Source: an uncultured Eubacteriales bacterium
GTDB taxonomy: Bacteria > Bacillota > Clostridia > Oscillospirales > CAG-272
NCBI GenBank assembly: GCA_934385225.1
Contig: CAKRPQ010000001.1
Coordinates: 4,876 to 68,875, forward strand
DNA length: 64,000 nt
Direction of reading: 5' to 3'
Shown: positions 1-64,000 of the stretch, in pieces
Layout: each line of letters opens with the position of its first letter
Position numbering within the stretch: the stretch's first letter is position 1
The notes under the pieces: generated by a model
Databases searched by the model: none
What the model saw: only the letters and a program-made list of their open reading frames with translations
Told to the model about the DNA's origin: nothing
Translations under genes and position numbers: made by a program

Positions 1-648
1 GAAAATGTTATCCGAAAGTCTCTGCGCGCACTTTGCGTTCGTCGAATAAATTTTATATTCGGAAATGTCTTTTCCTTCTATTTTAATATTCTCAAAAGCA
101 TAGGTTTGCGCGTAAAGCAGACCTTTTTTATTCGGAACGGCTACTTTGCCGTCAAAGAGGAAGTTCTCCGTAAAATCATTGACCGCATTTTCAAGTGCCT
201 CGTCGCTTCCGCCCGCGATAACGATCTTGAAGCCGTCGAGCTTTATTATGTAGTCGTTTACACCGAGCATTGAGAGCGCGTTTTTGCTCTCCTCGCGGGT
301 CGTCTCGCCGATAAGGATCTCCATTTTTTCCGAGGACATAGCGTCGGTACTTATTTTGAGATTTTTGCCCGTGTAGTCCGAGAGAACCGTGCGCACCCTG
401 CTCGCAAGTTCCTTCACCTTGTCCTTTGCCGTGTCGGAACGCACTACGGTGAAGTCGCCGATAGCGCTCGAAACGTCCGTAGTGTGGATAACGGGAAGCC
501 CGTCTCCGTCCTTCGGCAAATCGCTTACCGTCAGACGATTATTCGTTATGTCCGTCTCTTTTTTTTCGCCGCACGAGCACGCAGACGCGCAGACAAGCGC
601 GATCAGAGCCGCACATAAAAGAATTTTTGCAATCGTTTTGCTTTTCAT
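1..648 (-). CDS. putative lipoprotein, first 216 codons only (gene continues past the left edge)
   Basis: ATG at 648..646 on the minus strand. Translation MKSKTIAKILLCAALIALVCASACSCGEKK... gives a signal peptide with a lipobox-like ASAC. The frame stays open to base 1, so it is absent from the ORF track (no stop in window). The listed 389..697 + ORF is its antisense shadow. Confidence 0.6.
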   Translation of the reverse strand, partial: MKSKTIAKILLCAALIALVCASACSCGEKKETDITNNRLTVSDLPKDGDGLPVIHTTDVSSAIGDFTVVRSDTAKDKVKELASRVRTVLSDYTGKNLKISTDAMSSEKMEILIGETTREESKNALSMLGVNDYIIKLDGFKIVIAGGSDEALENAVNDFTENFLFDGKVAVPNKKGLLYAQTYAFENIKIEGKDISEYKIYSTNAKCAQRLSDNIF

Positions 649-958
649 TTTTCTCTTCTCCCTCTTCCGTGTAAAGTACATTTTACACTTGTTTTAATTC
701 GTCTCGGATTTCATTATAACATTTGTAACAAAAAAAACGGGCTGTATATTCCCTGTTTTGTATCCTTTTTATAACGACCTGTTTCTTTTTTATAATAATT
801 TCCTCATTTGGCACAATTTTTTTGTCTAATATAATTATACGCATTTTTCAATATTTGTCAAGTGCTGTTTACAAAAAAAGAGAAATTTTCACCTTTTTTC
901 ACGTGTGCCTACGCAAATTACGGTTCGCATGCCGCAGAATATATTTTTCCCCGCCCAC

Positions 959-987
959 TTGACATTTTACCGATTATATTATATAAT
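959..987 (+). promoter_or_regulatory. sigma-A type promoter upstream of proS (exact consensus hexamers)
   Basis: TTGACA (959-964), 17-nt spacer, TATAAT (982-987), about 60 nt upstream of the proS ATG. Confidence 0.6.
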
Positions 988-1047
988 AGACTGTATATTT
1001 ATCGTCACGCGGAATCTGCGGGCGAAAGGCAAACGAGGTTTAAGGTT

Positions 1048-2484
1048 ATGGCAAACGATAAAAAAACCGTTGAGCAGATCACAAATATGGACGTTGACTT
1101 TGCGAAATGGTACACAGACATCTGCAAAAAAGCGGATCTCATCGACTATTCGAGCGTAAAGGGCTGCATGGTAATCCGCCCTTACGGCTACGCTATCTGG
1201 GAGAACATTCAGAAAATTCTCGACACGCGCTTCAAGGAGCTGGGTCACGAGAACGTTTATATGCCGATGTTCATTCCCGAATCTCTTCTCAATAAGGAAA
1301 AGGATCACGTCGAAGGCTTTGCGCCCGAAGTTGCGTGGGTAACACAGGGCGGCAGCGAAAAACTCACCGAACGCCTCTGCGTCAGACCGACGTCGGAAAC
1401 GCTCTTCTGCGAGCATTACGCAAATATAATCCGTTCTTACAGAGACCTCCCGAAGCTCTACAACCAGTGGTGCTCCGTTGTCAGATGGGAAAAGACGACA
1501 AGACCGTTCCTGCGCAGCCGTGAATTCCTCTGGCAGGAAGGTCACACAATGCACGAAACGCCCGAAGAGGCAGTCGCAGAGACGGTCCGTATGCTGAACG
1601 TCTACGCCGACTTCCACGAAAAGGATCTTGCGATCCCCGTAATAAAGGGACGTAAAACCCCGTCCGACAAGTTCGCGGGCGCGGAGGACACATACGCGAT
1701 AGAAGCGCTTATGCACGACGGAAAGTCGCTGCAAGCCGCAACGTCGCACTACTTCGGCGACGGCTTCGCGAAGGCTTTTGACATCACATACACAACACGC
1801 GACAACAAGCTCGCGCACCCGTATCAGACGTCGTGGGGTTCGACCACCCGTATGATAGGCGGCATAATCATGACGCACGGCGACGACAACGGTCTCGTAC
1901 TCCCTCCCGCCGTCGCGCCCGTTCAGGTAGTCATTATCCCCGTTGCGGCTCACAAAGAGGGCGTTATCGAAAAGGCGACGGAGCTTTATACGGCACTGAA
2001 AGACAAGTTCAGAGTAAAACTTGACGCAAGCGACAACTCGCCCGGCTGGAAGTACGCCGAATACGAGATGAAAGGCGTTCCGCTCCGCATTGAGATAGGT
2101 CCGCGCGACATTGAGGCGGGTCAGTGCGTTATCATGACGCGTCACAACCTCGAAAAAGAGACCGTTTCGCTCGAAAATCTCGCGGACACCGTCGAAAAGA
2201 AGCTCACGGAGGTCAGAGAAGGTATGTATGCAAAAGCTCTCGCAAACAGAGAGAGAAGAACATACACCTGCAAAACGCTCGACGAGATAAACAAAGTTCT
2301 TGAAAACGGCGACGGCTTTGTCAAGGCGATGTGGTGCGGCGACGAGGCCTGCGAGGACGAAGTAAAAGCAAAAACGGGTGTCGGCTCGCGCTGTATCCCG
2401 CTTGAAGAAGAACATATTTCAGACGTCTGCGTCTGCTGCGGCAAACCCGCAAAGCATATGGTCGTCTGGGCGAGGGCATATTGA
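1048..2484 (+). CDS. proS: prolyl-tRNA synthetase (class II, archaeal/eukaryote-like short form)
   Basis: Lies in ORF 862..2484. The conserved protein starts at [24 protein letters not shown] (ATG 1048, GAGG 9 nt upstream, downstream of the promoter). Typical ProRS blocks are present ([25 protein letters not shown]) with a Cys-rich C-terminus ending in Y. Confidence 0.93.
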
Positions 2485-2530
2485 TTTCGGTATTTATATC
2501 AGTTAAGCCGAACAGGCTTTGACCCTCCCG

Positions 2531-2577
2531 AAAAGCGACTGTTTCACTCGGCATTGCACTGTGTGACGGTCGCTTTT
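2531..2577 (+). terminator. putative terminator hairpin after proS
   Basis: AAAAGCGAC (2531-2539) pairs with GTCGCTTTT (2569-2577). The loop is large with some internal pairing, and the U-tract is weak. Confidence 0.4.
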
Positions 2578-2621
2578 GGCTCTTATTTACAAAATTCGGA
2601 AAAGGCAGGAAAGGAGACGCC

Positions 2622-3749
2622 GTGGTACGTTCATTCAGCATAACAAAAGGGCAGAGAATGCGCATGATCGACCCTGTGCTTCTCGTCTGCACGCTCGTTC
2701 TCACCGCTTGCAGCCTGCTCACGCTCACAGGCACTCTCGGTAATGTGGAAAAGCTCACAAAATCGGGCTACTGCGTTCAGATCGGTGCCGTCGTCGTCGG
2801 TCTTGCCGCCATGGTAGTCCTTACCGTCATCGACTACGAGGAGCTTGTAAACAAATTCTGGCTTTTCTTCTTCATCGCGTCGATCGGACTTCTCGGCGTG
2901 ACGCTCGTTTTCGGAACAAGTCAGGGTACAAACCGCAGTTACCTGCGTTTCGGCTCTGTCGGAATACAACCGTCCGAATTTGTTAAGGCTTCGTATATTA
3001 TCACATTTTCAAAACACCTCGAATACGCAAAAGAGCGGATAAATTCTCCGAAAGCTCTGCTCGGCATCGGCGCGCACGCGGGAGTCGTCATCGGACTTGT
3101 GCTTGCCTCGGGCGACCTCGGCGTTGCGCTCGTCTACATAGGCCTCACCGCCGTTATGCTCTTCTGCGCGGGTGTCAGCATATGGTATTTTCTCGGCGCG
3201 GGCACTCTGCTTACGGTAGCATTCCCATATCTGTGGCCGAGGCTCAAAGACTACCAGCAAAAGCGTATTCTCGTCGGGTTCGACCCCGAAAAAGACCCTC
3301 TCGGCAAGGGTATGCAGCCGCTTCAAAGCCGCCAGGCGATAGCAAACGGCGGTATCTACGGTCAGGGACTCTACGGCGGTCACTACTACAAAACTCTTTA
3401 CGCGTCGCATACAGACTTCATTTTCGCCACGTTTTGCGAAAAATTCGGCTTCGTCGGCGGGCTTATCGTCATAACGGCGCTCGTTACAATGGTCATTCGC
3501 ATACTTATGATAGCGCGCAAAGCCGAAAAACCGTGCGGACGTTTCATCTGCATAGGCGCGGCGGCACTTATAATTCTTCAAACGCTCGAAAATCTCGGAA
3601 TGTGCATGGCTTTTCTACCCGTCATCGGTATCACGCTGCCTTTTATGAGCTACGGCGGCTCGTCAATGCTCTCAATGTACATAATAATCGGTCTTGTCCA
3701 GAGCGTCAGGGCACACGGCGGCAAGTATTTCTTTGAAGTGAACGAATAG
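2622..3749 (+). CDS. SEDS-family peptidoglycan glycosyltransferase (FtsW/RodA/SpoVE)
   Basis: 375-aa polytopic membrane protein with the GIQPSEFVK motif and a PFMSYGGSS block typical of FtsW/RodA. GTG 2622 has AAAGGAG 5 nt upstream. An alternative ATG lies at 2658. Confidence 0.9.
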   Translation: MVRSFSITKGQRMRMIDPVLLVCTLVLTACSLLTLTGTLGNVEKLTKSGYCVQIGAVVVGLAAMVVLTVIDYEELVNKFWLFFFIASIGLLGVTLVFGTSQGTNRSYLRFGSVGIQPSEFVKASYIITFSKHLEYAKERINSPKALLGIGAHAGVVIGLVLASGDLGVALVYIGLTAVMLFCAGVSIWYFLGAGTLLTVAFPYLWPRLKDYQQKRILVGFDPEKDPLGKGMQPLQSRQAIANGGIYGQGLYGGHYYKTLYASHTDFIFATFCEKFGFVGGLIVITALVTMVIRILMIARKAEKPCGRFICIGAAALIILQTLENLGMCMAFLPVIGITLPFMSYGGSSMLSMYIIIGLVQSVRAHGGKYFFEVNE

Positions 3750-3762
3750 ATAGTATAATAAA

Positions 3763-4470
3763 ATGGAAAACAATAATTTCAAAATGGGTCTGCGCGACGG
3801 ACTGGCGATAGGTCTCGGATACCTTTCCGTCTCCTTTGCGTTCGGTCTTTTCGCCGTCAAAAGCGGACTCTCGATAATAGAAACGCTCCTTATTTCAATG
3901 ACGAACCTCACCTCTGCGGGTCAGCTCGCGTCCGTCCCGATAATTGCGGGTGGCGGAACGTTTATAGAGCTTGCCGTGTCGCAGCTTTTCATAAATCTGC
4001 GCTACTCTCTCATGTCCGTTTCTCTCTCGCAACGGCTCGGCAAGAGCGTAAAACTGCGCCACCGATTTCTCATCGCGTTCGGGAACACGGACGAAATCTT
4101 CGCCGTCTCGATGTCAAAGGGCGAAAACCTCGGAAAAAAATATTTCTACGGCATTATGATCTGCCCCTACGTCGGCTGGTCGCTCGGAACTCTCCTCGGT
4201 GCGGCGGCGGGAAATCTTCTCCCCGAAATCATCATATCCGCGCTCGGCATCGCCATTTACGGAATGTTCGTCGCGATAATAATTCCCGAGGCAAAAAAAC
4301 GCATGGCGACGGCACTTTGCGTGCTTTCAAGCATTGCGCTCGGCTGTGCCTTTAAGTACATACCCTTCCTTTCCGCCGTTCCGAGCGGATTTGTGATAAT
4401 TCTTTCGGCGGTGCCGATAAGTCTGCTCTTCGCCGTGATCGCGCCCATTAAGGAGGAACAGGAAAAATGA
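3763..4470 (+). CDS. azlC: AzlC-family branched-chain amino acid exporter subunit
   Basis: 235-aa membrane protein with an AzlC-like N-terminus (GLRDGLAIGLGYLSVSFAFG ... SAGQLA). It overlaps azlD by 4 nt (ATGA). Confidence 0.85.
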   Translation: MENNNFKMGLRDGLAIGLGYLSVSFAFGLFAVKSGLSIIETLLISMTNLTSAGQLASVPIIAGGGTFIELAVSQLFINLRYSLMSVSLSQRLGKSVKLRHRFLIAFGNTDEIFAVSMSKGENLGKKYFYGIMICPYVGWSLGTLLGAAAGNLLPEIIISALGIAIYGMFVAIIIPEAKKRMATALCVLSSIALGCAFKYIPFLSAVPSGFVIILSAVPISLLFAVIAPIKEEQEK

Positions 4471-4787
4471 TACCTTTTACAGACTTTCTTCCCTATCTTC
4501 TCGTCATGGCGGGCGTTACATATCTCGTGCGTATGCTTCCGCTCGTGCTTGTAAAGGGAAAGTTTGAAAACAAAACGGTCAGATCCTTTCTTTACTATAT
4601 TCCCTATGCCGTTCTCGGCGTTATGACCCTGCCCGGCGCGCTCTACTCGACGTCCTCTATGCTCTCCGCGGCGATAGGACTTGCCGCAGCCGTTATCACG
4701 GCTTATTTCGGCAGAGGACTGCTGACGGTTGCCGCGGTATCCGTTCTCGCGGTTCTTCTCACCGAGATAATTATTCCGATTTTTTAA
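4467..4787 (+). CDS. azlD: AzlD-family branched-chain amino acid transport protein
   Basis: 106-aa hydrophobic protein (YLVRMLPLVLV motif), translationally coupled to azlC. Confidence 0.8.
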   Translation: MIPFTDFLPYLLVMAGVTYLVRMLPLVLVKGKFENKTVRSFLYYIPYAVLGVMTLPGALYSTSSMLSAAIGLAAAVITAYFGRGLLTVAAVSVLAVLLTEIIIPIF

Positions 4788-4797
4788 GAGGCTTCCA

Positions 4798-5985
4798 ATG
4801 AAAAACGATACGTATAAGCTATATTCAAGTCTGCCGATATACAGCCGCCACAAAACGTGGGCGGAGATAGACCTCGATGCCCTAAGGCACAATTACAGGC
4901 TGCTCGGCAGCAAGGTAAAAGGCGAAAAAAACCCGCGCATAATCTGCATTATGAAAGCGGACTCCTACGGTCACGGTGCGGACAGCTGCGCAAGAGCGCT
5001 CCTTGAAGAGGGCTGCGACTTTTTCGCCGTCTCCTGCATAGAAGAGGCTGTCGCACTCCGCAAGGTCTGCATCGAACTCGGAAAATACGCCGATATTCTT
5101 ATTCTCGGCTACACGCTCCCTTACTCTGCGGGCGAGCTTTCCGCAAACAACATAATCCAGACGGTATTTTCGCCCGAATACGCGCGTGCGCTCGGCGACG
5201 AAGCAAAGCGCCAGAGGTGCCATGTGCGCGTTCACGTCAAGCTCGACACGGGTATGAACCGAATCGGGTTTGTCGCGCAGAGCGAGGAAAGCATTGAAAG
5301 GTCCGCGTGCGACATCGCAAAGGTGTGCCGCGACGGCGCTCTCATTGCGGAGGGAATGTTCACTCATTTTGCAAAAGCGGACGAGGCGGACGACTCCATG
5401 ACAAGGCTTCAATACGAGCGTTTCATCGCCGTTAAAGACGCGCTCGCCGAAAAGGGAGTAAAGATCCCGTTCCTGCATGCCTCGAACAGTGCTTCGTCCG
5501 TGCGTCACCCCGAATTTGCGCTTGACGGCGTCCGCGAAGGAATCCTCCTCTACGGCGCGCGCGCGTCAAAATTTGCGGACCTTGACGGTCTGCGCCCCGT
5601 TATGAGCCTTAAAAGCGTCATCTCGCACATTCATACGCTCGTGCCGGGCGAAACGGTCAGCTACGGCGGAAAATATTCGTCGGATACCGAAAAAACTCTC
5701 GCAACCATTCCGATAGGCTACGCCGACGGCTTTATCCGCGCTTACAGCGGCGCGTCGGTTTCTGTCGCGGCAAAGGGCGGAAACATCGAAGCTCCCATCG
5801 TCGGCAGAATATGTATGGATCAGTGTATGGTTGATATCACGGGAACGGAGGCGGGCGTCGGCGACGTTGTCACCCTCTTCGGCGACGATCCGAAAAGGCT
5901 TTACCGCCTTGCGGAGCTTGCGGGGACTATCGACTACGAATGTCTGTGCCTCATTTCGGGCAGAGTTCCGAGAATATACAAATAA
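4798..5985 (+). CDS. alr: alanine racemase
   Basis: PLP-lysine motif IMKADSYGHGA near the N-terminus. C-terminal blocks VSYGG and GYADG are present. AAGAGG lies 6 nt upstream. Confidence 0.93.
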   Translation: MKNDTYKLYSSLPIYSRHKTWAEIDLDALRHNYRLLGSKVKGEKNPRIICIMKADSYGHGADSCARALLEEGCDFFAVSCIEEAVALRKVCIELGKYADILILGYTLPYSAGELSANNIIQTVFSPEYARALGDEAKRQRCHVRVHVKLDTGMNRIGFVAQSEESIERSACDIAKVCRDGALIAEGMFTHFAKADEADDSMTRLQYERFIAVKDALAEKGVKIPFLHASNSASSVRHPEFALDGVREGILLYGARASKFADLDGLRPVMSLKSVISHIHTLVPGETVSYGGKYSSDTEKTLATIPIGYADGFIRAYSGASVSVAAKGGNIEAPIVGRICMDQCMVDITGTEAGVGDVVTLFGDDPKRLYRLAELAGTIDYECLCLISGRVPRIYK

Positions 5986-6006
5986 AATGAAAAACTGATG
6001 TAAATT

Positions 6007-7434
6007 ATGAAGAAAAAAATTGTTAAAACACCTGTAATCACGCTTTTGCTTTTGTTTGCCGTCCTCCTTTCCTCATGCGGTGCGCGTGATGCGCACGAGG
6101 ACAGACCCGAGCTTTCGCTCTCCGACCTCGGTGTCGAAACGGGAAGCACGTCGGCACTTCTACCCGAACCGAACGCGAGCGGCGAAAAGACCGAATTTTT
6201 CGTCCTTTGCGAAAACGGCGCGGAGAGTTCGTTCGTTCCCTCAGGCGAGAGCGAAAGCGAGCTTGACAGAAAAGCCTTTGAGCGCAACGCCCGCATTGCG
6301 GACGAATACGGCATAATAATTCGCGAAATAAGCACGGGCGACATTGTGACAAAGGTCAAAAACGACGTTTTGTCGGGCAAAACCGACTACGACGCGATAG
6401 TTATGCGCGCAAAAAACGCGTCTCCGCTTATAACATCATTCAGTCTCGCAGATCTTGCGTTGCTCGGCTTTTCCCCGTCGGCAAAGGGCTATAACGAGAG
6501 CGTCATAAATTCCCTCTCGATCGCAAAAAAGCAGTATCTTGCCGTCGGTAACGCCACGCCGAGCCTGCTTCTCTCGTCTTACTGCGTCGCGCTCAACACG
6601 GAGATGTGCAAAAAAACGGGCGAAAGCGCGGAAAGCATCATTGCGGACGCCGAAAACGGGAAGTTCGATGCGGATACGATGTACCGTCTTTCCTCCGCGC
6701 TTGCGTCATCGGACGCGGGCGAGGAAATCACCAAAAGCGAGGGCGCACGCTATATAAGCGTCTCCGCGGACGATGCCTACGCGCTTTTTAACGCGGGCGG
6801 ACTTGATTTTTACTCTGCGGATCCCGTCACGGACGAGTTCAGACCGCTCGAAACGAGCGAGACGACGGACGCTCTTTATGACGCTATGCTTCTCCTCTAC
6901 GGCATCGACCACTCCTCCGAAAAATTCGACTGGGAAACCGCAAAATCGGGCGTGACGCCTCTCTTCTCCGTAATGACGGTGAATGAGCTCGGCAGTCTCG
7001 TCTCCGAGGGTGCGCCTTACGTCGCGCTTCCTATGCCGAAAATGACCGCAGGGCAGGAAAATTACCGCTCGACGGCGGATACGGACACCTTTGCCTGCAC
7101 AGCCGTACCCGCGGCGGCAGAGGACGGCGCGTATGCCGTAAAGGTCATGAACCTCATATACTCCCTGTCGGACGACATTTATTCTACCGTTCGCAAGTCC
7201 GTCGCGGGAAACGAAAGAGATGCCCGCGTTTTTGACATCATAGCAAACAACACTTATGCGAGCGCGCTTGAAATTTTCGGCTGGGGAGATCTGCCGTCCT
7301 TTATGACGTCGGCGATAAACGAACACCTAAAAACAAGCGTGTTCTCGCTCCGCGCCGCGGAAAGAATAAACGCCTCCGTCGCCGCGCTCGCAATATCCTC
7401 CGAATCCGTGAAAAACGGCACAAAGCCCGAATAA
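6007..7434 (+). CDS. lipoprotein of unknown function (possibly solute-binding-protein-like)
   Basis: MKKKIVKTPVITLLLLFAVLLSSCG gives a signal peptide plus lipobox LLSSC. The 475-aa soluble domain has no motif I can name. Confidence 0.7.
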   Translation: MKKKIVKTPVITLLLLFAVLLSSCGARDAHEDRPELSLSDLGVETGSTSALLPEPNASGEKTEFFVLCENGAESSFVPSGESESELDRKAFERNARIADEYGIIIREISTGDIVTKVKNDVLSGKTDYDAIVMRAKNASPLITSFSLADLALLGFSPSAKGYNESVINSLSIAKKQYLAVGNATPSLLLSSYCVALNTEMCKKTGESAESIIADAENGKFDADTMYRLSSALASSDAGEEITKSEGARYISVSADDAYALFNAGGLDFYSADPVTDEFRPLETSETTDALYDAMLLLYGIDHSSEKFDWETAKSGVTPLFSVMTVNELGSLVSEGAPYVALPMPKMTAGQENYRSTADTDTFACTAVPAAAEDGAYAVKVMNLIYSLSDDIYSTVRKSVAGNERDARVFDIIANNTYASALEIFGWGDLPSFMTSAINEHLKTSVFSLRAAERINASVAALAISSESVKNGTKPE

Positions 7435-7446
7435 GAAAGGAATCCG

Positions 7447-8226
7447 ATGAAAATACTCGCAATCGGCGACGTGGTCGGACGCGCCGCACTCGATTATATA
7501 AAAAGAGAACTCCCGAACATAAGAAGCACCCTTAGCGCCGATTTTGTCGTCTGCAACGGCGAAAACGTCTGCGACATACGCGGCCTTACGCCCGCCGATG
7601 CCGACACTCTGCTTTCTTCGGGCATCGATCTTATAACGACGGGAAATCACGTTTACGGACAGAGATCGATCTACGACAGGCTCGACGACGACGAGCGCAT
7701 TATCCGTCCCTGCAACTACCCCGCCGAGGCGAGAGGAACCGGCTATACCATACTCGACGCGCTCGGTTACAGGCTTCTCTGCATAAACGCGCTCGGAACG
7801 GTCTTTCTCGACTCGCTCGACAATCCGTTCTGCGCCGTCGAAAAAATTCTTGCGCGTGAAGAGGGCAGATACGACTTTTCGCTGCTCGATTTTCACGCCG
7901 AGGCGACGTCCGAAAAGCTCGCGATGGCTTACTTTCTCGACGGCAGAGTGAACATCGTTTTCGGAACGCACACGCACGTTCAGACGGCGGACGAAACAGT
8001 TCTGTCCCGCGGTACGGGGTACATTACCGATCTCGGAATGACGGGTCCCGACGAAAGCATTCTCGGAACGGTGCCCGAACCCGTTATAGAGCGTTTCAGG
8101 ACGCATATGCCGCACCGCTTTGCCGTTGCCGAGGGCAGAATCACACTCTGCGGTGCGCTTTTCGACCTTGACACGGGCACGGGTCGCGTCAAGACCGTTT
8201 CAAGAGTACGGTACTCCGACAAATAA
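7447..8226 (+). CDS. ymdB: YmdB-type metallophosphoesterase (2',3'-cyclic-nucleotide phosphodiesterase family, TIGR00282-like)
   Basis: MKILAIGDVVGR ... CNGEN ... TTGNH ... FGTHTHVQTADE are calcineurin-like metal-binding blocks in the YmdB arrangement. AAAGGAA RBS. Confidence 0.85.
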   Translation: MKILAIGDVVGRAALDYIKRELPNIRSTLSADFVVCNGENVCDIRGLTPADADTLLSSGIDLITTGNHVYGQRSIYDRLDDDERIIRPCNYPAEARGTGYTILDALGYRLLCINALGTVFLDSLDNPFCAVEKILAREEGRYDFSLLDFHAEATSEKLAMAYFLDGRVNIVFGTHTHVQTADETVLSRGTGYITDLGMTGPDESILGTVPEPVIERFRTHMPHRFAVAEGRITLCGALFDLDTGTGRVKTVSRVRYSDK

Positions 8227-8247
8227 ACCCGACAAGAGGTTTTATTT

Positions 8248-9594
8248 ATGAAAAAGGAAAAAACCGAATTTTCGGGGGTAAAAGAGTCCCCGAAAAAGAA
8301 AATAATATATCTCTTTTCCGTCGCCGCATGTATCGCCGTTCTCGTTCTGACCTACTTCGTCATCACCAAAGGAAACGGCTTTACGGACACGCTCGACACC
8401 GAATATTTGCGCGCACGCGTTACGGAGATTACGGGGCACTACGAGGACGTGGGCGAAAACGGCGAGGTACTCTCCTCCGACGTATTTTTCGAAGCGAAAA
8501 TCGGAAGCGGCGCGAAAAAAGGAACGATTGTCGAAGCGTCGCAGAATTACAGCTCATACACGCCTCTCAATCCGCGCGAGGTGAAGGAAGGCGATAAGGT
8601 TGTGCTTGCGCGTTTTGCGGGAACGGACAACTGGGTCTTTATCGACTATCTGCGCTCGGACGCTCTGCTCGCTCTGCTTGCCCTGTTTTCACTTCTCATA
8701 CTCGTCTACGGGCGCGTAAAAGGCTTGAAAACACTCCTATCGTTAACACTCACCGTGGCGGCAGTCGCGTTTGTATTCTTCCCCGCGGTTCTTGACGGCA
8801 GAAACGTCAGCCTCTGGGCTGTTCTCGTATGCCTTTACATAATCGTTATGACGCTCGTTATCGTCAACGGTCTTTCGAAAATGAGTATCGCCGCCTCATG
8901 CGGCTGTATCGGCGGCGTTCTCATCTCGCTCGGTCTTACCGCACTCACCGACAGCTTCATAAAACTGTCGGGAAACTCGGACGCACATTCGATTTTCCTG
9001 CTCTACATCGGCAAAAACGGCATCGACCTGCGCTCTCTCATCTACGCGTCGATAATAATCGGTTCTGTCGGTGCTGTCATGGACGTTGCGGTCGATATTT
9101 CCGCCGCACTAAAAGAAATTTCTCAAAAGATAGGCGAGCCGACGCCGGGCGAGCTTTTCCGTTCGGGTCTCAACATCGGGCGCGACGTTATCGGAACTAT
9201 GTCTAACACGCTCGTTCTTGCCTACATCGGCGGCTCGATGGGAACGCTCATTCTCTACATCTACAACAACGGCGCAAGCCCGCTTTACCTTTTCAATATT
9301 GAGGCTATCGTCGTCGAAATTCTCAACACCCTCGTCGGCAGTATCGGTATTCTTATGACGCTTCCGCTGACGGCGGCGATATGCTCGGTGCTTTACACGC
9401 ACCCGTCGGTGAGAAAACGTCTGCGCGCCGAAAAAAAGGTGAAACGCGCACTTGAAGCGGCGAAAAAAAGAGCAAAAAAAGAGGCGGCAGTCTCGCCCGA
9501 CGACTTTTCGGACACTCTCGACGGCGTCGGCGCGTTCGGCGGCTCGGAACAGGAAAAGGACAGCGGCGGAAAGGACGACGGTAATGGAATCTGA
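8248..9594 (+). CDS. YibE/F-family membrane protein
   Basis: N-terminal TM and extracytoplasmic domain followed by multiple TMs, with YibE/F-like blocks (IIGSVGAVMDVAVDISAAL, GRDVIGTMSNTLVLAYIGGS). The C-terminal tail is K/E-rich. Confidence 0.8.
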   Translation: MKKEKTEFSGVKESPKKKIIYLFSVAACIAVLVLTYFVITKGNGFTDTLDTEYLRARVTEITGHYEDVGENGEVLSSDVFFEAKIGSGAKKGTIVEASQNYSSYTPLNPREVKEGDKVVLARFAGTDNWVFIDYLRSDALLALLALFSLLILVYGRVKGLKTLLSLTLTVAAVAFVFFPAVLDGRNVSLWAVLVCLYIIVMTLVIVNGLSKMSIAASCGCIGGVLISLGLTALTDSFIKLSGNSDAHSIFLLYIGKNGIDLRSLIYASIIIGSVGAVMDVAVDISAALKEISQKIGEPTPGELFRSGLNIGRDVIGTMSNTLVLAYIGGSMGTLILYIYNNGASPLYLFNIEAIVVEILNTLVGSIGILMTLPLTAAICSVLYTHPSVRKRLRAEKKVKRALEAAKKRAKKEAAVSPDDFSDTLDGVGAFGGSEQEKDSGGKDDGNGI

Positions 9595-10195
9595 CAAAAA
9601 AGGACGGCTTGCCGCCGTCATATCGGACGACGAATCCTTTCGAAGAATGCTCTCGCACGAGCTTACGCGGCTCGGCTTTGAAGTGACGGGAGAGGAAAGC
9701 GACACAGCCGCGAAAAAAGCGGATTTTATATTCACCGACTCGGAGGAGCCGGCGAAAAGTCCGGAATATGCCGAAAAGACCCTGCTCTTCACCGACAGCG
9801 CACGCGTTTTTCACTGCTTTGACGTGTTCCCGAAAACGTTTTCGCTCTCCGACCTTGATTTTCTCGCGGAGCTTCATTCGGGCGGCGTTCACCCCGTCCG
9901 CGAAAACACAAGGACACCCGTGATAAAGAACGACCGTGTCAGGATCGGCAAAACGGAAATAAAGCTCAGCCCCGACGAGGCGACAGTCCTTAAAGCCCTC
10001 TCGAAAGCCGAGGGGTATGTGTCGCGCGATGACCTTAACCGCCTGCTCGGACACGAGGAAAAATGCGGAAATCTTGTCGATGTTTATATCTGCCGACTGC
10101 GCAAAAAGCTCGAAAAAGCGCTCGGATACCGCGTCATATCGACCGTCCGCGGCGTCGGCTATAAATCGGAAAGGAAATTTGAATATGAAAAATGA
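9584..10195 (+). CDS. OmpR/PhoB-type winged-helix DNA-binding protein with a short atypical receiver-like N-terminus
   Basis: Re-called start at MESDKKGRLAAVISDDES (ATG 9584, overlapping the YibE/F stop). The C-terminus LSPDEATVLKAL...VDVYICRLRKKLE...ISTVRGVGYK matches Trans_reg_C. The 9452 start in the track lies inside the upstream gene. Confidence 0.7.
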   Translation: MESDKKGRLAAVISDDESFRRMLSHELTRLGFEVTGEESDTAAKKADFIFTDSEEPAKSPEYAEKTLLFTDSARVFHCFDVFPKTFSLSDLDFLAELHSGGVHPVRENTRTPVIKNDRVRIGKTEIKLSPDEATVLKALSKAEGYVSRDDLNRLLGHEEKCGNLVDVYICRLRKKLEKALGYRVISTVRGVGYKSERKFEYEK

Positions 10196-10388
10196 ATTTG
10201 AATTTACGCTTCGTATGAATGAGGAAATGATAAAAAAATTTCTTTTCATCTCCGAAAAAGAGGGCAGAACGCCGAATAATCAGTTTCTCTTCATGCTCCG
10301 AAACAACATAGCGTACTACGAAAAGACGAAGGGCAAATTGAAGCCGTCCGATCTTGCCGAAATCGACGTTTCGGAATTTGAAAAATAA
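10185..10388 (+). CDS. Arc/ribbon-helix-helix-like small DNA-binding protein
   Basis: ATG 10185 (GGAAAGGAAA RBS) overlaps the previous gene by 11 nt. The 67-aa protein FTLRMNEEMIKKFLFISEKEGRTPNNQFLFMLRNNI shows an RHH beta-alpha-alpha pattern. Confidence 0.6.
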   Translation: MKNEFEFTLRMNEEMIKKFLFISEKEGRTPNNQFLFMLRNNIAYYEKTKGKLKPSDLAEIDVSEFEK

Positions 10389-10396
10389 ATGAATAG

Positions 10397-10451
10397 ATCT
10401 CCTTTTCAAGGGCAAAAATTATCCTGTAAACAAAGAAAAGGAGATTTTTTT
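10397..10451 (+). promoter_or_regulatory. hairpin plus T-run whose 3' arm contains the RBS of the CotF-like gene
   Basis: ATCTCCTTTTC (10397-10407) pairs with GAAAAGGAGAT (10435-10445), followed by a T-run at 10445-10451 and the ATG at 10453. Confidence 0.4.
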
Positions 10452-10452
10452 C

Positions 10453-10911
10453 ATGAATACACTCACAACAAAAGAAAACGGACTTCTTAAAGACCTCAAA
10501 ATGCAGGAACAGCTCTGCATAGACAAGTACACAAAATACGCGTCCGAGGCAAAGTCCGCGGAGCTTTCCGCCCTCTTCACTTCGATTGCAAAGACGGAAT
10601 GCGAGCATCTCAAAACGATAAACGAAATAATGGACGGCAAAGTCCCCGTAATGCCCGCGACGATAGGCAATTCGAACAATGAGCATACTTCCGCCTGCAA
10701 GTATGAGAGCGAAGAGGATAAAAAGCACGACGCATTTATGTGCAACGATATGCTCTCGACAGAAAAGCATGCGTCGAGCGTCTATGACGTCAGCGTTTTT
10801 GAGTTTATAAACCCCGAAAACAGACGTACCCTTAACCATATCCAGGCGGAAGAACAGCAGCACGGCGAACAGCTCTATAAGTATATGTCAAATAATAATA
10901 TGCAGTCGTAA
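10453..10911 (+). CDS. spore coat protein F (Coat_F) family protein
   Basis: LLKDLKMQEQLCIDKYTKYASEAKSAELSALFTSIAKTECEHLKTINEIM is a ferritin-like four-helix CotF pattern. Confidence 0.75.
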   Translation: MNTLTTKENGLLKDLKMQEQLCIDKYTKYASEAKSAELSALFTSIAKTECEHLKTINEIMDGKVPVMPATIGNSNNEHTSACKYESEEDKKHDAFMCNDMLSTEKHASSVYDVSVFEFINPENRRTLNHIQAEEQQHGEQLYKYMSNNNMQS

Positions 10912-10935
10912 ATCGCAGCCGCCTAAAATATTGAT

Positions 10936-10974
10936 TCTCCGCACAGCCGAAAAGAGGGTGTGCGGAGATTTTTT
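10936..10974 (+). terminator. rho-independent terminator after the CotF-like gene
   Basis: TCTCCGCACA (10936-10945) pairs with TGTGCGGAGA (10959-10968), followed by TTTTTT. Confidence 0.6.
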
Positions 10975-11004
10975 CTTCGTAACATATTCGTTTTTCGTGG
11001 ATTT

Positions 11005-11289
11005 TCATTTCTCGTCCTCTTTCATCTTTTCTTCAAGCTCCGCAAAATCAATGCCGTACCGTTTCTCAATGTATTCGAGCGCGCAAATGATCCCTTTGCC
11101 GACAAAAAGCTCGTTCGAGCCGAGTATGTATTTCATATTCCGCACGGTGAACGGCGTTAGTAACTTTGATCTTGAAAAGTTGTCCTCGTTCAATTTTGTT
11201 CTGATTTTGTAGGAATTGCCCTTTTCTTTTTCCGCTCCGTCCGTCCGTGTACGGTGTCGTTTTGCTCCTACTTTCGCTCTCGCGCGCAT
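11005..11289 (-). CDS. hypothetical protein / possible gene remnant in AT-rich DNA
   Basis: 94-aa ORF with no convincing RBS. Only the C-terminal half (NMKYILGSNELFVGKGIICALEYIEKRYGIDFAELEEKMKEDEK) looks protein-like. Confidence 0.25.
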   Translation of the reverse strand: MRARAKVGAKRHRTRTDGAEKEKGNSYKIRTKLNEDNFSRSKLLTPFTVRNMKYILGSNELFVGKGIICALEYIEKRYGIDFAELEEKMKEDEK

Positions 11290-11513
11290 ATATATAGTGT
11301 CGGCGTACGGTGGTAACGCACATTTTTATCCGACCTAATCTTATTTTGTAGTGTAACAATATACATTTTTAAATGAACGAAAGAATTTTTTCGCTATTTA
11401 TATAGCGGTTTATATATTTTAAAGCGAAATAAATGTAAAATTTCTATGAACAAATCGTGTTTTCCGATTTCAGAACAAAAAAAAATCGTAACATTCGTTT
11501 CCGATTTTTACTC

Positions 11514-11542
11514 TTGACATACGCACAAAAAAATGCTATAAT
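11514..11542 (+). promoter_or_regulatory. sigma-A promoter with extended -10, upstream of the tRNA-Pro locus
   Basis: TTGACA (11514-11519), 17 nt, TGcTATAAT (-10 at 11537-11542). Confidence 0.6.
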
Positions 11543-11564
11543 ATGTAAATGCAATATGTCATAT

Positions 11565-11602
11565 CGGGGTGTGGCGCAGCTGGTAGCGCGCGAAGTTTGG
11601 GA
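11565..11602 (+). pseudogene. 5'-half copy of tRNA-Pro (acceptor 5' arm, D arm, anticodon loop); no 3' half
   Basis: 11563-11593 is identical to 11780-11810 of the intact gene. One mismatch follows, then GTTTGGGA is again identical. Downstream sequence cannot form the anticodon stem or a T arm. Confidence 0.6.
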
Positions 11603-11700
11603 GCGTGTGACCGCCTCGTGAGCCGACCGCCGAAAGCTCGCAAAATCTCCGTTTTTCTCGCGTTTCCTCGCTTTTCCGCCGCCGTGTGTTTCGGAAAAAA

Positions 11701-11742
11701 CTTTTGACCACAGATAAAACTTTTGACCACAGATTTGACCAC
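11701..11742 (+). repeat. direct repeats CTTTTGACCACAGAT x2 plus TTGACCAC (arm-site-like)
   Basis: Copies at 11701-11715 and 11720-11734, with a partial copy at 11735-11742. A related TTTTGACCGCA lies at 11868-11878, just 3' of the tRNA. Confidence 0.7.
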
Positions 11743-11781
11743 TTACGGATTAGACCGCAAAAACCGAATATTTTCACCAAT

Positions 11782-11857
11782 CGGGGTGTGGCGCAGCTGG
11801 TAGCGCGCGACGTTTGGGACGTCGATGCCGTCGGTTCGAATCCGGCCACTCCGACCA
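11782..11857 (+). tRNA. tRNA-Pro (anticodon UGG), CCA encoded
   Basis: Manual cloverleaf. Acceptor CGGGGTG/CACTCCG. D arm GCGC-AGCTGGTA-GCGC. Anticodon arm CGACG-TTTGGGA-CGTCG (UGG, G37). T arm GTCGG-TTCGAAT-CCGGC. Discriminator A followed by CCA. Total 76 nt. Confidence 0.93.
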
Positions 11858-11880
11858 AAAAACGCGGTTTTGACCGCATG

Positions 11881-11914
11881 AAAGCCGCAAAGTTGGGTTA
11901 CTTTGCGGCTTTTT
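11881..11914 (+). terminator. rho-independent terminator after tRNA-Pro
   Basis: AAAGCCGCAAAG (11881-11892) pairs with CTTTGCGGCTTT (11901-11912), followed by a T-run. Confidence 0.65.
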
Positions 11915-11938
11915 ATCACATCAAGAAAGGATTATGCA

Positions 11939-13042
11939 ATGATTATTTTAAGACAAGGCAAGGCTAAAAGGATTTTGGATGGGTCCATAAATAGCGCCCT
12001 AACCGCCGTTGAAACATATAATCGCCCTCGTACTTTGTTTAGAATCGAAAATTATATAGTCCTTATGATTATTGCTTGGACAAAATTATTTCATGCCTTC
12101 TTTCAAAGCGAAATTGGCGAAAGGTATTTTTACAAAGAAAAAAATGGGCGCTATAAAAAAATTGATGGTGAAAAGAAAGCTTGGGAGTTAACTGAGTGCA
12201 TTAGAGAATATCAGAAATTAAGAAAATCCTATTCCAATCTGTCAGAAGCAACCGTTGCTAATTTAAACTTTTTCATTGGGTTGCGTAATAAAATTGAACA
12301 TCGATATTGGGACGGATCATCATTGGATATTCTTCTTTTTGGTGAATGTCAAGCACTATTGTTTAATTACGAAACCTTGATGGTAACGTTATTTGGCGAT
12401 GATTATTCAATAAACACATGTCTTGCGTATGCTCTTCAATTTTCACACTTACGTGCCCAAGAGCAAATAAAAGCGCAAAGAGATTTATTGTCAAAAGATA
12501 TGCAAGACATAAAAAAATACATTGACAAATATAAAACCGATTTGCCACAAGAAATTTTTGACAGTCAAGAGTACAGCATAAAACTATTACAAATCCCTAA
12601 AATAAGTAACGCCAATCGCCACGATTTGTCTGTCGAGTTCGTCAATTGGAATACTTTGAATGATGAAGATAGAGAAAACTACAACAGAATTAGTACAATT
12701 ATTAAAGACAAAGTGATTGTTCAAAGGGTATCAAATGCAAGTTTGATGCGCCCTTGCGATGTTATCAATGCCGTGAAACAGCAATCCGGGGTTAACCTAT
12801 CATACAACGACCATACACTTCTTTGGAAGTGCTTTAAGGTTCGTCCACAAACAAATAGTGGTGCGAAATTTGATACGATTCCCAGATACTGTATCTACGA
12901 CGAACCACACAACGATTATCTTTACTCGGAAGATTGGGTGAGCATTATTGTTCAATTGCTTCGTGAGAGAATTATTACTAAAGAAACCATTCGTGAGTTT
13001 TGCGCTCAATCCCGAGCTATTTCCGAGTACGAATCACGTTAA
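11939..13042 (+). CDS. DUF3644-like protein (unknown function) in an AT-rich islet
   Basis: ATG 11939 with AAAGGA 8 nt upstream; the track's TTG 11903 lies inside the terminator. The N-terminus SINSALTAVETYNRPRTLFRIENYIVLMIIAWTKLFHAFF resembles the DUF3644 signature as I remember it. The gene is clearly more AT-rich than its flanks. Confidence 0.8.
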   Translation: MIILRQGKAKRILDGSINSALTAVETYNRPRTLFRIENYIVLMIIAWTKLFHAFFQSEIGERYFYKEKNGRYKKIDGEKKAWELTECIREYQKLRKSYSNLSEATVANLNFFIGLRNKIEHRYWDGSSLDILLFGECQALLFNYETLMVTLFGDDYSINTCLAYALQFSHLRAQEQIKAQRDLLSKDMQDIKKYIDKYKTDLPQEIFDSQEYSIKLLQIPKISNANRHDLSVEFVNWNTLNDEDRENYNRISTIIKDKVIVQRVSNASLMRPCDVINAVKQQSGVNLSYNDHTLLWKCFKVRPQTNSGAKFDTIPRYCIYDEPHNDYLYSEDWVSIIVQLLRERIITKETIREFCAQSRAISEYESR

Positions 13043-13114
13043 TTATTTGCGTATTTTTTCTTTGTCTACCGCAACCCCAATATTGAAGGGCGACCGTTCG
13101 TGGTCGCCCCTTTG

Positions 13115-13562
13115 CTATGCCTGTTTTGCCTTTTTCTTTTCGGTTGCAATTTCCGCTTTCATCGTTTTTATCAGCTCTGCCAGCTTCTCCTCGCACTCCT
13201 CCCGCGTGGTGGCGCAGGTCGTGAAACCGCACCCGCTTGCAGTTTGCGCGTTCCAGTATCTTCTGAAACCGATGATAGACCGCCGAAGGGTGTCGCGGTT
13301 GCGTGAGGTCAAGCGGGGACGGGAAAATCCATTCACTGTCGGTTCGCGTTTTCAGTTCTGCCATCAGTTCGAGCATTTCGGACGGCAACAGAATCATGCG
13401 GTTGGAGGATTTCGTTTTCGGTGTGGAGATCAGCACCTTTCCGTTGACCTTCAGCACCTGCCGCGAGATGTGCAGCTCACCTGTTTTCAGATTCAGATCC
13501 CGCCATTTCAGCGCGAGAATTTCGCCTGTCTTTGCAACAGCGGCGGGCTGTCTCTTATCCAT
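13115..13562 (-). pseudogene. scrambled tyrosine-recombinase (integrase) remnant
   Basis: ORF 13017..13562 carries GEILALKWRDLNL...TPKTKSSNRMILLP...RVRFHDLRHH (box II HxxR). It lacks the box I Arg context and the catalytic Tyr region. After HDLRHH only a shifted frame (ORF 13115..13336) makes sense, reading REECEEKLAELIKTMKAEIATEKKKAK, which is an integrase N-terminal-linker-like segment. Confidence 0.7.
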
Positions 13563-13612
13563 TTCCCGTATGTCGTGGAGGACGTTTTAGCCGAATAAAG
13601 CGTCAAAAAGAA

Positions 13613-13657
13613 GCAGCCCAAAAACCAAAAATGCGTTTTGGGGCTGCCCCTTTTTTT
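13613..13657. terminator. bidirectional terminator between the islet and the glycoside hydrolase gene
   Basis: GCAGCCCAAAA (13613-13623) pairs with TTTTGGGGCTGC (13636-13647). A T-run follows on the plus strand (13651-13657), and TTCTTTTT follows on the minus strand. Confidence 0.65.
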
Positions 13658-13679
13658 AATATTTTCCGTTCTTTATCCC

Positions 13680-16600
13680 TTATCCCTTATCCGTCAGAAG
13701 CGTCACGGTCGGTGCGCCGAGCAGTCCCGACGGGCGCAGACGGTAACATTCCGTCCACGAGTCGCCCGTCGTTCTCCATGCGCCCGGATCTATCCAGTCT
13801 GTTTTTGCGTCGGCAAGGTGGAGCGGAGACAGGCAATTATAACGCGGAATATACGCGTTTATTTCGAGCATATGTTCGCCTTTTTTCACCCCGCCAAGCT
13901 CCGCCGTGTACGGAGAGTACGCGATTACGCTCTTCTTTTCGCCGTCAAGCGTTACGGTCATGACGTGCGCCGAGAAATGTGGGGCATGAATTTTGAGCGT
14001 GCCGTTTTCGGGAAGAGTGACGGGAATTTTATATGTAAGCACTCCGCCGAAATGCGCAAGTCCCTGCACCGCCACGTCGTCAAAGCCGACTTTTTCTTCG
14101 GTTTTGACTATAACGCGTTCCTCGCCCGCGATCTTCACGCCGAAATTGCCGAGAAGATAGCAATATTCGAGGTCTGTACTTTCGCCAAACGGCAGCGTGA
14201 CCGTGATGACGTTCTCGCCAATGTCAAGAGGCGGAAGCGCGACTTTTCTTATCGAGCGGTCGATATAATAGCCGCAGTCCGTGTTCGGAACGGCCTCACC
14301 GTTACAGGTTATCTCGGCAACGTCCGCGTCTTCGAGCGCAAGAAGCGGCGCGGCGATGGGTGTTTCGCAAATGACTGTGAATTTCATCGTCGCCTTATGC
14401 GTGACCTCTCTGTTTTTGACGGCGTAGGGTTGCAGCACGTTCCAGCTTCTCCTCGGAATACCGAGCGCGTCGCGGAGCTCGTTATCGCCGCGCAGTATCT
14501 CGGTTTCGGGCGAAAATTCGCCGCCGTCAAGCGCCATGCACGCCTTATCGAGCAGGTAGACATTCGGCTCGGAGAGCGTATAAGCGACTTTTTTCGGCAC
14601 GGAAACGGAAATTTCGCGTCCGTACCGCTTTTCTTTTTCTTCCTTTTCGGGCAGCCCCGCGTCGTCATTGCCATCGGCATCGTCATCGGCAAAGAAAATA
14701 AGCGCGCTGTCGTAGTCGAAAAGGTCGAGCGTCATATATGTAAAGCCGTCCGCGCGTTTCGACGCTTTGCCGTAGACTTTACCCGTCTGCGTGTCCCATA
14801 TCTGCGGGAAATACGTTCCGCGAAGGCGCAGATTTATCGTCTCTTTTCTCGGAATATTTCGGTTATAGGGGTCTTTGCAGTGCGAGAGGAAGAGCCATAT
14901 GCCGTCGGTATCGCGGCGAAGGCAATGAAGAATATTATCCGTGTACGAGCCGTCCTTCCCGCGCAGTTCGAGCGTTCTGAACGGTTCGAGAGCGGAAACG
15001 AGAGGCTCTCGCTGAAATTCGATATTTTCGGCAAGACGCGAAAGTTTCTTTCCGCGTTCTGTCGGCAAAGCGTTTTCGTATTTCGGCGCGTCGCCGAGAA
15101 TTATGAGCTTTCCGCCGTCTTTTGCGAACGCTTCGAGGCGTTCGTATGTGGTCGGACGGAGCGTTTCGCACGCGGGAACGATTATGACGTCGTACTTCAT
15201 CTCGCCGACACAGAGAGGCGACGTGCCTTTCTCGCAGACGGACGGCAGAAGTGCCTCGGAAATGAAGTCAAAATCAAGTCCGCCGTAGAGAAGCCACTCG
15301 GTTATATTCTTGAAATTTTCGTCGAGCTGTGCGCGCAGAAATCCCGTTCTGTCGTTCGGTCCGTAGTGGAGCCAATAGCTCTCTATCGGGTGAATGACGC
15401 CGATGCGCACCATTGCCTTTCCGCGTGTAAGCGCGGTATTAACGCGCGCAAAGTGGTCTTCGACGTAGCCGAATTCGGGATAGTAGGGCGACTGATAGGA
15501 AATAGAGCCGGGGTAATCGCGCTTCGCCTCGCCCTTCATCGAAACCCACGAAAGGTGCGGTACGCGGACGGTCACGCCGAGTGCCGCCTGCCAGTCGCCG
15601 TAGAGCTTGAAGCCGCGGAAGTCGAAATCCCAGTTCGTAACGCCGTAAAGCTCGCTCGTCATTCCCGCTTTGCCGTACTGGCGCACGACGGACTGCGTCT
15701 GTTTTGCCGTCGTCAGTTCGCGGTTTGCGACAAGCATATCTATGCCGGGAATACCGAAAGCGGGATAGGAGCGCATTGCCTCGCCTATGGCGGAGGTCTG
15801 GTTGAAGAGCGTATCCTCACCGAAGAGGTGTCCCGTCATAAGAATTCCGTGCTTTTCGCACCACGCGCCGTATCTGCCCGCAAATGTCTCCGAAAAACGG
15901 TCGCAGACGTGGTCGTGAAAGCGGTATCGTATGACGGACGGCACGCCGTCCGCTTTTTCAAAGAAAAGTTCGGGAAGATGTTCAAGGAGCGACACGCCGT
16001 ACTTTTCGCGGAAAGAGGCGTCAAGGTCGTCCGTCCACGGGATACGCGCTTCCCTGCTCTCTTTTGCAAATGTAAGCGGGCGGTCGGCATTAAACTGCGG
16101 CTCGTCCGTAAAAATCGCGGGAACTGTGCCGCCGAAAAGATCGCCGACTTTTTCGTAATATTTTTCGTGCGTCACTTCAAGGAAGCGATCAACAGCCCTC
16201 GGATTCATCGCGTCGATATAGGTCTGCCCGTTATGCCACGGCTCGGACGGTTCGAGCGTGCGGTAGGCATACAGGAGCGTGCCCTCCGCCTCATCTTTTT
16301 CGCTGTCGTCAAGCATTCTGTAAGAAACGAGGTCGCCCTTATCATTGAGCTTCACGTCGTAACGCGCGAGAAGAACGGGGTCTGTATCGGCGTCGTAATC
16401 GAGCCTGTCGCGCCTGAAAAGCACGCGTCTGCCGCGGAGACTGCGATCCCTTGTGACGATACCGCCCGCGGGTCCCGACGCATAGCGATCCTCATCGTAG
16501 AGCCATGCGAGCATATTGTTTTCCCGCGCATGAAGCACGCAGTCGCGGACGAGATCCATAAATTCGTCGCCGAGATACGGCGTTGCGAGTCCCGTGCGGA

Positions 16601-16778
16601 CGTGCATATGGAATCCGCCGAATCCCATCTCGCGGAAAATGTCGATCTGGCGCAGAAGCTCATCGTGTTCAAGGCGGCAGTTCCATGCCCAGAACGGTGC
16701 GGCGCGGTACTCCGACGTCGGCTTTTCAAAAAGTGATCTGTTAAGGCTTTTTTCGGAGCGGTTTTTTTCGTATATCAT
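13680..16778 (-). CDS. large glycoside-hydrolase-like protein (N-terminal PFWAWN/GFGGFHMH TIM-barrel type; family not resolved)
   Basis: Start re-called to MIYEKNRSEK (ATG 16778, GAGGGAG RBS). The N-terminus AAPFWAWNCRLEHDELLRQIDIFREMGFGGFHMHVRTGLATPYLGDEF is typical of about 1000-aa clostridial glycosyl hydrolases. The 1032-aa + ORF at 13638..16736 is its shadow. Confidence 0.85.
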   Translation of the reverse strand: MIYEKNRSEKSLNRSLFEKPTSEYRAAPFWAWNCRLEHDELLRQIDIFREMGFGGFHMHVRTGLATPYLGDEFMDLVRDCVLHARENNMLAWLYDEDRYASGPAGGIVTRDRSLRGRRVLFRRDRLDYDADTDPVLLARYDVKLNDKGDLVSYRMLDDSEKDEAEGTLLYAYRTLEPSEPWHNGQTYIDAMNPRAVDRFLEVTHEKYYEKVGDLFGGTVPAIFTDEPQFNADRPLTFAKESREARIPWTDDLDASFREKYGVSLLEHLPELFFEKADGVPSVIRYRFHDHVCDRFSETFAGRYGAWCEKHGILMTGHLFGEDTLFNQTSAIGEAMRSYPAFGIPGIDMLVANRELTTAKQTQSVVRQYGKAGMTSELYGVTNWDFDFRGFKLYGDWQAALGVTVRVPHLSWVSMKGEAKRDYPGSISYQSPYYPEFGYVEDHFARVNTALTRGKAMVRIGVIHPIESYWLHYGPNDRTGFLRAQLDENFKNITEWLLYGGLDFDFISEALLPSVCEKGTSPLCVGEMKYDVIIVPACETLRPTTYERLEAFAKDGGKLIILGDAPKYENALPTERGKKLSRLAENIEFQREPLVSALEPFRTLELRGKDGSYTDNILHCLRRDTDGIWLFLSHCKDPYNRNIPRKETINLRLRGTYFPQIWDTQTGKVYGKASKRADGFTYMTLDLFDYDSALIFFADDDADGNDDAGLPEKEEKEKRYGREISVSVPKKVAYTLSEPNVYLLDKACMALDGGEFSPETEILRGDNELRDALGIPRRSWNVLQPYAVKNREVTHKATMKFTVICETPIAAPLLALEDADVAEITCNGEAVPNTDCGYYIDRSIRKVALPPLDIGENVITVTLPFGESTDLEYCYLLGNFGVKIAGEERVIVKTEEKVGFDDVAVQGLAHFGGVLTYKIPVTLPENGTLKIHAPHFSAHVMTVTLDGEKKSVIAYSPYTAELGGVKKGEHMLEINAYIPRYNCLSPLHLADAKTDWIDPGAWRTTGDSWTECYRLRPSGLLGAPTVTLLTDKG

Positions 16779-16923
16779 ATTTCTCCCTCTCTTGAAATAA
16801 ATAATATCGGTTAAATTATAACATAACAAAACACCGGTTTCAATGGATTTTTGCACAATCTTTTTGTGTTTTTTGGATTTTTGTTGTCTTTCACGGTAAA
16901 TTATTAAAAAATCCTGAAAACCG

Positions 16924-16952
16924 TTGAAAAATCAAACGAGCCGTGCTATACT
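16924..16952 (+). promoter_or_regulatory. putative sigma-A promoter for the alpha/beta hydrolase gene
   Basis: TTGAAA (16924-16929), 17 nt, TGcTATACT (-10 at 16947-16952). Confidence 0.5.
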
Positions 16953-16987
16953 AATGTTGGCAAATACCGCTTGACGGAGGTATCAAA

Positions 16988-17593
16988 ATGAAAAAACTTG
17001 TTATATACATACACGGAAAAGGCGGAAGCGCCTCAGAGGCAAAGCACTACGAACCGCTTTTCGCGGACTGCGACGTTATCGGGTTTGACTACACGTCGGA
17101 GACACCGTGGCAGGCGAAAGAGGAATTTACGCGCTTTTTCGACAAAAAGCGGGATGAATACGGCGATATTACTCTTATCGCGAACAGCATCGGAGCGTTC
17201 TTTTCGCTGTGTTCCCTCTCGGAAAAGCAGATAGACAGAGCATTTCTCATCTCTCCCGTTGCAGACATGGAAAAGCTGATCTCGGATATGCTCATGTGGG
17301 CGGGCAAGAGCGAGGACGAGCTTCGCGAGCGCGGCGAAATTCCGACCGATTTCGGCGAAACGCTCTCGTGGGACTATCTCCGCTACGTTCGCGAAAATCC
17401 GATAAAGATAAAATGGGGCGCGAAAACAAAAATCCTCTACGGCGACGGCGACAATCTGACGTCGCCCGAAACAATAAAAGCCTTTGCCGAGCGCACGGGC
17501 GCTTCTCTCACCGTTATGCACGGCGGCGAGCACTGGTTTCACACGGAGGAGCAGATGAAATTTCTTGACAACTGGATTCTCTCGAAAAAATAA
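16988..17593 (+). CDS. alpha/beta-fold serine hydrolase (small esterase type)
   Basis: LVIYIHGKGGS oxyanion-type start, nucleophile elbow LIANSIGAF, and a C-terminal GGEHWF His block. GGAGG RBS. Confidence 0.8.
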   Translation: MKKLVIYIHGKGGSASEAKHYEPLFADCDVIGFDYTSETPWQAKEEFTRFFDKKRDEYGDITLIANSIGAFFSLCSLSEKQIDRAFLISPVADMEKLISDMLMWAGKSEDELRERGEIPTDFGETLSWDYLRYVRENPIKIKWGAKTKILYGDGDNLTSPETIKAFAERTGASLTVMHGGEHWFHTEEQMKFLDNWILSKK

Positions 17594-17636
17594 GATCGGC
17601 CTGCCCCAAAACGCAAGAAAAGGAGAAAACACGGCT

Positions 17637-18029
17637 ATGACTATGTCACGGGAATCCTTTCTCGAATACTGCAAAGAACGTTTCGGAACATCGCCCGACT
17701 ATCCATTTGAGGATAACGCAGACGCGGCTGTTCTGCGACACGGTGACAACCGCAAATGGTACGCGCTTCTTATTCGTGTTCCGCGGCGGAAATTCGGTCT
17801 TGACGATGGCGGAACGGCAGACGTTGTCAACCTGAAACTGCCAGCCGAAATGTTCGGTTCGTTTGGCATAGCGGACGGCGTTTATCCCGCATATCACATG
17901 AACAAACTTCACTGGGTATCGGTGCTGCTCGCGGACGCTTCGGACGAGACCGTCCGTTTTCTCACAAACGCAAGCTACGAGGCGACAAAAAGCCGAAAAG
18001 GCTTAAAACGCGGCTCGCGTCCCCGCTAA
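17637..18029 (+). CDS. MmcQ/YjbR-family protein
   Basis: Start re-called to MTMSRESFLEYC (ATG 17637). The motifs YPFEDNADAAVLRHGDNRKWYALL...YHMNKLHWVSVLL are typical of YjbR/MmcQ. Confidence 0.8.
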   Translation: MTMSRESFLEYCKERFGTSPDYPFEDNADAAVLRHGDNRKWYALLIRVPRRKFGLDDGGTADVVNLKLPAEMFGSFGIADGVYPAYHMNKLHWVSVLLADASDETVRFLTNASYEATKSRKGLKRGSRPR

Positions 18030-18148
18030 GAGCGGAATTCTTCTCCCGACGCATAGCACAATAGTTCTCTTTTTCGGCACAATACTGTCTTTACTTTTGT
18101 GAAATTCGGGGTTATAATTATTACAAATAAAATTCGGAGGTAACACAA

Positions 18149-19135
18149 ATGAAAGCGATACTTGTCGGAAAAAACAAGGAACTCACATGGAGCGACGTAC
18201 CGAATCCCATTATGGGCGATGAGGACGTTCTCGTCGAAATACACTACGCCGCGATTAATCGCGCGGATCTTATGCAGAGAGACGGCGACTATCCGCCTCC
18301 TCCCGGCTGCCCCGATTGGATGGGTCTTGAAATTTCGGGAATCATTAAGGAAATGGGCAAAGCCGCAAAAGAAAAGAGCAATTTCAAGGTAGGCGATGCC
18401 GTCTGCGCGCTTCTCGGCGGCGGCGGATACGCGGAATACGTAAACGTGAAATACGATATGCTTATGCCCGTCCCCGAAGGCTGCTCTCTCCTTGAAGCCG
18501 CCGCAATGCCCGAAGCCTTTGCCACCTCGTACCTGAACCTCTTTATCGAGGGCAAAATCGAGCGCGGAAACACGCTCCTTATGCACGCGGGCGCAAGCGG
18601 ACTCGCAAGCGTTCTTATCCCCATGGCAAGAGCGTTCGGCGTAAGAGTAATTTCGACGGTCATAAACGACGAATATATAGAAAAGGTCAAAAAACTCGGC
18701 GCGGAAATCGTCGTAAATACAAAAAAAGAGGACATTGCGGAAGTTCTCAAAAAGCAGCTTGACGAGGGACACCCCGTCGACGTTGCGATCGACTGCCTCG
18801 GCGGCGAGATGATGGGCAGATGCCTGCCGTATATGCAGAGAGGCGGAAGATGGATCATGCTCGCGACGCTCGCGGGCGATATGACAGAGGTCAATCTCAA
18901 AAACATCTACGTCCGCAACATTCGCATAATCGGCAGCACGCTCCGTTCGAGAACGCCCGCGGTAAAGGCGCAAATCCTTTCCGAGCTGGTTAAAAACATC
19001 TGGCCGAAGGTGACAAGCGGCGAAGTTCGCGCGACCGTTCACGCGACCTACCCGATAACGGAAGCAGAAGAAGGTCAGAGGCAGCTCTCCGAAGGCAAGA
19101 GCGTCGGCAAAGTCGTGCTTGTAGTAAAGGAATAA
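18149..19135 (+). CDS. NAD(P)H:quinone oxidoreductase (MDR/zeta-crystallin family)
   Basis: VEIHYAAINRADLMQRDGDYPPPPG ... HAGASGLASVLIPMAR (Rossmann AxxGxxG) ... GKVVLVV. GGAGG RBS. Confidence 0.88.
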   Translation: MKAILVGKNKELTWSDVPNPIMGDEDVLVEIHYAAINRADLMQRDGDYPPPPGCPDWMGLEISGIIKEMGKAAKEKSNFKVGDAVCALLGGGGYAEYVNVKYDMLMPVPEGCSLLEAAAMPEAFATSYLNLFIEGKIERGNTLLMHAGASGLASVLIPMARAFGVRVISTVINDEYIEKVKKLGAEIVVNTKKEDIAEVLKKQLDEGHPVDVAIDCLGGEMMGRCLPYMQRGGRWIMLATLAGDMTEVNLKNIYVRNIRIIGSTLRSRTPAVKAQILSELVKNIWPKVTSGEVRATVHATYPITEAEEGQRQLSEGKSVGKVVLVVKE

Positions 19136-19148
19136 TAAGTCGAAAATA

Positions 19149-19191
19149 AAGGGCAGCCGCAAAACATTGAGTTATGCGGCTGCCCTTCTTT
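19149..19191. terminator. bidirectional terminator between convergent qor-like and holA genes
   Basis: AAGGGCAGCCGC (19149-19160) pairs with GCGGCTGCCCTT (19176-19187). A/T runs lie on both sides. Confidence 0.65.
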
Positions 19192-20221
19192 ACTCCGAGC
19201 AGATGAACATTTCTATTGCGCCGTACCCCTGCGGAGAGAGTTTAAGGCGTCTGTCCGTCTCGGCGCAAAGTTCTATTCGCCGATAAAGCGTTTTGTAGTC
19301 TGTCTTTTGCGCCGCGCGCGCGTAAATTTTCGCGCGGTATTCGTTCATTATCTTCGCTTTTCCTATATCGGCGCATGTCATTCCGTCGTCGATCAGGCGT
19401 TTTATCGTCAGAATATCGCATATCGTCCGCGAAATATCGCCGAAAATTATCAGCGGATCGACTCGTCTGAATTTGAGGAAATCAAGAATTTCAAGTGCGT
19501 CGCCGTTTCGTCCCTCCATAACGGCATTTGCAAATGCAAAGCTGTCAAAATCTGTCTCCGAAACGCAGACGTTCCGTATATCCGCCTCGGTTACGCTGTC
19601 GCGCCCGTTCCACAGCACATACGCGCAGAGCTTTTCAGCCTCGCCCGACAGGCGGAACATATCGCCGCCGCAGTAATCGACAAAGAAACGCGCCGTTTTC
19701 TCGTCCGCTTTCACACCGCCGTGTTCAAAATGCTTTATCGCCCAGCCGCAAAGGCGCGCGGGCGAGACTTTTTCAAATCGGACAAGCGACAGGTATTCGC
19801 CGAGTTTTGTCAGGAGCGCCGACGGCTTCTGCGCGGAATACCCTTCGTCGATAAGCCCCGCCGCGACGTTTATTATAAGCACGTTGTAGTCGTATTCGGG
19901 AAGCACGGCAAGAACTTCGCAGATATCCGCAATATCGCTCTGCCTCATCGCCGTGAAATCAAGTCCCGAAACCGTCACGAGCTTTTTCTCGCTCGACATC
20001 GGCGGCGGCATAAGCGCGTCAAGGAGCTTTGCGGGCGTAAAATCGAGCGCGTCGATGCGTATATCGTTGAAAAAGGCGAAACTTTCATCAGTCGAAACGG
20101 CGGCGCGCGCGGTTCTTAAAGCGTTCGCCTTCATATAGTCCTCGTCGCCGTAGAAAAGATAGCCCGTCGCGGGTCTTACCTTCACTTCTTTTCTGAATTC
20201 CGACTCTGTCATTATCTTCAT
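19190..20221 (-). CDS. holA: DNA polymerase III delta subunit
   Basis: 343 aa. The N-terminus ATGYLFYGDEDYMKANAL and overall length match HolA. It overlaps the upstream gene by 4 nt. Confidence 0.88.
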   Translation of the reverse strand: MKIMTESEFRKEVKVRPATGYLFYGDEDYMKANALRTARAAVSTDESFAFFNDIRIDALDFTPAKLLDALMPPPMSSEKKLVTVSGLDFTAMRQSDIADICEVLAVLPEYDYNVLIINVAAGLIDEGYSAQKPSALLTKLGEYLSLVRFEKVSPARLCGWAIKHFEHGGVKADEKTARFFVDYCGGDMFRLSGEAEKLCAYVLWNGRDSVTEADIRNVCVSETDFDSFAFANAVMEGRNGDALEILDFLKFRRVDPLIIFGDISRTICDILTIKRLIDDGMTCADIGKAKIMNEYRAKIYARAAQKTDYKTLYRRIELCAETDRRLKLSPQGYGAIEMFICSE

Positions 20222-21513
20222 CTCTGTTCACCCGCGATAACGCCTTTGCCCGTCGCTTTTATTTCGTCCGATGCCGTCACGACCGAGAACGGCGCTCCAT
20301 AGAATGTCATTGCCGTCTGCACGGAGGTGTCAGAAACATCGCCGCCAAGAAAAGCGACGAGATTTGCGTAGAGAACGTCTACGGGATCGCCCGTTTCATA
20401 ATCGAGCGCGAGCGAGCTTGCGATATTCTCCGTGCCGTTCTCGCCCGTCGCCGCGTTTATGTTCGGTGAGCGGTGAACGCCGCCCGCCTCATAGTACATA
20501 ATTTCGCCCTCGTAGAGCGGGAACGAGCGCAGGAGGCTCGCCGAGCTTCCGCGTTTTACCGCCGCCGACGCAATGATTTCAGGCGAATAGCCCTCGTTAT
20601 AGCCGTACATACAGTATTCGCCGCCCTCGTGTTCGGAAAGAGACACGGTAAGACCGCTCGCGGTATAGGCGTAGCCGTTTTTGTAGCCGTTTTCTTCGAG
20701 TGCAGAGCAGATTATGCGCAGTCTGTATGCGTCCGCGAGCAGATTCGGGTCAAGAATACACGTCCCGTACTCGTTTTCGCGCAGAAAGTCAAGATATTCG
20801 TCCGCGACGGTGAACTTCACCGTATATTTTTCGTCGTCAAGAAACTCAATGTCAAAATAATCGGGGTTTGATGTCATTTCGGCAAGACGCGCGATGCGCT
20901 CCGCCGTTTTTTCGTTTACGGACGGATCAAATTCGGTTGCCTCCTCCGCTTCGAGCGACAGTATTGCGTTCCATTCTTCAAAAAGCGCGCCCGCAAAAAG
21001 GTTATAGCCCGTCCCAGCCGCGCCCTCGCGCGTTTTTTTCGCAGCGTCGGCAAGGATTCCGTAAAGCTCTTTTCCGACGCTCACTTCTTCCCCGACCGAC
21101 GCGTTGAGCGTCGCGATATTGGAATATCCGTCATAAGTATTCTTCGCGTCAAGCAGCTTATAGGAGCGCAGGAGCGCCTGCGAATAGACGTCGCCGAGCT
21201 GTTTTATGCCGTTCCTTATTTCCGCGCTTTCGCCCGTGAAGTAATATTTCAGGTGAAAACCGACCGAATACATCGGCGTTTCCTGATTTTTTTCGGCGGA
21301 TATATCGTAGTAGCCCTCGTCGCGGTGAATGACGCGCGAAACGCCGTAGGAAAAGGCGACAATGGCGACGGTAAACGCGACGATAAAGAGCGCAAGCCGC
21401 AAGCCGACGTGCTTTTCGCTCACCTCTATATTGTCCTTATCGCCTTTTTCCTTTTTCTCTTTTATTTTTTTCGGATCGGCGGTGCTGTTTTCGTCTTTTT
21501 TTCCGAATTTCAC
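20218..21513 (-). CDS. membrane-anchored protein, possibly ApbE-like (tentative)
   Basis: Start re-called to GTG 21513 (AAGAGG 7 nt upstream), because the track's start at 21720 lies inside oppF. A K/E-rich N-terminus is followed by one TM (LALFIVAFTVAIVAFSY) and a soluble domain whose block order loosely recalls ApbE. Confidence 0.6.
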   Translation of the reverse strand: MKFGKKDENSTADPKKIKEKKEKGDKDNIEVSEKHVGLRLALFIVAFTVAIVAFSYGVSRVIHRDEGYYDISAEKNQETPMYSVGFHLKYYFTGESAEIRNGIKQLGDVYSQALLRSYKLLDAKNTYDGYSNIATLNASVGEEVSVGKELYGILADAAKKTREGAAGTGYNLFAGALFEEWNAILSLEAEEATEFDPSVNEKTAERIARLAEMTSNPDYFDIEFLDDEKYTVKFTVADEYLDFLRENEYGTCILDPNLLADAYRLRIICSALEENGYKNGYAYTASGLTVSLSEHEGGEYCMYGYNEGYSPEIIASAAVKRGSSASLLRSFPLYEGEIMYYEAGGVHRSPNINAATGENGTENIASSLALDYETGDPVDVLYANLVAFLGGDVSDTSVQTAMTFYGAPFSVVTASDEIKATGKGVIAGEQR

Positions 21514-21598
21514 TTTTTTACCTCTTGTTTCTTGTTTTTCGGCGGATAGTAAAATATCGTCCCAAAGCAAAGAAAGGGACGATATTTTCTGCTCGGTT

Positions 21599-22546
21599 TT
21601 ATCCGAATCTGACCTGTTTATAATGCTCTGTCTCCTCCGCGTTTCCGAACACCATATGACCGTTTCCGATATCGACAAGGCTCGGCTTTTCGGTCTCGTA
21701 ATGATGTATCGACGGGTCATAGACGAACAGTTTCTTGTTCTTCTCTATGATCGGGTCCGGAACGGGTATTGCGGACATAAGCGACTTTGTATAGGGGTGA
21801 AGCGGGTACTTGAAGAGTTCCTCCGTCTCGGCGATCTCCATAATGCGTCCCTTATAAATAACGACGATACGGTCGCTTATAAAGCGGACTATCGAGAGGT
21901 CGTGCGCGATGAAGAGGTAGGTAAGTCCTCTTTCCTTCTGGAACTTTTTGAGAAGGTTAAGCACCTGCGCGCGTATCGACACGTCGAGTGCGGAAATAGG
22001 CTCGTCCGCAACGATAAATTCAGGCTCCATTACGAGCGAACGCGCAAGACCGACACGCTGACGCTGACCGCCCGAAAACTCGTGCGGGTAACGTGTGAGG
22101 TGTTCGGGAAGAAGTCCGACCTCGCGCGTGATGTTCTCTATTTTCGCCATTCTGTCCTTCTCGTCCTTGTAAAGGTGGAAGTTGTAAAGTCCCTCGGAAA
22201 TGATATATTCTATCGTCGCGCGCTCGTTAAGAGAAGCGGCGGGATCCTGGAATATCATCTGAATTTTTCTGATCACTTCGCGGTCGTCCTTGCGGGAGAG
22301 TTTACCCGAAATCTTTTTACCGTCGTAGTAGATCGCGCCCGCGGAGCAGGGGTTGATACGGACGATTGCTCTGCCTATCGTCGTTTTGCCCGAACCCGAC
22401 TCGCCGACAAGAGAAAGCGTTTCGCCCTTGTAGATATCGAAGCTGACGTTGTCAACCGCCTTGAACGACTTCCTGCCGCGTCCGAAAACGACGTCAAGAT
22501 TCTGTATAGACAGGATCGGTTTCTTCTCGCTCTTATTGCTATCCAT
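21599..22546 (-). CDS. oppF: oligopeptide ABC transporter ATP-binding protein
   Basis: Walker [10 protein letters not shown], signature FSGGQRQR, Walker B FIVADEP, and a C-terminal oligopeptide-type extension. AGGAGG RBS. Confidence 0.9.
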
Positions 22547-22557
22547 AACGCTCCTCC

Positions 22558-24363
22558 TTATGACTCGAAATCGACATGAGCTTTAAGCATTTTCTCATGC
22601 AGATTTCTGATATTTTCGGGAATTTCCGTTTTCGGTGCTCTCGGATCGAGAAGCCACGTTTTTGCGTAGTGCGTCTCGCTGACCTTGAACATCGGCGGTT
22701 CTTCCACAAGGTCTATCGCCATGGCATAGCTGTTTCTCGGCGCAAAAGCGTCTCCGATAATCTTGTTGTAAAGCGACGGAGGCGTTCCGGGTATGGAGAA
22801 CAGATCCGTTCCCTTTTCCGCGATCTGCGGAAGCGAGGATAGAAGAGCCCATGTGTACGGGTGACGCGGGTCGTAGAATATCTCCTCTACCGAACCGACT
22901 TCGACTATCTGACCGCCGTAGAGAACGGCAACGCGTTCCGCAACGTTCGCAACGACACCGAGGTCGTGCGTGATATAAATGGTAGTGAAGCCGAGTTCCT
23001 TTTGAAGATCCTTTATAAGTCTTATGATCTGCGCCTGTATCGTAACGTCAAGTGCCGTCGTCGGCTCGTCGCAGATGAGTATCTTCGGCTGGCAGGAAAG
23101 CGCTATCGCGATAACGATACGCTGTCTCATACCGCCCGAATATTCAAACGGGTAGTCGTTGAAACGCTTTTCGGGGTCGGGGATACCGACTTTCGCCATA
23201 ATGTCGAGAGTACGCTTTTTCGCCTCCGCATTCGAGCATTTCTGGTGTTTCAGAATGACCGTCATTATCTGTTTTCCGATGGTTATGACGGGGTTAAGCG
23301 ACGTCATAGGATCCTGGAAGACAGTCGCAATGCGGCGGCCTCTTATCTGCTGCCAGTCCTTTGCGTACTTGACCTTCGCGCAGTCGAGAATGACGTAGCC
23401 GTGAAGAATGTTTTTCTCCTCGTCGATCGAGCGGAACTCAACGCGGAACGCAACAACCTCAAAAATTCTGTTGAGAACTTCGGGGTCTGTCAGATCCTCG
23501 CCGACGCTCATCGCCATGGCGAACGCCTTGTTCAGCTTGTGCATGAACATTATCTGCGATCTCCTCGGGTATCTTCCGATAGAGAGAAGAACTTCGTAGC
23601 CGATTATTTTGTTTCTTTCTATAACCTTATCCGAAAGCCCGTAGGGGTTGTTTTCGTTATCGGGAACAAGAATTTTGCGTTTTCTCTCGGCGAGCAGCTT
23701 TGCAAGCTCCGCACTGTCTGTTTTCTGTGCGTCTCCGTGCGCATATTCGGCTTTATGCTTCTTTACGAGCGCCTTGTAGTCGTCCGCAGCCTTCTTCATC
23801 TTTGCCGAAAGCTCTGCGATATTCTTTTTTGTAGCCTCTATCTCGCGGCGGTCATTTTCGTTTTTCTTATCGAGCGTTTGGAGATAGTTATTAAGATCGA
23901 CGATGTTATCTTTAAGTTCTTTCATCGTCTTTTTATAGGCGCGTGCTTCATCAACGGACGCCGTTTTCGCAAATTTTACCGAATTTTTCTTTTCGAGGTA
24001 CGCGCGATACTCCGCAGCGCCTCTTTCAAGGCGGGAATTGCGGTTAAGCATATCCGTGATACGCGAAAGAAGTCTGCGGTTATAGGACGTGAGCGCAACG
24101 TCTGTCTTTGAGATCTCGTCGTCCGAGAAAATTATGCTTCCGTTTGAAACAAAACCGTTGGATTCGAGCATTCCGGCAAAAGTTTTTGTAAGAACGCTCT
24201 TTCCCGAACCGGATTCGCCGACGATGGCGAGCGATTCGTTTTCGTATATATCGAGCGAGACATTGCGTATCGCCGACAGAACTCTGCCTCTGACGTTGAA
24301 CTTTACGTCAACGTTTTTAAGGGAAAGAAGAACCTTTTTTTCGTTATTGTTGTTTTCTGCCAT
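22558..24363 (-). CDS. oppD: oligopeptide ABC transporter ATP-binding protein with a ~250-aa insertion
   Basis: Walker A GESGSGKS (aa 49-56), but the Q-loop IATVFQDP appears only at aa 345-352. Signature YSGGMRQR and Walker B ILICDEP follow normally. GGGAGG RBS. Confidence 0.88.
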
Positions 24364-24376
24364 TACGCTTCCTCCC

Positions 24377-25357
24377 TTACATATGCGTTCTCGGGTCGGA
24401 CGCGTCTGCGAGGTTCTGACCGAGGACGTAGAGAATTATCGTGATAAGGGACGCGATGGCAACGGGCGGCCAGAATTCCCACGGGAAAACGAGGAACGAG
24501 GACTGCGCCTGCTGGATCATACGTCCGAGGGACGGAACGCTTGCGCTAAGACCAACTCCGATATAGGAGAGGAACACTTCCATCGAGATGTACGAGGGAA
24601 GCTCGGTTGCAAGCACCGTAACGATGACGGAGGTGAGGAACGGGAGAATATTCTTCGAAACCATACGCGGTATCGGCGTTCCGAGACATCTTGAAGCGAG
24701 CGAATACTCACGGTCGCGGATAACCATAACCTGCGTTCTGAAAAAGTACGCGATAGAGAGCCAGCCTGTGACCGTAAGCGAGAAAATGAAGCTCCAAAAG
24801 CCCGAACCGATGATATAAACGAGCACGGAAACGAGAAGAATATAAGGAACGTTTGCAATGATGTTGTAAATGACCATCATAATAGAGTCAAGGGTCTTGG
24901 AGTAACCCCAGACTGCGCCCATAATAATACCGACGAACATATTTATTGCCGCGCAGATCGTTGCAAGGAGCAGCGATGTACGGGCCGACGCGATGATACC
25001 GTAGAGAATGGAGTTACCCATTGCGCCCGAACCGAACAGCCACTTAAACGAGAAGCCGCCCGTTTTTGCCATAGCCTTTGCGGGGCTGAGGTTGAACATT
25101 GAGGTATCTGTGACATTCTCCATCGGGTCGTACTGCCAGAAGATAGGCATAATGAACGACACGAGAATGATCGTCGCGAACACAATGAGGAGAAAAATGT
25201 TTATCTTCTTGCGGAAGAACACTCTGAACACGGACTGCCAGTAGGAATAACGCGGAGCGATAATCCTCTCGGAGTCGATAGCGTCGTTGTTTATGAAGCG
25301 GAACAGATCGTCCTTATTTTCGTTTTTGAGGTCTTTTTCGAGATCCTTATCCATCAT
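24377..25357 (-). CDS. oppC: oligopeptide ABC transporter permease
   Basis: 326 aa. BPD_transp_1-type core with the EAA-like block SLASRCLGTPIPRMVSKNILP. It overlaps oppB by 4 nt. Confidence 0.9.
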   Translation of the reverse strand: MMDKDLEKDLKNENKDDLFRFINNDAIDSERIIAPRYSYWQSVFRVFFRKKINIFLLIVFATIILVSFIMPIFWQYDPMENVTDTSMFNLSPAKAMAKTGGFSFKWLFGSGAMGNSILYGIIASARTSLLLATICAAINMFVGIIMGAVWGYSKTLDSIMMVIYNIIANVPYILLVSVLVYIIGSGFWSFIFSLTVTGWLSIAYFFRTQVMVIRDREYSLASRCLGTPIPRMVSKNILPFLTSVIVTVLATELPSYISMEVFLSYIGVGLSASVPSLGRMIQQAQSSFLVFPWEFWPPVAIASLITIILYVLGQNLADASDPRTHM

Positions 25358-26934
25358 CTTCCGCCTCCTTTCTCCTTGGACAGTGAAATTCTCGGGTCAT
25401 ATTTGGCAAGAAGAAGGTCGCCGAGAATGACCGAAATAATTGAGAGTGTTGTATAGAACACGGTACAGGCTACGATTACGCCGTTATCGTGTGTATTGAT
25501 CGCGACGGTGAGCAGGTTTCCGACGCCGGGAACGGCATAAACGCGCTCGGTAATGATTGCGCCGGTAAGACAGCCGAGAATACTTGCGGGGATACCGTGA
25601 ACGAGGTAAATTAGAGCGTTCTTCGAAATGTGAATTTTATAAATTTCCTTTTCGGAGAGCCCCTCGGCGCGCGCGAACTTAACGTAGTCGGAGTTCATCT
25701 GGTCTATCATATAACGTCTCATCCACTTCATAAGGCTGCCGATCTGCGGAAGTGCGAGAGAAATGGTCGGGAGAACGTAAGCAAGCACTTTTACGTTTGC
25801 GTTCGCGAACTTATAGGGCAGTCCGAAGAGGGACGTACCGACTGCGGCGAACATAAAGATATACGCAAGCGACGGAACAGCCATAATGAAGATGATGTAG
25901 GCGTTACCGATTTTGTCGGCGAGCTTGTCCTTGCGTCTCGCCATAAGAATACCGAGCGGCAGACCGAGCATATATGCGATTATAGTCGCGATAAGACCGA
26001 TAACGAAGGAGTTTTCGAGAATTGAAAGTCCTTCCATATGGAAATCGGAGACGGTATATCTGTCGGGGTAGTTCTTTACATCGGTTTCGCTGAGCGTACC
26101 GTAGTTGTAGCGGAGCGAATGGAAGTCTATCGCCGTTTCCGAATACTCGTCGGTGCCGAGCTGGTTCGGGAACTGCTGCTTAAACGGAGTTTTAAGGCTG
26201 CCCGCGGGCTTATTCATAACCGTCGTAATCTCCTGTCCGCGGTAAGTCGTGTAGGAGGTTCCGAGGTTTATATTTATAAAGTTCTGATGTATGAACGGGA
26301 AACGGCCGTCGAAATACAGCAGATATTTATGGAGCGTACCCGATCCGACAATGGCAAAAGGACCTCCGTAGGGGTCTTTCTCAAAGCGGACGTAGCGCTC
26401 GGTGAGGTTTTCGTCCTTTACATAATTCTTTGTGTCAAAGGAGATAAATCCTTTTACATAATCGACAAGGCGGAAGAATACGTTGCGTTCGTTTATGGCG
26501 ATGAGGTAGCCTTTTCCGCCGGGTTTTGCCGTGCCGTCGGAATAGTTTACGGGTTCAAGCCATTTTATGTCATAATTCTTGTATTTTTCCTTAAATTCAT
26601 TAACGGATTCGTTTGTTTCGTACTTATCCTTTTTCTGAATAGCGCGGAGATCGGCTTTGTAGTCGTCCTTTTCGGTGTAGCCGTCGCCGTAGATCGCCTG
26701 ATACTTCTCTTTAAGGAAGCTCGTATAGTTTACGAAGTTAAGGTAGCCGTACTTCTGGTACTGTGTGTACTCATAGTAAGCACGGTCGTTGTTCGACTTT
26801 TTGTTCCATGCGTCGTCCGTCTGGAAGATAACGTTTCTGTTGATACAGGTGTAGACAAGAAACATTACTGCCATTGTAACGACAAGCAGGGAAAAAATCG
26901 AGAAGAGGATTCGATTTAAGAGATATTTTTTCAT
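25354..26934 (-). CDS. oppB: oligopeptide ABC transporter permease with an enlarged extracytoplasmic loop
   Basis: The typical OppB N-terminus MKKYLLNRILFSIFSLLVV is followed by about 275 aa before the next TM. The permease core carries VKFARAEGLSEKEIYKIHISKNAL. Confidence 0.88.
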   Translation of the reverse strand: MKKYLLNRILFSIFSLLVVTMAVMFLVYTCINRNVIFQTDDAWNKKSNNDRAYYEYTQYQKYGYLNFVNYTSFLKEKYQAIYGDGYTEKDDYKADLRAIQKKDKYETNESVNEFKEKYKNYDIKWLEPVNYSDGTAKPGGKGYLIAINERNVFFRLVDYVKGFISFDTKNYVKDENLTERYVRFEKDPYGGPFAIVGSGTLHKYLLYFDGRFPFIHQNFININLGTSYTTYRGQEITTVMNKPAGSLKTPFKQQFPNQLGTDEYSETAIDFHSLRYNYGTLSETDVKNYPDRYTVSDFHMEGLSILENSFVIGLIATIIAYMLGLPLGILMARRKDKLADKIGNAYIIFIMAVPSLAYIFMFAAVGTSLFGLPYKFANANVKVLAYVLPTISLALPQIGSLMKWMRRYMIDQMNSDYVKFARAEGLSEKEIYKIHISKNALIYLVHGIPASILGCLTGAIITERVYAVPGVGNLLTVAINTHDNGVIVACTVFYTTLSIISVILGDLLLAKYDPRISLSKEKGGGR

Positions 26935-26963
26935 GACACGAACGCTATAATTAAGTTTTTCAT
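26931..26963 (-). CDS. 10-codon upstream ORF (MKNLIIAFVS) overlapping the oppB start (ATGA)
   Basis: AAGGAAAAGGAG lies 10 nt upstream of ATG 26963. Its TGA (26933-26931) overlaps the oppB ATG (26934-26932). oppB itself has no purine-rich RBS. Confidence 0.3.
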   Translation of the reverse strand: MKNLIIAFVS

Positions 26964-27341
26964 TAACTATATTCTCCTTTTCCTTGACTTTCCGTCTTTA
27001 TTACAGGTATTTTTCACTTTCGCTTGAAAACAAAAAAAAGCCGACTTCTCCATTCACGACCGTCCGAGGTCCCTGAACAAAGAACTTAGCTTTTTCTGCC
27101 GTACTTTACACAAGTCTGGGCGCCGGTCTTTAATAAAAATCGTACCCGAACGCGCGAAACACGCCGTTATCAGCTTTATTTTGAGCCAACCGCAGCGGGT
27201 TCCGCGTGTCCGAGACGAAAATTTATGATTTAGGAAATCATTACGTCGGTGTGACCGCCGCGCGAGCCGTCTGCCGCCTGTGCATTTCTGCCGTCGGGAC
27301 GCCTCTGCGCGGTAAAATCACGCCTTAAAGTTATCCGGTTA

Positions 27342-29456
27342 TCAGAACAGACCGATGACCTTTGTCATGTAGCCTGCGCCCTTGCCCTTGAATGTGTCAA
27401 GGTAGGAGCAAGGATCACCGAAGTCAGGACCCCAACCCGAACCCCAGAACATATCGAAGTTACCTGCTTCGCCGTTAGCTGCGCGGTAACCGCATGCGTA
27501 GTAGTCTTCGGGAGTAGTAGCCTCAATGAGGTTGACCTGAACCTTGTCTGCGCCGAGAGTTTCCTCGGTTGTCTTCTTATAAGCCTGAGCCTGAGCGGAT
27601 TGGAGATCGCTTGCGGAATAGTAAACAACGTCGATCTGGATCGGGTATGTTACAGTATCGCCGAGTTCTTCAACAGCCTTTGCGAGGTGATCCTTAGCGG
27701 ATTCGGGGTTGAACCAACCGTCAACACCGTCCTGAACCTTGATACCTACGCCGAGCTTGTCGCAGTAGTACTGAACCATTTCACCGTACATAGTACCTGC
27801 GATGAAGGTGTGTCCGTCTGCGTCTGTTGTGTCAGCCGTAAGAGAAACGAACTCAGGGTGCGTGTACATATTTCTGAGGTTTGTTGTTGCAAGCTCGCCA
27901 CGGGAAACAGCGTTCATCGTAGTCTTATCGAATGCGAAGAGGACTGCCTTACGGAAGTTCTTGTTCTGCATAGCTGTGTGTGTGGAAATCTTAGCTGCAT
28001 CGTCTGCGGGAGTAGCGCAAGCGCCGCTTTCGAGAGCGAACGTACCGCGGTTGAGGTTAAGACCGCCGAAGTAGGTTGTGGAAGTCGTATCCGAGATGAA
28101 GGAGTACTTCTCGAAGTTACCGTCAGCGTCAGCGAGCTTACGGGTTGTCTCGTTGGAAACGCTGATACCTGCGTATGTGCCGTCAACAGTGCTGTTGTAA
28201 AGTGCTGTGAGGTCTTCGCCGTTATCGTATACCCACTTGATGGAGTCGAGCATTACCTTGTCGTTATTGTAGTAGTTCTTGTTACGAACGAGGTATATCT
28301 CAGAGTCCTTCTGGAGCTTCTGAACAAGGAACGGACCGCAGTAAACCTGAGATGCAACGTTTGTGGAAGCACCGAAGGTGTAGCTTTCGGTTGCGGTAGC
28401 CTCAGCGTATTCGTCTACGCCGTAAACACCGCCGTTAGCCTGGTAGAAACTGTCGCAGATAGGAAGGAAGCAGGAGTAGGTAAGCATTGTAAGGAAGTAA
28501 GAAGTAGGCTTTTCGAGAGTAATTTCGAGAGTGTACTTATCAACTGCCTTGTAACCTACGTTATCCCAGCTGCCGCCGTTTGCGTAATAGTCGGTTGCTC
28601 CTACAACGATGCCGTCAACGAGCCATTCAAGACCTGCCTTAGCATCGAGCATGTGACGGAAACCTGCAACGAAGTCGCTCGCCGTTACTTCTGCGTACTG
28701 AGTACCCTCAGCGGTGTACCAGTAAGCGCCCTGACGGAGAGTGAATGTGTAAACAGTGCCGTCCTCGGAAACTTCCCACTTTTCGGCGAGTGCGGGCTGC
28801 ATTTCGCCCATGTCATCGTACTCAACGAGACCGTCAACGCAGTTTACCGTGATTTCGGTATCGGACTGAGAGCTTGTGTTAAGCCAGTCGAGAGTTACGG
28901 GAGCTGTCTGGAAAGTTGTCGTGTAGTTTTTTTGGAGGGTGTGACCCTTGCCTGTAAGATAAGCAGCGGGATCGTATGTGCCCTCGCCGATCTTAGCCTT
29001 TGCCCACTGATCGAGAAGGTCGGCGCGCTCTTCCTTTGTAAGGAATTCGTCGGAGATAACGAGACCTTTAAGACGGTCATCGTCGTTACCCCACTGAACG
29101 TAAGGAATTGTTCTGGGTGCTACGCGAGAAATCGTGTAAGCACCGTTCTGTGTGGTGTTAGGGATCATTACAGCTGCATCGAGAAGAGCTGCTTCCGCCT
29201 GAGCGAAGAGTACGAAACGAGCGTTTACGTCCTCGAGAGCTTCTGCTTCGTCAAGGAGCTTAGCGTATTCGCCAAGAGCCGCATCATAGATCTGCTCATC
29301 ATCGCCGCGGACATACTCACCGGTAGAAGGTGTAACAACGTCTCCACCCTTATTATCGGTATTTGTGTCCTTGGTGTCGTCGCCGGTCTTACCGCAGGCA
29401 ACTACCATAGGCAGTACCATGAGAAGAGCCAGCACAAGTGCCAAAAACTTTTTCAT
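27342..29456 (-). CDS. oppA: peptide ABC transporter substrate-binding lipoprotein (family 5), enlarged (704 aa)
   Basis: Start re-called to MKKFLALVLALLMVLPMVVACG (ATG 29456, AGGAGG RBS; lipobox VVAC). SBP_bac_5-like blocks are present throughout. Confidence 0.88.
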   Translation of the reverse strand: MKKFLALVLALLMVLPMVVACGKTGDDTKDTNTDNKGGDVVTPSTGEYVRGDDEQIYDAALGEYAKLLDEAEALEDVNARFVLFAQAEAALLDAAVMIPNTTQNGAYTISRVAPRTIPYVQWGNDDDRLKGLVISDEFLTKEERADLLDQWAKAKIGEGTYDPAAYLTGKGHTLQKNYTTTFQTAPVTLDWLNTSSQSDTEITVNCVDGLVEYDDMGEMQPALAEKWEVSEDGTVYTFTLRQGAYWYTAEGTQYAEVTASDFVAGFRHMLDAKAGLEWLVDGIVVGATDYYANGGSWDNVGYKAVDKYTLEITLEKPTSYFLTMLTYSCFLPICDSFYQANGGVYGVDEYAEATATESYTFGASTNVASQVYCGPFLVQKLQKDSEIYLVRNKNYYNNDKVMLDSIKWVYDNGEDLTALYNSTVDGTYAGISVSNETTRKLADADGNFEKYSFISDTTSTTYFGGLNLNRGTFALESGACATPADDAAKISTHTAMQNKNFRKAVLFAFDKTTMNAVSRGELATTNLRNMYTHPEFVSLTADTTDADGHTFIAGTMYGEMVQYYCDKLGVGIKVQDGVDGWFNPESAKDHLAKAVEELGDTVTYPIQIDVVYYSASDLQSAQAQAYKKTTEETLGADKVQVNLIEATTPEDYYACGYRAANGEAGNFDMFWGSGWGPDFGDPCSYLDTFKGKGAGYMTKVIGLF

Positions 29457-29530
29457 TTTCTTTCCTCCTGAAAAGGTTAAAAATATATTGAACAAGAGCT
29501 GTTCGCTCAAGCCCGCAAAAGTTAAATATT

Positions 29531-29556
29531 TGACGGAATGCGACATCATTCCGTCA
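29531..29556. promoter_or_regulatory. perfect 10-bp inverted repeat in the oppA leader
   Basis: TGACGGAATG (29531-29540), 6 nt, CATTCCGTCA (29547-29556), 75-100 nt upstream of the oppA ATG. Confidence 0.35.
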
Positions 29557-29642
29557 CAAAAGTGTGATACGGACGTGTTTTTCGGTGGAAAAAGGCGTTT
29601 TAACGCTTCAATCAGCTGCTACGCCTTCAAATAGTTTGATAC

Positions 29643-29671
29643 ATTATACCATAACGGAAAAACAATTACAA
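29643..29671 (-). promoter_or_regulatory. putative sigma-A promoter of the opp operon
   Basis: On the minus strand: TTGTAA (29671-29666), 17 nt, TATAAT (29648-29643). Confidence 0.4.
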
Positions 29672-29820
29672 TGGGCATTATGCACAATATTTAATATCCG
29701 TCTTTGTGAACTTTTCACCAAAACGAGAGAAAAAGGGGCAAAAAAGGAACACAAAATGGCGATTTTGTGAACATAAAGTGTGCATTTAATGTACGAAGCG
29801 GAAAATTCGCGAGATTTTTT

Positions 29821-30220
29821 TATAGTCGGGGCGGTTGTGCTTGGATTATCGCAAACGACACCCCCGACTTTGCCTCCCCTGTGTACAAGGGGAGGCGGCG
29901 GAGGAGCGCAAGCCCTCCGACGGAAGGGTTGTCCGTCTATCTGCTGACGTGTGGTCTTGCAGTCTCAATCGACGCCCTTTCTTTTGACGTAGCAGGCGCA
30001 AAAGAAAGGGCTTAGCCCAAAGAAAAGCGCCGAGAACATTTCGCCTCTCCATCGTGCTTCGGGAAGAACCGTAGGTTCTTCATAGTCGGGGCGGTTGAAC
30101 TTGGACTAAATCGGACTTCACCCCCGACTTTGCCGTCTGCGGACGGCGACAAGGGCTATGCGCCCTTGACCGCACCGCCTTTTGCAAAAGGCGGGCGAAA
30201 ACTCTCAATCAAAGGCTGGA
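29821..30220. repeat. hairpin-module array A
   Basis: Module order is b'-c-d-e-f-g-a-b'-h-i-j-k (see findings). Examples: AGTCGGGG...CCCCGACT at 29824-29869 and again at about 30084-30130; GCCGTCTGCGGACGGC at 30132-30147. Confidence 0.85.
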
Positions 30221-30226
30221 GGTCAC

Positions 30227-30958
30227 TTAATCAGAGTCCGTTCCCCAGCCGTCAACATTCGCGTTCTTCATCGCCGTGAAAACGCGATGCCGAAGCCCTT
30301 TATGCTCTCTGTCAAGTCCGTCAAGCAATTTTTTCATCTCCTCGCGTTCGGTATTCCCGTTCGCGGGACACGCCGATTTTATCACGGGCAGGTCATTTTT
30401 CGCGGCAAAATACCGCACGTCCTTTTCGGGCATATAACAGAGAGGTCTTATGAGTTTTATCCCCGTTCTCGACAGGTACGACACGGGCGAAAAGCACCCG
30501 ACGCGTCCCTCAAAAAACAAATTCAGCATAAACGTTTCCACGGCGTCGTCAAAATGATGTCCGAGCGCGACGGAAGTACAGCCGATTTCCTTTGCCGCCG
30601 AATGAAGTGCTCCGCGTCTCATTTTTGCGCAGAGAGAGCACGGGTTTTCCTCGTGTCTCACCTCAAAAACGATCTTATAGATCTCCGTCGGGACGATTTT
30701 ATATTCAACGTCAAGCTCGTCGCAAAGTCGTTTTATCGGCGAAAAATCCGTCCCGCCGTCAAAGCCCATATCGACCGTTATCGCGACAAGTTCAAACCTT
30801 TTCGGGTAGAATTTCCGCAAAGTCGCAAGGGCGCAGAGAAGCGTCAGCGAGTCTTTACCCGCAGAGACGCCGACGGCGACCTTATCGCCGTCCTCTATCA
30901 TCTTATAGTCGTCGACCGCGCGGCGGACGAAGCTCATCGGTCTTTTGGTTTCTTCCAT
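30227..30958 (-). CDS. ttcA: PP-loop ATPase, tRNA 2-thiocytidine synthase TtcA-like
   Basis: PP-loop VGVSAGKDS, plus the CSLCAKMRRG and GHHFDD blocks typical of TtcA. Confidence 0.85.
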   Translation of the reverse strand: MEETKRPMSFVRRAVDDYKMIEDGDKVAVGVSAGKDSLTLLCALATLRKFYPKRFELVAITVDMGFDGGTDFSPIKRLCDELDVEYKIVPTEIYKIVFEVRHEENPCSLCAKMRRGALHSAAKEIGCTSVALGHHFDDAVETFMLNLFFEGRVGCFSPVSYLSRTGIKLIRPLCYMPEKDVRYFAAKNDLPVIKSACPANGNTEREEMKKLLDGLDREHKGLRHRVFTAMKNANVDGWGTDSD

Positions 30959-30977
30959 ATTATATACCGTCCTTTCG

Positions 30978-31748
30978 TCAGAATGCGCAGTCCTCGTAAA
31001 TTTTTTTGAATCTGTCCGTTTCGGTCAGGTGCGACGCTTCCGAATAGACGAGCAAGGCAGGTGTTACGGAAAGCCCCGCGGCACCGCCTTTTTTTGCTTC
31101 GACGAGCACCATCGACGGAGGTGCCGCCGCGTCGGCGCAGACGAAAGTCATTTTTTTCGGTTCAAGTTTATTTTCGCGCATGGCAGATATCAGATCCGAA
31201 AGTCTGTCGGGGCGATAGACACAGTAAAAAAGTCCTCCGTAGCGCAGAAGTCTGTTCGCGGCGGCGCAGAAATCGCCGATATTTCCGCAGACCTCGTGCC
31301 GCGCGATATATTTGCCGTCGTTTTCGTTGCGTCTGCCCGCGTTCGTCTTCATATACGGCGGGTTCGTGAACACGACATCGACCTCACCGTCCGTATCCGT
31401 GCTTTTCACGTCTCTTACGTCGGCGCAGACGGCTTTTATTCTGTCCGCAAAGCCGTTTAGCGCGGCGTTACGCGATGTCAGAGCAGCAAAATCTTCCTGC
31501 ACCTCGAAAGCGTATATCCTCGCGAGTTTTCCCTTTTCGGCGCAAAGCATCGAAACGATGCCGCTTCCCGACCCCAGTTCCGCACCGCGCGCGTTCTTTG
31601 CGCCTCTCATATAAGCGGCGAGAAGATAAGCGTCCGTACCGAAAGTCAGTCCGTCCGTCTTTTGAATAAGTTTTAGATTTTCGTTCACGCCGTCAAGGCG
31701 TTCGCCGTCGAATATTTCCATTCGTTTCCTTTCGGGCGTGAGCGGCAT
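30978..31748 (-). CDS. tRNA (adenine-N6)-methyltransferase (TrmN6/YfiC-like)
   Basis: SAM motif ELGSGSGIVS and catalytic NPPY (FTNPPYM). An alternative start is MEIFDG at 31721, with AAAGGAA upstream. Confidence 0.85.
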   Translation of the reverse strand: MPLTPERKRMEIFDGERLDGVNENLKLIQKTDGLTFGTDAYLLAAYMRGAKNARGAELGSGSGIVSMLCAEKGKLARIYAFEVQEDFAALTSRNAALNGFADRIKAVCADVRDVKSTDTDGEVDVVFTNPPYMKTNAGRRNENDGKYIARHEVCGNIGDFCAAANRLLRYGGLFYCVYRPDRLSDLISAMRENKLEPKKMTFVCADAAAPPSMVLVEAKKGGAAGLSVTPALLVYSEASHLTETDRFKKIYEDCAF

Positions 31749-31759
31749 TTCGCCTGTCC

Positions 31760-32722
31760 TTACGACTTTTCCCCGACCTCGCGCAGAATATCGAGTGCGG
31801 GTGCGGGGATTCTTCCGAGCCAGTCGGGACCTACGTTCACAAGGTAGTTCACGCCTCTTTCGTTCAGTTGTTTGCGGTGATTTATGACAGTTTCGGCATC
31901 TTTCCAGTTAGTGTCATAGTATTTGAAGCCCCATGTATCATTAAGCGTTGTCGGTGCTTCGCAGAGGCGTCCGTCGCGACCCGCCATCGAAAACTCGTTA
32001 TCCTCTCCCGAAACGTAATCGCCGAGACCGTTTCCGATACGGGAGTTTACAAGGCAATCGGGCTGATAATGCTTTATCATATCGTAAAGCTCGCGGCTCT
32101 GCGCGTCGCTTATCGTCTGCGGGGTGTCGCACCAGACAAGGAAAAGATCTCCGTATTTTGTGAGAATTTCTTTCATCTGCGTTTTGATCTTGCCCTCAAA
32201 ACACTCCGTATAGTTCTTTTTGTCGTTATCGGGATAATCCCAGTCGTTCGTCCAGCTCATATAGCCGCAGTTAGTGTGACCCGTTCTGTAACCGCCGCCG
32301 TTCGGCTCGTGCCAGTCAAGATCCTGCGAGTAGTAAAGACCGAGCTTCATTCCGTGCTTACAGCAAGCCTCTGCAAGCTCCGCGATAATGTCGCGGCCAA
32401 ACGGCGTGCCGTTTTTCGAATTGAAGTTGTCCCATTCGGATTCAAAGAGCGCAAAGCCCTCGTGATGCTTCGACGTGACGACGATATATTTCATTCCCGC
32501 CGACTTTGCCGCGAGAACCCACTCCTCGGCGTTAAAATACACGGGATTAAAGACATCCGCGAGCTTTTCGTACTCCGCGTTCGGGATTCTGAAATGAGAC
32601 TGCGCCCATTCGCCGATCACGTCCATTCTTTTGCCTCTCCACTCGCCGCCGAGAACGGAATAAAGTCCGAAATGAACCATCATTCCGAAGCCCGCCTCTT
32701 TGAAAAATTCCTTGTTGTTCAT
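31760..32722 (-). CDS. alpha-L-fucosidase (GH29 catalytic domain)
   Basis: Start re-called to MNNKEFFKEAGFGMMVHFGLYS (ATG 32722, AAGGAGG RBS). Contains TSKHHEGFALF and YYSQDLDWHE blocks. Confidence 0.85.
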   Translation of the reverse strand: MNNKEFFKEAGFGMMVHFGLYSVLGGEWRGKRMDVIGEWAQSHFRIPNAEYEKLADVFNPVYFNAEEWVLAAKSAGMKYIVVTSKHHEGFALFESEWDNFNSKNGTPFGRDIIAELAEACCKHGMKLGLYYSQDLDWHEPNGGGYRTGHTNCGYMSWTNDWDYPDNDKKNYTECFEGKIKTQMKEILTKYGDLFLVWCDTPQTISDAQSRELYDMIKHYQPDCLVNSRIGNGLGDYVSGEDNEFSMAGRDGRLCEAPTTLNDTWGFKYYDTNWKDAETVINHRKQLNERGVNYLVNVGPDWLGRIPAPALDILREVGEKS

Positions 32723-32791
32723 AATTTCCTCCTTGAAATTGCCGTAATATTGATTTACACTTTTATTATAGCTGTTTCGGGAGGAAAGTAA

Positions 32792-33580
32792 ATGACGGTT
32801 TTTGGCTTTTTGTTGTTCAAAATCGTCTTTTGCGGCGGTGTACAAATGAAAATAACAGAACTTTATACCTACGGCAGGAAAACGGTCACGGGGACATGGC
32901 ATATTTCACACGCCACGACAGTAAGCAGGCTCTATTTCCCGCACACGGGCGGAGCATATTACATTTCGGGCGGCGTGAAAACCTTCTTCGAGCCGGGGAA
33001 AGTGTATCTTTTGACGTCCTCCGAGCATTATACGCTCGGTCTTTGCGACGGTGCGTCGTTCGACCACACCTATTTTGACTTCGACATCATTCCGCCGCTC
33101 TCGTCCCCGCTGATTCTGCCCGCCGCAGGGGTTCTGTCGCACGCGTGCAGATACTGCGACGAATTGATTTCGGAATTTCGGGAACGTCCCGACTGGCTCG
33201 CCGATTTTATGACGGCGGAGCTTGACAACATACTCCTTTTCATCGAAAAAACAGAATACCCGCAGAGGGTTTCGGACGCACGCATTGAAGAAGCGATGAG
33301 CTTCATACGCGAAAATTTCTCGCGACCGATAACGGTAAGCGACATAGCGGCTCGCGTTCATCTTGAAAAAACGTATCTTATCGAGCTGTTCAAAAGGACG
33401 GTGCGCATGACGCCGCACGTCTATCTGCGCGCGTATCGCCTCGACCGTGCGGAGGCGATGTTAAGATCGGGAATATCCGTCGGTGACGCCGCGCTTCTTT
33501 GCGGTTTTGAGAGTACCTCGTCCTTTTCGCACACTTTCAAAAAATCGCGCGGATACCCGCCCGCGGAATTTCGCCGATAG
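32792..33580 (+). CDS. AraC-family transcriptional regulator, divergent from the fucosidase
   Basis: C-terminal double HTH (ITVSDIAARVHLEKTYLIELFKR...GFESTSSFSHTFKK). ATG 32792 has GGGAGG 7 nt upstream. An alternative start is MKITELY at 32846. Confidence 0.85.
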   Translation: MTVFGFLLFKIVFCGGVQMKITELYTYGRKTVTGTWHISHATTVSRLYFPHTGGAYYISGGVKTFFEPGKVYLLTSSEHYTLGLCDGASFDHTYFDFDIIPPLSSPLILPAAGVLSHACRYCDELISEFRERPDWLADFMTAELDNILLFIEKTEYPQRVSDARIEEAMSFIRENFSRPITVSDIAARVHLEKTYLIELFKRTVRMTPHVYLRAYRLDRAEAMLRSGISVGDAALLCGFESTSSFSHTFKKSRGYPPAEFRR

Positions 33581-33651
33581 AGGCAAGGCAATACCGAAAA
33601 ACGGTGCTGCCGCTTTCGTGACAACACCGCTTCCATATGTACCTTTCGGAA

Positions 33652-33825
33652 TCAGTCTTCCTTGGGTGCGCCTACGGGACAGACACCTGCGCAAGCACCG
33701 CACTCGATGCACTTTTCGGGATCGATAACGTACTTACCGCCGTCCTCGGAAATAGCTTCTACGGGGCACTCGCTCGCGCAAGCTCCGCAGCCGAGGCATT
33801 CTTCTTCGTTAATCTTATAAGCCAT
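33652..33825 (-). CDS. 2x[4Fe-4S] ferredoxin (57 aa; below the ORF-track cutoff)
   Basis: MAYKINEEECLGCGACASECPVEAISEDGGKYVIDPEKCIECGACAGVCPVGAPKED contains two CxxCxxCxxxCP motifs. GGAGG RBS. Confidence 0.85.
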   Translation of the reverse strand: MAYKINEEECLGCGACASECPVEAISEDGGKYVIDPEKCIECGACAGVCPVGAPKED

Positions 33826-33946
33826 GGTTTTACACCTCCAAAATATTTATGATGTTAATATTGTACCACATTTATCGTAAATTGCAATAGTTTTGCGTAA
33901 AAAATTTATTACCAATTCTTAAAATATGCGTTTTTTCGCGCGTAAA

Positions 33947-35257
33947 TCAGCTCTCCGCGTCGGGTTCTTCCGTCAGATCTGTCTGCATATCGTCTGTTTT
34001 ATTCGGCATTTTCAGAACCTTGACCGTATCTCTCTTGTAATATTTGGGTGCGGCGTCCGCCTTTTCGTTGAGTTTTACGCGCACAAGACCCGCTATCGGG
34101 TTTATCTCGGTGACGTTGCCCACGCCGTCCTCTGTTCTGACGAGCGCACCGACGGGCGGCGTTACGCGCAGCTCCGCCCGGTACGACTCATGCTCGTAGC
34201 GCAGGCAACACATAAGTCTGCCGCAATTGCCCGATATTTTTGCGGAATTGAGCGAAAGTCCCTGCTCCTTTGCCATTTTTATCGACACCTGAACGAAATC
34301 CGAGAGAAATCTCGCGCAGCACAGCGGTCTGCCGCACGCGCCGAGACCTCCCATCAGCTTCGATTCGTCTCTTATGCCTATCTGGCGCAGCTCTATGCGC
34401 GTTCTGAACACGGACGCAAGGTCCTTTACAAGCTCTCTGAAATCCACTCTGCCCGCGCTTGTGAAGTAGAAGAGGAGCTTGCTGTTATCGAACGTATATT
34501 CAACATCGACGAGCTTCATATCAAGCCCGTGCGCCTCAATCTTGCGTAAACCGATAACGAAAGCCTCTTTTTCCTTCTTCTTGTTCTCCTCGGCGCATTT
34601 TTTATCCTCCTCCGTCGCCTGTCTTATGACGGGACGAAGCGGCTTTACTATATCGCTCTCGCGAACGCTCTTGTTTCCCGCCGCGACGCAGCCGTATTCA
34701 ATGCCGCGCGCGGTTTCGACGACGGCATATGCGCCCGTCTTTATTTTAAGCTCGCCGGGGTCAAAATAATACACCTTTCCCGACGGCTTGAAGCGCACAC
34801 CTATAACGGTGACAAGCGACGCGGGATCGGTTTCCTCTTCCCGCGGCATGGTATTTTCGGGAGTGACGCCGAATGCGGCACCGTCCTCGCGGAGATTTTC
34901 GTTTATGCTTATATTTATGTTTTCCCCGAAAGCGGAAATTTCGGGCGCGAAAGCGGGAGCATTTTCTTTTTCGCTTTCATTTTCGTTTGCGCCTGTGTTT
35001 ACGTTTTCGGCGCGTTTTTCCCTGCGCTGAAAATCGCGGTCGCCGAAATTGCGGTTTTTTCTCGGTCTGAAATCGGTGTCGCCGTTCTGCGCGCCGTCGT
35101 TTCTTCTGCGTTCCGCGCCGTTCTGCGCGCCATTCGGCTCACCGTCCTTTTTCGGGCGGCAGTACGGGCGCTTTCTGCCGTAATGCGCGCTTCTGCCCTC
35201 TCCGCTTTTGTTTCTGTCCTGTGCGCCGTCGGCGCGTGTGTTCTTTTCGCTGTCCAT
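33947..35257 (-). CDS. ricT: PSP1-domain protein RicT/YaaT with a ~147-aa basic low-complexity N-terminal extension
   Basis: The PSP1 core is VRFKPSGKVYYFD...DVEYTFDNSKLLFYFTSAGRVDFRELVKDL...CGRPLCCARFL...CGRLMCCLRYE. It lies directly downstream of holB, as in Bacillus. Confidence 0.85.
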   Translation of the reverse strand: MDSEKNTRADGAQDRNKSGEGRSAHYGRKRPYCRPKKDGEPNGAQNGAERRRNDGAQNGDTDFRPRKNRNFGDRDFQRREKRAENVNTGANENESEKENAPAFAPEISAFGENINISINENLREDGAAFGVTPENTMPREEETDPASLVTVIGVRFKPSGKVYYFDPGELKIKTGAYAVVETARGIEYGCVAAGNKSVRESDIVKPLRPVIRQATEEDKKCAEENKKKEKEAFVIGLRKIEAHGLDMKLVDVEYTFDNSKLLFYFTSAGRVDFRELVKDLASVFRTRIELRQIGIRDESKLMGGLGACGRPLCCARFLSDFVQVSIKMAKEQGLSLNSAKISGNCGRLMCCLRYEHESYRAELRVTPPVGALVRTEDGVGNVTEINPIAGLVRVKLNEKADAAPKYYKRDTVKVLKMPNKTDDMQTDLTEEPDAES

Positions 35258-35288
35258 ATATGTAATATCCTTTTCTATTCAATAAGAC

Positions 35289-36320
35289 TCAGATAAGTCC
35301 GCATTCCGCGGCAAACGCGCACACCGTCAGTCTCACGTTCGCGTTGTAAAGAAGTCTGCTTTTCGCCCTTTCCGCGGCTTCGACAATGCCGAAAAGAGTC
35401 TCGGATTTATAGCCGAAAGCAAGTTCTGTCGCTTCATGCGCTTCACTCGGCGTAAAGAAGCAGAGCGGAGCGGCGTCGGCTTTTTTGAGTGCGAGCAGGT
35501 CTCTCGCGGCAAGCTCTATATCGTCGAATCTGTCCGAAAGCTCGTCGCGTTTCTGCGGAAAAGAGCCGATAAGAAATATCGCTTCTCTGCCCTTTCGTTT
35601 TCCCACGGCAAGCCGCAGAACCTCCGCGGCGTCGCGTCTGCTTTTAAGCAGCGGCTCTCGTTTTCCCTTGTCGAGAAGGTCAAGCGCGCGTCCTATGCTT
35701 CCGCACGCGAGCTTTACGGTCTCGTCGAACTCCGTTTCGCTTTCGCGGAGCAGTTTTGCGCCGTCCGCGTTTTTCGCAAGCGCGTTTTTAACGTCCGTGT
35801 CGGGCAGTGCCGAAAGTCTTATCACGGGTGCGCGGCTTCGAACGGTTTCGAGCAATGCGCCCGCGTCCTCGCAAAGGAGCAGAAACACAACGTATTCGGG
35901 CGGCTCTTCGAGCGTGAGCAGAAAAGCGTTCTGCGCCTGAACATTCATCGTATGCGCGTCCTCTATTATGTATGTTTTGACGTCAAGATCGTTCGGCGCG
36001 AAGAAAACGTCCTCACGCAGACGGCGTATAACGTCAACTCCGAGCTGTGCCTTGCCGTCCTCGCGTCCGATCGTTATCACGTCGGGCGACACGCCCGAAA
36101 AAATCTTTCTGCAAGACGGGCAGACGCCGCACGGCATATTCTGCTCGCCTCTTTCCCTGCCCGTGCAGGAAAACGATGCGGCGATCTCGCGCGCGAGCGT
36201 ATGTTTGCCGCTCCCGTAGGGCGCTTCTATAATGTAAGCGTGCGTGAGCGTTCCGCGCATAATGTCGGATTCAAGGCGTTTTTTTAGTTTTTCGTTTCCT
36301 AAAAGGTGCGGAAAAATCAT
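35289..36320 (-). CDS. holB: DNA polymerase III delta' subunit
   Basis: Start re-called to MIFPHLLGNEKLKKRL (ATG 36320, AGGAGG RBS). Contains THAYIIEAPYGSGKHTLA, the Zn module CGVCPSC, and LLTLEEPP. Confidence 0.85.
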   Translation of the reverse strand: MIFPHLLGNEKLKKRLESDIMRGTLTHAYIIEAPYGSGKHTLAREIAASFSCTGRERGEQNMPCGVCPSCRKIFSGVSPDVITIGREDGKAQLGVDVIRRLREDVFFAPNDLDVKTYIIEDAHTMNVQAQNAFLLTLEEPPEYVVFLLLCEDAGALLETVRSRAPVIRLSALPDTDVKNALAKNADGAKLLRESETEFDETVKLACGSIGRALDLLDKGKREPLLKSRRDAAEVLRLAVGKRKGREAIFLIGSFPQKRDELSDRFDDIELAARDLLALKKADAAPLCFFTPSEAHEATELAFGYKSETLFGIVEAAERAKSRLLYNANVRLTVCAFAAECGLI

Positions 36321-36361
36321 TTTCGCCCGTCCTCCTTTTTTCGCTCTCGTTAAATTATAGC

Positions 36362-36398
36362 AAAAAAAATTCCCGATGTCAAGTGGTAACATCGGGAA
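36362..36398 (-). terminator. rho-independent terminator after the U32 peptidase gene
   Basis: TTCCCGATGT (36370-36379) pairs with ACATCGGGAA (36389-36398). The minus strand then reads TTTTTTTT (36369-36362). Confidence 0.6.
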
Positions 36399-36418
36399 TA
36401 GGTATGTCGGAATTATAT

Positions 36419-37675
36419 TCACTCGCCTGCGCGCATAATATCTCCCTCTTTTACGTCAAACGGCACGCGCGCATAAAATTTCATTGCGGGGTGCGGCGCG
36501 CTTTCTATCCTCTCGCCGTCCTCCGAATAAAGCTCGGAAACGCGGAAAGCGCGTCCCGTTTTTCCGGGTGTTATCATCTCGGCGGAGTCGCCCTCTTTCA
36601 CCTTATTTCTCTGCACGAACGGGTAAAGAGTGCCGTCCGCCGTCTCTTTTATGCCCGCGAGCCGTTCGGGCATTGATTCCGCGCCGCAGAGCGCCGTCGC
36701 AAAGTACGCCTTGTCTCTTATATAGCCGTTCATCGTTCCGAGGTTTGCCTCATCGAGCGGGTGACCGAAGTAGTATCCCGTGCAGTATTCTCTGTGGCTG
36801 ACGCTTTCAAGCTCGCGCAGAAGCGCGGGGTCGTTTTTATACGCCGCGCCGTCTTTTTCGTACGCGTCCATCGCCATTCTGTAAGCGTTCGTGACGACGG
36901 CGGTGTAGTACGCGCTCTTCATTCGTCCCTCTATCTTGAAGCTGTCGATACCGCTCTCCGTAAGTTCGGGAATGTGTTCGATCATACACATATCCTTCGA
37001 GCCGAAAACGAACGTCCCGTCCTGCGTCTGTTCTATCGGCAGAGGCACGTCGGGTCTTTTCTCTTCGACGAGGGCATAATTCCAGCGGCAGGGCTGCGTG
37101 CAGGCGCCGCGGTTTGCATCCCTGCCCGTCAGATAGTTCGAGAGCGTGCAGCGGCCGCTGAACGAGACGCACATCGAGCCGTGAATGAACGCTTCGAGTT
37201 CGAGACCGCGCGGAATGTCGGCTTTTATCTCCTTTATTTCGGCGAGGCTCACCTCTCTCGCGAGAACGACGCGCTTTGCGCCGAGGTTGTGGAACGCGCG
37301 GCAGACGGGAGCGCTGACGACGCCCGCCTGTGTCGAAATATGCACCTCCATATCGGGAATAATGCTTTTAACCGTATCAAGCACGCCGAGATCCGCGATT
37401 ATCATAGCGTCGATACCGATGTCCTTTATTTCGTCAAGAAATCTGCGGAGCGCGGGGTATTCGTAGCCGCGCGGCATTGTATTCACCGTAAGATAAATTT
37501 TCTTCCCGCGCCCGTGCGCGTACAAAACGGCGTTTTTAAGTTCCTCCGTCGTGAAGTTATCGGCGGCGGAGCGCATACCGAACATATTTCCGGCAAGATA
37601 CACCGCGTCCGCGCCGTAGAGGAACGCCGCTTTCATTTTTTCAAAATTTCCCGCAGGGGATAAAAGTTCGGGCAT
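36419..37675 (-). CDS. U32-family peptidase
   Basis: MPELLSPAGNFEKMKAAFLYGADAVYLAG ... the E-x-F-x-H-G-x-M-C block (EAFIHGSMCVSFSGRC) is the typical U32 signature. Confidence 0.9.
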   Translation of the reverse strand: MPELLSPAGNFEKMKAAFLYGADAVYLAGNMFGMRSAADNFTTEELKNAVLYAHGRGKKIYLTVNTMPRGYEYPALRRFLDEIKDIGIDAMIIADLGVLDTVKSIIPDMEVHISTQAGVVSAPVCRAFHNLGAKRVVLAREVSLAEIKEIKADIPRGLELEAFIHGSMCVSFSGRCTLSNYLTGRDANRGACTQPCRWNYALVEEKRPDVPLPIEQTQDGTFVFGSKDMCMIEHIPELTESGIDSFKIEGRMKSAYYTAVVTNAYRMAMDAYEKDGAAYKNDPALLRELESVSHREYCTGYYFGHPLDEANLGTMNGYIRDKAYFATALCGAESMPERLAGIKETADGTLYPFVQRNKVKEGDSAEMITPGKTGRAFRVSELYSEDGERIESAPHPAMKFYARVPFDVKEGDIMRAGE

Positions 37676-37774
37676 ATTTTTTCCTTTCAGAGAGGTTTTC
37701 GAGTTGTTGAAAATTCTTTTTCAAAGCAATTTGTCATTTTGTTTAATCAAATGAAGCCGACTCCCGCTTTTTCT

Positions 37775-38056
37775 CCCATGCGACAGGCGCTCTCTCTTTT
37801 TAGCCTCCCTTGTGTAAAGGGAGGTGGATTGCCACGAAGTGGCAAGACGGAGGGATTGTTTCTACACCGCCGTGAAGATATGCAGTCCCGTTTTCCACTT
37901 TTTCTTTGACACCACAGGCGCAAAGATAAAAGCATAGATGCCTTCGGCATCTCACAAAAAGAAACGCCGAGAACATTTCGCCGTCTGCGGACGGCGACAA
38001 AAGGCTCTGCCTTTTGAATCCGCAAGCCTTTGAAAAGGCTTGACCTAAACTTTATA
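37775..38056. repeat. hairpin-module array B
   Basis: Contains GCCTCCCTTGTGTAAAGGGAGG, GCCGTCTGCGGACGGC (37980-37995), AAAAGGCTCTGCCTTTT (within 37996-38020) and CAAGCCTTTGAAAAGGCTTG (38023-38042). It lies downstream of the radical SAM gene. Confidence 0.85.
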
Positions 38057-38071
38057 ATCGTTTTTTGCCTG

Positions 38072-38932
38072 CTATTTCCTTTTCGCGGCAAAGCCGCAGG
38101 ACGCGCAGAGAGGTTCGCGGAAAATGCGGTGTTCAAGGTCGTACCGCAAAGTTCTCGCGCGAGCCGACAGGAGAATTTCGCCGAGCGTATTTTCGTATAT
38201 ATTTCCGAGCGGAATCCTGCCGTTCCTGTCAAGGCAGCATGGCACGACAGTTCCGTCCGCGAGGACAGCCGTCTGCGTCAGAAGTCCGTGGCAGAGCGCG
38301 TTTTTTCCGCAGTCGCGGGGCTTGTCCGTCTCTTTCGCGTCGGGCCAGTCGAATTTTTCTCCGTATTCGACAAAAACGTGCGTCGCGATGCGCACTCCGC
38401 GATGATTTTCGACCCACTCCTCCCTTTCGGGCGGAAAATTTTTACGCGCGCGGGCGAGAATTTTTTCGTTAAGTGTGTTTTTTCCGCCCTCGCCGTCGTT
38501 CCAGAGGCGCAGAACGGCAAATTTACCGTTTTCGGCGAGCGTTTTCGCCGCGGAAAAGCAGTTTTCGAGATATTCGTCGAAATCCCCGCCGTCCGCGTTC
38601 GCCTCAAACGAGTGGAGCGAAACGCAGACCGTTTTAAGCCTTTCGCTTCCGAGAAGAGTCGGCAGTTTTTCGCGGAGGAGCGTTCCGTTCGTCGTTATCT
38701 TGACAGAGGACGGAAATTCGTCCGCAATTTTGAGTATTTTATCAAGTTCGGGGTGCAGAAGCGGCTCGCCCATAACGTGCAGAAAGATATTTTCGGGCTT
38801 TTCGCCCGAAACCGCCCTCATCGCCGCGCGGAATTCCGCGGGCGACATAAAGCGCGCTTCCCTCTCGTGTCCGGGGCAGAACGAACAGGCAAGATTGCAG
38901 ACATTCGTAATTTCAATATAAATATTCTTCAT
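38072..38932 (-). CDS. radical SAM protein with a C-terminal SPASM/twitch-like Cys cluster
   Basis: The CNLACSFC (CxxxCxxC) motif is at aa 12-19. C-terminal cysteines are ...CHGLL...VVPCCLD...CASCG. Confidence 0.85.
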   Translation of the reverse strand: MKNIYIEITNVCNLACSFCPGHEREARFMSPAEFRAAMRAVSGEKPENIFLHVMGEPLLHPELDKILKIADEFPSSVKITTNGTLLREKLPTLLGSERLKTVCVSLHSFEANADGGDFDEYLENCFSAAKTLAENGKFAVLRLWNDGEGGKNTLNEKILARARKNFPPEREEWVENHRGVRIATHVFVEYGEKFDWPDAKETDKPRDCGKNALCHGLLTQTAVLADGTVVPCCLDRNGRIPLGNIYENTLGEILLSARARTLRYDLEHRIFREPLCASCGFAAKRK

Positions 38933-38965
38933 AGGAAAAAGCGCGGATATCGCGGGCGCAGAGTA

Positions 38966-39595
38966 TTACTCCCCGTCCTTTACGGCGATAAGTTCTCCCG
39001 CAAACGGGAGCGACATTATCCAGTCGCAGAACGTATGCCACTCCGCCAGTTTATGCGTGCGGCGCGCGTAGTAGATATTTACAAGGTTCTCGTAGTTGAG
39101 CGTAACCGTTCTCATCTGATTATAGCTTGACGGGAGAATCTGTATCATATTGTGCCAGTGGCTTCTGTCGTCCTTGTCCGCGATAAACTGCCGTCTCTCC
39201 TCTTCAAGGAAATCTATTATCGAATCGAGCATTTTAAGTCCCTCGTCCGTCAGGCGGTCGCAGCTGAAATCCTCGCGCGAGAACGGCTTTGAGTGAATTT
39301 TGTGCATTGTGGAGCAGGAATTTGCCGTCGTGCCGACCTTATATGTGTCGAACTCTTTCCACCAGTAGAGCGGAGCCGTTATATCGACGGAAACGATTAT
39401 CTGGCGGAGAAATTTTCTGTGATCGCTGCCCGCCTTCGCGAGTCTTGTCGCAAGCGAAAGATCGTTTTCGCCGAAAACGAAATTGCCGTCCGCATCGGTA
39501 AAGCTGTCCATTCTCTCCCAGCTGTTCATCGGGTTTCTCGCGCCGCGGATCGCGTTCTCAAAGTTCATGACCGAAGTTCTTTCTGTCTTTATCAT
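38966..39595 (-). CDS. ThyX-fold (flavin-dependent thymidylate synthase-like) protein lacking the RHR motif
   Basis: The block order parallels ThyX: SDHRKFLRQIIVSVDITAPLYWWKEFDTYKVGTTANSCSTMH, then ILPSSYNQMRTVTLNYENLVNIYYARRTHKLAEWHTF. The position of RHR-x7-S reads TYK-x7-C-S. Confidence 0.7.
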   Translation of the reverse strand: MIKTERTSVMNFENAIRGARNPMNSWERMDSFTDADGNFVFGENDLSLATRLAKAGSDHRKFLRQIIVSVDITAPLYWWKEFDTYKVGTTANSCSTMHKIHSKPFSREDFSCDRLTDEGLKMLDSIIDFLEEERRQFIADKDDRSHWHNMIQILPSSYNQMRTVTLNYENLVNIYYARRTHKLAEWHTFCDWIMSLPFAGELIAVKDGE

Positions 39596-39655
39596 TTCAC
39601 TACCTCCGTTTTATAAAATATTAACATATCCGCGCGCATAAGTCAAGAGAAAATC

Positions 39656-39684
39656 TTGACAAAAACGAAAAGAGGTTATATAAT
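39656..39684 (+). promoter_or_regulatory. sigma-A promoter for pepF (exact consensus)
   Basis: TTGACA (39656-39661), 17 nt, TATAAT (39679-39684). Confidence 0.6.
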
Positions 39685-39717
39685 AACCTTAAAATATATT
39701 ATAAAAGGAGAATGAAA

Positions 39718-41520
39718 ATGACCGACGTAAGAGCCGACATACCGGCAAAATACAAATGGGATCTTTCCGCAATATACGAAAACATCGAAGCGTTCAACGC
39801 CGACTACGAAAAGGCGAAGAAGCTGATCGAAGCGTTCCCGCGCCACGCGGAGACGATGACAAAGAGCCCCGAAGCACTGTACGAAGCACTCGAAGAAGAC
39901 ACGCAGATTTCGCGTCTGCTCGAAAAGCTCTATTCCTACGCGTTCCTTAACTCCGACCTTGACAAGTCCGACAACTTCTACCTCTCGCTTTCGGGCAAGA
40001 TACAGAATCTCTGGTGCGACGCGGGTTCGGCGAGCTTCTTTATGCGTCCGAAGATGCTTTCGATAAGCAAGAAAACGACAGAAAAATGGTACGAAGAATT
40101 TCCGAAGCTGCTCGAATACAAGAGAGCGATAGAGGGCGTTCAGAGATACCGTCCGCACACGCTTTCGGACGAGGGTGAAAAGCTCCTTGCGGATCTTTCG
40201 CCCGCAATGGGAACTCACTCCGACATCAGAAGCATTTTCGCGAACGCGGATCTCCGTTTCGGCAAGATAAACGACGAGGACAGAAAAAAGGTTGAGCTTA
40301 CCGAGGCGACATACGTTCTCCGCCTTATGAGCGAGGACAGAAACGTCCGCCGCGCGGCATTCAAAAAGCTCTACGAGACCTACGACGGCTTCGGCAACAC
40401 CCTCTCGTCGCTTATGAACGCGTGCGTAAAGGAAAGAACCACGCTCGCAAAGGTCAGAAAATACAAGGACAGCATTACGGCGTCTACTTTCTCGGACGAG
40501 GTAACGCCCGAAATCTACAACAACCTTATAAACACCGTCAGCGAGAACTTTGCACCGCTCTTCAAGTATTACGACATCAAGCGCGAGGTACTGGGACTTT
40601 CGAAAATGCATATGTACGACGTTTACACGCCTCTCATCTCCTCCTGCACGAAGGAATACGACTTTGAAGAGGCTGTTTCCGAGGTACTCGACACCGTAAA
40701 GGTATTCGGCGACGAATATCTGAACACTCTTAAAAACGGTATCGAAAAGGAAAAATGGGTTGACGTTTACCCGACGAAGGGCAAGAGAGGCGGCGCATAC
40801 AGCGCAGGCTGCTACGATACACAGCCTTATATACTTCTCAACTACACGGGCAAGCTCGACGACGTTTCGACCCTTGCGCACGAGGCGGGACATTCGATGC
40901 ACTCCTACTTCTCGCGAGGGGCGAACACACCGCAGGAATCAGACTACACTATCTTTGTCGCCGAGGTTGCGTCGACTGTAAACGAGCTTCTTTTCTGCCA
41001 CAGAAAGCTCCGCGAATCGAAGAGCAACGAAGAAAAGCTCGCAATAATGAACCAGCTGATGGAGACGTACAAGGGAACGCTCTACCGCCAGACGATGTTT
41101 GCGGAATTTGAGCGCGAAATGCACGCACTCTGTGAGGCGGGCGAAACGCTCACAAAAGAGCTTCTCTGCGACGTTTACTACAAGATCGTGAAGAAATATT
41201 TCGGGAATCACGTCGTCTGCGACAAGGAGATCGCGCTCGAATGGATGAGAATACCGCATTTTTACAGCTGTTTCTACGTCTACAAATATGCGACCTGCAT
41301 TTCGGCTGCGTCGTCGATCGTTCACAAGATAGAGACCGAGGGCGAGGCGTATATAGGAAAGTATCTCGACTTCCTCAAATGCGGCGGTTCGAAGAGTCCG
41401 CTTGACAGCCTCAAAGTTGCGGGCATTGATATGACGAAACCCGAAGTCGTTCGCGACGCCATTGCCGACTTTGCCGAGACTGTTGACGCTTTCGAAAAGC
41501 TCTATAACGAGACGAAGTAA
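39718..41520 (+). CDS. pepF: oligoendopeptidase F (M3B)
   Basis: Zinc motif HEAGHSMH. The PepF N-terminus is IPAKYKWDLSAIY. Start placed at the second ATG (39718), because AAGGAG is only 1 nt from ATG 39712. Confidence 0.93.
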   Translation: MTDVRADIPAKYKWDLSAIYENIEAFNADYEKAKKLIEAFPRHAETMTKSPEALYEALEEDTQISRLLEKLYSYAFLNSDLDKSDNFYLSLSGKIQNLWCDAGSASFFMRPKMLSISKKTTEKWYEEFPKLLEYKRAIEGVQRYRPHTLSDEGEKLLADLSPAMGTHSDIRSIFANADLRFGKINDEDRKKVELTEATYVLRLMSEDRNVRRAAFKKLYETYDGFGNTLSSLMNACVKERTTLAKVRKYKDSITASTFSDEVTPEIYNNLINTVSENFAPLFKYYDIKREVLGLSKMHMYDVYTPLISSCTKEYDFEEAVSEVLDTVKVFGDEYLNTLKNGIEKEKWVDVYPTKGKRGGAYSAGCYDTQPYILLNYTGKLDDVSTLAHEAGHSMHSYFSRGANTPQESDYTIFVAEVASTVNELLFCHRKLRESKSNEEKLAIMNQLMETYKGTLYRQTMFAEFEREMHALCEAGETLTKELLCDVYYKIVKKYFGNHVVCDKEIALEWMRIPHFYSCFYVYKYATCISAASSIVHKIETEGEAYIGKYLDFLKCGGSKSPLDSLKVAGIDMTKPEVVRDAIADFAETVDAFEKLYNETK

Positions 41521-41541
41521 TTTGGGTTAAAGATACAAAAA

Positions 41542-41576
41542 GAAAACAGGGATTTTACGATCCCTGTTTTCTTTTT
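41542..41576 (+). terminator. rho-independent terminator after pepF
   Basis: GAAAACAGGGA (41542-41552) pairs with TCCCTGTTTTC (41561-41571), followed by TTTTT. Confidence 0.7.
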
Positions 41577-41599
41577 GTTTTCGGAGAGCGGGAGGGAAA

Positions 41600-42275
41600 T
41601 TCGGGCTTCACCGCGACTTCGCCTTTTGTGCTGTATGTCGGGAAGAATCCGCAAGGATTCTTCATAGGTGGAGCAGTTTATACTTGGATTTTATTAGACT
41701 TCACCTCCACCTTCGCCTTTTGTGCTGTATGTCGGGAAGAATCCGCAAGGATTCTTCATAGGTGGAGCAGTTTATACTTGGATTTTATTAGACTTCACCT
41801 CCACCTTCGCCTTCCCCGGTGGCGGGAAGAGACTTTCCATAAAGGAAAGTCAGACCGCGATAGCGGTGGATGAGGTGTTGCGAACACTTTTAGCGGAACT
41901 TCACGTCGTGTTTAGGCTCCCTTGTGTAAAGGGAGCTGTCACCGCAGGTGACTGAGGGATTGTCTATCCGCCGAGGTGCAGTCGTGCAGCACCATTTAAC
42001 GCCTTTTCTTTTGGTGTTGCAGGCACAAAAGAAAAGGCTTTGCGAAAAGAAAAGTGCCGCAAGAGGGTTTCGCTCTCTGCGGAGAGCGACAAGGGCTATG
42101 CGCCCTTGACCGCACTCGCCTTTTGAAAAAGGCGAGACCCAAAACTTTCGACAAAGGCGAGGTGAAAACTTTCAACAAAGGCTTGACCTAAACTTTCACT
42201 AACTTTTTTGCCTCCCCTTTATTCTTTGATAAAGGGGAGGTGGCACGAGCGCAGCGAGTGACGGTAGGGTTCTCC
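41600..42275. repeat. hairpin-module array C
   Basis: Module order is (a-b)x2, c, d/e, f (42001-42038), g, h' (42072-42087), i (42088-42110), j (42115-42136), k, plus an extra CCTCCCCTTTAT...ATAAAGGGGAGG hairpin at about 42211-42240. It lies between convergent pepF and spoIIE. Confidence 0.85.
41617..41814 (+). repeat. 94-bp tandem duplication inside array C
   Basis: 41617-41710 and 41711-41804 are identical when read base by base. The first ~10 nt of a third unit follow. The duplication produces twin ORFs at 41628 and 41722. Confidence 0.9.
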
Positions 42276-42282
42276 TTCCCCG

Positions 42283-44796
42283 TCACGACGCCTTTCTCGC
42301 GCTGACGCGCACAAGCGCCGCCGATATATCGTCTCTGCTTCCGTTTTCCGCGGCAGTCGTGACTATCTTTTTCGCAAATTCGCCGAGATCCGCGTGTGTT
42401 ATATCCTCGCCGAGAAGCTCCATTACGGGAACGCACTCCTCAGGCGACTGCGAAACGCCGTCGCTCATCATTATTATCACGTCGCCGTCCTCAATATCAA
42501 AGCAGACCTGCTCCGCGTCGATTATCTTCATTATCCCGATAGGCGCTGTACTCGACGACAGTTTATAGAGTTTATCCCGCCTCTTTATGAACGATGAGAC
42601 CGCTCCGCTCTTGACAAACGACGCTTTTCCGCGCACAGGGTCAAGTTCCGCAAGGTCCACCGTCGCCGACGTCTCGTCTCCTCTCGCGCGCAGAAGCGTA
42701 TTGAGCATTTTCAGCGACGTATCCTTTCTGTTCCCGCCTTCAAGCATTTTCGAAAGGAACATTCCGCATATCTCCGAGGCAAAAGCCGCCCTCTCGCCCG
42801 TTCCCATTCCGTCGCTTATAAGCGAATAGAACTTCCCCGACGGCGTATCAAACTGCTTCACGCAGTCCCCGCAGACTTCGTCCTCGCGCGGAGAAAGCGA
42901 ATACGCGCCGTCCTCGAAATCAAAGCGTTTTGCCGCCTCTGTACTCATCGCAACCTTGCCGTTTTTAAGCTCGAACACAAGGTCGCGCAAGGGAAAACCA
43001 CACGCCTTTTCAAGCGCTGCTTTAAGATCCGCCGAGCCTATCTTCTCCGCCTTTTTCCCTATGCACGCCGAGTAGATTTTTTTCATGCCGTCGCCCGTTC
43101 CGAACACTTTGATATCGCAGATTCCTGTCTCCGCATATATCCCGCGGCGAACCTTTTCGGTAAGCTCCGTGTCGATCTCGCTGTCCCGTCTGTTCTCCTC
43201 GACAGTCTCTTTCAGAATGTGCGACACCGCGTCGTAATCAAGTGCGAAAAGCTCCGTTTTCTCGCCCTTTATGCCGTCTCTGACAAGCTCCGCGAACTCC
43301 GTATTCACCTCGACTATGACGTCGGGAAGATACAGGCAGTCCGCGCCCGCGTGTTTCGGAAGTTCCTCCGCTTCGACCCTGCCGTTCCTTGCGAGAAGCT
43401 CGCCGAGCTTCGATATAAGTTCCAGTCTGTCCCCGAATCGCTCGGAATAACATTCGCCGTTTCTGACGCACCCGCGGCAGCGGCTTTCAAGCGAATGTTT
43501 GCAGATTGCGTTTATCTCGGCGCCGCTCGGCGACTTCATACGTTCGGAAATGCGGTAGAGAGAATCTGCAAGCGCACCGAACGTCTCGCCGAGCTTTGTG
43601 ATGCGTTCCTCGTATGCCGTACCGAGTTCCGCTTTGTCCGCGGAAAGGCACAGGGAGCGAACGTCGCTTATGCCCTTATCCGCGACCGCGCCGAGAGCAA
43701 TGACGAGCACCGACGCGCAAAGGAACGGCGGCACGAAAAGCGTAAGAGCCGAAAGTCCGCCGATATAGGCGCACCAGAGCGCGGACACCGTAAACGCAAG
43801 GCAAGCCGACGCATATTCGGAGCGTCCGCGCATAACGAAGCTCGCTATGGCGGCGAGAACGAACGCGGGCGACCATGCGGAATTTACCGCAAGTCCCGCG
43901 GCAAGACCCGCGGCGGCGGCTGTAACGGCATTTTTTCTGCGTCCGAGGTAAAGAACGGCGGCGCAGGCGAGAAAAACGGCTGCGTTCGCACCGAAAAATT
44001 CGGTATTTTTAAGCGACAGAACGGTGACAAACGAAAATCCGACGGTAAAAATTCCGCTCATCGCCTTTCCGACGCGCGTCTCCGTCTCCGAGCCGCAGCA
44101 CGAGAAAACGAACGCGAAAACGGGCGCGGAGACCATGCCGAACATCGCCGAAAAGAGGTCATAGAACCTATACCCGCCCGCGCTCATCGAATATAGACCG
44201 ACAAGGAACGCCGCGGCGCACGCGCTCGCCATTCGGAGGAACACATTCTCGCCGAAAAGACCGCCGTACAGCATTTTCCATGCCTTTCCCTTCTCCGTGC
44301 CGACAAGAGTGCTCGCCCTCATACCGTCGGGCGGGTCGATGAACACCCGCGCAAGCGTCCTGACTGCCGTTATCGTCAGATAGGCGGCAAGATAAACGTA
44401 GGGCGAGAACAAAACCTCGCTCCCGATCTCTTTCGGAACGGCGAAAGCCGAAAGGACGGTGCCGACAAGCACATATATGTAAAATTTCTTTTTTGACACG
44501 GCGGTGAGAAGCGCGATGCCGAGCGGATATGTGTCAAGCAGAAGCGGCGTCTTTCCGACAAAGAACGAAATCGCAAGAACGAGCGCGCGTATAAATATTC
44601 CCGTCGCCATCGTGCGCGGGTCCGTTAAAGCGTACGTCCTTATCCGCCTGCACGCCTCGCGGAAAAAGCCCGTTCCGTCTGCGGCTGTTCCCTTGGCGGC
44701 TGTTCCCGCGGAGGTAGTCTCCGCCGCTGCCGCCGTGACCTTTGCGGGTCTTGCGCCCGCGTTCTCTTTTACTCTCTTTTTTCTTCCCGTTTTCAT
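42283..44796 (-). CDS. spoIIE: stage II sporulation protein E (PP2C phosphatase with polytopic N-terminal membrane domain)
   Basis: About 10 TMs followed by a PP2C domain (ISDGMGTGERAAFAS...TVDLAELD...IIMMSDGV). The start is tentatively MKTGRKKR (ATG 44796) and the RBS is weak. The track's start at 44934 has none. Confidence 0.85.
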   Translation of the reverse strand: MKTGRKKRVKENAGARPAKVTAAAAETTSAGTAAKGTAADGTGFFREACRRIRTYALTDPRTMATGIFIRALVLAISFFVGKTPLLLDTYPLGIALLTAVSKKKFYIYVLVGTVLSAFAVPKEIGSEVLFSPYVYLAAYLTITAVRTLARVFIDPPDGMRASTLVGTEKGKAWKMLYGGLFGENVFLRMASACAAAFLVGLYSMSAGGYRFYDLFSAMFGMVSAPVFAFVFSCCGSETETRVGKAMSGIFTVGFSFVTVLSLKNTEFFGANAAVFLACAAVLYLGRRKNAVTAAAAGLAAGLAVNSAWSPAFVLAAIASFVMRGRSEYASACLAFTVSALWCAYIGGLSALTLFVPPFLCASVLVIALGAVADKGISDVRSLCLSADKAELGTAYEERITKLGETFGALADSLYRISERMKSPSGAEINAICKHSLESRCRGCVRNGECYSERFGDRLELISKLGELLARNGRVEAEELPKHAGADCLYLPDVIVEVNTEFAELVRDGIKGEKTELFALDYDAVSHILKETVEENRRDSEIDTELTEKVRRGIYAETGICDIKVFGTGDGMKKIYSACIGKKAEKIGSADLKAALEKACGFPLRDLVFELKNGKVAMSTEAAKRFDFEDGAYSLSPREDEVCGDCVKQFDTPSGKFYSLISDGMGTGERAAFASEICGMFLSKMLEGGNRKDTSLKMLNTLLRARGDETSATVDLAELDPVRGKASFVKSGAVSSFIKRRDKLYKLSSSTAPIGIMKIIDAEQVCFDIEDGDVIIMMSDGVSQSPEECVPVMELLGEDITHADLGEFAKKIVTTAAENGSRDDISAALVRVSARKAS

Positions 44797-45002
44797 TTTG
44801 TGACCCTGCCTTTTCTTCTCCCGGCGGGTCGCTGCCGCGAAAAAATCATACCCGCCGTTTTTTTGTGAGTACATTTTATAACACGGGTGCTTAAAATCGC
44901 GTCGGAATCGGTAGGCGTTTATTTTGCGCGGCAAAGGGCGGAAATTGCGGCGATTGTCGGGGAAAAGCCGCTTATAAGCCTTTGCGCGGGCGGAAATGAC
45001 GG

Positions 45003-45039
45003 AAAAAAAGCGACGGGCAAAATACCTGTCGCTTTTTTT
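45003..45039. terminator. terminator downstream of spoVM (bidirectional architecture)
   Basis: A-run, then GCGACGGG (45010-45017) paired with CCTGTCGC (45025-45032), then a T-run (45033-45039). Confidence 0.6.
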
Positions 45040-45093
45040 CGAACGATTTTTTTAATATTTTTTTCCGCGGGGCATAGAATTAAAGGTTTATCC

Positions 45094-45165
45094 CTACTTC
45101 TTCTTTTTGATGCCTTTAAGTATTCCCGCGATAAACTTCGGCGGCCGCCAGACGTAGATTTTCAT
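45094..45165 (-). CDS. spoVM: stage V sporulation protein M (23 aa; below the ORF-track cutoff)
   Basis: MKIYVWRPPKFIAGILKGIKKKK compared with B. subtilis SpoVM MKFYTIKLPKFLGGIVRAMLGSFRKD (from memory). The shared pattern is MK-x-Y...PKF-x-x-GI. GGAGGTG RBS lies 6 nt upstream. Confidence 0.65.
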   Translation of the reverse strand: MKIYVWRPPKFIAGILKGIKKKK

Positions 45166-45222
45166 TATGTACACCTCCGAAAACGTCTTCACCGAAAGTA
45201 TATTCCGTCTTCACCGAAAGTG

Positions 45223-48200
45223 TTAAACGCTTTTTATGTCCGTCTCGATATCCACAGCCTCGCCGAGCGGAAGAGAGTAGATGCACACGCGCGACGGCTC
45301 CTCGCCGAAGATTTCGCGCACAGCCAGTCTGTAATACGAGAGCTGGGTTGCGTGCCTCTCGGTCAGCTTCTTTTTCGCGAGCCGAACGTTACGCTTTTCG
45401 GCTTCCGTCAGATAGTCGGTCTTATAGTCACAGAGGACGAGAGTGCCGTCCGCTTTGCGGAAAACGAGGTCGATAACGCCCTGAACAACGACTGTTTCGC
45501 CGCCGAGAAGTTTTTCACGCGCGGGGTTCTCCGTGAAAAGAGACGCGGCAAGGCGCAGATTGAACCGCTGTTCCCTGTAAATCTCGCGCGAGGCGGAAAG
45601 CTCCGCGAAAAAGCTGCTCGTAAAGAACCGCGAAAGCTGTTCCTCGTCGATAAGCTTCGCGATTTCGGGCGACAGGAAGCCGAGCGCGCAAAGTCGCTCT
45701 TTCTCCGCTCTGACACCGTGCTTTTTAGCGTTCTCAAAGTCGCAGAACTGCATAAACGTATGAGTCGCCGTTCCGTGCTCCGCTCCGCCCGCCCTTTCCT
45801 CCGTCGGGACAAGGAACGCGGGGAGCGTGCGGAGAGTTACCTCCTCTTTTTCTGTCGGAACTCCGTCCGCCTCGTCGTCAAGAACGCCGGGATACAGCTT
45901 CGACACCGACATTTTGGCGGGCAGCTCCGAAAGATATGAATACGGATACTCGAAATCAAAGCGTTTTTCAAGCTCCGCCGCAATCGCCGCCTCGCGCTCC
46001 GCGCTAGCGGCGTTCGTTTTGCCCGCCGCCTTTTTGCCGTCGTATTTCACTTCTTTCGGAATATCGCCCGCCTCCGCCGAGAAGAATTCGAAACAGTCGG
46101 ACGGGCGGTCGCAACCGTCACCGAGCGCGGTCAGAATGAATTTAAGGAAGCTGCGGCAGGACATAAATGTGTATATATCGGACTTCTCCGCGCCCTTTAC
46201 TATCGACTCGACCGTGTTTGCGCTCACGCCCGCGCTTATGTAGAGCCTTTCCCTTGCACGCGTCAGCGCAACGTAGAGGACGCGCATACGCTCCTCGACC
46301 TCGCTGTCGCGGTTTTTGCCGTCAATAATGTTCTTTATCGGATTTACGCGCTTTACAAAGCCGGTTTCCTCGCCGAATGACATTCCCACGCCTATATCGC
46401 GGTCAAACGAGACAAGCCCCGACGCGCCCTTCGGGAAGAAATCGCTTTCTGCGGACGCGATAAAGCATATCGGAAATTCAAGTCCCTTTGACGCGTGTAT
46501 AGTCATAACATCGACGGCGTTTTCGGCGCTTTCCGCGGCGGGCGGCTCTACCTTTCCGCCCGATTCGATTATCCCGTCGATGTAGTTTATAAAGCCGTAA
46601 AGGCCGCCCGCGCCCGTCTTTTCGTAAGTGCAGGCGTAATCGTAGAGCATAAGCAGATTTGCGCGTCTCGCCTCCGCGTTCGGTGCGGATTCCTCGTCGC
46701 CGCCCGCAAAAGACATCATTCTCGTGTCGGAATAGATAAAGTGCAGGAGCCTGTCCGTTCCGAGCCGTCTCGCCTCGCGGCGGTAAAGCGCGAGTTTTTC
46801 GGTAAAATACCCTATTTTGCTTCGCAGAGCCTCGGTCACGTTTTCGGGGTTCTCCGCTGTCGCAAGAAGATCGTCGTAGAGGGAAATTCCCGAATTTGCT
46901 CCCCGCAATCGCGCAAGGTCGTCGATATCAAAGCCGTAGAGCGGCGAGCGCAGCACGCCCGCGAGATAGACGTCCTTTCGCGGGTTGTCGATGACTTTGA
47001 TAAGCGAGAGCGCAAGAAGCACCTCGGCGTTCTCAAAATATCTGACGCTTGTGCGCGACACCGTCGGAATGCCCGCGTCGCGGAGGAATTTTGCGAAAAC
47101 GTCGGCTTTTTTGTTCGTTCCCGTAAGCACGGCAATATCCCGCGGCTCTATGCGGCGCATGACGCCGCCGTCCTCACATAGCTCGCGCCCGTCCGAAAGG
47201 AGTCTTATTATCTCGGACGCGATGTACCGCTCTTCAAGATTTTCGTTTATCTTTTTCGCCCGCGCCTTATCTTCCTCCGTGCCGTTTCTCGGCGCGGCGC
47301 ATTTTACGAGCGCGCCGAGTTTTACCTTTGTAAATTCGCCGTCCTTTTTTACCGTCCGCTTTCCGAAGCGGAGATCGTCCTCCGCCGTATAGCCGACGCT
47401 GTTTCTGCCGCCGCGGAAAAGCGCGCCGCAGACCCTGTTCGTAAAATCTATTATCGGCTTGTCGCACCTGAAATTGTGCGACATATAAATGCTCGCGTCG
47501 TAGCTTTTTCCCGCCTTATCGAGCGGCGGAAACGTATTTTTGTATCCCGCAAATGTCGACGGATTCGCGCCGCGGAAGCGGTATATGCTCTGCTTTATAT
47601 CGCCGACCATAAAACGCCCGCCCGCTCTCGCTATCGACGCGAATATCAGATCCTGAACGGCGTCGGTGTCCTGATATTCGTCAATGTATATCTCGTCGAA
47701 CCTGTTTGCGTACTCACGCGCGAGAGGCGTCGGAAAGCCGTCGCCGTCGACAAAAAGTTTCAGTGCAAAGTGCTTGCAATCGCTGAAATCGCACCCCATA
47801 ACCGCGAGTTTCGCCGCCGAAAAGCGCTCCCTGAACTCCGAAAGCACCTTATACGCCCATTCGACGTTCCGCGCGTTTTCGAGAAGAGCCGCGCGCATAC
47901 CGTCTTCGCGTGCGCGGAAGTATCCCTCGCGGAATTTTCCGTATTCGTCTTTCAGTTTGTTCCGCTCGCCCTCGTGATATTCGAGCAGCTCCGATTTTAC
48001 CCTTTCCCTGCCGACGGGCGGCACGGAAAAGTTCGAAAAGAGCCTCACCGCTTCGTTCATATCGTCTGCCGCTATCGCCTTTTTCACGTCCGTGAAGTGC
48101 TTATACAGATAGGCGTATGTGTTCTTGTACTTTTTCTGCTCCTTATCGCCGAGCGTTTCGATTATTCCGAGCGCGTCCCCGAAAACGGAGGCGAAATGTT

Positions 48201-48929
48201 CGACAAACGGCACCGTTATCTTTTTAAGCTCGCCGCCCGCCACGCCGCAAAGGAACGGTTTCTCCGCGTCCGCGCGCATATTTTTCGCGTTCTTCGCGAG
48301 AAATTCGGTGAAATCGGCGTACCCCGAGAGCCTGTCGTACAGCGAAAGAAGTTCCGCTGCGGCATAACTCTCCCCTCTCGAATCGAGAAAAATGTCCATA
48401 AACTCCCGAAACGAGCCGCCTCCGTTCTCATTGTCGTTGTCGTTTTCGTTTTCGTTTTCGCCGCCCCGATACTTTTCGTAAAAGTCCTCAATGACGCTCT
48501 CCATCGTCTTTTCGCGCATAGGAACGAGCAGGGTGTCGTCAAGCACGCGCAGAGACGGCGGAAGTCCGAGAACGTCGAAATTCTGCTTCACTGCGCCGTA
48601 GTAGAAAGAGTCTATCGTCGATATTGACGCGCTTCCGAGGCGCACCATCTGCTCGGCGAGGTGTCTGTTCGACGGATTTTCGGCAAGAGCCTTTCCGAGA
48701 GCCTTTGAAATCTTCTTTTTCAGATCCGCCGCCGATGCTTTTGTGAACGTGACCACGAGAAAACGGCTTATGTCGGCGGGATTTTCCTCGTCTGTCAGCC
48801 GCCTTATTATGCGCTCGGTAAGCGTTGCCGTTTTTCCCGACCCCGCCGCCGCGGAGACGAGAACGGTCTTTCCGCGCACGTCGATAGCGCTTCTCTGGGC
48901 GTCGGTCCATTTTGTTTCGCTTCCGCTCA

Positions 48930-48930
<1 letters not shown>
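45223..48930 (-). CDS. addA: ATP-dependent helicase/nuclease subunit A
   Basis: UvrD-type Walker A AAAGSGKT, helicase motifs throughout, and a C-terminal RecB-type nuclease (GVIDLVF...DYKTD). The ATG shares one base with the addB stop (TAATG). The AGGAGG RBS lies inside the addB tail. Confidence 0.93.
48430..48459 (-). repeat. hexanucleotide repeat encoding ENENENDNDNEN in AddA
   Basis: The plus strand reads ATTGTC GTTGTC GTTTTC GTTTTC GTTTTC. Confidence 0.9.
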
Positions 48931-52286
<3,356 letters not shown>

Positions 52287-52298
52287 ATCCCGTCCTCC

Positions 52299-53090
52299 TT
52301 AATAGATAAAAGTCAGGTCGTCCGCAACGTTTTTCGCGCCGAGAACGGTTCTGCGCAGAACGAAATAGTAGTTCCGCCGCACCATATAAACGCTTCCGTA
52401 TTCGTTCCGCTCGGTAAAGTATGCGCCCTTGCCGCCGAAACCGCTTTTTCTGAAAAAGTAGGGCGACACGACAAGGCAGACAGACCCTTCCGACGCAAAG
52501 GAACGAACGTTTTCATAAAAAAACGAACTCTCCGCGCCGTTCTTCTTCATCTGCCTGCGGTTGCCGAAAAAGACGTAGACTTTTTTTCCGTTTATAGCGT
52601 CGGCTATGCGTTCGTTCGCTTTTTTGCTCCCGAAAAGAGCGATGAGAAGCGACGCGATGAAAAGAACTCCCGTCACGGGGAGAACTATAAGAATGACGGC
52701 GGAAAAGGACACGATGAAAACCGCGCTCGTCTCTGCCCATATTACGATTTTGGTGAGAACCCTGAATATCGTCGAAAAAAGTCTGAAACGGCGAAAATAC
52801 GCAAGTATCCGCAGATATACGTTATACACCGACGTGCTTTTTATAAGCTCTATAAGGTATCTCGGATAGTATTTCACCGACATAAGGCGGCTCTGCCGCA
52901 CCTCTTTGTACCACTCGTGCGAAACGCTGTCGCCGCCCGTTTCCTCTCCTCTTTCGCTGCCCATGCGCGAGAGTTTTACTTCAAGCTCGTCTATTCTGTG
53001 GTAAAGTCCCTCGTTCTCGGCGCGAAGCCGTGTAAGCTCCGCCGAGAGGTCTGTTTCGTTTTCCTTTTTTATGTTCGTCCCGTCGTCCAA
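52299..53090 (-). CDS. hypothetical membrane protein with an N-terminal coiled coil
   Basis: 263 aa. LSAELTRLRAENEGLYHRIDELEVKL is followed by two TMs and a cytosolic domain. The start is TTG with a weak RBS. It is wedged between the queG-like gene and addB. Confidence 0.6.
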   Translation of the reverse strand: MDDGTNIKKENETDLSAELTRLRAENEGLYHRIDELEVKLSRMGSERGEETGGDSVSHEWYKEVRQSRLMSVKYYPRYLIELIKSTSVYNVYLRILAYFRRFRLFSTIFRVLTKIVIWAETSAVFIVSFSAVILIVLPVTGVLFIASLLIALFGSKKANERIADAINGKKVYVFFGNRRQMKKNGAESSFFYENVRSFASEGSVCLVVSPYFFRKSGFGGKGAYFTERNEYGSVYMVRRNYYFVLRRTVLGAKNVADDLTFIY

Positions 53091-53112
53091 GCTCTTTTAC
53101 GTCCCCTTTCGG

Positions 53113-53937
53113 TCATTTTTCGGTCGGTTCTTTTTCAAGATTTTCAAGATTGCGCGTTATGACCGCGCGTCCGCGCCACGAATAGGCGCGCTCGGCAAAT
53201 TCCACGTCCGTCATATTTTTCAAGTCCGACGACGTGAGAAAAGGCGTTAAGCTCTCGCGGAAAAACTTTATCTCCGTAAAATTGCCCTCCTTTATCGCAC
53301 GCTTTGTGTGCGGGCAGGCGAGCTGACAGATGTCGCAGCCCCACGCCGTGCCGTTCTCACGGAGCATTTTAAGCTCTTCCTCCGTAAGTTCGCCTTTCCT
53401 TTGCGATATTTCGGAAAGGCAGAATTCGAAATTCCCGTCCTTAAAGCCGGGACAGGCGCGAAGGCACGCTCCGCAGTCCTCACAGTGCTTTATTTCACCC
53501 GCGCGGCACTCAATCTTCATATCGGTAACGATTTCGCCGATAAACACGAGCGACGAATATTTCTCGGTTATGAGCAGTCCGTTCCTTCCGACAACGCCCA
53601 GACCCGCTTTCGCCGCCGCCTTTATCTCCGCTATCGGCGAATGGTCCGAAAAACCCGCGAATTTGTTATTCGGAAAAGCCTCCGCAAGATTTTTCGTCAC
53701 GCGCGCGAAAAAACCCTTAAAGAATATGTGGTAATCGCGCGGTGTCGCGTAGAGTGAAATGTTCCTCTTTTCGGGAAAAAAAGCGCAGTAAGGCACGGCA
53801 AGCATTATCGCCGTCCCGTCCGAAATGCCGGCGCGTTCGAGAAGATACGCGCGCTTTATCTCACAGTCGGAGAGCGGTATCGGCGCAAAATATTCGATCC
53901 CCTCCGCACGGATAGCGTTTTCTATAATTCCGTCCAT
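53113..53937 (-). CDS. epoxyqueuosine reductase (QueG)-like 4Fe-4S protein
   Basis: Contains the GLGVVGRNGLLIT block and two ferredoxin-type motifs, CEDCGACLRACP and CDICQLACP. It is shorter than canonical QueG. Confidence 0.7.
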   Translation of the reverse strand: MDGIIENAIRAEGIEYFAPIPLSDCEIKRAYLLERAGISDGTAIMLAVPYCAFFPEKRNISLYATPRDYHIFFKGFFARVTKNLAEAFPNNKFAGFSDHSPIAEIKAAAKAGLGVVGRNGLLITEKYSSLVFIGEIVTDMKIECRAGEIKHCEDCGACLRACPGFKDGNFEFCLSEISQRKGELTEEELKMLRENGTAWGCDICQLACPHTKRAIKEGNFTEIKFFRESLTPFLTSSDLKNMTDVEFAERAYSWRGRAVITRNLENLEKEPTEK

Positions 53938-55880
53938 CAGACGTCCGTTTCCTCGTATATTTCGAGAAGCCTGTTCTCTATTTCCGTTTTTCTCTCGTCC
54001 AGCTCTGCCGCGCGCATATAGTCGCTCGCCGCCTCGCCGTAAAGTTCTTCTTCAACCTTTTGAAGCTCCTCTTCGAGCTTTTTCGCCTCGTTTTTCAGCC
54101 GTTCGATGCGCTTCTGTTCGCGCCTTATGTCCGCCTGGCTCTGCTTTGCGGCAAGGTACTGCTCCCTCTCCGAGGTGTTCTTTTCCGCTCTGCTCTCCGT
54201 AACGCCCGCCTTTTCGCGTCTCGTCTCCCTGAACGCTCTGTATTCGTCGTAGGCGTGACCGTCCCCGCCGCACCTGAAATCGAGCAGCTCGTCCGCCAGT
54301 CCCGCGGGCTTTATCTCTATTATCCGCGTCGCCAGCTTGCTGATGAAATATCTGTCGTGCGAAACGGTGACAACAGTCCCGTCGTATTTTTCGAGCGCCT
54401 CTTCGAGCGCCTCGCGCGAGCCGATGTCAAGGTGGTTCGTCGGCTCGTCGAGAATGAGCAGATTCATTTTAGAGAGTATCAGCTTCGAGAGGGTGAGTCT
54501 TGCGCGCTCGCCGCCGCTCAGCACCGACACCGTCTTATAAATGTCGTCTCCGAAAAAGCGGAAGAGCGCGAGCGTGTTTCTTATCTCCGTCTCCGTCAGC
54601 GTCGGATAGGCGTTCCAAAGCTCGTCGAGTACCGTGTTTTCGGGAGTCAAATTCTGATTTTCCTGGTCGTAGTAGCCGATTTCGACGTTATACCCGATTT
54701 CGACGCTTCCGCCCGTCTGGCGGAGCTTGCCGAGCAGGATCTTTATGAGCGTGGACTTGCCGCACCCGTTCGCGCCGACGATAAACACCTTTTCGTTCTT
54801 CTTCACAAGGAACGAGAGGTCGTCAAAAAGTCTCTTTTCGCCGAACGCCATCGAAAGGTGCTTCACTTCAAGCACGTCGTTTCCGCTTTCGAGTCCTTTT
54901 TTGAACGTGATGCGTATATTTTTCGGGTCTTCCTGCGGTTTTTCGAATTTCACCATCTTGTCGAGGAGCTTCTGACGGCTCTCGGCGGCAATGATGTTCC
55001 TCTCGCGGTTCCACGCGCGCTGCTGTTCGATGTACGCTTCCTGTCTCGCTATCTCCTTCTGCTGGTTGCGGTAGCGTCTCTCCGCCGCCTCGCGGTCGGC
55101 TTTTCGCTTCTCCATACTCTCGGTGTAAGAGCCGCCGTAGAGCTTCGCCGTATGGAATTCGACGCAGAGCGTTTTGTTCGTCACGCGGTCAAGGAAATAG
55201 CGGTCGTGCGAGATGACGAGGACGTTCTTTTTGTACTGAACGAGAAAATCTTCGAGCCACGCGAGCGTGTCCGCGTCGAGGTGGTTCGTCGGCTCGTCGA
55301 GGAGGAGTATATCCGGCTCGCGGCAGAGAAGTCTTGCCAGCGCAAAACGCGTTTTCTGTCCTCCGCTGAGCGACGAGAGCGGTTTTTTCGCGTCCGCGTC
55401 GTCAAAGCCCATCTTTTTCAGTATCGACATCGCGCGGCTTTTATATTCCATACCGCCCGACGCGATAAATTTGGCGTAAAGCTCTGTATATTCGTTTGTT
55501 AAAATGCGGTATTCTTCGCTTTTCGAGTCGTGCGACTTTTCGCCGAGGAGCTTTTCAAGCTCCGCTATGCGTCTCTCGGCGCGCACAAGTTCGGGAAACG
55601 CCGCGTACATCTGCTCGCCGACGCTCCCGCCGCATATGTCCGACGTCTCAAACGCGCCGTCCTGCGTGAGAAGTCCGACGGTCTTGTCTTTTGATATATA
55701 AACAGAGCCGTGCTCCGGCTCGTATTCGCCCGTTATCAGCTTGAAAAGAGTCGATTTTCCAGACCCGTTCACGCCGATTATGCCGAGCTTGTCGCCCTCT
55801 TCAAGCGAAAAGGACACGTTATCGAGTATCACCTTCGTTCCGACGGAGAACCCAAGGTTTTCTACACTTATTGCAGTCAT
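53937..55880 (-). CDS. ABC-F family ATPase (Uup/YheS-like, no TM domain)
   Basis: Two ABC cassettes (GVNGSGKST / GANGCGKST; LSGGQKTR / LSGGERAR) with an inter-domain linker and a C-terminal coiled coil. Confidence 0.9.
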   Translation of the reverse strand: MTAISVENLGFSVGTKVILDNVSFSLEEGDKLGIIGVNGSGKSTLFKLITGEYEPEHGSVYISKDKTVGLLTQDGAFETSDICGGSVGEQMYAAFPELVRAERRIAELEKLLGEKSHDSKSEEYRILTNEYTELYAKFIASGGMEYKSRAMSILKKMGFDDADAKKPLSSLSGGQKTRFALARLLCREPDILLLDEPTNHLDADTLAWLEDFLVQYKKNVLVISHDRYFLDRVTNKTLCVEFHTAKLYGGSYTESMEKRKADREAAERRYRNQQKEIARQEAYIEQQRAWNRERNIIAAESRQKLLDKMVKFEKPQEDPKNIRITFKKGLESGNDVLEVKHLSMAFGEKRLFDDLSFLVKKNEKVFIVGANGCGKSTLIKILLGKLRQTGGSVEIGYNVEIGYYDQENQNLTPENTVLDELWNAYPTLTETEIRNTLALFRFFGDDIYKTVSVLSGGERARLTLSKLILSKMNLLILDEPTNHLDIGSREALEEALEKYDGTVVTVSHDRYFISKLATRIIEIKPAGLADELLDFRCGGDGHAYDEYRAFRETRREKAGVTESRAEKNTSEREQYLAAKQSQADIRREQKRIERLKNEAKKLEEELQKVEEELYGEAASDYMRAAELDERKTEIENRLLEIYEETDV

Positions 55881-55889
55881 ATCAGTTCC

Positions 55890-56528
55890 TTAAAATCTTA
55901 TCTTCATTTCTTTCGCGACGCCGAGAATGCGCGCGTCTCCGCACTCAAAATCTTCGGGCGTCAGCACTATCGGTTCGTAATCTTCGTTTTCGGGGACAAG
56001 GTATATGCGGCGGTTTTCGGTGTGGTATCTCTTGACCGTCGCGCTTTCGCCGTCGACAAGGCAGGCGACGATGTCGCCCTCCTCCGCGTACTGCTGCTTT
56101 CTGAAAAGAACGAGCGAGCCGTTCACCATACCGCAGTTCTTCATACTGTCGCCGAACACCGAGAGGTAGAAGTAGTCCCGCGGGTCTTCGCCGCGCGAAA
56201 TGTCCGCCGTCTCGTAGCCGATCAGCGTTTCGTTCGTGATTATAGGTTTTCCCGCTCTTATCTCGCCTATTATGGGTATCCGAATGTTTCCGCCGATCTC
56301 CTCTTCGTCCGTGAGCGAAATTTCCGAGAGATCGACGTCGTCGCCGACGAGTTTCGAGATGTCAACGCCGAAATAATCCGCGATGAGGCGCATCTTATCC
56401 GCCTTCGGCACACTCCTGCCGTTTTTCCAGTCGGAAAGCGTCGAGGGCGCAATTCCCGTAGCTTTTGCGACCTTATATGAGGTCGATTTTTTCATATTCA
56501 GCAGTTTTTCGTAATTCGAATAACTCAT
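55890..56528 (-). CDS. XRE-HTH + S24 peptidase repressor (LexA/CI-like, self-cleaving type)
   Basis: The N-terminal HTH is YKVAKATGIAPSTLSDWKNG. A candidate cleavage site is RAG-K. The Ser is in FGDSM and the Lys in TVKRY. AAGGAG RBS. Confidence 0.85.
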   Translation of the reverse strand: MSYSNYEKLLNMKKSTSYKVAKATGIAPSTLSDWKNGRSVPKADKMRLIADYFGVDISKLVGDDVDLSEISLTDEEEIGGNIRIPIIGEIRAGKPIITNETLIGYETADISRGEDPRDYFYLSVFGDSMKNCGMVNGSLVLFRKQQYAEEGDIVACLVDGESATVKRYHTENRRIYLVPENEDYEPIVLTPEDFECGDARILGVAKEMKIRF

Positions 56529-56581
56529 ATATAACCTGTCTCCTTTTTGTGCAAAACGACAAAACTTCCAAAATAGGAAAG

Positions 56582-56638
56582 ATTTCCGAAATATGCACTT
56601 GACAATAGTTCGGTTTTGCGATATAATAGTTCCGAAAT
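56582..56638. promoter_or_regulatory. two 11-bp palindromic candidate operators bracketing the divergent promoter
   Basis: ATTTCcGAAAT at 56582-56592 is a perfect palindrome. AGTTCcGAAAT at 56628-56638 has one mismatch. The motif AATAGTTC(C/G)G also occurs twice (about 56604-56613 and 56626-56635). Confidence 0.4.
56599..56627 (+). promoter_or_regulatory. sigma-A promoter (exact consensus) for the Zn-ribbon/sigma-like gene pair
   Basis: TTGACA (56599-56604), 17 nt, TATAAT (56622-56627). Confidence 0.6.
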
Positions 56639-56759
56639 GTGAACTACGCTGTCCGCTATCCGAAAAGCCCCGTTTTCGGTTTGCACGATTTACAGTTCAG
56701 TATATCACATTTCCCCTCAAAAGTCAACACATAAAAGCATTTAAGGAAAGGAACAATGA

Positions 56760-56993
56760 ATGACGAGAAACGAAAAAAATTATCTGAAAAGCTCTGAATG
56801 TGAAGGTGAAAAGCCGAGGTACTGCCGTGTTTGCGGCGAAATTATACCGAAAGGCTGTTACTATGTGAATTTCAGAGGAAAAAGCGTATGTTGCACCTGC
56901 ACATTCGAAATGAAGTCGGAGGAAATAATTCGGATTTGCGAACTCAAATCGCCCGAGAAAACGCCTGACAGGCACGGATTTACGCATGAATGA
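56760..56993 (+). CDS. small Cys-rich (zinc-ribbon-like) protein
   Basis: 77 aa with CRVCGEIIPKGC...CCTC. AAGGAAAGGA RBS. It overlaps the next gene by 8 nt. Confidence 0.5.
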   Translation: MTRNEKNYLKSSECEGEKPRYCRVCGEIIPKGCYYVNFRGKSVCCTCTFEMKSEEIIRICELKSPEKTPDRHGFTHE

Positions 56994-57390
56994 TTTCCTC
57001 GGGGTATCTGCCGTGCAAAAAGAAAAGACAAAGACCGTCGAATTTCTCGAAAGTTACAGAACGAACAAGCGAATGCTCGATATGATGCGCTACGAAAAGG
57101 ATTATTTTTCGGACAGAGAGCGCGGCACGGAGGCGGAAAAGGACGATTTTCTGCTGCTTCCGGGCGGCGACGAGGTTCTGCTGAAAAACAGAATGTACAC
57201 CGTGCGCCGCTTCATTATGAGCCTTGGCGACAGCGACCAGAAAACGCTGCTTTTTTACCACTACATAAAAGGATTTTCGGTTGAAAAGTGTGCGGAGCTG
57301 ATGAACATAGGCAGAACGAGCGCATTCCGCCTGAAAAAGAAGGCACTCGAATCGGCGAAGAACGTGTACGACGAGAAATTCACCGCATAA
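56986..57390 (+). CDS. sigma-70 region-4-like / ArpU-type small transcriptional activator
   Basis: 134 aa. The C-terminus QKTLLFYHYIKGFSVEKCAELMNIGRTSAFRLKKKALE is a region-4 HTH. The N-terminus LESYRTNKRMLDMMRYEK resembles phage/ICE late activators. Confidence 0.65.
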   Translation: MNDFLGVSAVQKEKTKTVEFLESYRTNKRMLDMMRYEKDYFSDRERGTEAEKDDFLLLPGGDEVLLKNRMYTVRRFIMSLGDSDQKTLLFYHYIKGFSVEKCAELMNIGRTSAFRLKKKALESAKNVYDEKFTA

Positions 57391-57402
57391 AAGAAAATAT
57401 AT

Positions 57403-57434
57403 AAAAAAACAGGGACGAAAGTCCCTGTTTTCTT
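57403..57434 (+). terminator. rho-independent terminator (GNRA tetraloop)
   Basis: A-run, then CAGGGAC (57410-57416), loop GAAA, GTCCCTG (57421-57427), then TTTTCTTGTT. Confidence 0.65.
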
Positions 57435-57454
57435 GTTAAACGACCGTGAGGTTG

Positions 57455-58135
57455 TTTTTTAGCCTCCCTTGCCATAAAAAGTCGGTAAAAGTTTTGGTCA
57501 ACCTTTTTCAAAAGGGTGCAGATTCAAAAGGCAGAGCCTTTTGTCGCTCTCCGCAGAGAGCTAAGTCGGGGGTGAAAAAAGCGATGACCTCAATTCTACC
57601 GCCCCGACTATGAAAACCCTACGGTTTTTCCCGAAGCACGATGTGGAGGAGAAATGTTCTCGGCGCTTTCTTTTTGTGAGATGCCGAAGGCATCTATACT
57701 TTTATCTTTGCGCCTGTCGCATCAAAAGAAAGGGCGTTATTGGATACTATGCAACCGCACGGCTACATTAGCCTCCCGTTGTACTTCGGGAAAAACCGTA
57801 GGGTTTTCATAGGTGGAGCAGTTTACACCCTCTATTATTGCAGACCTCACCTCCACCTTTGCCTCCCCTGTGTAAGGGGAGGTGGCGGAGGTGCGCAAGC
57901 CCTCCGACGGAAGGGTTGTCCGTCTGCGTGCCGCCGTGAAGTCGTGCAGCACTCATTAACGCTCTTTCTCTTGATGCGACAGGCGCAAGAGAAAGAGCTT
58001 CGCAGAAAGAGAAGCGCCGAGAATGTTTCGCCGTCTGCGGACGGCGACAAGGGCTATGCGCCCTTGACCGCACTCGCCTTTTGTAAAAGGCGAGACGAAA
58101 ACTTTCAGTCAACGGCGAAGCTAAACTTTCACCCG
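57455..58135. repeat. hairpin-module array D (two sub-arrays in inverted orientation)
   Basis: The left half (about 57480-57770) carries modules k,j,i,h,b',a,g,f as reverse complements. The right half (about 57785-58135) carries a,b,c,d,e,f,g,h,i,j,k forward. Confidence 0.85.
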
Positions 58136-58139
58136 TCCC

Positions 58140-58403
58140 TCATATCTGTTTATGAACGCTCTTATATTCATCATAATACTTATAATACGGGCAGCCTCTC
58201 ACGCTCCGCGAAACAAACGCAAGCATTTCGTCCTCATCAAGCGACATCATACAGCGATAGCAGTCCTCGTCCTCATCGTAATCGTAATATTCGCATTCCT
58301 CGCAGCAGGTACTTCTTTTCCGTGCGGACGGCAGCTCTTTTTCCTCTTTTTCGCGCTCCGACTTCGGCACATAATGCGTTTTATCCCATGCTCCGTCGCT
58401 CAT
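58140..58403 (-). CDS. small acidic Cys-rich protein (DUF6472-like, tentative)
   Basis: 87 aa with CCEECEYYDYDEDEDCYRC...LDEDE...CPYY. It overlaps the GtrA-like gene by 4 nt. Confidence 0.6.
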   Translation of the reverse strand: MSDGAWDKTHYVPKSEREKEEKELPSARKRSTCCEECEYYDYDEDEDCYRCMMSLDEDEMLAFVSRSVRGCPYYKYYDEYKSVHKQI

Positions 58404-58825
58404 TTTCCGCTCTTTCCTTTCCTGAAAACGATCAGTTTACTTATGAAATAGTTCAGAATGACCACAATGACGGACGCCGCGATCTTCACGGCGTATTTAT
58501 TATATTTGAGCCTATCGTAAAGTCCCCAGACGATTGCCTCCTGCAAGAGGAGCGTAAGAACTCTTCCGCCCGCGAACTCCGTTATCTCGCGCACGACGGG
58601 CAGAAAACCTCTCGCGCGGCTTTCAAAGACCCATATTTTATTCGTCACATACGCGAACGCGACGGCGGCGCACCATGCGGCAACGTCCGAAACGTGCACA
58701 TTCGTTTTCGTCCTGTAAAGGAGAAAACTGACGGCAAAATCGACGACGGTCGTAAGTCCGCCGAAAATGAGGTACATAAGCGCCTCGCGGTATTTAATGA
58801 CGAGATTTTTGATTTTTTCGAACAT
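58400..58825 (-). CDS. GtrA-family membrane protein
   Basis: 141 aa with 4 TMs. LMYLIFGGLTTVVDFAVSFLLY is a typical GtrA N-terminus. Confidence 0.8.
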   Translation of the reverse strand: MFEKIKNLVIKYREALMYLIFGGLTTVVDFAVSFLLYRTKTNVHVSDVAAWCAAVAFAYVTNKIWVFESRARGFLPVVREITEFAGGRVLTLLLQEAIVWGLYDRLKYNKYAVKIAASVIVVILNYFISKLIVFRKGKSGK

Positions 58826-58831
58826 TTACCT

Positions 58832-60256
58832 TTACCCACCGATTTTGTAGGTTGTTCCCTCGCGCGAATCGACGAGAGTTACGCCCTTATCCGAAAGATA
58901 CTTGCGTATTTCGTCCGCTCTCGCGAAATTCTTCGCCTTTTTCGCCTCTGCGCGCTCCGCAATAAGGCTTTCTATCTCCTTTGCAAAGTCCTCGTCGATT
59001 TCGGGCGTGCTCGGCTCTGCGTTTTTCAGTTTTTCGGCGTGCGCGACAAGGTCGAGCGACAGAACGCGGTCAAAATCGGCGACAAGCGCGAGCTTTGTCG
59101 CGTCACCCGCGCCCGATTTAAGCACGTCGTAGAGAGCGGTCACGGCGAGAGACGTATTGAGGTCGTTATCGAGTGCGTCGGTAAAGCCTTTTTTAAGCTC
59201 TGCGAACTTCGCCCCGTCGACTTCCCCGTCCTCTTTAAGCGTCGCGATCTTCTTTATGAGTTTATCGTATGCGACGGCGGCATTGTCGAGATTTTCGTAG
59301 CTGAAAACGAGCGACTTGCGGTAATGCGAGCCGAGGCAGAAGAAGCGGTACACCATCGGGTCGTATCCTTTTTCTTCGAGGAGAGAGACGGTGAGGAACT
59401 CGCCCTTTGACTTCGACATTTTGCCGTTTGTAGTGTTGAGGTGATGGACGTGGAACCAATAGTTGCACCACTTATGACCGAGATAAGCCTCGGACTGCGC
59501 GATCTCGTTCGTATGATGCGGGAAAGCGTTGTCGATGCCGCCGCAGTGAATATCGAGATATTCGCCGAGGTGTTTCATCGAGATGCAGGAACATTCGATG
59601 TGCCAGCCGGGGTAGCCGACGCCCCAGGGCGAATCCCATTTGAGCGCCTGGTCTTCGAACTTCGATTTTGTGAACCAGAGGACGAAATCGTTCTTGTTTT
59701 TCTTATTGTTATCGGCTTCGACGCCATCTCTGACGCCGACGGCAAGGTCTTCCTCGTCGATGTTGCCGAAAACGTAGTATTCTTTCAGCTTTGAGGTGTC
59801 GAAATAGACGTTTCCGCCCGCAATGTAGGCGTATCCCTTGTCGAGGAGCGCGGAAATGACCTTTATGAAGTCGTCAATGCAGTGTGTTGCGGGTTCAACG
59901 ACGTCGGGGCGCTTTATGCCGAGCTTTTCGCAGTCGGCGAAGAACGCGTCGGTGTAGAATTTTGCTATTTCCATAACGGTTTTGTGTTCGCGCTTTGCGC
60001 CTTTGAGCATTTTGTCCTCGCCCTCGTCGGCGTCGGAGGTCAGATGACCGACGTCGGTGATGTTCATAACGCGTTTAACGTCGTAACCGATGTAGCGGAG
60101 GTATTTTTCGAGTACGTCCTCCATGATGTAGGAGCGGAGGTTGCCTATGTGCGCGAAGTGATAGACAGTCGGACCGCAGGTGTACATTTTGACCTTGCCC
60201 GGCTCGCGCGGAATAAATTCTTCTCTTTTTCTTGAAAGTGAATTGTAGATGTACAT
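58832..60256 (-). CDS. cysS: cysteinyl-tRNA synthetase
   Basis: Start re-called to MYIYNSLSRKREEF (ATG 60256, AAGGAG RBS). HIGH is present as HFAHIGN and KMSKS is present. Confidence 0.93.
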   Translation of the reverse strand: MYIYNSLSRKREEFIPREPGKVKMYTCGPTVYHFAHIGNLRSYIMEDVLEKYLRYIGYDVKRVMNITDVGHLTSDADEGEDKMLKGAKREHKTVMEIAKFYTDAFFADCEKLGIKRPDVVEPATHCIDDFIKVISALLDKGYAYIAGGNVYFDTSKLKEYYVFGNIDEEDLAVGVRDGVEADNNKKNKNDFVLWFTKSKFEDQALKWDSPWGVGYPGWHIECSCISMKHLGEYLDIHCGGIDNAFPHHTNEIAQSEAYLGHKWCNYWFHVHHLNTTNGKMSKSKGEFLTVSLLEEKGYDPMVYRFFCLGSHYRKSLVFSYENLDNAAVAYDKLIKKIATLKEDGEVDGAKFAELKKGFTDALDNDLNTSLAVTALYDVLKSGAGDATKLALVADFDRVLSLDLVAHAEKLKNAEPSTPEIDEDFAKEIESLIAERAEAKKAKNFARADEIRKYLSDKGVTLVDSREGTTYKIGG

Positions 60257-60299
60257 TATATGTCTCCTTTGTTTTAAGAACGTTGTGTTGAGATTTGGG

Positions 60300-60855
60300 G
60301 TGCCGTTTGTTGAAAAGTGAACAACCCTTCCGTCGGAGGGCTTGCGCACCTCCGCCACCTCCCCTTACACATGGGAGGCTGAAAAACGGGGTGAAAGTTT
60401 CGCTCGCCGTTTATTAAAAGTTTTCGTCTCGCCTTTTTCAAAAGGCGAGTGCAGTCAAGGGCGCATAGCCCTTGTCGCCGCTCGCAAGCGGCGAAATGTT
60501 CTCGGCGTTTCTTTTTGTGAGATGCCGAAGGCATCTATGCTTTTATCTTTACGCCTGTCGCATCAAAGAAAAAGCGGAAAACGGGACTGCACGACTTCGC
60601 GTCAGCGGAAAAACAATCCCTCAGTCACCTATCTGCCGAGGTGAAGTCTTGCAGTGCCTATTAACGCCCTTTCTTTTGATGCGACAGGCGCAAAAGAAAG
60701 GGCTTTGCCCAAAGAAAAGCGCCGAAAAGAAGTTTCGCCGTCTGCGGACGGCGACCGCCGTCGTCGGCGGCTCACGCAAACTTTTGAAAAAGTTTGATCA
60801 AAACTTTTAACAAGCGGCGAGACGAAAACTTTTAACAAACGGCGAAACTTTCGTC
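60300..60855. repeat. hairpin-module array E, between cysE and cysS
   Basis: Reverse-orientation modules d,c then k,j (60428-60449), i (60454-60476), h'' (60477-60492), g,f,e,d. These are followed by forward e, f (60666-60703), g, h (60737-60752), an extra CCGCCGTCGTCGGCGG hairpin, and k-like AAAACTTTT repeats. Confidence 0.85.
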
Positions 60856-60858
60856 GTT

Positions 60859-61587
60859 TTACTTCCTTTCGAGCTTCGCTATCCGCTCTTCGAGCCGTTT
60901 TATCTCCGCCGCAACGGGGTCGGGTATGTGTATCTGGTCAAGATCGGCATTCTCGCCGACTTTCTTTCCGTATCTGCGCACGACTTTCGCGGGTATTCCC
61001 ACAGCCGTACTGTCGGGCGGTATCTCCGTCAGCACAACCGCGCCCGCCGCAACTTTTGAATTATCGCCTATCTTCATCGGTCCCAGCACTTTCGCGCCCG
61101 CGCCTATCATGACACCGTTTCCGAGCGTCGGGTGTCTCTTGCCGACGTCCTTACCCGTTCCGCCGAGCGTTACGCCCTGATATACCGTACAGTCGTCACC
61201 TATCTCAGTCGTCTCGCCTATGACAACAGCCGCGCCGTGGTCGATGAAAAACCGCTTCCCTATCGTCGCGCCCGGGTGTATCTCTATTCCCGTGAAAAAC
61301 TTCGCAAGCTGGCTTATCGCCCGCGCCCCGAAATAGTGTTTTCCGAGGTAGAGTTTATGCGAAACCCTATACGCAAGGATCGCGTGCAGTCCCGAATAGA
61401 GGAAAACCACCTCCGCGTCGCTCTTTGCGGCAGGGTCGCGCTCGCGAAAAGTCTTTACCTCCTCGCGCACGTCGTCAAACGGCTTCGACATTCTGTCACA
61501 CGCACGAACCGCGCGTTTCATTATTCTTTTTCCGACGGCTTTTGCGTCTCTCGCAAGCTCCGCGCCGTCAAACATTATTTTTTTCAT
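60859..61587 (-). CDS. cysE: serine O-acetyltransferase
   Basis: Start re-called to MKKIMFDG (ATG 61587). Hexapeptide-repeat core GIEIHPGATIGKRFFIDHG...VIGETTEIGDDCTVYQGVTLGG. The C-terminus is a coiled-coil tail. Confidence 0.9.
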   Translation of the reverse strand: MKKIMFDGAELARDAKAVGKRIMKRAVRACDRMSKPFDDVREEVKTFRERDPAAKSDAEVVFLYSGLHAILAYRVSHKLYLGKHYFGARAISQLAKFFTGIEIHPGATIGKRFFIDHGAAVVIGETTEIGDDCTVYQGVTLGGTGKDVGKRHPTLGNGVMIGAGAKVLGPMKIGDNSKVAAGAVVLTEIPPDSTAVGIPAKVVRRYGKKVGENADLDQIHIPDPVAAEIKRLEERIAKLERK

Positions 61588-61628
61588 AAAAAATTCCGTC
61601 CTTTCGCGAAAAATTCGGGATAGAAAAC

Positions 61629-61899
61629 AAAAAGCTCCGCACCGACGCACAAAAACATCGGTACAGAGGCGTATAGACATAAAAACGCTGTTCCACTCTG
61701 CTTCGCCGCCATATGGCGACCTCTCGTTCCCTTAACGCGGTTTTTTACGCCGCGCGATACTTGCCTTCTTCTTTACAGGCTTTCTCGTGCGGGTCTCGGC
61801 GGAGGCACAGCCCGACTTTCCGCCGCCGTCGCTCCCAGCCCACTGGCGACCGCTCTCTTTCGCGTTTTTTGTCGGATTCTTTCCGCTTCACTGACTTTA
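61629..61899 (-). ncRNA. T-box riboswitch leader upstream of cysE(-cysS)
   Basis: Read on the minus strand. AGAGAG and a GTGGG-containing distal loop lie in a stem-I-like region. A T-box-like sequence CAGAGTGGAACAGCG sits at 61699-61686. The terminator GCCTCTGTACCGATG / CGTCGGTGCGGAGC (61670-61634, with G-U pairs) is followed by TTTTT. Candidate Cys codon lies in GGGCUGUGCC. Confidence 0.6.
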
Positions 61900-61905
61900 C
61901 ACTAT

Positions 61906-61935
61906 ATTATATACGCTCCGCGTCGCATTTGTCAA
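61906..61935 (-). promoter_or_regulatory. putative sigma-A promoter for the T-box/cysE transcript
   Basis: On the minus strand: TTGACA (61935-61930), 18 nt, TATAAT (61911-61906). Confidence 0.45.
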
Positions 61936-61991
61936 GAGTTTTGAAAAATTTCGGGCAACATTTTTTGCGTTTTCGGCGCGGAATTTCTGTC

Positions 61992-62020
61992 TTGACTTTT
62001 TCGCCGCCGTATGGTATAGT
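61992..62020 (+). promoter_or_regulatory. putative sigma-A promoter for the GH5-like gene
   Basis: TTGACT (61992-61997), 17 nt, TGgTATAGT (-10 at 62015-62020). Confidence 0.5.
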
Positions 62021-62055
62021 ACCCTTAACGAAAAAACCGAGAGGGAGATAAAACT

Positions 62056-63168
62056 ATGGATACCCGGTCGAAAGAAAAAATATGGGACTGGTACGGCTCG
62101 CGTCCGTGGATACGCGGCTGCAACTTTATGAGCAGCGACTGCGCGAACCGCATAGACCAATGGCAGGAATACGGCTTTGAAAAGCGTCTTGAAACAGCCG
62201 ACAGAGAGCTTGCCGTCGCGGAGGAGATCGGCTACAATTCGATACGCATAATTCTCGAATTTGAAGTCTGGGACAGGCAGCACGACGGCTTTATGCGCCG
62301 ACTCGACAAGTACCTCGAAACAGCCTACAAACACGGCATTGACGCGATGGTAGTCCTTGCAAACGACTGCTGCGTTCCGAAGTCGCTCTACAAGCCCGTC
62401 GTTTTCGGCGAGCAGCACTACGACGTCGGCTATCACGGAGGCAGAAAGAGTTCGCCGCACGCGGCGTACGCTTCGGCGGACAACGAGGAGCGTTATCACC
62501 CGCTCGACGAGCCGGAGATCCGCGAGCGCTACTACAAAATGGTAAAAGAGATAATCACCGAATATGCGCACGACGAGAGAGTTCTCATCTGGAACCTCTT
62601 CAACGAGCCGGGCAACAACCGCGGTAACAAGAGCCTTCCCTACATCGAAAAATTCTTTGAGATTGCGCGGGCGATAAACCCGATGCAGCCTCTTTGCGCC
62701 GACACGTGGAACGGCGTCGACGAAAACGGCAGAGCGAAGAACCTCATCGAGCAGCGCGTCCTCGAACTCTCGGACATTGTTAGCTTCCACGGCTACGAGC
62801 CGTACAATGAAACCGTCGATATGATAGCGAACCTCAAAAAGACGGGCAAACCGATCTTCAACACCGAATGGCTTCACCGCATAGCGCACAACACCGTTCA
62901 GGAGATATTCCCGCTTATGTATCTTGAAAAGATCGCGTGCTACAACTGGGGCTTTGTCGCGGGCAAGTACCAGACGTACGAGCCTTGGGAATCGGTATGG
63001 CAGGAGTACGAAAAGAACCCGAAAGCGGACATAGACTTCACGAAATGGCAGCACGACCTTATCCGTCCGAGTCTGCGCCCCTACGACCCGCGCGAGATCG
63101 AAATAATCAAGAGATACTGCGACCGCGCCGACAGGGATTTTGAGCGAGAGAACGGAGAAAAAGGTTAA
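62056..63168 (+). CDS. clan GH-A glycoside hydrolase (GH5-like)
   Basis: IRGCNFMSSDCANRIDQWQ...GYNSIRIILEF...WNLFNEPGN (the NEP acid/base block). GGGAG RBS. The 451-aa minus ORF at 61897..63252 is a shadow. Confidence 0.8.
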   Translation: MDTRSKEKIWDWYGSRPWIRGCNFMSSDCANRIDQWQEYGFEKRLETADRELAVAEEIGYNSIRIILEFEVWDRQHDGFMRRLDKYLETAYKHGIDAMVVLANDCCVPKSLYKPVVFGEQHYDVGYHGGRKSSPHAAYASADNEERYHPLDEPEIRERYYKMVKEIITEYAHDERVLIWNLFNEPGNNRGNKSLPYIEKFFEIARAINPMQPLCADTWNGVDENGRAKNLIEQRVLELSDIVSFHGYEPYNETVDMIANLKKTGKPIFNTEWLHRIAHNTVQEIFPLMYLEKIACYNWGFVAGKYQTYEPWESVWQEYEKNPKADIDFTKWQHDLIRPSLRPYDPREIEIIKRYCDRADRDFERENGEKG

Positions 63169-63255
63169 TCCGACCGCCCCGCCGGGTCGAAAGACGTAAA
63201 AATGTGCTCTTTTCGTGACGAAATTCCGAATTTTAACGAAATCCCGCCGCAAGCC

Positions 63256-63284
63256 TTGACTTAGCGTCCGATAGGTGATAAAAT
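63256..63284 (+). promoter_or_regulatory. putative sigma-A promoter for the alarmone synthetase gene
   Basis: TTGACT (63256-63261), 17 nt, TGaTAAAAT (-10 at 63279-63284). Confidence 0.5.
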
Positions 63285-63312
63285 ATAACCGAAAGATAAA
63301 GCGAAAGGTTCG

Positions 63313-63972
63313 GTGCGGAAATTGGATCAGGGCGAAAACAGAATACCGTCAAACGCCATGGAGCTCTTCAAAAACTACAAAGAGATTATGGCGCTGCAAC
63401 ACCTCTACAATTCGGCAATAAAGGAGATCGAAACGAGGCTTGAAATTCTGAACGGCGAATTTAAGGTCATGTACGCGCGCAACCCCATTCATCACGTCGA
63501 GAGCCGTCTCAAAAGCTCGGAAAGCATGGTCAAAAAGCTGATAAAGCGCGGGTACGAGGTCAGTATCGAGTCGGCGAAGAGAAACCTCAACGATATTGCG
63601 GGCGTGCGGGTTGTCTGCTGTTACATCGACGACGTTTACAGCGTTGCCGAGATGCTTCTCCGCCAGACGGATCTGCATCTTGTGAAGCTGAAAGACTACA
63701 TAAAAGAGCCGAACTACAACGGTTACCGTTCGCTGCACCTTGACATTGAAGTGCCGATATTCCTCTCTGACCACACGGAGAACGTGACGGCGGAGGTACA
63801 GATACGGACGGTTGCGATGGACTTCTGGGCGAGCCTTGAACATGACCTCAGATACAAGAGCGACAAGGTAATTCCGCACGACATAAGCGATGATATGTAC
63901 CGCTGTGCCGACGAGATTGCGGAGATCGACCGCCGTATGCAGGAAATGTACAGGAAAATAAGAGAGCTGTAA
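63313..63972 (+). CDS. small alarmone synthetase (RelQ/RelP-type GTP pyrophosphokinase)
   Basis: RelA/SpoT synthetase core DIAGVRVVCCYIDDVY...GYRSLHLDIEV...AEVQIRTVAMDFWASLEHDLRYK. The start is GTG 63313 (AAAGG upstream) or ATG 63358. Confidence 0.88.
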   Translation: MRKLDQGENRIPSNAMELFKNYKEIMALQHLYNSAIKEIETRLEILNGEFKVMYARNPIHHVESRLKSSESMVKKLIKRGYEVSIESAKRNLNDIAGVRVVCCYIDDVYSVAEMLLRQTDLHLVKLKDYIKEPNYNGYRSLHLDIEVPIFLSDHTENVTAEVQIRTVAMDFWASLEHDLRYKSDKVIPHDISDDMYRCADEIAEIDRRMQEMYRKIREL

Positions 63973-64000
63973 ATGTAAAAAAATGCAAGAAAAAAGTGTC

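Follow-up and report, generated by a model that had tools for sequence, protein, structure and literature searches.

A species-specific cluster of REP/BIME-like palindromic repeats, probably inserted into a T-box-controlled cysE-cysS operon of an uncultured gut Oscillospirales bacterium

In an uncultured gut bacterium of the Clostridia (Oscillospirales), the genes for serine acetyltransferase (cysE) and cysteinyl-tRNA synthetase (cysS) are separated by 602 bp of hairpin-rich DNA, here called array E, and it is very likely that this array represents the insertion of a dispersed repeat. To judge from sequence comparisons, the gap appears to be a species-specific pile-up of a REP/BIME-like repeat family in a once-tight operon, and not a purpose-built regulator. 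We consider it likely that the account as a whole is correct, i.e. that a REP/BIME/REPIN-like repeat was inserted, that cysS is expressed by transcription through it, and that side effects on expression follow from this arrangement. Any effect of the array on cysS expression would then most likely be a by-product. In what follows, the window is the whole stretch of 64 kb of DNA that was analyzed, and the coordinates of its relevant features are collected in Table 1.

The operon lies on the minus strand and runs from a promoter through a T-box leader, a terminator, cysE, the 602-bp spacer and cysS to a gtrA-like gene and a DUF6472 gene, the last two of which are co-linear with cysE-cysS in all close relatives. 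A preliminary description of this DNA had placed cysE and cysS at coordinates with which both the gene calls and the protein domains agree, and had proposed a T-box leader and a promoter 5' of cysE; a TTGACA-18-TATAAT promoter, a match to the Rfam T-box family RF00230 and a terminator are indeed found there. The T-box match is full-length (model positions 1-219), with 67 bits and an E value of 7e-14, a score that lies below the gathering score of 93. Together with the full-length match, the terminator, the specifier and the aminoacyl-tRNA-related nature of the operon are all features of a T-box leader, and the UGUGC at the specifier position, which contains the Cys codons UGU and UGC, is kept across the leader alignment of five to six relatives. 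A T-box leader is found 5' of cysE in 6/6 of the relatives tested. Because of this shared leader, and because the cysE-cysS spacers of relatives are short (median about 18 bp), cysE and cysS seem ancestrally to be one T-box-controlled unit, and the single operon that had been proposed is thus supported as the ancestral state. The good ribosome-binding site that had been noted for cysS is confirmed as AAAGGAGA, 7 nt ahead of the ATG.

Table 1. Positions of the operon features, of the parts of array E and of the other repeat arrays in the window (numbering of the window; a point marks a feature with no strand assigned)
Feature	Position	Strand	Remark
Operon promoter, TTGACA-18-TATAAT	61906..61935	-	12/12 consensus matches
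T-box leader, UGUGC at specifier position	61662..61900	-	RF00230 match
T-box terminator hairpin, then T-run	61635..61668	-	
cysE, serine acetyltransferase	60859..61587	-	hexapeptide acetyltransferase, 242 aa
cysE-cysS spacer	60257-60858		602 bp; both flanking genes on -
Element copy E1	60661..60858	-	T end, two H1-type hairpins, X, H4; profile match 108 bits
Central region	60582..60660	.	79 nt; two hairpins, partly pairing with each other
Element copy E2	60387..60581	+	T end, H3, H2, H1 variant, H10, H4 variant; profile match 174 bits
Tail fragment	60281..60385	-	H5, H6, H7, then end motif TTTTCAACAAA..AAATCTCAAC
Spacer with cysS RBS, apparently retained from the ancestor	60257..60273	-	AACAAAGGAGACATATA
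cysS, cysteinyl-tRNA synthetase	58832..60256	-	474 aa, tRNA-synt_1e domain
gtrA-like gene	58400-58825	-	
DUF6472 gene	58140-58403	-	
Array D	57440..58139	.	core copies D1(-) 57955-58134, D2(+) 57646-57739, D3(+) 57485-57564
Strong terminator hairpin with T7	57403..57434	-	bidirectional by inspection
Array C	41590..42282	.	core copy 41995-42173(-); 94-bp tandem repeat 41606-41813
Array B	37745..38071	.	core copy 37892-38054(-)
Array A	29820..30226	.	core copy 29971-30217(-), split by H8/H9 block

What, then, occupies the gap? The spacer has a minimum free energy of -277 kcal/mol, as compared with -185 +/- 6 for shuffled sequences (z = -14.4), and its antisense strand folds equally stably. Local folding yields ~16 stem-loops with at least 6 pairs, in line with the "more than a dozen" hairpins that had been claimed. 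These hairpins are unequal units that differ from one another and are irregularly spaced, and a reading of the gap as a tandem-repeat or CRISPR array was rejected, as the sole tandem repeat that Tandem Repeats Finder detects is a 24-nt unit with 2.2 copies at 60394-60444. Array E instead consists of a nested, imperfect palindrome of 460 bp (60393-60852), to which a tail (60281-60385) is added. Two element copies, E1 and E2, are inverted relative to each other, tail to tail, so that their T ends point outward, and these T ends constitute the outer arms of the palindrome, a stem of ~40 bp with 97% complementarity (60393-60433 vs 60816-60852), with inner arms that are 73-88% complementary. The T end of E1 begins immediately past the cysE stop codon, its first hairpin occupying 60838-60858. 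At the other end of the array, the tail block of H5, H6, H7 and end motif recurs in arrays A and D as well as on two further contigs, L090 and L092. The preliminary description had the array fill the entire gap; hairpins are indeed found nearly throughout, with the exception of the last ~17 nt before the cysS ATG (AACAAAGGAGACATATA), which match the short spacers of relatives (L004, AACAACATAGGAGACATTT; L010, ACAACAAAGGAAATAAAAA) and appear to be a remnant of the original intergenic region with the ribosome-binding site, and not repeat. Open reading frames in the gap have no real homologues, and the 3 matches obtained in a set of 5.8 billion proteins are other arrays; two of these 3 led to the loci L094 and L098 described below. 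An Rfam 15 search (whole window at the gathering score, and 60100-62100 at E<=10) returns only the T-box and tRNA, with chance-level matches at E>0.8 and none for the array.

Evidence for a dispersed repeat is that the parts of array E are found elsewhere. By BLAST against the window, nearly every part of the spacer recurs at 80-98% identity in four other intergenic regions (arrays A to D), with order and orientation shuffled and with colinear blocks of up to 200 bp, and the five arrays together make up ~2.7 kb, or about 4% of the window. Array A sits between a PP-loop ATPase gene and the promoter of an SBP_bac_5 gene, array B between a radical-SAM gene and a peptidase U32 gene, array C between the stop codon of spoIIE and a palindromic terminator (41535-41578), and array D between the DUF6472 stop codon and the terminator that follows the operon. 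Alignment of the best-conserved block of 7-11 copies defines a core unit of ~180 nt that consists of a T end, H3, H2, H1, a conserved linker and H4. The T end is made of one to four ~25-nt units with RAAAGTTTY; H3 is CTCGCCTTTT..AAAAGGCGAG; H2 is CAAGGGC-GCATA-GCCCTTG, or one of two unrelated hairpins that occupy the same slot; H1 is TCGCCGTC-CGCA-GACGGCGA; and H4 is a 13-bp stem. The linkers between hairpins are conserved as well, for example CGGCGCTTTTCTTT. With a profile built from this core, 8 copies were detected in the window and more on unrelated contigs, and in ~0.9 Mb from 80 other Oscillospirales species there were only faint partial matches. A pattern scan of metagenome contigs adds six more contigs with solitary copies of ~150-235 bp in other gene contexts, and locus L094 carries an array of ~650 bp between a MatE gene and a GH26 gene.

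The placement of the copies follows some regularities. For nine copies that are solitary or outermost, the distance from the stop codon of the upstream gene to the T end is 0-80 nt, and in paired arrays the T ends point outward. A stricter rule, by which every T end would face the stop codon of the gene upstream, was dropped, given that the T end of the L094 copy adjoins the start of the downstream gene. By GC skew, orientation relative to transcription is not separable from orientation relative to replication. The solitary copy at L092 has, on its two sides, direct duplicates (27 bp) of a terminator hairpin; no target-site duplication is visible where array E meets its flanks. As for a possible vehicle, the array has no BLAST match (distant mode) among the plasmids of PLSDB or the phages of INPHARED, a pattern scan of IMG/VR gave none either, and there is thus no sign of a plasmid or phage vehicle. 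With respect to a mobilizing enzyme, tblastn with an approximate IS200-type TnpA consensus found no match in the window and about 1 Mb of loci, and Pfam scans of 25 window proteins revealed no RAYT or Y1 HUH transposase. Single hairpins, for example CCTCCCCTGTGTAAGGGGAGG, also recur in small hairpin clusters of distant MAGs. Some single hairpins are near-identical in genomes with only ~73% CysS identity, and since pure junk is not expected to stay that conserved, this near-identity hints at either constraint, for example by a binding protein, or horizontal transfer.

Comparison with related species provides what amounts to the empty site. The best CysS matches among GTDB species representatives have 72-81% identity. 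Across 50 related loci with cysE 5' of cysS, the spacer is at most 57 bp in 40, with the median already given, and in the nearest sister species (CysS 84%) it is 4 bp (L084-L086) or 28 bp (L087), with the same T-box 5' of cysE and the same gtrA and DUF6472 genes downstream. No repeat modules are present in about 32 kb of sister-species DNA. The empty sister sites, the short median spacer, the shared T-box and the retained RBS spacer all point to an insertion into an ancestral operon. The preliminary description had itself named absence of the array from close relatives, with no effect on operon structure, as an observation that would speak against it; the array is indeed absent from the sister species, and the operons there are intact. 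Two other lineages have hairpin-rich cysE-cysS spacers (593 bp in L002 and 248 bp in L027), which are unrelated and were acquired independently.

Within the species, array E is fixed but structurally fluid. Three strains (CysS at least 99%) have the array at the same place with lengths of 602, 587 and 615 bp, and the differences among strains include a 23-bp deletion of a T unit and a module swap near cysE. In L098, a homologue with ~75% identity and compensatory differences in its hairpins stands in place of a ~130-bp block of E2, and the flanks are 100% identical. The other arrays vary too: between strains, array D differs by a segment of 178 bp that has a perfect inverted repeat of 29 bp at its boundaries, and array B has a 19-bp length variant. 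Identity between strains is 95.0% for array E vs 96.2% for third codon positions of the flanking genes; in other words, the array evolves at about the synonymous rate. Arrays A and B show no presence/absence polymorphism, being found in every one of more than 20 conspecific contigs, and the arrays could therefore spread by recombination alone. The same strain is present in Hadza human-gut assemblies. Many conspecific contigs end inside arrays, and the whole interval from cysE through the array to cysS is spanned in independent assemblies from different samples (L081, L083 and L098).

How are the palindromes maintained? In an 11-copy alignment of the four core hairpins, 92.6% of cells are paired, and 16 of the 38 pairs have changes on both sides, a number that is reached in 0/500 shuffles and compared with which slid controls give at most 5. 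RNAalifold agrees with this evidence of compensatory change. Double-change cells number 40, as compared with 5 one-sided cells of the G-U type, and in none of the five arrays is there a strand asymmetry in folding energy or in G-U count. This almost purely Watson-Crick compensation, together with the equal folding of both strands, is what is expected if the palindromes are constrained or homogenized as DNA, rather than as RNA made from one strand.

If the array is a repeat insertion, how is cysS transcribed? The sense strand of the gap was examined with a consensus scan and with a laxer one, both of which are based on the sigma-70-type consensus only, and neither detects a sigma-70-like promoter; in the laxer scan there is no hexamer pair with at least 8/12 matches and the key -10 bases, and nothing like a -10 element is seen at the end of the array nearest to cysS. 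The earlier claim that no -35/-10 pair precedes cysS is borne out by these two scans. Terminators are similarly scarce: the sense strand of the gap has only two weak terminator-like hairpins, at 60754-60735 (tail AACTTCTTTT) and 60342-60323, and on this basis the array does not have the build of a set of intrinsic terminators or attenuators. In the ~2.7 kb of arrays there are only 3 such weak sense-strand hairpins, with 0-1 in each of arrays A-D. The first canonical terminator downstream of the operon is the strong one that lies beyond array D. Arrays C and D, in the two convergent contexts, are placed between the stop codon of a minus-strand gene and a strong palindromic terminator that adjoins the other gene, and because of this placement they most likely form long transcribed 3'UTRs. 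The gene after array A has a promoter of its own, and no such promoter is found after arrays B and E; on the antisense strand, a TTGAAA-17-TATAAT pair (11/12) lies in the T end of array B. Given that no promoter is recognizable and that the two terminator-like hairpins are weak, read-through from the T-box promoter is the simplest route to cysS, as the preliminary description had also supposed, and on balance we think it probable that cysS is expressed in this way.

We hypothesize the following sequence of events. Two inverted units of ~180 nt, with T ends outward, and a fragment of a third block would have been deposited right after the cysE stop codon and upstream of the surviving ~17-nt spacer with the cysS RBS. 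The palindromes would be kept at the DNA level, and the copies would swap blocks by recombination or conversion and gain or lose units of ~20-25 nt, which would give rise to the mosaic. Transcription would start at the single promoter and proceed past the Cys T-box, and RNA polymerase would read through the array, the sense strand of which appears to lack both a promoter and an efficient intrinsic terminator. Translated from its own RBS on a polycistronic mRNA, cysS would stay under T-box control. By analogy with the REP clusters of E. coli, the structured spacer of ~580 nt probably shifts the cysE:cysS ratio: the upstream segment may be shielded from 3' exonucleases, the polymerase may pause or partly terminate, and cleavage of the 40-bp outer stem by RNase III, if it occurs, could add to the shift. 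Such effects on expression would be consequences of selfish or neutral DNA and not the work of an evolved regulator.

Other explanations for the gap deserve consideration. Might the array contain a promoter after all? With an essential synthetase gene 600 nt of hairpins away from its promoter, an internal start seems inviting; mobile repeats sometimes carry outward promoters (the antisense one in the T end of array B is an example), and a non-consensus or alternative-sigma promoter could escape scans that are limited to the sigma-70 consensus. Such a promoter would make cysS, and with it gtrA and DUF6472, T-box-independent and would uncouple them from cysteine sensing. We consider it unlikely, however, since no sense-strand hexamer pair reaches 8/12, no -10-like element is located near cysS, and in arrays C and D, which are in 3'UTR positions, a promoter would serve no gene. 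It is also conceivable that the array is an evolved cis-acting RNA, i.e. an attenuator, an RNase III or RNase Y site, or a stabilizer, that was selected for the cysE:cysS ratio. The stems are kept by compensatory changes, the T ends of E1 and E2 can form a near-perfect ~40-bp duplex of the sort that is a typical RNase III substrate, a hairpin begins exactly at the cysE stop codon, L002 and L027 independently gained hairpin-rich spacers at the same place, and REP clusters in E. coli have measurable effects of this kind. All of this would suit a selected RNA, but the array is missing from sister species with intact operons, the same modules are found in unrelated contexts and in both orientations, the equal folding of the strands and the covariation with almost no G-U intermediates indicate a constraint at the DNA level, and the strains differ at about the synonymous rate and by block replacement, and we regard this explanation as improbable. 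The preliminary description had predicted a designed role for the array, as a processing and stability element, an attenuator or a promoter carrier, and this prediction does not fare well against repeats that are dispersed on unrelated contigs, sister species without the array, a near-synonymous rate and block swaps.

Two further explanations are readily set aside. A length of ~600 nt, an extremely stable fold and covarying helices might bring to mind a large structured noncoding RNA gene of the ROOL, GOLLD or OLE type, or a second leader or riboswitch for cysS; this idea is largely refuted and very improbable, as no Rfam family matches in the gap and as the modules are mosaic, strand-symmetric, multi-copy, shuffled and not conserved beyond the species. 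That several conspecific contigs end inside arrays raises the question of an assembly artifact in which repeats were collapsed or mis-joined, and here the three assemblies that span the interval with the same flanks and near-identical content make an artifact exceedingly improbable. There is also a more speculative extension of the repeat-insertion account, namely that the ~180-nt element is the cis partner of a vertically inherited protein of gut Oscillospirales, in a partnership analogous to that of REPIN and RAYT with a different enzyme and a composite recognition structure, and that the arrays in operons act as RNA-level insulator or processing modules. Such a partnership would fit the strictly Watson-Crick compensation and the near-identity of single hairpins across genera, and we put it forward as an idea that is rather doubtful as things stand. 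If it were true, a host could retune the ratios of co-transcribed genes and leave their promoters untouched.

An insertion of this kind has several implications. Mosaic hairpin repeats of a REP/BIME-like kind can be abundant in uncultured gut Clostridia (Oscillospirales), and such repeats can occupy ~4% of a genome stretch, break metagenome assemblies and sit in essential operons. The cysE-cysS locus represents a natural experiment, with sister spacers of 4-28 bp vs ~600 nt of hairpins behind the same T-box, and the effect of such repeats on read-through, on mRNA stability and, in an operon that senses an amino acid, on stoichiometry could thus be determined directly. For annotation, the lesson is one of caution: a hairpin-rich intercistronic region need not be a regulatory device.

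Among known systems, the REP/BIME elements of Enterobacteria are among the closest in appearance. They too are extragenic palindromic hairpins that are clustered, alternate in orientation, have conserved linkers and form mosaics; they too follow stop codons, whether the next gene is a co-directional member of the same operon or a convergent one, and their locations vary between lineages. The same hairpin types occur in 5 arrays and on other contigs here, as multi-copy palindromes should, and the alternating orientation is seen in E1(-)/E2(+) and in D1(-)/D2(+)/D3(+). The differences lie in the unit, which is here a composite of ~180 nt with at least 4 different hairpins vs a single palindrome of 20-40 nt, and in the host, which is here a gut bacterium of the Clostridia (Oscillospirales). 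To our knowledge, REP/BIME-like elements have been described almost only in Proteobacteria, and the literature searched yielded no account of such repeats in Clostridia. REPs are defined by a conserved GTAG (or CGTC) tetranucleotide at one foot of the palindrome (PMC3733652). No conserved GTAG or CGTC is present at the stem foot of H1-H5; a CGTC inside H1 is not conserved among copies, and GTAG is confined to the loop of a single minor hairpin, AAAACC-GTAG-GGTTTT. With this tag missing, a composite unit and no RAYT in the DNA searched, membership in REP/BIME proper is unsupported, and the term REP/BIME-like is used here for the resemblance. With regard to function, the REP325 cluster, which lies between yjdM and yjdN in the yjdMN operon of E. 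coli, has two effects: it partly terminates transcription, and it stabilizes the upstream mRNA (bioRxiv 10.64898/2026.03.23.713779). Cotranscription, which is probable for the arrays described here, is a further likeness to REP/BIME, and the documented terminator and stabilizer effects are those of E. coli. The malE-malF REPs are another example of REPs in an operon, and REPs near stop codons affect translation.

Array E also invites comparison with the REPINs of Pseudomonas, which are inverted REP doublets mobilized by RAYT transposases. Like a REPIN, it is an inverted pair of units with conserved ends outward, single units elsewhere resemble half-elements, inheritance within the species appears to be vertical, and the stems evolve by compensatory change. 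The pair is larger, however, at ~460 bp vs ~100 bp, its arms are only ~80% complementary outside the T ends, and the DNA searched revealed neither a RAYT nor any other single-copy partner gene. BOX and RUP of Streptococcus pneumoniae, Correia of Neisseria and ERIC are modular MITE-like repeats, and by their descriptions they resemble the arrays in being non-coding, shorter than 600 bp, intergenic, often cotranscribed and strongly structured; BOX additionally has a variable number of internal units, boxB there and T-end units here. The terminal inverted repeats, small size and lack of coding capacity of a MITE are all found in array E. The 27-bp flanking duplication at L092 is unlike the classical duplications of 2-9 bp, and none is seen at array E. 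Lastly, gltX-cysE-cysS of Bacillus subtilis is a T-box-controlled operon and provides the reference for the arrangement of the genes: in both organisms a Cys-specific T-box precedes cysE and cysS is, or in our case probably is, next in the same transcription unit, the difference being that in this species a 602-bp repeat array splits cysE from cysS.

Differences between strains of the same species indicate how copies of the element, a dispersed REP/BIME-like repeat unit of about 180 nt with several hairpins, may change within the arrays. For example, in array E, which fills the spacer between cysE and cysS, one conspecific strain (L098, 1995-2609, against window 60257-60858) has a block of about 130 bp swapped for a homologous block that is about 75% identical, with identical flanks and with compensatory changes in the hairpins. 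This exchange bears the signature of an ectopic conversion between dispersed copies. Array D differs from a second conspecific strain (window 57608-57812 against L083 8449-8466) by a 178-bp strain-specific segment that lies between the arms of a perfect inverted repeat of 29 bp, and both arms hold the palindrome AAAACC-GTAG/CTAC-GGTTTT; L083 has only one copy of this hairpin at the site. A solitary copy of the element elsewhere (L092, 1683-1981) lies between direct duplicates of a 27-bp terminator hairpin (AGCCGGTGTGCTTTATGCGCACCGGCT), and it looks as if the element inserted into a bidirectional terminator and duplicated that terminator in the process.

The arrays are also composite. Array C contains a 94-bp tandem repeat (window 41606-41813, 2.2 copies, 97% identical), the unit of which consists of a 45-nt hairpin (GGTGGAGG...CTCCACC) followed by GAAGAATCC-TTGC-GGATTCTTC. 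The H8/H9 hairpin blocks, which are related to this unit, split the core copy of the element in array A and are also present in array D, and thus the arrays have at least one further type of element nested within them. Many conspecific metagenome contigs stop within arrays A, B or E (L082, L106-L110 and L116-L118), so this repeat family fragments short-read assemblies of the species.

Other features of the window are collected in the table. A 40-bp direct repeat (11563-11602 and 11780-11819) overlaps the 5' part of the tRNA-Pro(tgg) gene, and the sequence of a conspecific strain (L100) parts ways with the window past about 11715; the region 11563-13562 resembles what is left of an island that had integrated at this tRNA gene. 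Together with small unannotated ORFs, the two genes beside array D (55890-57390) may be a prophage remnant. The four large gaps gave no Rfam match at gathering score.

Features of the window outside the hairpin arrays
Feature	Position	Strand	Remark
tRNA-Pro(tgg)	11782-11857	+	
DUF3644 gene	11939-13042		low GC; after tRNA-Pro(tgg)
Phage-integrase ORF	13017-13562		truncated; after DUF3644 gene
LexA/CI-like repressor gene	55890-56528		HTH_3 + Peptidase_S24; adjoins array D
DUF1492 gene	56986-57390		adjoins array D
Large intergenic gap	21721-22557		no hairpin repeats
Large intergenic gap	26935-27341		no hairpin repeats
Large intergenic gap	33362-33946		no hairpin repeats
Large intergenic gap	44875-45222		no hairpin repeats

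Hairpin-rich cysE-cysS spacers are also present in other Oscillospirales MAGs, with 593 bp in L002 (2796-3390; CysS identity 79%) and 248 bp in L027 (5752-6001; 74%). We found no sequence in common between these two spacers and array E; they are independent acquisitions. Three further loci (L032 75-95, L076 2103-2123 and L080 1094) carry, as part of small hairpin clusters, a CCTCCCC-loop-GGGGAGG hairpin that is nearly identical despite a CysS identity of only about 73%, and that includes both the anti-Shine-Dalgarno-like CACCTCC and the Shine-Dalgarno-like GGAGG.
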